DNA from: Candidatus Omnitrophota bacterium
GTDB taxonomy: Bacteria > Omnitrophota > Gorgyraeia > 2-01-FULL-45-10
DNA: 32,000 nt
Direction: 5' to 3'
NCBI GenBank assembly: GCA_023818895.1
Contig: JAMWCX010000004.1
Location: 21,947-53,946 of the forward strand
Below, one piece after another: positions 1 through 32,000 of the stretch. Under the pieces are notes generated by a model. The model did not search any database, was not told the DNA's origin, and saw only the letters and a program-made list of their open reading frames with translations. The translations under genes were made by a program, and so were the position numbers. The number at the start of each line of letters is the position of its first letter. Position 1 is the stretch's first letter.

Positions 1-728
1 CGAAGCGATATAAATAGATCGACATATCCGTCAGGAAAAGAAAAACCCATTGAGCTATAATACTGGCTAAACTCTTCCAGCAAAACATCGTTGATGCTGA
101 CAGTGGCGTTCAGAAGACCTTCTTTTATCGAATAGGTGCCGGATGACTTAAAATAGATGGGCCGTTCTATCGGTATATCGCAGGCGAGAGAATATCGCAA
201 TATCTGATCTTCATTAACATGGATTTTCATACGAAGATTGTCCAGGCGTTCCTTGAACGTCGGATCGAGTGTTCTATCAACAAAAAGAACTCGGCCGTTT
301 CTTACCATCAGACGCCGTGGCAGAAGTGCTATATTCCCCGCCGGTCTATATGATATATTAAAAAAGGATGCCACATTAAACTTTCCGTCGGATCTCCTTT
401 CGACATATATGGCCGGGGAATCCACGAATACGGAGTGTATAACGATTTTCTTGGCAAAAAGCGGCGCAAGCTCGATGCCGCAGGAGACATTTTTGGCCCA
501 GATCGTTATCGAACTTTTATCATATATCACAAGGTCCTGCAGCACCAAGCCCTTGGCGATGTTGTAACGTAAGTCTTGCAACAGGACCTTCTTGCCGGTA
601 GCTTTCTCGATCTCCATTACCACAAGATTTGCCGTGCTGGCGGGAAGGGCTATGTAGACAAGGTATGCCAGAGCGCCGACAATCACTAAAACTAACCATA
701 CGAATACAACAAGCAGCTTTTTTGTCAT
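1..728 (-). CDS. AsmA-family protein, N-terminal part (rest of gene lies beyond the left edge)
   Basis: Own translation of the minus strand from ATG 728-726: MTKKLLVVFVWLVLVIVGALAYLVYIALPASTANLVVMEIEKATGKKVLLQDLRYNIAKGLVLQDLVIYDKSS...VERRSDGKFNVASFF. The frame stays open to base 1, and it is absent from the track because no stop lies in-window. It has one N-terminal TM anchor followed by a repetitive beta-rich pattern that I associate with AsmA N-termini. The start overlaps the upstream gene's stop (ATGA at 725-728). Confidence 0.5.
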   Translation of the reverse strand, partial: MTKKLLVVFVWLVLVIVGALAYLVYIALPASTANLVVMEIEKATGKKVLLQDLRYNIAKGLVLQDLVIYDKSSITIWAKNVSCGIELAPLFAKKIVIHSVFVDSPAIYVERRSDGKFNVASFFNISYRPAGNIALLPRRLMVRNGRVLFVDRTLDPTFKERLDNLRMKIHVNEDQILRYSLACDIPIERPIYFKSSGTYSIKEGLLNATVSINDVLLEEFSQYYSSMGFSFPDGYVDLFISL

Positions 729-1651
729 ACGAGGCCATCGTACCAATTATAGACATCGAGAGATATTCCGGCTATGAAGGCCTTGGCATCCTTTGAAGTC
801 TTAGACTTATGCCGCGTAAGGGCCACTATCAGGAAATTTCCTTTTTTCGTGTAGACTATCCCCGCATCATGGCAGACGCCCCTCTCAAGGCCGGTCTTGT
901 GCGCGACGACTGTGCCGGGAGGAAGTTTCTTCGGTATACGATCCTTAACCTTCTGTCTAGCAAGTATGGTCAGACATTCTTTGGAAACCAAAGGGTTGAT
1001 CAATTTTCCACGGTAAATCTTCTCAAGAAGATAGGCCATGTCGGAGGCCGTTGTATAGTTCTCGACTCCCATCTTCCGTGACTTAAAATCCATCATGACG
1101 CGCGAGATATTCGTATTCTTAAGGCCCATACGCTTGAAGGATTTATCCAAGTAATCCATGCCTAGCTTTTCCATGAGCATGTTAGCGGCAGTGTTATCGC
1201 TCTCGGAAATCATAAGATCCATCAGTTCTTTTATTGTGTAACTCTTGCCCGGCTTTTCGCTCTTCAACACACCCGAGCCCGGAACCGTTTGGGCCCTTAT
1301 GTGTGTCATCTTCTCATCAAGCTTAAGGCGTCCCTCCGATTCGGCATAAAATACGGCTGCCATTATCGGCACTTTGACGAGGCTTGCTGACTGTATGGCC
1401 TTATCCTTGTCGAAGCTTATCTCAAGTCCTGTCGCCAGATCCTTTATGACAAGCGAGACTTCGCCATCAAAACTTTTTATATCAGAGGCGATCTTTTTTT
1501 CCAGCGCCTGCCAGGCGGCTTTGCGTTTTTCGAAAAGCAACTTCCTTTGCCGCTCCGCCTGAAAGCCTTTATAAGCCTGCATCCCAAAATTCACGGCCGC
1601 CACAGCGAGCACCAGCATCATTATCGCGGGCAATATCTTTTTTATGATCAT
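725..1651 (-). CDS. class A beta-lactamase-fold serine hydrolase, membrane-anchored or secreted
   Basis: 308 aa with an N-terminal hydrophobic anchor. The three class A motifs occur in order: SxxK (SLVK), SDN (SESDNTAAN) and KTG (HKTGL). Confidence 0.75.
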   Translation of the reverse strand: MIIKKILPAIMMLVLAVAAVNFGMQAYKGFQAERQRKLLFEKRKAAWQALEKKIASDIKSFDGEVSLVIKDLATGLEISFDKDKAIQSASLVKVPIMAAVFYAESEGRLKLDEKMTHIRAQTVPGSGVLKSEKPGKSYTIKELMDLMISESDNTAANMLMEKLGMDYLDKSFKRMGLKNTNISRVMMDFKSRKMGVENYTTASDMAYLLEKIYRGKLINPLVSKECLTILARQKVKDRIPKKLPPGTVVAHKTGLERGVCHDAGIVYTKKGNFLIVALTRHKSKTSKDAKAFIAGISLDVYNWYDGLV

Positions 1652-2013
1652 CTACGCTTTCCTACCTCTCTTGTGGCTATTAGATTTATGCCGAGACCGA
1701 GGAAATTTCTGAAAACCGTATCACCGGCTTTCAGCGGTTTTCTTATCCGGATCTTTCTTATCTCTTCCATCGCCTTGAAAAGGTCCTTCTTCGGGATCGG
1801 CTTATCCGTGCGCACAGGAACGAGTCTCAACTCCAGGCCCTCCGCAAGCAGTGTAGATGTAAGAACTCTTGTGGGATTCTCTACTTCCGCTTGAGCATAT
1901 ATCACGCCTTTGGGGCATTTAGCGCCCTTTACATCTTTTGCCTTGCTGCTTTCGATATCAACCGAAAGAACGCACCCCTTCGGGCATTCTATACACACTA
2001 AACTTTTATTCAT
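1648..2013 (-). CDS. DUF1667-type small Cys-rich protein, third subunit of the anaerobic glycerol-3-phosphate oxidoreductase-like trio
   Basis: 121 aa with CIECPKGC...CPKG motifs. There is a 4-bp overlap with the downstream gene. It sits directly after the two flavoprotein genes, which is the conserved arrangement I know from Thermotogae and Firmicutes. Confidence 0.65.
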   Translation of the reverse strand: MNKSLVCIECPKGCVLSVDIESSKAKDVKGAKCPKGVIYAQAEVENPTRVLTSTLLAEGLELRLVPVRTDKPIPKKDLFKAMEEIRKIRIRKPLKAGDTVFRNFLGLGINLIATREVGKRR

Positions 2014-2032
2014 TATTTTTGCTCTTAATGCG

Positions 2033-3010
2033 TCAATCTAAACCTTTTATATATTCCGCCGCCATCTTCCCGGCAAGCTGGCTATCAACTGTCACAGAAT
2101 CGACATAGTCATAGACTTTATACGAATTGCCGCACACGAATATACCAGGAACTGATGTCTTATTCACTTCCGTCGAGACCGGCGAGTTTGTCCTCTTGTC
2201 TATGATAACACCCGCCATTTCGATAAGCTCGTTTTCCGGTATTAGGCCTACTGAGACCAGGACAGTGTCGCACTCGATATCGAATTCGGTACCAGCTATT
2301 TCGTTCATCTTTTCATCGACTTTGGCAACAGAAACCTTTTCTACTCTGTCAGAACCGTGTATCCTTAGCACCTTATGGTTGAAGTATATCGGTATTCCGA
2401 AATCCTCGACGCATTGTACGACGTTACGCAAAAGGCCGCGCGTAGTTGGCTGTATCTCTATTATACCCTTCACCTCCGCCCCTTCCAAAGTAAAGCGGCG
2501 CGCCATTATGAGACCTATGTCGCCGGAGCCGATGATCACGACCTCTTTACCAGGCAGAAGCCCCTCGATATTTATAAGTTTTTGGGCAAGCCCTGCGGAA
2601 AAGATACCTGCAGGCCGTGTTCCCGGAATATGGACCATCTCACGGGTTTTCTCGCGACACCCTGTCGCCATTATAAGGGCTCTGGGCCTTACGGTGAATA
2701 ACCCGCCGGGCTTAAGATACGTCAAGGTCTTGTCCTTTTCAAGTCGCACCACGAACGACCTTAAACTTATTTCGATAGATGTGATATTTTTTATTTTTCG
2801 TATAAAACGGTCCGCGTACTCCGGGCCTGTCAGGACCTCCTTAAAGTATTCTATACCGAATCCCGTATGGATGCACTGATTTAAGAGTCCGCCCAGATAC
2901 TGGTCCCGTTCTAAAAGAAGTATGTCTTTAATGCCATTTTCGTACGCTGAAATGGCAGCCGCAAGCCCTGCCGGCCCGCCGCCAACTATCACCAGATCCC
3001 TCTTAATCAC
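2033..3010 (-). CDS. FAD/NAD(P)-binding pyridine nucleotide-disulfide-type oxidoreductase
   Basis: 325 aa. It has an N-terminal dinucleotide fold (VIVGGGPAGLAAA) and a second GxGxxG (VIIGSGDIGL). It overlaps the upstream gene by 8 bp. Confidence 0.75.
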   Translation of the reverse strand: MIKRDLVIVGGGPAGLAAAISAYENGIKDILLLERDQYLGGLLNQCIHTGFGIEYFKEVLTGPEYADRFIRKIKNITSIEISLRSFVVRLEKDKTLTYLKPGGLFTVRPRALIMATGCREKTREMVHIPGTRPAGIFSAGLAQKLINIEGLLPGKEVVIIGSGDIGLIMARRFTLEGAEVKGIIEIQPTTRGLLRNVVQCVEDFGIPIYFNHKVLRIHGSDRVEKVSVAKVDEKMNEIAGTEFDIECDTVLVSVGLIPENELIEMAGVIIDKRTNSPVSTEVNKTSVPGIFVCGNSYKVYDYVDSVTVDSQLAGKMAAEYIKGLD

Positions 3011-4436
3011 TCACTCTCCCCGTCTTTACAAGCTCCGAACCTTTTCCGCGTTTTGTCACGGCCAAGCGAGATAATCCCGTTTCTTGGGCCAATATCTTCA
3101 TAAGTCGCGTTGTGCAGAAAGAGCCGTGGCAGCGGCCCGCCTGGGCGCGTGTTCTGAACTTTATGCCGTCCATTGTTGTCGCGCCGCGAGCTATCGCTTC
3201 GCGCACCTCTTTTGCGGATACCATCTCGCACCTGCAAACAATATCGCCGTAGGAAGCGTCCTTCTTTATAAGTTTCTTCGTCTTTGCTATCGGAATAGCG
3301 AAAAGGTGATATTCTTTTTTTCGGTGCTTTCGAAAGACCGCTTTCTTTTTAAGAAGAAGGCCGTGATCTCTAAGGATGCCGGCCACCATAAGCGCTATCG
3401 CTGGCGCGGCGGTCAGTCCAGGCGACTGTATACCTGCGACATTTATGAACCCCGGCGCTTCATCTTCATGCCTTATTATGAAATCTTCGCCGGCAACAGG
3501 CCGCAGCCCGGCGAAATATGCTATTACGTCGTTCTCATTTATAGAAGGGACTAGCTTGTGAGCGCCCTCCAGGACCTTCCTGAATCCTTCCGATGTCGTA
3601 GAAAGATCTGTCTTGTCATCAACGTCCTCCGCCGTTGGGCCTATCATCGGATTTCCGTCGGAAGTCCTCGTAACAAGAATGCCCTTAGATATATTCGATG
3701 GAAGCGGAAATAGAAGGTGTTTTGTGAGGCCCTCCAACTTCTTATCAAGCAGAAACTCCTCGCCCTTCCGCGGCTTTATCTTAAAATTTTTTATACCGCT
3801 CATTGCGGAAACATCATCCGCATACAACCCCGCCGCGTTTATAACAAAGCGCGCGCCGAAAGCGCCTTTCTGCGTTACAATCTCAAAGCGGGGCTTCTTT
3901 GCAAGAATCTTCTTTACCTCCAGCCCTGTTCGTATCTCGGCTCCGTTTTGGATAGCATTCTCGGCAAGGTCATAAACCCAGCGGTAAGGGCTTATTATGC
4001 CGGCGGTAGGCGCATAAAGCGCTGCTATGGCCTCACCTGAAAGATTCGGCTCATTTTTTCTAAGCCATTTCTTATCTACGATCTTAAGGCGCGGAACGCC
4101 GAGAGCTTCCGCGTCTTTTTTTAACTGAATGAGGCGGCCAGCTTCCTCTTCGCTGAAGGCGACTATGAGCTCTCCGGCCTCCTTAAAATCTACCGCGAGC
4201 TCTCTTGCAAGCCTCCTCGTTAGGATATTGCCCTGCACACACAGTTTTCCTTTAAGGGATGCGGGCGGGTTCTGGGTTCCGGGATGGATAATGCCGCTAT
4301 TTGATTTCGAGACACCGAAGGCAACTTCCGCCTCTTTCTCGAAAAGCACTATCGTTAGCCTGTATCGCGAAAGCTCTCGTGCGATGGCGGTTCCTACAAC
4401 ACCGCCTCCTATTATCGCGATATCATATAAGTTCAT
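3003..4436 (-). CDS. FAD-dependent glycerol-3-phosphate dehydrogenase/oxidase-like flavoprotein with a C-terminal BFD-like [2Fe-2S] domain
   Basis: 477 aa. It has an N-terminal IIGGGVVGTAIARE FAD fold and a C-terminal CRCEMV...AGRCHGSFC cysteine pattern. There is a 4-bp overlap with glpK upstream. Confidence 0.75.
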   Translation of the reverse strand: MNLYDIAIIGGGVVGTAIARELSRYRLTIVLFEKEAEVAFGVSKSNSGIIHPGTQNPPASLKGKLCVQGNILTRRLARELAVDFKEAGELIVAFSEEEAGRLIQLKKDAEALGVPRLKIVDKKWLRKNEPNLSGEAIAALYAPTAGIISPYRWVYDLAENAIQNGAEIRTGLEVKKILAKKPRFEIVTQKGAFGARFVINAAGLYADDVSAMSGIKNFKIKPRKGEEFLLDKKLEGLTKHLLFPLPSNISKGILVTRTSDGNPMIGPTAEDVDDKTDLSTTSEGFRKVLEGAHKLVPSINENDVIAYFAGLRPVAGEDFIIRHEDEAPGFINVAGIQSPGLTAAPAIALMVAGILRDHGLLLKKKAVFRKHRKKEYHLFAIPIAKTKKLIKKDASYGDIVCRCEMVSAKEVREAIARGATTMDGIKFRTRAQAGRCHGSFCTTRLMKILAQETGLSRLAVTKRGKGSELVKTGRVSD

Positions 4437-5917
4437 CTCTTTTGACTCAAAGTTCTCTTGACCGCGTCACGCCAGCCTTCGTATAATCTGTCAGCGTGGT
4501 TACGCGACATGGTGGGCTTAAATACCCTGTCAACGGCCCAGCATCTTTTTATCTCGGCCGAATCCTTCCAGTATTCTACCGCAAGGCCAGCAAGATATGC
4601 CGCCCCCAAAGAGGTGGTCTCCACAACTCTTGGTCGAACTACATCGATACCTAGTATATCAGCCTGGAACTGGCACAAGAAATTATTCACCGTGGCGCCG
4701 CCGTCTATCTTAAGGCTCTTTATTTTAAGGGCCGAATCCCTTTGCATCGCCTCAACGACATCTTTTGTTTGGTAGCACATAGCTTCCAGAGACGCGCGCA
4801 CAAGATGGCTTGCGCGAGTACCCCTGGTTATACCGTATATGGCGCCGCGCGCGTGAGAATCCCAATAAGGCGCCCCCAGCCCGACAAGCGCAGGAACAAA
4901 ATATACTCCGGCGTTATCTACGACTGATGAGGCCATGAGCTCTGATTGCGAGGCATGGCTTAGGATTTTAAGTCCATCTCGAAGCCATTGAATAGCAGCG
5001 CCCGCTATGAATATAGCACCCTCGAGGACATAGACTGGTTCACCGTGGGGGCCACACCCTATAGTAACGATAAGGCCGTGCCTGGAAACCGGCCTCTTAG
5101 CGCCAGCGTTCAACAGGATAAAGCAACCCGTTCCGTAAGTATTTTTCATCGTTCCCGGCTCAAAACACACCTGCCCGAACAACGCGGCCTGCTGGTCACC
5201 AGCCACACCGGATATCGGTATTCCCGCCGGCAGTCTGTCTATGCGAATGGTGTGTCCAAACATACCGGAAGATCTTTTTACATCCGGAAGCATCACGGCC
5301 GGTATTCCCAACTTTTCCAGTATAGCCGTATCCCAACATAATTTATCTATATTAAAGCACATGGTGCGCGAGGCGTTTGTATAATCGGTGGCGTGAACCT
5401 TGCCTCCGGTAAGCTTCCATAATATCCACGAATCCGTCGTACCAAAAAGTATCTCGCCTCGTCTTGCTCGACTCATCAGGCCGGGGACGTTTTTAAGTAT
5501 CCATTCTATCTTTGTCGCCGAAAAGTAGGGATCGACGGGAAGACCTGTTCTTTTCGTAAAAAACCTTCCCATGCCATTTTCTCTGAGATTATCGCATCGC
5601 TCGGCGGTCCTGCGGCATTGCCATACTACCGCGTTGTAAACGGGTTTTCCGGTACGCCTGTCCCACACAACGGTCGTCTCTCGCTGGTTGGTTATGCCAA
5701 TGGCGGCGATCGACAACGGCGAGACTTTGGCTAGGACGCGTTGTATTGAGATATTTACACTGCGCCAAATATCATGCGGGTCGTGCTCAACCCATCCTGG
5801 TTTAGGAAAATGCTGCGGAAACTCTTGATAGGCAGATGCCACCTTGCGGCCTTTCCTATCGTAGACTACGGCGCGGCTGCCGGTCGTGCCCTGGTCTATC
5901 GCTAATATGTATTTCAT
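4433..5917 (-). CDS. glpK: glycerol kinase
   Basis: 494 aa. It has the canonical N-terminus MKYILAIDQGTTGSRAVVYD and FGGY-family sugar kinase features along the full length (GITNQRETTVVWD, GCFILLN, IDGGA). Confidence 0.93.
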   Translation of the reverse strand: MKYILAIDQGTTGSRAVVYDRKGRKVASAYQEFPQHFPKPGWVEHDPHDIWRSVNISIQRVLAKVSPLSIAAIGITNQRETTVVWDRRTGKPVYNAVVWQCRRTAERCDNLRENGMGRFFTKRTGLPVDPYFSATKIEWILKNVPGLMSRARRGEILFGTTDSWILWKLTGGKVHATDYTNASRTMCFNIDKLCWDTAILEKLGIPAVMLPDVKRSSGMFGHTIRIDRLPAGIPISGVAGDQQAALFGQVCFEPGTMKNTYGTGCFILLNAGAKRPVSRHGLIVTIGCGPHGEPVYVLEGAIFIAGAAIQWLRDGLKILSHASQSELMASSVVDNAGVYFVPALVGLGAPYWDSHARGAIYGITRGTRASHLVRASLEAMCYQTKDVVEAMQRDSALKIKSLKIDGGATVNNFLCQFQADILGIDVVRPRVVETTSLGAAYLAGLAVEYWKDSAEIKRCWAVDRVFKPTMSRNHADRLYEGWRDAVKRTLSQKR

Positions 5918-5936
5918 GATAATAACCTTTTCGCGA

Positions 5937-6719
5937 TTATATTCTGCGCTCTATCCACCTCAATATCTCTTCAAAGACCGCCTGCCGGCCCATCTCCACT
6001 GAAAGCGAATGATACATTCCTGGAAACTTCACAAGCGCTTTATCATCAACTCGAAGCCTCCCGAACACACGGGCTGAAACCGCCTGATTGGCTATCTTAT
6101 CGTCGCCAGGCAGAAGAAAAAGGGTAGGAACTGTTATCTTCGGCGCCGCAGACCGGGCAGACGCCTGATAAATCATCAGCTCGAATAGAAGCCTGGCCGA
6201 TGCTGAGCGGTATTCAAGAGGGTCGCAATCCATTCTATTCCTATAACGAGAGTCACGCGTGCACATGGAAGAATCGAATGGCAGCTTTATCTGGTTAGCG
6301 GGGTTATAAAGAAGCGAAATCGCTATTTTCAGGTAATCCAGAACGTTAAGACGCACTCTGTTCGCGAAAGCTGGCGAAAGTAGTATAAGTCCGTCAAAAC
6401 AGCTGGGGTTTTTAGCAGCGAGTATGAAGGAAATTATGGCGCCCATGCTCTCGCCGATCAGGAATATTTTCTTTCCGGGAAGCTGCGTGGCCGCCAGCTC
6501 GCGTAGACGCATTACATCGCTGAAATATCTTCTGAAATTCCCCGTTTTCTCAAGCTCAATCGCATAAGATAAGACACCTTTTGTAAGAAAAAACTCCGCC
6601 AGCGCCTCCCACCTTCCACCGTGCGCCCCGAGGCCATGCACCAGTAAAAAAACCGCTCTCGGAGAGGAAGGCGCCCATCGCCTGTAGACAATATTTGGCG
6701 AGTCTTGCTTTTCGTTCAT
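5937..6719 (-). CDS. alpha/beta hydrolase (lysophospholipase / monoacylglycerol lipase-like)
   Basis: 260 aa. It has an HGLGAHGGRW oxyanion region, a GESMG nucleophile elbow and a C-terminal YH catalytic His region. It lies next to the glycerol genes. Confidence 0.7.
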   Translation of the reverse strand: MNEKQDSPNIVYRRWAPSSPRAVFLLVHGLGAHGGRWEALAEFFLTKGVLSYAIELEKTGNFRRYFSDVMRLRELAATQLPGKKIFLIGESMGAIISFILAAKNPSCFDGLILLSPAFANRVRLNVLDYLKIAISLLYNPANQIKLPFDSSMCTRDSRYRNRMDCDPLEYRSASARLLFELMIYQASARSAAPKITVPTLFLLPGDDKIANQAVSARVFGRLRVDDKALVKFPGMYHSLSVEMGRQAVFEEILRWIERRI

Positions 6720-6720
6720 A

Positions 6721-6942
6721 TCATCTCTTGAAAAAATTTGCCTTTATCCAGCCCCAGTTAAGCGCAACATGAACAAGCACAAGGACTATCATAATCATGC
6801 CGTTGTGCTCATGTATATCATATACTAACTTCATATCTGGGATATCGATACCGAAATATATGATAAGTGCCGTCACTGTCTGCGCAAGAAACGAAACAAG
6901 AAGGGCCGCGTTTACAACCTTCAATGTTTTGGCTCTGTTCAT
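6721..6942 (-). CDS. small two-TM membrane protein (DUF4405-like)
   Basis: 73 aa with two hydrophobic helices and conserved His residues (HEHNG, HVALNW). It overlaps the upstream gene by 4 bp. The family name is from memory. Confidence 0.45.
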   Translation of the reverse strand: MNRAKTLKVVNAALLVSFLAQTVTALIIYFGIDIPDMKLVYDIHEHNGMIMIVLVLVHVALNWGWIKANFFKR

Positions 6943-7463
6943 GGCTTTCTCCCGCGTTTTGAATATGATATCACAACAAGCACGATAATATAACTTATAA
7001 TTCCCATCCAGATAGAGACGATGAGATAGCCGACCGCTGTCGGGATGACAACGTTTTGCAACGATAGGCTAACGACCTTTTCCCACCTGAAATCCTTAAT
7101 AAAAATATCCCAACTTGCCCGCACATCCTGATACTTCAGGCCTGTGAGTATCGCACCGGTCTTGACAGCAAGGAAAAATACCGGTATGCTGATCCACGTA
7201 TTGGTAAGGAGGCTTCCTATAAGCGCAGAAGCGCGGTTTACCCTGAGAAGGAATGCCAGGCACAGCGCCGCGACAGGCCCCGTGCCGGGAAAAGCACCGA
7301 GAGCGACTCCGATCCCCAGGCCGATCGCTATCTTCTGGGGGGTGTCGTTTATCCTGAAAAGTTTTAGATATACTAATCTAAAAAATCGGAATATTCTGTA
7401 AGGGATGGTCCTTTTTTCGCCCATGGCTGACATGTCCCCACCATTCCCCCCAGACGTTTTCAA
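6939..7463 (-). CDS. DUF2062-family membrane protein
   Basis: 174 aa. The TPQKIAIGLGIGVALGAFPGTG motif followed by TM helices is typical of DUF2062. The track start is TTG, and ATGs at 7433 or 7424 are alternatives. Confidence 0.6.
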   Translation of the reverse strand: MKTSGGNGGDMSAMGEKRTIPYRIFRFFRLVYLKLFRINDTPQKIAIGLGIGVALGAFPGTGPVAALCLAFLLRVNRASALIGSLLTNTWISIPVFFLAVKTGAILTGLKYQDVRASWDIFIKDFRWEKVVSLSLQNVVIPTAVGYLIVSIWMGIISYIIVLVVISYSKRGRKP

Positions 7464-7581
7464 AACCCATCTTGAAGTTGTCCCAAAATCTATCTCTAGC
7501 CTGTCCCCGAAGACAGGTTAAAAGATAAATCTAAGACGCCTTCAAGCACAAAACTGAAAACGTCTCCATCCTTTTCGTTTT

Positions 7582-7956
7582 TTATATCTTGTTTTCGCCG
7601 ACATCCTTAAGATAGGCGTCAAGATAGGCGTCCGCCTCCTGCAACGTGGCGAACATGGAGGAGGGAATCATCTTCACAGCCTTGAATATCCTTTGCACGT
7701 TCGGCTGTACACGTACCATAACAAAAGCGCTGCCCTGTCCTTCCAGCGCCTGCTTTACCCTGAATATCAGACTCAAACCGATGCTTGATATGTAATCAAC
7801 CCCCGCCATATCCAAAATAATCGCTTTGGTGTAAGGGCCCACAAGAGGATCTATCTTCTCAGCAAGCGCCTGGTGAGTATCCGTATCGATAGGACCTACT
7901 GGAGCAATAATGAAACATCCGGGACGCTTCTCCTTTACTGTAACCTTGATACTCAT
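7582..7956 (-). CDS. STAS-domain protein (anti-sigma-factor antagonist-like)
   Basis: 124 aa with the SpoIIAA-like pattern LDMAGVDYISSIGLSLIF. It is monocistronic, with >100-bp gaps on both sides. Confidence 0.7.
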   Translation of the reverse strand: MSIKVTVKEKRPGCFIIAPVGPIDTDTHQALAEKIDPLVGPYTKAIILDMAGVDYISSIGLSLIFRVKQALEGQGSAFVMVRVQPNVQRIFKAVKMIPSSMFATLQEADAYLDAYLKDVGENKI

Positions 7957-8077
7957 AAGCGCCTCTTATTCACTAGACTTCCAAAAATGTTATGAGATAT
8001 TTTTTCTCTAAAACAGCTTCCTCTTAAATAAGATTATAACCTATAAAATAAAAAAACCCAATCAAAAAGACTTTTAT

Positions 8078-8884
8078 TTATCTCTTGCGGAGGTAATTAA
8101 CCGCCAATACGATGGCAAAGAAAACGCCATAGATGACCACTATCATAGGGTTGGTGGGAAGATCCCACAGATAGGAAAAAATCAAGCCCGCCGTCACACA
8201 TAAACAGGATGCACTACAAGCGATAATGAAGATCGTCCTCACGCGCCTTGCCACGACCAGTCCTACCATCGCCGGAATAAGCAAAGAAGCGAAGACGAAT
8301 AAAACACCGCAGATCTTGGTAGCCAGGCTTATCGTAACGCCTATCGTGATATAGAGAATAAGATCTATGGCATCGGCTCTTATCCTCGCGGTAAAAGCCG
8401 TTTCTTTGTCGAAAGATACGAATATGAGCTTTCTAAAGAGCGCAAGATGAACAGAGATGATAATTATTACCGACGCCCCAAGAACCTCTATATCATGCCA
8501 GGTCGTGTAGAGAAGGCTACCTGAGGTCAGGTTCACGCCCATAGCCTCGGCCATTGGATTTTTCGCTATAAGTATCACGGCCAGGGCAGCGCAGAATACA
8601 TAAACAAAACCGATAAAACTTTCCCTTGAAACGCTGCGTTCCGTTTGAGCTAGCCAGAATATGGCTACCGCCGTAAGTGTGGAAACAAATGCGCAAGAAA
8701 AAGGATCCAGGCCCGCGAAAAGACCCAGCGCCACACCTAGCGCCGCCACTTCGGCAAGCGCTATACCCATAAATACTATTCTTTTCAGTATAACAAATAC
8801 TCCAAGATAAGCGCATACCGCCCCAGCGATAAGGCCTGCGACGAGGGCGGTCACCATAAACTGTTCACCAAAAATATCAATCAT
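8078..8884 (-). CDS. metal ABC transporter permease (ABC-3 / ZnuB-TroD-MntB type)
   Basis: 268 aa, polytopic, with composition and length typical of ABC-3 permeases. It is the last gene of the SBP-ATPase-permease trio. Confidence 0.8.
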   Translation of the reverse strand: MIDIFGEQFMVTALVAGLIAGAVCAYLGVFVILKRIVFMGIALAEVAALGVALGLFAGLDPFSCAFVSTLTAVAIFWLAQTERSVSRESFIGFVYVFCAALAVILIAKNPMAEAMGVNLTSGSLLYTTWHDIEVLGASVIIIISVHLALFRKLIFVSFDKETAFTARIRADAIDLILYITIGVTISLATKICGVLFVFASLLIPAMVGLVVARRVRTIFIIACSASCLCVTAGLIFSYLWDLPTNPMIVVIYGVFFAIVLAVNYLRKR

Positions 8885-8900
8885 GATAAAAAGTCCTTTT

Positions 8901-9635
8901 TCAGGCTGTAACGTACTTACCGTCGATCTTTTTTAGATCCATTTTGACACCAAATATGTCAGATAGAATAGAGGCGCTCAAGTCCTCCTTGCTTATTGTC
9001 CACCAACGGCCCTGCCCGGTGAGAAAAAGGAATTTATCTGAGAAGTTTATTACCTCGTTAAGTTCGTGGCTAACCAAAACCACTGTTAGGGCCTTCTCGC
9101 TATGAAGCGAAGAGATAAGTTTCAGTATCTCGCGCTCGCCTTTCACATCGAGGTCAGTAGTCGGCTCATCTAGTATCAGGAAGTTCGGCTCAAAACTTAA
9201 GGCCCGCGCTATAAGAACCCGCTGTTTCTGACCACCTGATAAGTCCCGAAAAGCTGACGAGGCCAGCTCTGGTATACCCGCTATTTCCAGGGACTCGAAC
9301 ACTTTCCTCCTGTCAGATTCATCGGTAGGGCGGAAACTGCCTTTCACAGACGCGCGCGCCATCATCACGATATCGAACACGGTAAAAGGAAAAAGAGTGT
9401 CGATAAATTGCCTCTGCATGCAGTAACCGAAACGAAGGCCCGGCGCCGTAATGACTTTGCCTGACTTTGGCTTAATAAGCCCCATGACGGCCCTTAAGAA
9501 AGTTGTCTTGCCCGAACCGTTAGGGCCCACTACACCAAGAAAATCGTTATCGTGAATGTCGAAGTTTAAATTTCCCACAACAGTCCTGCGACCGTAGCAA
9601 AGAGACGCTCCCTTAAACTCCACTATCTTTTTCAA
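8901..9635 (-). CDS. metal ABC transporter ATP-binding protein
   Basis: 244 aa with Walker A GPNGSGKTT, signature LSGGQKQR and Walker B LILDEPTTDLD. The start is TTG and overlaps the SBP gene's stop. Confidence 0.88.
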   Translation of the reverse strand: MKKIVEFKGASLCYGRRTVVGNLNFDIHDNDFLGVVGPNGSGKTTFLRAVMGLIKPKSGKVITAPGLRFGYCMQRQFIDTLFPFTVFDIVMMARASVKGSFRPTDESDRRKVFESLEIAGIPELASSAFRDLSGGQKQRVLIARALSFEPNFLILDEPTTDLDVKGEREILKLISSLHSEKALTVVLVSHELNEVINFSDKFLFLTGQGRWWTISKEDLSASILSDIFGVKMDLKKIDGKYVTA

Positions 9636-10546
9636 TTTTCAAACCCTTCCGCGATTTTGCCAATTATAGTATCTATCAGGCTAAAGTAGTCCTTGGCCTC
9701 GTCTGTTCCGCCGACCGAATTCGGGACTATGATGACTTTAGCGCCTGTCTGTTCAGCCACGAAACGCGCCGGTTTCTCGTCATAAAACACCTCCATGAGG
9801 ATAAGCCCTACCTTGTCGCGTCTCATTATATCTATTACTTCCTTCAAATGACCGGGAGACGGCGGTATACCGGGTTTCGGCTCAAGCTCACAGGCAACCT
9901 TAAGGCCAAACCTATCGGCAAAGTATGGCCAACTTCTGTGATATATAGCAACTTTTCTGCCCTTAAATGGCTCCATTTTTTTCTGCCACTCCACCATCTT
10001 CTCTTCTATCTTTCTATTGAATGCCTTAAGGTTTTCTTGAAAATACGCTTCGTCGGACGGCGAAAGTTCGGATAGTCTTTTCGCGATATTGTAAGCGATG
10101 ATCTTAGCATTCTCGGGATCTAGCCAGTAATGGGGATTGCCCATAGGGTGAATGTCCCCCATGGACCGGTCAACCTTCGTCGTGGTGGGAACTTCTAGGA
10201 GGCCAACCCCTTCGGAGGCATCAAGATGGCCCGGAGTCCCGATCCTTATCTTTGGGTTACGTGAGCCGTCTATGATAAGATCTTCATATCCTATTTCCAG
10301 CTCCAGCCCTACCCGTATGAAGAGATCCGCGTTTTTCGTTTTGATCATGAAAGACGGCTTCGCTTGAATAAAATGGGGATCCTGGTAACCCCTGCCAAGA
10401 GAGTCAACTTTAACCTTGTCACCGCCTATAGCCTCGGCAATAGACTTAAGATCCTCTGTCGTGGTAAGTATGTTAATCGTATCTTTGGAAAAAACGTCCG
10501 GCGAAAGCCATGCCATTATAAAAATTATAAGAAATAATTTACGCAT
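9632..10546 (-). CDS. metal ABC transporter substrate-binding protein (TroA/ZnuA/MntC cluster A-I); metal specificity not determinable
   Basis: It has the DPHF...HPMGNPHYWLDP...HRSWPYF pattern of the ZnuA/TroA family. I moved the start to ATG 10546 (MRKLFLIIFIMAWLS signal peptide, GGAGGG 6 nt upstream), because the track start at 10567 is TTG. No His-rich loop is visible. Confidence 0.82.
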   Translation of the reverse strand: MRKLFLIIFIMAWLSPDVFSKDTINILTTTEDLKSIAEAIGGDKVKVDSLGRGYQDPHFIQAKPSFMIKTKNADLFIRVGLELEIGYEDLIIDGSRNPKIRIGTPGHLDASEGVGLLEVPTTTKVDRSMGDIHPMGNPHYWLDPENAKIIAYNIAKRLSELSPSDEAYFQENLKAFNRKIEEKMVEWQKKMEPFKGRKVAIYHRSWPYFADRFGLKVACELEPKPGIPPSPGHLKEVIDIMRRDKVGLILMEVFYDEKPARFVAEQTGAKVIIVPNSVGGTDEAKDYFSLIDTIIGKIAEGFEN

Positions 10547-10563
10547 CCGTCCCTCCGTGGATC

Positions 10564-11856
10564 TCAATATTCATGCTTTCTGTGCGGCCCCAGCCCGAAA
10601 TCGCACTGCAGCCATATTTCGTTGGAGTCCTTGTCAAAGTTCCTATCGGTATGTTTGAACTGTAATCTCCAGAAGCAGTATTCGCTCTGCGCGAACGTAA
10701 TACCAGCCGAATAAGCATTTTCCCTCGATGATGACGAAAGCGGCAGTTCCGAGAAGTCATACCTGCCAAAAACCGACCAGCGCCTGGCAAACTGGTATTC
10801 AAGCGACGAATATCCGCCCCACGAATTAACGGCCTTGGGTTCTATGATATCGGCACCGTCGTCTAAAAACGGTCGATCATGCTGGCTGAAGAGGAGTTCG
10901 TTCTGGAATGTAACCGATTTATATAGGCCCTGCTGAAGCGGCCGCCATTTATAGGTAAGGTCCACACCCTCAAGCGTCGTCATGTTAGTACCGAATCTGC
11001 CGAGGCCGTCATCATTGGGACCCGCCATGAGGCTGGCGCCCAGCTCAAGCGATGAGGACTCATTTATGTCGTGAAAGATCTTGAGATGGCCGAGATAGCA
11101 GAGGCTGGTTCCTTCTCCGCCGGCGAAGCTCATGCCATTTCGATTATTGATAACCTGTCCGGTAAGCTCTATATATTTATCCCACGGGTTCGGAATGAGA
11201 TAGCTTGCCGAAACTCCCGGCTCGCTCATTCCTTCACCGCCGAGATAATTTCGCACCATGTTGGGGAAGTCGACCCACGGCAGGTTGTGCAAGTGATATT
11301 TGTTTGCCTTGCCGAATTCGACCTTAAACTTGCCGGCTTTGGCCTGCAAACCATCTATCGGAAGCGTCAGGAGCGTTAAATACCCTTCACAAAGCCCAAT
11401 ATGCCATTCACCGCCTTCCTGCTCCACATGGAAGAAGAAATCCCCTCTCGCATAGGGGTCGACCGAGGCCGAGAAGGCCAGCTCCGTTTGACGCATCTGA
11501 AACTGATTGCGGAACTCTTCCTCTTTCGTGTCAGTAGTATGATACGTAAAGTCGCCTATTACGCTTACATCGGGATTAAAGCTCTGGAAATAACGGCCCA
11601 TGCCGGCGCTCTGTATGGGGGCGGGCGCTGCCACGCGCGGTTTGGCCGCCTCAATAGTGTAGGTTTTTGCCATATCTTCGATACGGGTCTCAAGTTGCGC
11701 TATTCTGGCTTCATAGCTTCGCTTAAGATCTGCTATCTGGGCCCGCAATGCCGCCAATTCCTGCTGCAGCTGCGCCAGATCGCTAGGCCGGGCGTTGGAG
11801 GCGGACAACAGGACAGATAAAAAAGAAATAACTAAAATAATAAAGGATTTCTTCAT
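10564..11856 (-). CDS. outer-membrane beta-barrel (porin O/P-like) with an N-terminal coiled-coil
   Basis: 430 aa. It has a signal peptide, a heptad-like segment (LAQLQQELAALRAQIADLKRSYEARIAQLETRIEDM), alternating amphipathic strands, and an aromatic C-terminus (...RKHEY). Confidence 0.55.
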   Translation of the reverse strand: MKKSFIILVISFLSVLLSASNARPSDLAQLQQELAALRAQIADLKRSYEARIAQLETRIEDMAKTYTIEAAKPRVAAPAPIQSAGMGRYFQSFNPDVSVIGDFTYHTTDTKEEEFRNQFQMRQTELAFSASVDPYARGDFFFHVEQEGGEWHIGLCEGYLTLLTLPIDGLQAKAGKFKVEFGKANKYHLHNLPWVDFPNMVRNYLGGEGMSEPGVSASYLIPNPWDKYIELTGQVINNRNGMSFAGGEGTSLCYLGHLKIFHDINESSSLELGASLMAGPNDDGLGRFGTNMTTLEGVDLTYKWRPLQQGLYKSVTFQNELLFSQHDRPFLDDGADIIEPKAVNSWGGYSSLEYQFARRWSVFGRYDFSELPLSSSSRENAYSAGITFAQSEYCFWRLQFKHTDRNFDKDSNEIWLQCDFGLGPHRKHEY

Positions 11857-11906
11857 GTATATCTCTCCGGGAAATTGATTATAAGGTAATACGAATTACG
11901 CTGTAA

Positions 11907-12206
11907 CTAGGAAGCCTTGAAGGGAGGCGGAGAGCGTAGATAATGTAAGGTAAAGCAGATACACGATACGCTAAAAAAGGCACAGATTGCTGCCTTGTGG
12001 CAGAGAATCGTTAGCAAAGCCGAGAAGAGCAGAATTACTGCTAGGATAAAAACGGCGTGGGTCAGCCAGTCACAGGCAGGGCAGCCATCATGGTGATCTG
12101 AGTCGGCGTGGGTGTGAATAAGTTCGGGGCCGGCCGCCAGCAGGATCAATACTGATGCGAAAAATAATATCAGGGCTTTCGGATAATCGCGCTTAATGCT
12201 TAACAT
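11907..12206 (-). CDS. small three-TM membrane protein with a His/Cys-rich loop (putative metal-binding)
   Basis: 99 aa with the loop HTHADSDHHDGCPACDW between hydrophobic helices. It has an ATG start and a near-consensus promoter immediately upstream. Confidence 0.45.
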   Translation of the reverse strand: MLSIKRDYPKALILFFASVLILLAAGPELIHTHADSDHHDGCPACDWLTHAVFILAVILLFSALLTILCHKAAICAFFSVSCICFTLHYLRSPPPFKAS

Positions 12207-12227
12207 CTGAGGCCGCCTATCGCTGAT

Positions 12228-12256
12228 ATTGTAACAAAAAAATCTGGCGCTGTCAA
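12228..12256 (-). promoter_or_regulatory. sigma70-type promoter in front of the small His/Cys protein, porin and ABC genes
   Basis: The minus strand reads TTGACA (12256-12251), a 17-nt spacer, then TACAAT (12233-12228). It lies about 20 nt upstream of the ATG at 12206. Confidence 0.5.
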
Positions 12257-12280
12257 TTCAACCAAGGCGCTTTCACCGTC

Positions 12281-14011
12281 TCATCGCAGTATAACGAAAT
12301 TGAGCGCCGTTCCCACTATGACGCTTACGCTAACCATTACAAAAACCGCTTTGACCAGCTCCTTTACACCAAGCTCTTTCCACAACACTATAAAAGTAGC
12401 CACGCACGGAAACGACATAGCTAAAAGGGTCGCCGCTATGAAAATCTGCTTGGCCGAAAGATCAAGCGGCGCAAGCATACCAACGGCAACATCCTTGCGC
12501 AATAAACCTATTGCCAACGCGACTATCGCCTCCTTCGGCAGTCCGAATAGCCCTTGAACGACCGGCGCAAACATCGCTGTGATGGCCTCGAACAACTTGA
12601 AATATAGAAGTATATTGATAACCAGCACCCCTGCCAGTACTATCGGCACAGCTTCGAATAGGAATCCCTTTACGCGAAAATATACCTTTTTCGTAAGTAC
12701 AATAAGCGGAGGAAACCTGTAAGGAGGTATTTCCAAGAGTAACTCAGGACTGTAGCCGGGTAAGAGGCGGTTTAATACCGTTCCCAAGAAAAGTATAACC
12801 ACAAAGAGCGTAAGATACACGCCGCTTACGTAGAATCCGCTGAAGGCTCCCAAAAGCCCGACGATCATCGCCTGAAGAGGCACGCAGGGCACTCCTATCG
12901 AGATAATCGTCGAGGCGATGAATCTTTCGCGCCTTGATTCCAGTATGCGTGTAGACAGTATGCCAGGGACATTACATCCGAAACCCAAAAGCACTGGTAT
13001 AACGGCATAACCATGCAATCCGAGACGGTGCAGCATACTATCCAAAAGTATAGCCAAGCGTGGCAGATATCCTATATCCTCAAGGATGCTCAGTACTAAG
13101 TAAAAAGACATGAGGTAAGGCAGCACCATACCGAATTCGATGTAAGGGGCTGTCGTCAAAAGGCCCAGCGACTGCTTGAAGTCTATCTTTCCGCCGACCA
13201 GATCCCCTATAAGAAGATGAAAAATAAAATCCTTTTCGTGCCACCCAGCAGCAACGCTTTCCAAAAAAGGCCGCACCACCCCATAAAAGAAAGGATCTGT
13301 GATCTTGGCAATAATAAACTCACTCAAGAACCTCACGACCTTAAACGAAATGTATATAACCGCCGCCGCCATGGCAAAGCCGCTAAGCGGCCGCACGGAG
13401 GCGTCCTCCAGCATCTCTAGTAAGCGGTGATGTCGGTGCTCGAGACGCTGGACTTGCTCGATGATACGCCCTATTTCCTTCCAGCGCTCTTCATGAGAAA
13501 GTTTATTTCTTACTATGGGCTGTGCCTCTTTTATCCTGTCTATCAATAATTTTATACCCACACCGGTCACGGCGCAGGTTGACACCACCGGAATTTTTAG
13601 TATTTCTTCGAGCTTTTCATTATCGATATGGATACCCCGGTGAACGGCGTCATCACACATATTTAAACAGGCTATAGTCGGAAATCCTTCCTCTATCAAC
13701 TGAAGGGTTAAAAGCAAGTTTCTCTCGAGATTAGTCGAATCAATAATATTGATTACCGCTATTTCATCTTTCGGAAGTTCTTTCAGCAAAGAAACGGCCA
13801 CCTTTTCAGCGCTCGAAGTCGGCTCCAATGAATATGCCCCCGGCAGGTCTACAACCTCGATCTTATTATCGCCTAAAGTCAGATATCCCTTAATAAACTC
13901 CACCGTCGTGCCAGGATAATTCGAGGAGATCACATTGACACCGGTAAGGCGCGAAAAGACCACGCTTTTGCCGACGTTAGGGTTACCTATAAGATAGATC
14001 TTCTTTATCAT
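12281..14011 (-). CDS. feoB: ferrous iron transporter FeoB
   Basis: 576 aa with an N-terminal G-domain (GNPNVGKSVVFSRLTG, DLPG) followed by the polytopic gate domains. ATGA overlap with feoA. Confidence 0.92.
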   Translation of the reverse strand: MIKKIYLIGNPNVGKSVVFSRLTGVNVISSNYPGTTVEFIKGYLTLGDNKIEVVDLPGAYSLEPTSSAEKVAVSLLKELPKDEIAVINIIDSTNLERNLLLTLQLIEEGFPTIACLNMCDDAVHRGIHIDNEKLEEILKIPVVSTCAVTGVGIKLLIDRIKEAQPIVRNKLSHEERWKEIGRIIEQVQRLEHRHHRLLEMLEDASVRPLSGFAMAAAVIYISFKVVRFLSEFIIAKITDPFFYGVVRPFLESVAAGWHEKDFIFHLLIGDLVGGKIDFKQSLGLLTTAPYIEFGMVLPYLMSFYLVLSILEDIGYLPRLAILLDSMLHRLGLHGYAVIPVLLGFGCNVPGILSTRILESRRERFIASTIISIGVPCVPLQAMIVGLLGAFSGFYVSGVYLTLFVVILFLGTVLNRLLPGYSPELLLEIPPYRFPPLIVLTKKVYFRVKGFLFEAVPIVLAGVLVINILLYFKLFEAITAMFAPVVQGLFGLPKEAIVALAIGLLRKDVAVGMLAPLDLSAKQIFIAATLLAMSFPCVATFIVLWKELGVKELVKAVFVMVSVSVIVGTALNFVILR

Positions 14012-14241
14012 TCTGTTTCTACTATTATTTTTGCCGCCATTCCATGCCCCAGGGCAAGTACGCTTCTGCCCACCTTTATGACCACCGGGCCCCTTAAGCC
14101 TATGTAGCTGAGTTTTGTGATCTCCTTGCCCACATATAAACCCATGCTCATCAGCCTGTGTTGCAGACCTATCCCCCCGGAGATCTCCGCAATCTTCCCT
14201 TTGTGATTCTCCTTCAAGTGGATCAAAGATATTTTTTTCAT
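14008..14241 (-). CDS. feoA: FeoA
   Basis: It has the SH3-like FeoA pattern (GKIAEISGG...RLMSMGLYVGKEI...GPVVIKVGRSVLALGHGMAAKIIVE). I moved the start to ATG 14241 (MKKISL), which forms an ATGA overlap with the upstream stop. Confidence 0.85.
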   Translation of the reverse strand: MKKISLIHLKENHKGKIAEISGGIGLQHRLMSMGLYVGKEITKLSYIGLRGPVVIKVGRSVLALGHGMAAKIIVETE

Positions 14242-14954
14242 GATACGATAGTTATAATTTGGCCTTCTCTTAAAATTATACAATCATCTCCATATTTTTC
14301 TCTGAAAATTTTTCGCGCGATGGCTCCCGTACAATGCAGAGGCATAACGCGACGAACTCCCAGTTCTTTCACTTTTGCCACAATCGCTTTATTCAGATCG
14401 TAGGAATTATCTTTAAGATGAAAACCGCCCATTAGCAGGCGCACTTCCGAGCCAAAAGTTCTTTTAGCGTGCTCTACTATATCAATTATGCCGGGGTGGG
14501 CACACCCTGTAATAACGACAACACCCTCCTCTGTCTTTACCGCCAGGTACTGTTCCGGAATGTCAGAGTCGCGGCGTTTCCCCGCAAGCTCGCCGCTGGC
14601 ATAGATATTATCGCGTATATTTGTCACGCCGTCAACCTCCGCAAGGCGTGCCCCAAATAGCCCTATCTTTTCTTTTATATCCGCCTTGAAGCGCGGACAT
14701 ACATACACGGCCGCATCTTTATTCAGCTCCAACACCTTCCATAAACCCGTAAGATGGTCCCAGTCGTCGTGCGAGATTATAATGTGCTGTATTTTTTGTA
14801 TGTCTGACTTAAGTCTCTTTAACTGTTTTACAATATAGCATGGCTTCCCGAATGTATCAAAAAGAACGTCCGTATCTATGAGAAATGACATCCCCCAATG
14901 CCTTACGAGTCTCTGCCATTTTGTCGAGCCTTCGGCAAGAAGCGTTATCTTCAT
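14238..14954 (-). CDS. MBL-fold metallo-hydrolase (HDDWDH variant)
   Basis: 238 aa with the ISHDDWDH motif in place of HxHxDH, plus later GCAHPG and H residues. ATGA overlaps on both sides. Confidence 0.7.
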   Translation of the reverse strand: MKITLLAEGSTKWQRLVRHWGMSFLIDTDVLFDTFGKPCYIVKQLKRLKSDIQKIQHIIISHDDWDHLTGLWKVLELNKDAAVYVCPRFKADIKEKIGLFGARLAEVDGVTNIRDNIYASGELAGKRRDSDIPEQYLAVKTEEGVVVITGCAHPGIIDIVEHAKRTFGSEVRLLMGGFHLKDNSYDLNKAIVAKVKELGVRRVMPLHCTGAIARKIFREKYGDDCIILREGQIITIVS

Positions 14955-15844
14955 GAAAATGACCTCGCTTTCCGCATGCTGAATATAGCCGGCAAATATC
15001 TATAAACGAGCTTTCTTCCTTTTTCGGTCAGAACATATACGGGAGCGGCGTCAGACAATACCTCAAGCGCTTTTGGAAACAGGCGGTTTCTGACTTCCGC
15101 CGATCGGCATGTCCATACCATGTCCGCGTATCTACCTATCTCGTCCGTCCGCCTGCTTCCGATGCCGGTAGCGCATACCACAAGGATAATAACGGATACG
15201 CCAAGACGTCTTTCCAGCTCTCGGATATCCTTCAGGCTTTCTCCCCGGTAGGCGTTTACCGTAACGGCTATTTTCTTGCAACCCTCTTTCGCGGCTTCTC
15301 TAACGCCTTTTTCCTGGTCGATTACGCCATCGTCACTTATAACGCGACAACCCAGGCGACGCAAGCCTTCGACGACTTCCGGAATGGCCGATGTCCTGAT
15401 AACGCTGTGCATCCTGGCGCCGATACCCTGTGCAAGCTGGGGGAACGGAACAACCACTGTCCCCGCGCCATCGCAGACCATTACCGCGCTGTCTATGACC
15501 CCTATTTTTAACGCATGGGCCATGATCTCCGAAGCGCCGTAAGGCACTGATGCCTCTTCCGCCCAAAAAACACGATCCTTTGAGCAAAATCCGAATTCGG
15601 TAATCTTCCATTCGATGACTTTTCTTATCTCCTCTTTCAGCCGGCTCACGGATAGACAATCCGATTTCTTGAGTCCTTTATACAGGAAACCGGCAAGCGG
15701 GCAATGCGAAATCGATGGCTTCGTTATTTTTATAACCTTTCCGTCACATATAGTGATCAGGGAAGAAAAGTAGCGGACTTTATGAATATCCTTGCCTTCT
15801 CCTGTCAAACCAGATACGCGTCGCATGCCGACAGTTTTTCCCAT
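14951..15844 (-). CDS. conserved hypothetical protein, possibly DUF2099 (methanogenesis-marker-8-like)
   Basis: 297 aa and soluble, with a Cys-containing N-terminal half (ICDGKV...HCPLAGF). The family assignment is from memory only. The start could be 15844 or 15826. Confidence 0.35.
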   Translation of the reverse strand: MGKTVGMRRVSGLTGEGKDIHKVRYFSSLITICDGKVIKITKPSISHCPLAGFLYKGLKKSDCLSVSRLKEEIRKVIEWKITEFGFCSKDRVFWAEEASVPYGASEIMAHALKIGVIDSAVMVCDGAGTVVVPFPQLAQGIGARMHSVIRTSAIPEVVEGLRRLGCRVISDDGVIDQEKGVREAAKEGCKKIAVTVNAYRGESLKDIRELERRLGVSVIILVVCATGIGSRRTDEIGRYADMVWTCRSAEVRNRLFPKALEVLSDAAPVYVLTEKGRKLVYRYLPAIFSMRKARSFS

Positions 15845-16674
15845 ATTTTAAAAATCTCTTCCCTGATGGCGCCGCCGCAATGCTCCACTATAGTCTTGCC
15901 CGCAACCATCGACTCCACAACGGCCTTATCAAAGCCTATCCTGCCGATAACGCTGATACATTCAGCGCCGCAGTATTTTTCAATCTCGCCGGTTATCTCT
16001 TTGTTAATGTCGTACTTATTGACTATCAGATTTACCGGCACCTTGAAGTGCCTTGCGACCTCGATAACCCTTCTTGCGTCATGAAGGCCTGAGATCGTCG
16101 GCTCGGTCACGACCAAGGCACAATCAACACCGGATAACGCGGCTATCACCGGACAGCCGATGCCTGGCGGACCATCGATAATAACGTATTCCAGATTTTC
16201 TCTCCCGGCGATCTCCCTGGCAACCTCTCGTATCTTCGCAACCAGCTTACCCGAATTCTCTTCGGCGATACCCAGCTTCGCGTGTACAAAAGGCCCGTAT
16301 TTCGTATCCGAGACGAGCCATTCACCCGCCAAGTTCTCTTCCATAGTAATGGCGCCAACAGGGCATATCAGGCTACACAAACCGCATCCTTCGCAGGAGA
16401 TTGAATCAACGATAAGATCATCGCTTATTGCGCTGAATCTGCAGAGAGCTATACATTTCCCGCATTTATTACATAATTTTTTATCGAGCTTCGCGGTCTT
16501 CCCGCTTCTGAACTCGTGACGTTCCTTTAAGATCGGATGGAGCAGAAGGTGCAGGTCGGCGGCATCGACGTCGCAATCGACCATTACCTTATTCTTCGCG
16601 AGCGCGGCGAACGAGGCCGCCAAAACGCTCTTACCCGTCCCCCCTTTTCCGCTAACGACAACGATCTGCTTCAT
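15805..16674 (-). CDS. MinD/ParA-family P-loop ATPase with an inserted 2x[4Fe-4S] ferredoxin domain
   Basis: It has the deviant Walker A VVSGKGGTGKS and two CxxCxxCxxxC(P) clusters (CNKCGKCIALC, CEGCGLCSLICP). I moved the start to ATG 16674, because the track start at 16698 is TTG. Confidence 0.8.
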   Translation of the reverse strand: MKQIVVVSGKGGTGKSVLAASFAALAKNKVMVDCDVDAADLHLLLHPILKERHEFRSGKTAKLDKKLCNKCGKCIALCRFSAISDDLIVDSISCEGCGLCSLICPVGAITMEENLAGEWLVSDTKYGPFVHAKLGIAEENSGKLVAKIREVAREIAGRENLEYVIIDGPPGIGCPVIAALSGVDCALVVTEPTISGLHDARRVIEVARHFKVPVNLIVNKYDINKEITGEIEKYCGAECISVIGRIGFDKAVVESMVAGKTIVEHCGGAIREEIFKIWEKLSACDAYLV

Positions 16675-17521
16675 GATGCCTTTTCGTGATTGTTTCAAAC
16701 ATCATTCGAAATTTCTCTTTATACTCCACATTATCCTTAACCAATGGTATTCCACGCGAGTAGAGACGGGCGATCTCCCTGTCAAAAGGTATCCGAAGAA
16801 GTACCGCTATTTTATTAGCCTGACAATAGTTATCAACTTTGTCATCCCCGATATCGGCGCGGTTAATGACAACGCCGAAGGGGATTTTCAGTTTCCGTAA
16901 AACCTCGACAGCCAGCGTCAGGTCATTAAGGCCAAACGGTGTCGGCTCTGTAACAAGGATGCAATAATCGCTGTCTTTTACCGCCGCGATAACAGGACAC
17001 GATGTCCCCGGAGGCGCGTCTATAATAACGGTGCGGAAAGGATTTATACGCTTCTTTACCTGCCTGATCAAGGAAGGGCTCATTATCTCGCCGATATTGA
17101 GGGTACCGTGAACGAATTGTATATCGCCGGCCATGCCTGTTTCGACAACGCCTATCTCTTTATTCACCTCTCTGATGGCTTTTTGCGGACACAAAAGGCT
17201 GCAAGCACCACAGCCGTGGCATAGATGTGGGAATACGAGGACGCTCCCAATGGCTCCGTCTCCTTTAGGGATGACGGCTATGGCGTGATATTCGCAGACC
17301 TCGCGGCACTTACCGCATGCGTTGCACTTTGCTTCGTCTGCTTCAGGGACAGGGATGAATGCGGCAATCCGCTCTTTTATCTCGGGTTTAAGGAAGATGT
17401 GGGCGTTCGGCTCTTCGACGTCACAATCCAGAAACTGGGTATTCTCGAGGGACAGAGCGAGGTTAACCGCGACTGTGGTCTTTCCCGTGCCGCCCTTACC
17501 GCTAGCAACTGAAATAATCAT
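16652..17521 (-). CDS. MinD/ParA-family P-loop ATPase with an inserted 2x[4Fe-4S] ferredoxin domain (paralogue)
   Basis: 289 aa with Walker A VASGKGGTGKTT and cysteine clusters CNACGKCREVC and CHGCGACSLLCP. Confidence 0.8.
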   Translation of the reverse strand: MIISVASGKGGTGKTTVAVNLALSLENTQFLDCDVEEPNAHIFLKPEIKERIAAFIPVPEADEAKCNACGKCREVCEYHAIAVIPKGDGAIGSVLVFPHLCHGCGACSLLCPQKAIREVNKEIGVVETGMAGDIQFVHGTLNIGEIMSPSLIRQVKKRINPFRTVIIDAPPGTSCPVIAAVKDSDYCILVTEPTPFGLNDLTLAVEVLRKLKIPFGVVINRADIGDDKVDNYCQANKIAVLLRIPFDREIARLYSRGIPLVKDNVEYKEKFRMMFETITKRHHEADRCR

Positions 17522-17536
17522 ATATTTGTATAAACA

Positions 17537-18142
17537 CTATTTCCTTTGAGCGACAAGAACCCTCTGGGTTTTGCTATGGCATTCGCTGACTTCAAAACCT
17601 TTATGCGCAAAATACTGTTTTGCCTCGTCGAGATCATGCCTAGAACGATCGTGAACCCTGCCTTCGGCCGTGTGGCATGCGTTTATTATCTCAAAACCTT
17701 TGGCGTTGAAATCACTCAATACTACTTTCCCGGCCGGGCGCAATAGACGGTCCATTTCATTCAGAACTGCTTCCGGCTTATAAAGATGATGAAAAACGTT
17801 TATAGAAAAGATTACGTCAAAACTGCGGTCGGGAAAACTCAGCTTCTCGGCGTTTTCTATCTTCAGCGTCACCAGCTTTTCGAGTCCGTAATAGCGCAGA
17901 TTAAGCCTGGCGATTTCTTGCTCGTCTTGTGATATGTCTACGCTTATAAAACTAAAACCGCGCTTTGCCAAGGCCAGCGCGAAATGCCCCTTGCCGGTGC
18001 CGATCTCAAGCATGTTGCCTGAAAGGGGTAAGGATTTTTCGAGTATAAAATCCCTCTCCCCCTCCAGGTCATAGCCGAAGCTGCGGTAAAACTCTAGCCG
18101 CTTCAGGTAATTGGTATGGTTATCTATAACTTCTTTATCCAC
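17537..18142 (-). CDS. class I SAM-dependent methyltransferase
   Basis: 201 aa with motif I LEIGTGKGHFALALAKRG and post-I VDIS. GTG start. Confidence 0.75.
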   Translation of the reverse strand: MDKEVIDNHTNYLKRLEFYRSFGYDLEGERDFILEKSLPLSGNMLEIGTGKGHFALALAKRGFSFISVDISQDEQEIARLNLRYYGLEKLVTLKIENAEKLSFPDRSFDVIFSINVFHHLYKPEAVLNEMDRLLRPAGKVVLSDFNAKGFEIINACHTAEGRVHDRSRHDLDEAKQYFAHKGFEVSECHSKTQRVLVAQRK

Positions 18143-18148
18143 CGCGGT

Positions 18149-18634
18149 CTACTTATGCGTCATGTCGGCCAGGAGCGCCTCGAGGTCCTCCTCATGCTCA
18201 AGCTCGTCTTTCATGATCTCGAGGGCAAGATGATAAGTAACGATATCCTTACCCTTCACCGCCTCGGCAAGCTTAAGATATGTCTCTATAGCGCACTGTT
18301 CGCCCTTTATGTTCTGTTTCAAAAGCGCCTTTACTGAAGGATCGGCCGGAGCATCGTAGCCGCAGTTGGTCTGTTTATACCAATCCTCCGGCTTCAATAG
18401 CGGTTGACCGCCCAGCTGTATTATGCGCTCGGTCAGCATGCCGGCGTGTTTTAGCTCTTCTCCGGCATGTTGCTCTAACTCCGCGACTACCGCGTTACGC
18501 ATCTGGCCGCACGCTACTTTCGCGCCCACCCAGTACTGATAATATGCCAGCCACTCATCCGCGAATGCCTTATTAAGAAGCGCTACTATCTTCTTTGAGT
18601 CCGACCCAACAATCTCTCTTGCTTTTGTACCCAT
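18149..18634 (-). CDS. ferritin-like four-helix-bundle protein (Dps-like / DPSL type)
   Basis: 161 aa with di-iron ligand spacing (E...EELKH...E..H near the C-terminus). A strong GGAGG lies upstream of the ATG. Confidence 0.7.
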   Translation of the reverse strand: MGTKAREIVGSDSKKIVALLNKAFADEWLAYYQYWVGAKVACGQMRNAVVAELEQHAGEELKHAGMLTERIIQLGGQPLLKPEDWYKQTNCGYDAPADPSVKALLKQNIKGEQCAIETYLKLAEAVKGKDIVTYHLALEIMKDELEHEEDLEALLADMTHK

Positions 18635-18697
18635 ACACCCCTCCTTTTTTGTCCAAAAACTTCGCCTATAGCAATAGGCTGGTGCAGTCTAAGGATT

Positions 18698-19081
18698 TTA
18701 ACTGCCCTTACCCGCACCCGGCATACCGAACTTCGACCCCACGCTGGGATTGTCAGCCGGCTTCAATGCCCCGCCCTTATATTTGTCTATTGCGTCTCGA
18801 ATCTTCCCGGACAATCCCGTATAAATCTCTATGCCAGCCGCCCGCAATGTCTGGAAAGCATTCGGCCCCACATTCCCCGTCAAAACAGCTTTTACGCCTT
18901 TGGATGCCATAAACTGCCCTGATTGTATTCCCGCACCTCCGGCAAACTGCGCGCTTTGGTTCTCGAAAGCCTCGAAGGCCAACGTATCCGTGTCAACTAT
19001 TATAAAGAATTGGCACCTGCCGAATCGCGGGTCCACCTGGTCATCAAGGGTCTTGCCTTGAGCTGTGACGCAAATCTTCAT
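18698..19081 (-). CDS. NifX/NifB-C-terminal-like (dinitrogenase Fe-Mo cofactor family) small protein
   Basis: Sequence MKICVTAQGKTLDDQVDPRFGRCQFFIIVD...GAGIQ...GVKAVLTGNVGPNA. I moved the start to ATG 19081, preceded by AGGAGG. The 48-codon track extension overlaps the paralogue. Confidence 0.75.
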   Translation of the reverse strand: MKICVTAQGKTLDDQVDPRFGRCQFFIIVDTDTLAFEAFENQSAQFAGGAGIQSGQFMASKGVKAVLTGNVGPNAFQTLRAAGIEIYTGLSGKIRDAIDKYKGGALKPADNPSVGSKFGMPGAGKGS

Positions 19082-19091
19082 TTTACACCTC

Positions 19092-19490
19092 CTAGCGTAC
19101 GCATTCATCCTGATGGGGATGGTCGCACCGGCTCTTATCCAGACCATATCCCTTTCCAGCGCCGGGACGGCACAGGCTCTCTCCGCCTTCCAGTTTACCT
19201 TGTGCGAACTTTTCAATAACCTCATCTATCCTGCCGCTTACACCTACGATAGTCTTAATGCCATATTCCTGAAAAAAACCTGTCGCTCTCACCCCCATCC
19301 CACCGGCTACTATGCACGCTACGCCGCGCTCATGAAGAAATTGAGGTATAAAACCCGGCTGGTGGCCTGGGTTTGCTACCGACTCTCTCTTTTCAACCTT
19401 TCCGTTTTTTATATCCACTATGGTAAAGGTCGGACAACGTCCGAAATGGGCGGATACATTATCTCCATCCGTGGAAATCGCTATCCTCAT
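19092..19490 (-). CDS. NifX/NifB-C-terminal-like small protein (paralogue)
   Basis: 132 aa: MRIAISTDGDNVSAHFGRCPTFTIVD...ACIVAGGMGVRA. GAGGTGG lies upstream of the start. Confidence 0.75.
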   Translation of the reverse strand: MRIAISTDGDNVSAHFGRCPTFTIVDIKNGKVEKRESVANPGHQPGFIPQFLHERGVACIVAGGMGVRATGFFQEYGIKTIVGVSGRIDEVIEKFAQGKLEGGESLCRPGAGKGYGLDKSRCDHPHQDECVR

Positions 19491-19561
19491 TTTTTCACCA
19501 CCTCACAATGATCGCTAAGAAGGGCTTTGCTTTAAGCCAAAGCCCTTCTTAGTCATTACGA

Positions 19562-19924
19562 CTACTCATCGGCCCTTTGAGCACCTTGAGTTTTTCCCAG
19601 AGCATCGAGCCTTTCCTGGACCGCTCTCAGTTCTTCTTTGAGCAGTTCTGCCTCCTCTTTCAACATCGCGGCTTCTTCTTCTTTAGAAAAAGCCGGGGCA
19701 TATCCTATTCCGAACGCAGGGTAGCCATAACCGGCTCTTGCCCAGCCGGGGAGTCCCGTTTCGTAATATCTGTTCCTCCAACCCCTGCCTCCGCCTCTTC
19801 CGAAGAAAAGTCGGCGACCAAAAGGTCTTCGTCCCGTACCATATACGGATGAGACACAAAAACCTCTTACACCCCCCGTCATAGGACCCATACCCATAGG
19901 GCCTGTTCCGTCAAAACCTGGCAC
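19562..19924 (-). CDS. DUF5320-family protein (Gly-rich N-terminus, Arg/Gly-rich middle, C-terminal coiled coil)
   Basis: Sequence PGFDGTGPMGMGPMTGG...GRGGGRGWRNRYY...EEEAAMLKEEAELLKEELRAVQERLDAL. I prefer the start at GTG 19924, 8 nt after AGGAGG. The family name is from memory. Confidence 0.6.
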   Translation of the reverse strand: MPGFDGTGPMGMGPMTGGVRGFCVSSVYGTGRRPFGRRLFFGRGGGRGWRNRYYETGLPGWARAGYGYPAFGIGYAPAFSKEEEAAMLKEEAELLKEELRAVQERLDALGKTQGAQRADE

Positions 19925-19939
19925 AATAATCACCTCCTT

Positions 19940-20416
19940 TCATTTTTTATTCCTGCACTTATCGCATAATCCATAAAACTGTATCAGATGGTCTTTAATA
20001 TCAAACTTGTATTTTGCCGAAAGCCCCTTTTCCGCTCTCCTTAAAAACTCCTTCTCATCATCCACAAATTCGGTATAGTCGATAACCCTGTTGCATTTCG
20101 TGCATATTAGGTGGTGATGATGCTGAGAGCTAAAGTCGGACTTTTGAGCCAATTCGTACCTGGCCCGACCATCCCCAAAATCAAATTTCGATACTAATCC
20201 CAAACTTACGAGTATCTCAAGAGTCCTATATACGGTGGTAAGGCCTATGGCCGGATTCAGACGGTGCACTTTCAGAAATATATCCTCGGCGCTCAGATGC
20301 TTATCCGCTCCGGTAAGAACTCCCAGTATGGCTTCGCGGCCACTTGTTATCCTGTAACCGCAGCCCCTGAAATGGCCGTGCCACCAGACCGGCCCTCTTC
20401 CGTTTCCTCTTGGCAT
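19940..20416 (-). CDS. Fur-family metalloregulator (Fur, Zur or PerR not distinguishable)
   Basis: 158 aa with a winged-helix region (TTVYRTLEILVSLGLV), HHHH-L-C-x2-C and a C-terminal CDKC structural Zn site. AAGGAG RBS. Confidence 0.85.
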   Translation of the reverse strand: MPRGNGRGPVWWHGHFRGCGYRITSGREAILGVLTGADKHLSAEDIFLKVHRLNPAIGLTTVYRTLEILVSLGLVSKFDFGDGRARYELAQKSDFSSQHHHHLICTKCNRVIDYTEFVDDEKEFLRRAEKGLSAKYKFDIKDHLIQFYGLCDKCRNKK

Positions 20417-20432
20417 AGCAATTCTCCTTATT

Positions 20433-20481
20433 GGTAATGGTTTCCATTATCAATAATACACTATAAGTCGGTCTTTGTCAA
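20433..20481 (-). promoter_or_regulatory. promoter of the Fur-family gene with an overlapping palindromic operator
   Basis: The minus strand reads TTGACA (20481-20476), a 17-nt spacer, then TATTAT (20458-20453). This is immediately followed by GATAATGGAAACCATTACC (20451-20433), which contains the perfect inverted repeat TAATGG-aaa-CCATTA. Confidence 0.6.
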
Positions 20482-20521
20482 CAGTATTTTTTGGATATTT
20501 TTTAACCCCGGATGTCCCGGA

Positions 20522-21388
20522 TTAGACGTCTATATTAAGGAAGGCTCTTACGCCCAGCCCTATCAGGAACGAGAGGCCGGCGACGCCGAGCGATATGGAA
20601 ACCATCTCGACGAACCTCTTGCGGAACTCGAGGTTTCTGGCGACCGAAATATAGAATGTAAAGGTGAAAATTATCATTACAGCGGAGATAACCATAAGAC
20701 ATAGGGAGAGGATCAGATTATTCAGTAAAAGATAAGGCAATATGAGGATTGTGACGGTGATTATATACGCAATACCAGTATAGACGGAGGCCTTGAAAGG
20801 ATCTTTCGTCTCCCCTTCTGACTTAGTCGAAAGAAACTCCGAAGCCGCCATCGAAAGCGACGCCGCTATTCCGGTTATGGCGCCCGCGGTGGCCACAAGG
20901 CGAGGTTTTCCCAATGCGAATGTAAGCCCCACCAGAGCCCCGGTAAGCTCCACAAGGGCGTCATTAAGGCCGAGGACGATAGATCCTGCGTATTTTAAGC
21001 GCTCCTCGTCTATCATATCAAGAAGCTGGTGCTCGTGCGCATCTTCTTCGGCCGATATTTGCGCGGCCTCGGCCACGCTTGAGGATATGTCGCTGTAAAC
21101 ATCCTGGGCGTTCTCTTCGCCTCCTTCCATGAGCTTCAAAACGAACGTAAGGCCGAGAACCCGCGCCATGATGACATATTTCAATATGTTAAAACGGTCG
21201 GGGCCGACATCTTCCCCCGTATATTTCTTCCAGATACCATAATGTCTAAGCTCGTCATCGGATATCCTGCGCAGGAGTTTCCTGTTCGCCGGATTTTTTT
21301 CAATATCCGCCAGGCGGGCGTATATATAGTGTTCGGTTATCTCGTTTCGCTGGAAAAGAAGAGCCCTTCTTTTTATATCGTCGTTCAT
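20522..21388 (-). CDS. VIT1/CCC1-family iron transporter with an N-terminal ferritin-like (rubrerythrin-type) domain
   Basis: 288 aa. It has an N-terminal E..H four-helix segment (ELRHYGIW..., EEDAHEHQL) followed by the VIT1 membrane domain (GLNDALVELTGALVG...). Confidence 0.8.
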   Translation of the reverse strand: MNDDIKRRALLFQRNEITEHYIYARLADIEKNPANRKLLRRISDDELRHYGIWKKYTGEDVGPDRFNILKYVIMARVLGLTFVLKLMEGGEENAQDVYSDISSSVAEAAQISAEEDAHEHQLLDMIDEERLKYAGSIVLGLNDALVELTGALVGLTFALGKPRLVATAGAITGIAASLSMAASEFLSTKSEGETKDPFKASVYTGIAYIITVTILILPYLLLNNLILSLCLMVISAVMIIFTFTFYISVARNLEFRKRFVEMVSISLGVAGLSFLIGLGVRAFLNIDV

Positions 21389-21410
21389 GAGAATATCCTT
21401 TAAGGCAAGA

Positions 21411-21929
21411 TCAGGAAGCTACCTCTTTTTTAAGTGCCGCCAGCGCCGCATCGTAGTTAGGAGGAGAGCTCAGCTCTTTTACAAGCTGCACGTATTTTAC
21501 GATGTCGTCTTTTCCTATTATAAATATCGCGCGCGCAAGAAGTCTCATCTCCTTTATGAGAACTCCATAATTTTTGCCAAAAGAGGCGTCCCGGTGGTCA
21601 GACAGAGTCTTTACCTTATTTATATCAAACTCCTGGCAGAATCTCTTCTGGGCAAACGGAAGGTCCATACTGACAAAGATTATCGCCACATCCTTTGATA
21701 TCTTGGCGGCCTCATCATTAAAACGCTTTATCTCCGTATCGCAGACAGGCGTATCCAAAGAAGGGACTGATGCTATAAGCTTGATCTTTCCCTTAAAATC
21801 ATTCAGGCTTTTCTCCGTCAGATCATGGGACAGCGTCCTAAAATCAGGAGCTTTCTGCCCCACTTTTATCTGAGGACCTTCCAATGTAAGTGGTGAACCT
21901 TTTAGTGTTATTAGCCCTTGGCTCTCCAT
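21411..21929 (-). CDS. tpx: thiol peroxidase
   Basis: Sequence KAPDF...SVPSLDTPVCDTE. I moved the start to ATG 21929 (MESQG), 4 nt after GGAGGG. Confidence 0.85.
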   Translation of the reverse strand: MESQGLITLKGSPLTLEGPQIKVGQKAPDFRTLSHDLTEKSLNDFKGKIKLIASVPSLDTPVCDTEIKRFNDEAAKISKDVAIIFVSMDLPFAQKRFCQEFDINKVKTLSDHRDASFGKNYGVLIKEMRLLARAIFIIGKDDIVKYVQLVKELSSPPNYDAALAALKKEVAS

Positions 21930-22150
21930 CTGCCCTCCTTCCAATCTCATGTAAGCTAAGCTATCCTAAGCTATAGACGTTTTCCAAATTGTGCTGGAAC
22001 CTGTCTACGTAATTATGATGTATGATGGGGATGTTCCCCGAGGGGGCACCTCCCCTATCATAATCGTTTTAGCTCTAAAGAGTTAGTAACTCCATTTCCT
22101 ATTCGCTTCCTCGATGACATCCTTATTTAAACCGGTTATCGAAAACCACT

Positions 22151-23389
22151 CTATCCCATTGCGCAAGTACCGCCGCCAAGTTTTGTCTTATACAGATTCC
22201 TGTTATATGGAAGCTTCATAAGTAAAATTCCCATCATGCAATTATCGGTAAGGCCGGCGTATATAAGGCCGCAGGATACAAATACGGATATAGCCAGAAA
22301 CCACGTATTCACCATAAGGGCAAGTAATATCCCGGTAAGAACAAGACTGCCTGCGATAACTCTCACTTGGCGTTCAATCGAAATGCCGCCTACACCTTTT
22401 ATGACGGGCAATTTCTCCTTTTGCCATTTCATCATGCCACCGTCGAGCACCATGACGCCTTGCATGCCGGATTGGACCAACATATCGGCCGCCATAGGAG
22501 AGCGGTTACCAGTGCGGCATAGCACTATGTAGGACTTACCGGACGAGGCAAGCTCATCAAGCCGTGGCGCCAGTGTATCGATTGGAATATTGATCGCGTC
22601 CTTTATGTGCGATTCATTAAACTCAGTTACTGACCGAACATCAAGATACCTAACATTCTGGTTTTTTGCCGTAAGTTCGGCGGCCTCTTTCGGTGAAATC
22701 ATCTTAAGCGCCACGACATCGCCACGCTGGTTTGCGCGCACTATGTTGTCAATGTTAAACGGCTTCGGCATAATCTTAGAACGCATGTTAGCAACAAAGA
22801 CGGCCTTATCAGTCTCTTTCATAAAAGGATTTTGCGCTTTTTCCCGTCCGATGGTAGAAGATTTCTTTTCATGATAGTCATGGCCGGGATACACGACTGT
22901 CGCATCGGGAAGAGCCTTAAATTTCTGAAGCGTGTCGAACATAGATTCTGGAGAGCCGTTCTGGAAATCGGTCCTCCCCACGCTTCCGATGAGCAACACA
23001 TCACCGGTAAACAAAGCGCCTGCGGCAAGTATACTTATCGCATCATCTGTATGTCCGGGCGTATAGATGACCTTAAGAGAATTACTGCCAAGCGCGATTT
23101 CATCGCCATCTTTTACTCTGCGATCCGCAACTGATGAAATCGCCTTCTCACCCATTATGACTGGTGCCCCTAGTTCTTTTTTTAGTATCATGGCTAGAGA
23201 AAAGTGGTCCGCATGAGTATGAGTATCTACTATGGCTTTTGGTTCAAGACCTTTTTTCTTAAGATAGTTTATGTAACTATCCTTCAAGCTTATATGTGGA
23301 TCTATAATAACCGCCTCTTTTGCCGAACTCAGTATATAAGAATAGCAGCTTCCCGCTTTAAACTGCTTTACAATAATAACATCTTTCAT
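22151..23389 (-). CDS. MBL-fold (persulfide dioxygenase/ETHE1-like) - rhodanese - DUF2892 membrane-tail fusion protein
   Basis: 412 aa with DTHTHADH, a rhodanese active-site loop CRTGNRS, and a C-terminal two-TM YAGLTDNCMMG segment. Confidence 0.75.
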   Translation of the reverse strand: MKDVIIVKQFKAGSCYSYILSSAKEAVIIDPHISLKDSYINYLKKKGLEPKAIVDTHTHADHFSLAMILKKELGAPVIMGEKAISSVADRRVKDGDEIALGSNSLKVIYTPGHTDDAISILAAGALFTGDVLLIGSVGRTDFQNGSPESMFDTLQKFKALPDATVVYPGHDYHEKKSSTIGREKAQNPFMKETDKAVFVANMRSKIMPKPFNIDNIVRANQRGDVVALKMISPKEAAELTAKNQNVRYLDVRSVTEFNESHIKDAINIPIDTLAPRLDELASSGKSYIVLCRTGNRSPMAADMLVQSGMQGVMVLDGGMMKWQKEKLPVIKGVGGISIERQVRVIAGSLVLTGILLALMVNTWFLAISVFVSCGLIYAGLTDNCMMGILLMKLPYNRNLYKTKLGGGTCAMG

Positions 23390-23474
23390 ATAATCTCCAT
23401 CTTTTCAGAAAATCAAACATACACGCAAACATCACCTTGCTCAATCCTAGTAAAAATTATGATGCCGGAACAAC

Positions 23475-23520
23475 AAGGACATATCCGGGTTCTGCGAATA
23501 CCGAAAGCGGATATGTCCTT
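23475..23520. terminator. 13-bp perfect hairpin downstream of the 23560-23901 gene
   Basis: The sequence is aaggacatatccg, a 20-nt loop, then cggatatgtcctt. It is followed by atttttat on the + strand and GTTGTT on the minus strand. Confidence 0.4.
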
Positions 23521-23559
23521 ATTTTTATCAAAACCGGTTCTGGGTCAGCGCGTTTTATC

Positions 23560-23901
23560 TTACTTGCCCGATCCGGAAATGGCCTTTCCGGCGCTCTGCA
23601 TGGCCTGGCCGGTCTTATTATATACTGTGCCTACTCCTTCGCTTGCCTTGTTAACAGCCGCGCCCGCTGTGGTAGATACGTGACTTACACCGCTACCTAT
23701 AGTTTTACCCGCTTCCGCGCTGCCTTTTCCAGCCCCTTGAACCACTTTGCCTGCCGCAGAAACCGTCTGCCCTGTGGTATTGCGCACAGCAGACACCGCG
23801 GAACCGGCCTTTTCCTTCGCCTTGCTCAATAATCCGGCCGATGCAACGCCGGGCATCGCTATCGTAATCATCAAAATAACCGCCGCTATCCTTTTCGCCA
23901 T
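23560..23901 (-). CDS. secreted low-complexity Ala/Gly/Ser/Lys-rich repeat protein
   Basis: I moved the start to ATG 23901 (MAKRIAAVILMITIAMPGVASA signal peptide, GGAGAGG upstream). The mature part has loose repeats of the form AGK..G.G.S. Confidence 0.5.
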   Translation of the reverse strand: MAKRIAAVILMITIAMPGVASAGLLSKAKEKAGSAVSAVRNTTGQTVSAAGKVVQGAGKGSAEAGKTIGSGVSHVSTTAGAAVNKASEGVGTVYNKTGQAMQSAGKAISGSGK

Positions 23902-24087
23902 GACCTCTCCTTTCTGTCTATACGGCACAATACCACTAGCAACTTTTATCGCTATTATACCACAAAAATTAAATAAAACAGTGTTTTTCAGTGGGCAATT
24001 CGAATACCAACCGATAGGGACGTTCCCCAAGGGGACACCCTATTCAATTCTCATTGTATACACCATGGCTACGGCGGCCCGCCGCAT

Positions 24088-24342
24088 CTATTTCTCCCTC
24101 AGAGTCCTTACTATCCAAATTATGAATCGAATAAAAAGATAAGCCGGATAGCCGGACAAGACCAACGCAAAACCCACCCAAAACCATGCGTATGCCACAT
24201 TGCCTATGTAGTAGTCTTTAGATGGATTGGCCTGGCGGATTAAACCATAGATAAATAACATCATCGCGGGAATGACAAAGCAAATAATAGATGCCCATCC
24301 CAATACAAGCGCCTCCCGCACTATGATTTTCTTTATGCTCAT
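24088..24342 (-). CDS. small two- or three-TM membrane protein, hypothetical
   Basis: 84 aa and hydrophobic, with an ATGA overlap to the upstream gene. Confidence 0.4.
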   Translation of the reverse strand: MSIKKIIVREALVLGWASIICFVIPAMMLFIYGLIRQANPSKDYYIGNVAYAWFWVGFALVLSGYPAYLFIRFIIWIVRTLREK

Positions 24343-24701
24343 TGCGCATCCGTTAAGCCATACTTTTTCATAATCTCTTTCGATGGCTTGCCTTTAAAAG
24401 TAACGATATCAACCAATATCTCCATAACGGTTGCGGAAAACACCACATCGATAGCTTTGGGGTCGGGATGCTTTTTCACCTCTTGGTAATAGATATAATA
24501 CAAACCGTCGAGAGCAGTTACGCCGTTTGCAATATCGCCGTCTATCTTGAGGATATGATAGAGCGTTTTGACCAAGTCCTGCTTTTGTTGGGGAGTATAC
24601 TCTATCCAATCATAGCCCGTGGCCTCTAGATTGACTTGGGCAAATGATGAAGCGGCGCTCAAGATACCAATCAGACATATCGTCATTGCTGTTCGAATCA
24701 T
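24339..24701 (-). CDS. secreted hypothetical protein
   Basis: I moved the start to ATG 24701 (MIRTAMTICLIGILSAASSFAQ signal peptide), because the track start at 24782 is TTG. Confidence 0.4.
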   Translation of the reverse strand: MIRTAMTICLIGILSAASSFAQVNLEATGYDWIEYTPQQKQDLVKTLYHILKIDGDIANGVTALDGLYYIYYQEVKKHPDPKAIDVVFSATVMEILVDIVTFKGKPSKEIMKKYGLTDAQ

Positions 24702-24812
24702 CTTTTCTGCTTTATTTTCCAAGCCCTTTCTTTTTAGTACAAATGTCAGTGCCCATACAAATAACCGATATCCCCCTTTCAAGCATTATGCAAGGAACCG
24801 ATTAATACAAAA

Positions 24813-25586
24813 TTATTTTTTCCCGGCAGCCCCTATTATTTCTTTAGGGAGCTTCTTAAAACACATAAACCAATCCAAACAATAATAATCTTTACCCGCA
24901 TTATCCACGCGCTCTTTCGCAACCCCACATGAACCAGGCGGCGGAATTATGACGTCATCGCCCGGCTGCCAATCGGCCGGCGTGGCAACTTTGTGTGCGT
25001 CCGACGTCTGCATGGCTATTAAAAGACGCTTTATCTCCTGGAAATTGCGGCCATTCGAAAGCGGATAATATAGTACGGCGCGTATCTTACCGTTCGGGTC
25101 GATGAAAAATACAGCCCTGACCGCTTTCGTGTCATCAGCCGAAGGCTGAACCATGCCGTAGCGCTTGGCAACATCCATCTTTATGTCAGCTATCACCGGA
25201 AACTTAATTTCAACGTTCTCCATTCCTTTATATTTGATCTTTTCCTTTATCGTCCGCAGCCATGCTATGTGGCTGTAGTTGGAATCGATCGATAAGCCCA
25301 CCAGCTCGCAGTTAAGCGCCTTGAACTCGGATTCCATCGCCGCAAAAGTCATGAATTCAGTGGTGCAGACAGGCGTGAAATCGGCTGGATGACTAAAAAG
25401 AATCACCCACTTGCCCTTATAATCTGAAGGAAAATTTATTTCGCCCTGGGTAGTTGTCGCTTTAAAGGCAGGAGCGTCTTCACCTATCAGCGGAATACGC
25501 TGTGCCTGCTCTTCGCTAGCGCCAGCGAAGGATGACAATACCGCCGCGGCAATAATTATAGCAACTATAGCACCTTTTCTAACCAT
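24813..25586 (-). CDS. peroxiredoxin (Prx6/archaeal-type, PVCTTE, C-terminal C.DW..C motif) with an N-terminal signal peptide
   Basis: Sequence HPADFTPVCTTE...YYCLDWFMCFKK. The N-terminus MVRKGAIVAIIIAAAVLSSFAGA looks like a signal sequence. The ATG at 25586 follows GGAGG by 6 nt. Confidence 0.85.
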   Translation of the reverse strand: MVRKGAIVAIIIAAAVLSSFAGASEEQAQRIPLIGEDAPAFKATTTQGEINFPSDYKGKWVILFSHPADFTPVCTTEFMTFAAMESEFKALNCELVGLSIDSNYSHIAWLRTIKEKIKYKGMENVEIKFPVIADIKMDVAKRYGMVQPSADDTKAVRAVFFIDPNGKIRAVLYYPLSNGRNFQEIKRLLIAMQTSDAHKVATPADWQPGDDVIIPPPGSCGVAKERVDNAGKDYYCLDWFMCFKKLPKEIIGAAGKK

Positions 25587-25663
25587 CACATACCTCCTTT
25601 TTGTTTATCAATTTTTTTAATCCAAATGCGAGCCTTATACGACAAGCTCTAACTCAACAAATA

Positions 25664-25684
25664 TGGCGGAGAGATAGGGATTCG
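25664..25684. repeat. 21-bp copy of the tRNA-Ser 3' end (outer att-like direct repeat)
   Basis: Identical to 30525-30545, which spans from within the T-loop (CGAA) through the 3' T-stem strand, acceptor 3' strand, discriminator and encoded CCA. Confidence 0.9.
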
Positions 25685-25803
25685 GCGACTTCGCCTCGCA
25701 GAGCTCGGCTTGCGTCGCCAGCTCGGCCGCTGTCGCGCATAGCACTTTTCCTCACTATTCGCTCGGCGCGGCCTCGCTTCGAATCACCGTCTCACACTAA
25801 GCA

Positions 25804-26177
25804 AACTGGCGGTGTTCTTGCGACGAAATCAGAAACTTCTACCGCCAAAGTTTAATTGTTTATTAGGCTCGCGCTCATTGCTTGAGCCGAAAGCTTTTGT
25901 TTGCTCCCGAGCAGTGCGTGTTATAGCGCTCGGATACTTCCTAAAATAGAGGCTCGCTTTATGCCCCCTTTCCGCTAAGCGTGCCGTCCCCCAGAGGGAC
26001 GGCAGCGGAAAAGCGTAACCTCTCCCCCTAAAGAAACTCTAAATCAAAGAAATGCCCCTTCTCCTCAGGGAGAGGGAGAAAGAAGAAGACAAATTTTTTT
26101 CAAATAACAAACAACCTCAAGGGGCGGGCGTGCTCGCACCACGCCCGCCCCTATAAAATCTATCTGGCAAAATTTTG
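25804..26177 (+). repeat. core + Y arm (left, attL-like end)
   Basis: The reverse complement of 28483-28855 matches base for base, apart from one 1-nt indel near 25908. Confidence 0.95.
26121..26151 (-). terminator. intrinsic terminator of the R-M operon (inside Y)
   Basis: The hairpin is ggggcgggcgtg, a 7-nt loop, then cacgcccgcccc. On the minus strand it is followed by TTGAGGTTGTTTGTTATTTG and lies 37 nt after the endonuclease stop codon. Confidence 0.65.
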
Positions 26178-26187
26178 CCCAAAATAT

Positions 26188-26817
26188 TTAATTTTTTAAT
26201 GAAGCGATTTCTTGTTTGATCTCTTCAATTACTTCTGTATTATAAATTTTTTTCTTATCGCCTTCTTTCACAGAAATTACATAAAAAACTTTTCCGCCAT
26301 ATTTAGCAGTAAATTTCTTATGAGTCGCTTCTTGATTCTTTCTTTCGTTTATAATCTGAGTTATAAATGCATATCCTGCCGGTTTTATTTGTAGTCCAAT
26401 AAATTTATCTTTTATCTTAATAAAGAAATCTACATTAAATAACCTATCCCATTCATCTGGTGCTGGTTCAATTTTCACACCCAGAATATCTTGGAGTTGC
26501 TCATAGATTGTTTTCTTTTCTGTCATATAGCCGTCAAAAGTCCGGTTTATAACAAGGTTGACAACGTAATTTATACAATCTTCTTCTGTAATATCATCGA
26601 TCTCGGCTCGTAAAACCTCGGTTATTTTTACATAAAGCTTCTTGCCTATTTCAATAAGATGCTCTTTAGGATAAACTTTTTTAAAATAATAATCTTCCCA
26701 ATCTTTAACGGTTTTTGGTGAACATTTTCTAATTTCGTCGGAAACCGCGCCAACCATTCTTTTTTTCTGGAGACCCCAGCGATTTATTGCGCTATTTAAA
26801 ATCCATTCTTTAGGCAT
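26188..26817 (-). CDS. putative type II restriction endonuclease (PD-(D/E)xK-like)
   Basis: 209 aa, overlapping the methyltransferase stop by 8 bp. A candidate catalytic core is NVDFFIKIKDKFIGLQIKP (D...Q-x-K). It is reminiscent of the MjaI-type family, but this is from memory and unverified. Confidence 0.55.
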   Translation of the reverse strand: MPKEWILNSAINRWGLQKKRMVGAVSDEIRKCSPKTVKDWEDYYFKKVYPKEHLIEIGKKLYVKITEVLRAEIDDITEEDCINYVVNLVINRTFDGYMTEKKTIYEQLQDILGVKIEPAPDEWDRLFNVDFFIKIKDKFIGLQIKPAGYAFITQIINERKNQEATHKKFTAKYGGKVFYVISVKEGDKKKIYNTEVIEEIKQEIASLKN

Positions 26818-28162
26818 GGACTAATCCTTTCTCTTCCCAGACGCCCACCTTAGCTTGCATCGCTTCTTCTTCATATTTCATAAATCTATCTTTATATTGA
26901 AAATCTATTCTTCTATTACATTTTGCAAAACCATTCAATATTAATTTGGCATTCAGAAAAGTTTTATTAGTTAAATATACATAAGCTAAAAGATTTTTCT
27001 TATCGTCAAACTTTTCGCTATCGTATTTAAGAAATACCCTGTTCCCAGATATAAGGTTTTTTAGAAAGCAAATTGCCTTTTCTTTAAAAATAGGATTATC
27101 GGAAGGTATAACGCCCAAAAGTTTAACTTTTAAACCTGAGTCAAGAATTATTTCGTCTGGTTGCGGTATAGAAATTATTCTAAAAGTATCTTCTCTTTCT
27201 TGCTTGCCATTTAAATCTATAACGGTACCAAATTTGAATTTTTTGGGGTCGGCTAATCTTTCTATGTGGTTATTATTCTGTATCTCTGGAACTTTTTTCT
27301 CTTCTTTCTCTTTTTTGGGCATTTCTTTCTGATATATTATCTCATAGTCAAAATCTTCCTTATATAATGAATGGCCTTTTTGTATGCCGATTTTCTTTTT
27401 TATTACATCTAAAAAATCATTATTTATTTCATAGCCAATCGAATTTCTCCCCAAATCTAATGCCGCTTTTGAGGTTGTGCCGCTTCCTAAAAATGGGTCC
27501 AAGACCGTATCGCCATAAAAACTGAACATCTTTATTAAACGCCGGGGTAACTCTAGGGGGAACATAGCAATATGACCGTCTTGCTTTTCGCCAGGGAAGT
27601 TCCAATGGCCGTTAAAATACTCATTCCATTCTTCCTGTGTTAGTTTAGATTTTTCTTTTATCTCCTTAGAAACTTTTGGATCTTTGCCTAATTTCTTAAA
27701 AACTAAAATAAACTCATAGTCTATTTTAATTATCCCGCCTCTCGGATAAGGATAAGAACCCATAACCGTTGCGCCGCCAGTTGTTTTACATGTGGTAACT
27801 TTCTGCCAGATTATAGCACCCATATAATCAAAACCTATTGACTCGCAATATTTCGTAATTTCTGTACGTATAGGAATAACTTTATATCTCCCATAAATAA
27901 CTGCGCGCGCAAATTGATCTCCTATATTTACACACAATCTGCAACCAGGATGAAGTACTCTATAACATTCATACCAAACCTTATTTAGATTATTGATATA
28001 GTCTTGGTAGGAATCATTAAATCCTATTTGGTCTTTGGCTCCGTAATCCTTTAATTGCCAATACGGCGGCGACGTTATAACAAGATGCGCCGATGCATCT
28101 TTTATCTCATCCATATGCCGCGAGTCGCCAATAATTATTTTATGCCAGGTTTTTTCTTTCAT
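26810..28162 (-). CDS. beta-class N4-cytosine/N6-adenine DNA methyltransferase fused to a C-terminal SNase-like (thermonuclease/OB-fold) domain
   Basis: 450 aa. Motif IV SPPYW comes before motif I DPFLGSGTT, which is the beta-class order, and SPPY favours m4C. The C-terminal ~140 aa align by eye to staphylococcal nuclease (VKLLGVIPS vs RLLLVDTPE; NLLAYVYL vs RGLAYIYA; GFAK vs GLAK; GVWE vs NIWS). Confidence 0.8.
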   Translation of the reverse strand: MKEKTWHKIIIGDSRHMDEIKDASAHLVITSPPYWQLKDYGAKDQIGFNDSYQDYINNLNKVWYECYRVLHPGCRLCVNIGDQFARAVIYGRYKVIPIRTEITKYCESIGFDYMGAIIWQKVTTCKTTGGATVMGSYPYPRGGIIKIDYEFILVFKKLGKDPKVSKEIKEKSKLTQEEWNEYFNGHWNFPGEKQDGHIAMFPLELPRRLIKMFSFYGDTVLDPFLGSGTTSKAALDLGRNSIGYEINNDFLDVIKKKIGIQKGHSLYKEDFDYEIIYQKEMPKKEKEEKKVPEIQNNNHIERLADPKKFKFGTVIDLNGKQEREDTFRIISIPQPDEIILDSGLKVKLLGVIPSDNPIFKEKAICFLKNLISGNRVFLKYDSEKFDDKKNLLAYVYLTNKTFLNAKLILNGFAKCNRRIDFQYKDRFMKYEEEAMQAKVGVWEEKGLVHA

Positions 28163-28371
28163 TTCTTGTTATTTCTCTTACGCCCTGTTAACTCATCAAT
28201 GGTAATATTAAAAACATCTGCCAACTTAGAAAGAGTCTCAAAAGTAGGATTATTTGACTTACCTGACTCAATTTTTACCAATGTATTATAGGGAATGTCG
28301 GCTAATCTGGCGAGTTTATCTTGAGAGAGTTTTCTTTGTTTTCTTAATCTTCTTAGATTAACAGATAACAT
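28159..28371 (-). CDS. XRE-family HTH controller (C) protein of the R-M cassette
   Basis: 70 aa: LRKQRKLSQDKLARLADIPYNTLVKIESGKSNNPTFETLSKLADVF. It has an ATGA overlap with the methyltransferase start and is the first gene of the cassette. Confidence 0.75.
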   Translation of the reverse strand: MLSVNLRRLRKQRKLSQDKLARLADIPYNTLVKIESGKSNNPTFETLSKLADVFNITIDELTGRKRNNKK

Positions 28372-28482
28372 TACTTGACTTTAATCTTTTATATGGTATT
28401 ATATTACCAGCCATAAATAGCGCTTATTCTTTAGTTATATTATACAACAAATTAACTAAAAATAAATCAAATTTTTCTCCTT
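28372..28482. promoter_or_regulatory. R-M control region with divergent overlapping promoters and inverted repeats
   Basis: On the + strand there is TTGACT (28375-28380), a 16-nt spacer containing an extended TG, then TATTAT (28397-28402). On the minus strand there is TATAAT (28403-28398) with a poor -35, 27 nt upstream of the C-gene ATG. Both -10 boxes lie inside the imperfect palindrome ggtattatattacc (28395-28408). A further inverted repeat TTAGTTA-N15-TAACTAA lies at 28431-28459. Confidence 0.45.
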
Positions 28483-28983
28483 CAAAATTTTGCCAGATAG
28501 ATTTTATAGGGGCGGGCGTGGTGCGAGCACGCCCGCCCCTTGAGGTTGTTTGTTATTTGAAAAAAATTTGTCTTCTTCTTTCTCCCTCTCCCTGAGGAGA
28601 AGGGGCATTTCTTTGATTTAGAGTTTCTTTAGGGGGAGAGGTTACGCTTTTCCGCTGCCGTCCCTCTGGGGGACGGCACGCTTAGCGGAAAGGGGGCATA
28701 AAGCGAGCCTCTATTTTAGGAAGTATCCGAGCGCTATAACACGCATGCTCGGGAGCAAACAAAAGCTTTCGGCTCAAGCAATGAGCGCGAGCCTAATAAA
28801 CAATTAAACTTTGGCGGTAGAAGTTTCTGATTTCGTCGCAAGAACACCGCCAGTTGAGACGAATGTCCGTTTCGGCGACGAGAGAGAACGGATATTTATA
28901 AGAAATAGATAGAGTTACATCTTTTAGCGTTAGGTTCGAGCCGCAAATTTTCAAAAAATCTTTTTTGGGGCTTAAAATTTCCT
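28483..28983 (-). repeat. intact, inverted copy of X-core-Y (spare attP-like site with long flanks)
   Basis: 28483-28846 is the reverse complement of Y (25813-26177). 28847-28855 is the core ccgccagtt. 28856-28983 is the reverse complement of X (30394-30521) with 1 mismatch. Confidence 0.95.
28509..28539 (+). terminator. second copy of the GC hairpin, oriented to stop plus-strand transcription
   Basis: The hairpin is ggggcgggcgtg, a 7-nt loop, then cacgcccgcccc, followed by ttgaggttgtttgttatttg on the + strand. Confidence 0.55.
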
Positions 28984-29087
28984 TTTCGCTCTTCGAGCGA
29001 ATAAGAAAATTTTTGAGGTTAATCGCGACCTCAAAAAATTTCTTTGCCAAGCGACAGAACTTTTAATTCTTATAAGGAGGTTTTGCC

Positions 29088-30959
29088 ATGCCAAAATATT
29101 ACATATACGCCCGCAAGTCAACGGATGATGAGGATAGGCAAATTTTATCTATTGAATCGCAACTAAATGAACTAAGGGAATACGCTAAACGAGAAAATCT
29201 GTTTATAATGGAAGAGTTCATTGAAACAAAGACCGCTAAGAAACCCGGCAGACCTATCTTTGATTTTATGGTTAAACAGATTGAAGCGGGCGTAGCTGAC
29301 GGTATTTTGGCATGGCATACAGACAGGCTTGCCCGTAATTCTGTGGACGGTGGGAAGATAATCTACCTTGTAGATATCGGGAAAATTGCCGATCTACGCT
29401 TCCCCACCTTCCGCTTTGATACCTCTGCACAAGGCAAGTTTATGCTTTCTATCGCTTTCGGACAAAGTAAATACTATGTTGATAGTCTCTCTGAGAATAT
29501 CAAACGTGGGATGAGAGAAAAATTAAGGCGTGGTATCTGGCCTAATTGGGCACTGCTTGGTTATCTAAACAACTACAAGGAACACAATATCTACCCCGAT
29601 CCCGAAAAGGGGCCGTTTGTAAGGAAAATATTTGAGCTCTACGCAACCGGAAACTATACACTCCAATCTATGACCAATGAAATCCAGCACTGGGGCCTTG
29701 TGGGTAGCTTGGGCAAGCCTGTCTGTAAATCTCAACTGGCAAGGTTACTAAGGAATCCCATTTATTACGGTGTCTTTAGATTCAACGGTGAACTTTACGA
29801 GGCGAGCCACCCGCCGATTATCTCTAAGAAACTTTTTGATAGCGTCCAGGCTGTCTTAGATAACCGCCACAGAAATCATAAGCCAGCGGAAATAAAATAC
29901 GCTTTTACCGGATTAATGAGGTGTGAATACTGCGGTTGCGCTATTACCGCAGAGAAACAGAAAGGCCATATTTATTACCGCTGTACCAAGAAAAAAGGGC
30001 CGTGCGCCAGCAAAAAGTTTCTTAGAGAAGAGGCTTTGCTTTCCCAAGTAAACGAAGCGATCAAAAAAGTTTATATAGACGATTCAACAAAAGACAAAAT
30101 GATTAACCGCCTTGATGAACTATTCCAAGAGGAAAGCAAAGCCTCTTCTTCTCTATCTCAGGAAGTTAAAAACCGCATCATCGAATTTGATGCAAAACTT
30201 GAGCGACTCGTTGACATCTTCATTGACCGCCAGATTACTCAAGAGGAATACACCAAAAGGAAGGCAAAACTGCTCAACGATAAGAAGGATTTAGAAGGGA
30301 AACTCAAAGAGATAGAGAAAAGCGGCGGCGGGTGGCTCGAACCGGCAAAACAATTCGTAACTACTTGCAATAGAGCGAGTTCTGTCGCTTGGCAGGAAAT
30401 TTTAAGCCCCAAAAAAGATTTTTTGAAAATTTGCGGTTCGAACCTAACGCTAAAAGATGTAACTCTATCTATTTCTTATAAATATCCGTTCTCTCTCGTC
30501 GCCGAAACGGACATTCGTCTCAACTGGCGGAGAGATAGGGATTCGAACCCTAGGACCGCTTTTGGCAGTCATACGCTCTCCAGGCGTACCCGTTCAACCG
30601 CTCCGGCATCTCTCCGCTTAAAATTACAAAAATCTTCTAAAAGAACTTTTCCAGTACCGCTAAAAGCTTTTCATTCAAAACAAAATTTTTTGTCCGCCAG
30701 GAGGATATCATCTGCGACCGGTACTTCGGCCAGCACGCGGCAAAAGTCTCCATGCCGGTGGCGGGGCCGTTACGGTTCACCCACGGCGGGTTCTTCGTAT
30801 AACGAAATATCCCGTCGGGCTGGATGCCGTTCGCCACGCTCTTATAAGTCCAGTACGCCCAGCTCCAGCCAAAGCCCTCGAAAATACTCACAACATCCTC
30901 CACCCATCTCGTCTCACCGTAATGGCCGCCGCGCCAATGCACGCCAAATTCGCCTATGA
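29088..30959 (+). CDS. large serine recombinase (integrase). The element-encoded part ends at 30530; the remaining 142 codons are read-through across tRNA-Ser and antisense GH5
   Basis: AAGGAGG lies 7 nt before the ATG. The N-terminal resolvase domain has the catalytic Ser in YARKSTDDEDRQILSIESQ. This is followed by the recombinase domain (RGIWPNWALLGY, LRNPIYYGVF), a zinc ribbon (CEYCGCAI...YYRCTKKKGPC) and a long coiled coil. Confidence 0.9.
   Translation: MPKYYIYARKSTDDEDRQILSIESQLNELREYAKRENLFIMEEFIETKTAKKPGRPIFDFMVKQIEAGVADGILAWHTDRLARNSVDGGKIIYLVDIGKIADLRFPTFRFDTSAQGKFMLSIAFGQSKYYVDSLSENIKRGMREKLRRGIWPNWALLGYLNNYKEHNIYPDPEKGPFVRKIFELYATGNYTLQSMTNEIQHWGLVGSLGKPVCKSQLARLLRNPIYYGVFRFNGELYEASHPPIISKKLFDSVQAVLDNRHRNHKPAEIKYAFTGLMRCEYCGCAITAEKQKGHIYYRCTKKKGPCASKKFLREEALLSQVNEAIKKVYIDDSTKDKMINRLDELFQEESKASSSLSQEVKNRIIEFDAKLERLVDIFIDRQITQEEYTKRKAKLLNDKKDLEGKLKEIEKSGGGWLEPAKQFVTTCNRASSVAWQEILSPKKDFLKICGSNLTLKDVTLSISYKYPFSLVAETDIRLNWRRDRDSNPRTAFGSHTLSRRTRSTAPASLRLKLQKSSKRTFPVPLKAFHSKQNFLSARRISSATGTSASTRQKSPCRWRGRYGSPTAGSSYNEISRRAGCRSPRSYKSSTPSSSQSPRKYSQHPPPISSHRNGRRANARQIRL
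30394..30530 (+). repeat. X arm + core (right, attR-like end); it encodes the recombinase C-terminus
   Basis: The reverse complement of 28847-28983 matches with 1 mismatch (ggttcg vs ggctcg), which is synonymous in the recombinase frame. Confidence 0.95.
30525..30615 (-). tRNA. tRNA-Ser (anticodon GGA), class II with a long variable arm and encoded CCA
   Basis: Hand-folded sequence GGAGAGA-TG-CCG-GAGCGGTTGAA-CGG-G-TACGC-CTGGAGA-GCGTA-TGACTGCCAAAAGCGGTC-C-TAGGG-TTCGAAT-CCCTA-TCTCTCC-G-CCA. All stems pair, with one G-U pair in the variable arm. Confidence 0.9.
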
Positions 30960-31857
30960 ATATCGGCACGCCCAGCTTTTGCTGAAGCATGTGATATGGC
31001 CTGGCGATAAGCTCTATCCTACCTTTAGTCCACATTATATTATGCGCCCTGCCCGGATAAATTAAATCTTTCTCGAGTCCGAAGACGTAATCAATGGGCA
31101 GATACGCGTGGACGCTGAAGGCCGTGTTGCTGTCAGAAGGCTTGCCGAGAAATCCGAGGCGCTTGCCGAACATGTTGCCTTCTAGCAATATCATATGTTT
31201 TTGGTCGACGTCCCGTATCTCCCTCGTGACGCCCTCATACAGCTCTTTAAGCTGGTTCTCCCTTTCTATATCTATGACCGGTTCGTTAAGTACATCATAT
31301 GCCGCTATGTTACTCGCATCTTTATAATGCGTCGCGAGGAAATGCCATAGCCTGTAATAGCGGTCCCTATTGTATTCGTTATCGAAAAATTCGGGCTTTC
31401 CAACACAGTCGGAATGCCAATCCGGGTTCTGCGCGCCTGGCGCGGCGTGCATGTCAATTATGCAGTAGAGCTGGTGTTTCTCGCACCATCTGACGACTTT
31501 ATCTAGGCAAGAGAGCCCTTCCTCATTCAGGCTATAAGGTCTGTCCTCGAACTCAATTATCCTGTAATTGAAAGGCACCCGAATGCAATTGGCGCCCCAC
31601 TCCTTTATCGTTACGATATCATCTTCCCGGATAAAATTATCACGGAATGAACGCGTAAAGTCCTTGTGCGCCTCGGCTCCGAGGGCTTTTTCAAAATCAG
31701 CCCTGAACACTTTTTCTGGGATATGCCTGCCGCCAAGAATATAACCTTCCATGAGAAGCCATGAGCCTAGGTTAACACCGCGCAAAGTTACGGGCTTTCC
31801 CGCCTCATCGACAATCTTGGTTCCGGATGTTTTAAGGAATGGTAGTTTTTTTAGCAT
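30637..31857 (-). CDS. glycoside hydrolase family 5 (cellulase/beta-mannanase-like)
   Basis: 406 aa with RGVNLGSWL, the acid/base motif VLNEP and the nucleophile motif FIGEFG. No signal peptide is evident. Confidence 0.8.
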   Translation of the reverse strand: MLKKLPFLKTSGTKIVDEAGKPVTLRGVNLGSWLLMEGYILGGRHIPEKVFRADFEKALGAEAHKDFTRSFRDNFIREDDIVTIKEWGANCIRVPFNYRIIEFEDRPYSLNEEGLSCLDKVVRWCEKHQLYCIIDMHAAPGAQNPDWHSDCVGKPEFFDNEYNRDRYYRLWHFLATHYKDASNIAAYDVLNEPVIDIERENQLKELYEGVTREIRDVDQKHMILLEGNMFGKRLGFLGKPSDSNTAFSVHAYLPIDYVFGLEKDLIYPGRAHNIMWTKGRIELIARPYHMLQQKLGVPIFIGEFGVHWRGGHYGETRWVEDVVSIFEGFGWSWAYWTYKSVANGIQPDGIFRYTKNPPWVNRNGPATGMETFAACWPKYRSQMISSWRTKNFVLNEKLLAVLEKFF

Positions 31858-32000
31858 AGTTTATTTTAAAAACTGGCGGTACCTTTTGGACAAAATCCGA
31901 ACTTTTTTTGACGAAAATCCGGACATTGATTTTTAATTGTCGCCCTGCGGGCGACAATCCCGCCCAGCGTTTCCGCTCACCTGACGGCGGACAAAACAGA

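Follow-up and report, generated by a model that had tools for sequence, protein, structure and literature searches.

The internal site at 28824-28871 is probably the attP-type site of the large serine recombinase (LSR) encoded from 29088 onward, with strand exchange placed in a CGG trinucleotide and with the two kinds of half-site told apart by a distal box that is shifted by 5 bp. The window, by which is meant the whole 32,000-nt stretch of Candidatus Omnitrophota DNA that was analysed, carries a dyad of two 10-nt arms in this site. The dyad is a real motif within a serine-integrase recognition site, which belongs to a 4.7-kb mobile element at a tRNA-Ser gene, and its arms make up the inner zone only of half-sites approximately 24 nt long. 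Across relatives, the dyad itself is less telling than an outer box, which reproduces the T-loop sequence of the tRNA and lies five bases farther from the centre.

The element is inserted at the 3' end of tRNA-Ser(GGA) (30525-30615, minus strand) and is ordered as chromosomal flank, Y, cargo, Y', X, recombinase, X' and tRNA. Y and Y' form an inverted repeat of 374 nt (25804-26177 with 28483-28855), in which segments of 110 and 263 nt are perfectly complementary and are separated by a single non-matching position, 25914/28745. X and X' form a second inverted repeat of 137 nt (28847-28983 with 30394-30530; 99%). The two repeats overlap on a 9-nt core, AACTGGCGG (28847-28855), which is common to all three sites of the element and contains the tRNA-Ser 3' end, its last six bases being the complement of the 3'-terminal CCGCCA of tRNA-Ser(GGA). 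The internal site joins Y to X (Y' half 28824-28847, X half 28848-28871), and the outer sites join Y to the chromosomal flank and X to the tRNA body. The three sites exchange flanks around the core, as attL, attP and attR would. An inverted copy of the core (ACCGCCA) also lies approximately 30 nt inside the Y arm, at 25841-25848 and 28811-28818, and is retained in most Y arms of the common class.

The recombinase reading frame (29088-30959, plus strand) adjoins the internal site. Its product contains the Pfam domains PF00239 Resolvase (5e-21), PF07508 Recombinase (2e-15) and PF13408 Zn_ribbon_recom (3e-9), and its N-terminal serine-bearing motif aligned with the solved LSR catalytic domains 3g13 and TP901-1. 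A PDB sequence search with the LSR returned matches to the catalytic domain only. The conserved protein stops near 30521. Beyond it the reading frame, of 623 codons in all, crosses the core and the tRNA gene and then runs antisense through a GH5 cellulase gene. In the X'-core-Y configuration the frame would extend 17 codons into Y and then stop. The 3' end of the recombinase gene is duplicated, in truncated form, as the X copy of the internal site. Between the Y arms, a three-gene restriction-modification cassette was annotated with Pfam (26188-28371, minus strand), comprising an MjaI-type restriction enzyme, an N4/N6 methyltransferase and an HTH controller. The methyltransferase (26810-28162), which lies beside the other two, is fused to a staphylococcal-nuclease-like domain. 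None of the four genes of the element was a candidate for a directionality factor.

The first arm of the dyad (28832-28841, plus strand) occupies positions 16-7 of the Y' half-site, numbered outward from the centre, and the second (28854-28863, plus strand) occupies positions 7-16 of the X half-site, within the truncated copy of the recombinase 3' end. The arms are reverse-complementary at 9/10 positions, the sole mismatch being G against A at the seventh position, and the symmetry centre lies between C28847 and C28848; both the complementarity and the centre agree with the sequence-only reading from which this analysis started. When pairing around this centre was profiled out to 26 nt, it was limited to positions 7-9 and 11-16. 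The frequency of such a dyad was estimated from 6000 random 9-nt cores of the same genome, counting any 10-nt dyad of at least 9/10 matches that was centred within the core and lay within 26 nt. The chance was 0.97%, or 0.58% when the test was restricted to between-base centres. The dyad is moderately unlikely by chance, and alone it is not decisive. Elsewhere in the window each 10-mer occurs exactly once more, at the places already noted (25818-25827 and 30514-30523), and there it lies on the opposite strand. These single copies follow from the two long inverted repeats (374 and 137 nt) that meet at the site, and so they carry no separate evidence. Both arms are also coding, X as the recombinase C-terminus and Y as the 17-codon tail, and their conservation is therefore partly protein-level.

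The left outer site (25788-25835) consists of a chromosomal flank half (25788-25811) and a Y half (25812-25835), the latter holding the arm copy at 25818-25827 and a distal box at 25827-25835. The right outer site (30506-30553) consists of an X' half (30506-30529), with the arm copy at 30514-30523, and a tRNA half (30530-30553), with the T-loop box at 30540-30548. This composition bears out the earlier proposal that the outer sites are hybrids, of Y with the chromosomal flank and of X with the tRNA body. The same proposal had placed the whole arrangement in the pattern established for LSRs. That placement holds for the three-domain LSR gene beside the site, the hybrid outer sites and the enriched dyad register described below, and it fails for the internal site itself: an intact attP-type site retained, in inverted orientation, in an integrated element is non-canonical. 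A third site of the flank-Y type is present at 31855-31902, approximately 100 nt from the contig end (32000), with a distal box that agrees with the T-loop box in 7/9 positions. The assembly is without tRNA-Ser(CGA) and tRNA-Ser(TGA), and a third copy of the element therefore probably lies in the unassembled gap beyond this site.

A second element of the same order is present on another contig of the genome, at tRNA-Ser(GCT). Its cargo is different, its Y and X repeats measure 469 nt and 137 nt, respectively, and its recombinase is 87% identical to that of the window. Scans recovered the layout in 14 contigs of Omnitrophota metagenome-assembled genomes and in 72 metagenome contigs; a phylum-wide scan for the Y-arm pattern matched 6/401 sampled genomes and added no further analysed junctions. 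The 137-nt X repeat flanks the recombinase at nearly all related loci, and the identities of the repeat arms range from 89 to 100%. This recurrence and the range of arm identities exclude an assembler artefact as the source of the layout. The targets are the 3' ends of tRNA-Ser (GGA, CGA, TGA and GCT) and tRNA-Asp. An unoccupied target is present in one relative (G005), in which the flanking gene of the sister element lies directly beside an intact tRNA-Ser(GCT) and the element is missing. For the window's own locus no empty target was present in 40 relatives, among which synteny is not conserved, and the arrangement of the sister locus was absent from a genome of the same genus. The related sites are phylogenetically non-independent.

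Where both junctions of a related locus were readable, Y lay upstream and the tRNA downstream in 16 loci and Y lay on both sides in one. The upstream junction of the recombinase module was a Y arm in 23 loci and a tRNA in four, and these four show that the module occurs in both orientations. This could have arisen by site-specific inversion, by homologous exchange between the repeats or by the integration of a circle that has two sites, through either of them. The data contained no pair from one strain with both orientations.

For comparison of the arms, 102 junctions were registered on the core and 46 distinct internal sites were used for dyad counts. The Y arm is strongly conserved: the sister element and most relatives have exactly the window's version, and the variant Y classes retain positions 1, 3, 8, 12, 13, 18 and 21-23. 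The X arm is variable, with 0-9/10 dyad matches at positions 7-16 across the 46 internal sites, of which the window is the extreme, and only positions 11-13 and 7 are widely kept. At positions 13-11 the bases G-T-C stay the same while the codons shift from Cys-Pro to Arg-Leu, which points to a constraint on positions 11-13 of X at the level of the DNA. The mean dyad match was 4.76/10 at the centre equivalent to 28847/28848, compared with 1.4-3.2 at 14 other registers. No symmetry between X and Y was present in the distal zone of the family sites; the symmetry is confined to the inner zone. Loss of the arms in homologous elements had been named as an outcome that would count against the original proposal. 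The Y arm is conserved and the register is enriched, while the X arm ranges over the whole of 0-9/10 with a mean of 4.8. For the description of attP as two related half-sites, the observations are the 9/10 match in the inner zone of the window, the lower family mean in the same register and the absence of distal symmetry.

The distinction between half-site types was examined by comparing profiles of 33 distinct Y arms and 31 distinct tRNA arms, numbered from the GG centre. A single sharp peak was obtained at an offset of +5 (4.96; next best 1.82), approximately 4 standard deviations above the other offsets. The tRNA half-site carries the T-loop box at positions 11-19, and in the Y half-sites a similar box occupies positions 16-24. 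Whichever Y class is taken, no other placement of the box scores above 16-24. The box is the unique best at 16 in four Y classes (6-8/9) and in the third site of the window. The commonest Y class, which includes the window's own arm, scores only 5/9, tied with other positions, and the argument for the shift therefore rests on the family. In the att sites of the Listeria A118 (LI) integrase, the motif for the zinc-ribbon domain (ZD) lies at 16-24 in attP and at 11-19 in attB (Rutherford et al. 2013, PMC3783163). The shift between Y and tRNA is, on these alignments, the known attP/attB rule for serine integrases. The sequence-only reading had separated the half-site types by matching as against non-matching arms; what sets phage-type and bacterial-type half-sites apart is instead the distal box, shifted by 5 bp.

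The box rule fits one arm only per site. At 16-24 X lacks a clear distal box, the comparison of X with tRNA profiles gave no clear peak, and the chromosomal-flank arms, of which only three were usable, shared no motif and had no bacterial-type box at 11-19. In Y the box spans an Ile/Val-Arg-X stretch of the 17-codon tail, and coding could mimic the similarity. The Arg codon of the box is AGA or CGA, the genome's rarest, and never the commonest, AGG; base 23 is invariably A while the amino acid varies. Both features argue for constraint on the box at the DNA level.

Taken together, the following arrangement is proposed. Strand exchange would occur inside the tRNA-derived core, within CGG and most likely at the GG step between 28847 and 28848. 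The inner zone (positions 7-16) would seat the recombinase domain, if solved serine integrases are a guide, and positions 11-13 are the part of it kept across the family. The Y half-site would be of phage type, with its distal box at 16-24 resembling the T-loop box of the tRNA, and the 5-bp shift would set the placement of the zinc-ribbon domain in attP relative to attB. Because Y would thus supply the phage-type half and the tRNA the bacterial-type half, the sites at 25788-25835 and 30506-30553 would be attL-like and attR-like hybrids, respectively.

The exact step within the core was narrowed by comparing junctions. The sites of the window share a core of 9 nt, those of the sister element one of 6 nt. 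A flank-Y junction in locus L042 retains GCGG only, TATCGG is present in internal sites of L009 and L007 and at a junction of L068, and the base that follows GG varies with the partner. Over the 102 junctions the invariant core is CGG, and the 2-bp step is therefore CG or GG, provided that the variant sites are competent. The non-palindromic central GG proposed earlier, with the polarity that it confers, is favoured by the register of the inner zone; the invariant CGG also contains the palindromic CG, so that GG is the more probable step and CG a second candidate. Were the crossover at CG, one base to the left, the sites would have no intrinsic polarity, and this could explain both the inverted site copies and the two orientations of the module relative to the tRNA. 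Against this, with a CG centre the G-T-C conserved in X and Y would no longer align, being displaced by two positions, and the enriched register is d=0 and not d=2, the offset that corresponds to CG, at which the mean dyad match is 1.57. Natural serine-integrase sites use non-palindromic centres, and both orientations are explicable in other ways, by homologous recombination between the 137-nt repeats or by integration through either site copy. A crossover at CG is accordingly considered quite unlikely. A related question is whether the sites are genuine but the 9/10 dyad is incidental, a chance or coding by-product, with recognition depending on the core, the Y arm and the tRNA arm. A chance occurrence of about 1% is not extreme, both arms are coding, and the commonest X allele in relatives has only 3-6/10 dyad matches. 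The family profile of X against Y over the whole half-site also had no peak at the dyad centre (0.95; best 2.55, one base off). Set against these points, the inner-zone register is the only one enriched among the 46 sites, all 11 sites with at least 7/10 matches peak at this same centre, and positions 11-13 of X survive amino-acid changes. An incidental dyad is on balance unlikely.

Other explanations concern what the sites do. The three sites might be inversion sites, with the recombinase acting mainly as an invertase that flips the cargo module and its own gene in place and serves neither integration nor excision. Each module lies between inverted repeats, and these end at a site, the recombinase module is known in both orientations in nature, and the repeat arms are 93-100% identical within most elements. 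Such a role is not exclusive of an integrase role and is compatible with it. As the main function it is decidedly unlikely: insertions are known at six different tRNA genes, near-identical recombinase modules are paired with different cargo, an unoccupied target exists, flipping the segment bounded by the 374-nt repeats leaves what lies upstream of the cargo operon unchanged, and no isomer pair was found within a strain. A small serine invertase, of approximately 190 aa with a C-terminal HTH and sites of about 26 bp, was ruled out by the presence of the three-domain LSR. Highly improbable is a role of the dyad as a hairpin in RNA or DNA, acting as terminator or regulator, or as a tyrosine-integrase core tied to a 21-nt direct repeat of the tRNA end. 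The arms could form a 9-bp stem with a 12-nt loop, yet the fold was no better than those of shuffled sequences (z = -0.9 and -0.5), and an RNA hairpin role was rejected. Rfam searches of the spacer and Y region returned sub-threshold matches only, and those of the unusual Y-type arms in L007, L008 and L018 returned no RNA family. As for the 21-nt repeat, a copy of the tRNA end does lie 119 nt to the left of the left site (25664-25684; other copy 30525-30545). No tyrosine recombinase gene was present among the ORFs in or beside the element, however, and the 21-nt copy with its spacer is absent from the sister element and belongs to a separate repeat family beside other tRNA genes; tyrosine-type boundaries at this repeat were rejected.

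This separate family was recorded in its own right. At 25664-25803 the 21-nt copy of the tRNA-Ser 3' end is followed by a GC-rich spacer of 119 nt, and the family occurs just downstream of other tRNA genes. Further copies were located in the genome beside a tRNA-Tyr (C5:339528-339606) and beside a tRNA-Lys (C1:382175-382278), the latter with a copy of the end of that tRNA. Many relatives also have the family, which is possibly a miniature tRNA-targeting element.

The preferred reading, an attP-type site of an LSR, was compared with known systems. Serine integrases usually target protein-coding genes and tyrosine integrases tRNAs. Besides the LI integrase, Bxb1 and phiC31 were used as references for LSR att systems. 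Shared with these are a three-domain recombinase, two half-sites about a central step, few bases identical with the target, hybrid product sites, and a distal box at 16-24 in the phage-type arm and at 11-19 in the target arm. The system resembles LSR integrases in each feature of membership that could be examined, with the exception of full dyad symmetry and a mapped centre. It differs from them in several respects. The targets are tRNA 3' ends and the box is T-loop sequence, present in one arm per site only (Y and tRNA). The site lies inside the recombinase reading frame, and an inverted attP-type copy stays in the integrated element, within long repeats. No directionality factor is visible, and the sequence match to solved structures covers the catalytic domain only. 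The tRNA 3'-end target, the T-loop box, the in-frame site and the inverted spare site are departures from the usual LSR integrases, and literature searches for serine integrases that target tRNA T-loops or carry inverted attP copies found no precedent in the collection of papers searched.

Three further systems share single aspects of the arrangement. As in the yeast 2-micron plasmid (Flp/FRT), excision would give a circle with two inverted repeats of approximately 500 nt, each of which would hold a recombination site, and with two unique invertible segments between them. Here the enzyme is a serine and not a tyrosine recombinase, the element is integrative and tRNA-targeted, no replication function was identified in it, and the circle is a prediction. 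The Hin hix and Gin gix sites also have imperfect dyad half-sites about a 2-bp crossover, and inverted copies of them bound an invertible segment. They are served by invertases of about 190 aa, whereas the present enzyme is an LSR of 478+ aa that has a zinc ribbon and a coiled coil, the repeats extend over hundreds of bases, and the sites are hybrid with tRNA and flank. In the myxophage Mx8 IntP/attP system the site likewise lies in the 3' end of the integrase gene and integration alters the C-terminus, but IntP is a tyrosine integrase, of the other recombinase superfamily, and its site architecture is different.

A more far-reaching reading, held only tentatively and judged less probable than not by some distance, is that the internal inverted attP-type site is functional and that the whole is a modular, 2-micron-like serine-integrase element with a Y arm that mimics the T-loop. 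Excision would then give a circle with two inverted sites, either of which would be able to integrate, and the recombinase could invert or exchange cassettes of cargo bounded by Y. Evolution would have made the Y arm a mimic of the T-loop with a 5-bp shift, and a single zinc-ribbon specificity might thereby read both the tRNA and the element's own site. Serine integrases are prized tools for genome engineering, and the rule by which attP and attB are discriminated rests on few phage enzymes. A family from an uncultured phylum that appears to use the 5-bp rule on the T-loop and CCA end of tRNAs, a sequence that is universal, would offer a natural experiment on that rule and a source of candidate enzymes whose target motif is present in every genome. 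Whether a modular and invertible element can be driven by a serine integrase is a question that the retained internal site poses.

Several related loci depart from the common layout. In L060 (2802-5903) and L061 (1970-5068) an insertion of approximately 1.8 kb interrupts the recombinase gene after residue 80. In L045 (5772/7434) and L008 (26/1691) the recombinase module lies between Y-type arms of two classes with a tRNA at neither junction, and a simple one-element model fails to explain these loci. The inner Y repeat of the window (28505-28791) is 82% identical to L018 8726-9016 despite outer arms of different classes; the repeats are mosaic. In L068 a 69-nt segment of the common Y class precedes a nested Y arm that belongs to another class (1300-1330 / 5860-5957), and the distal partner of this arm carries the core variant TATCGG. 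This suggests that serial recombination events built mosaic arms.
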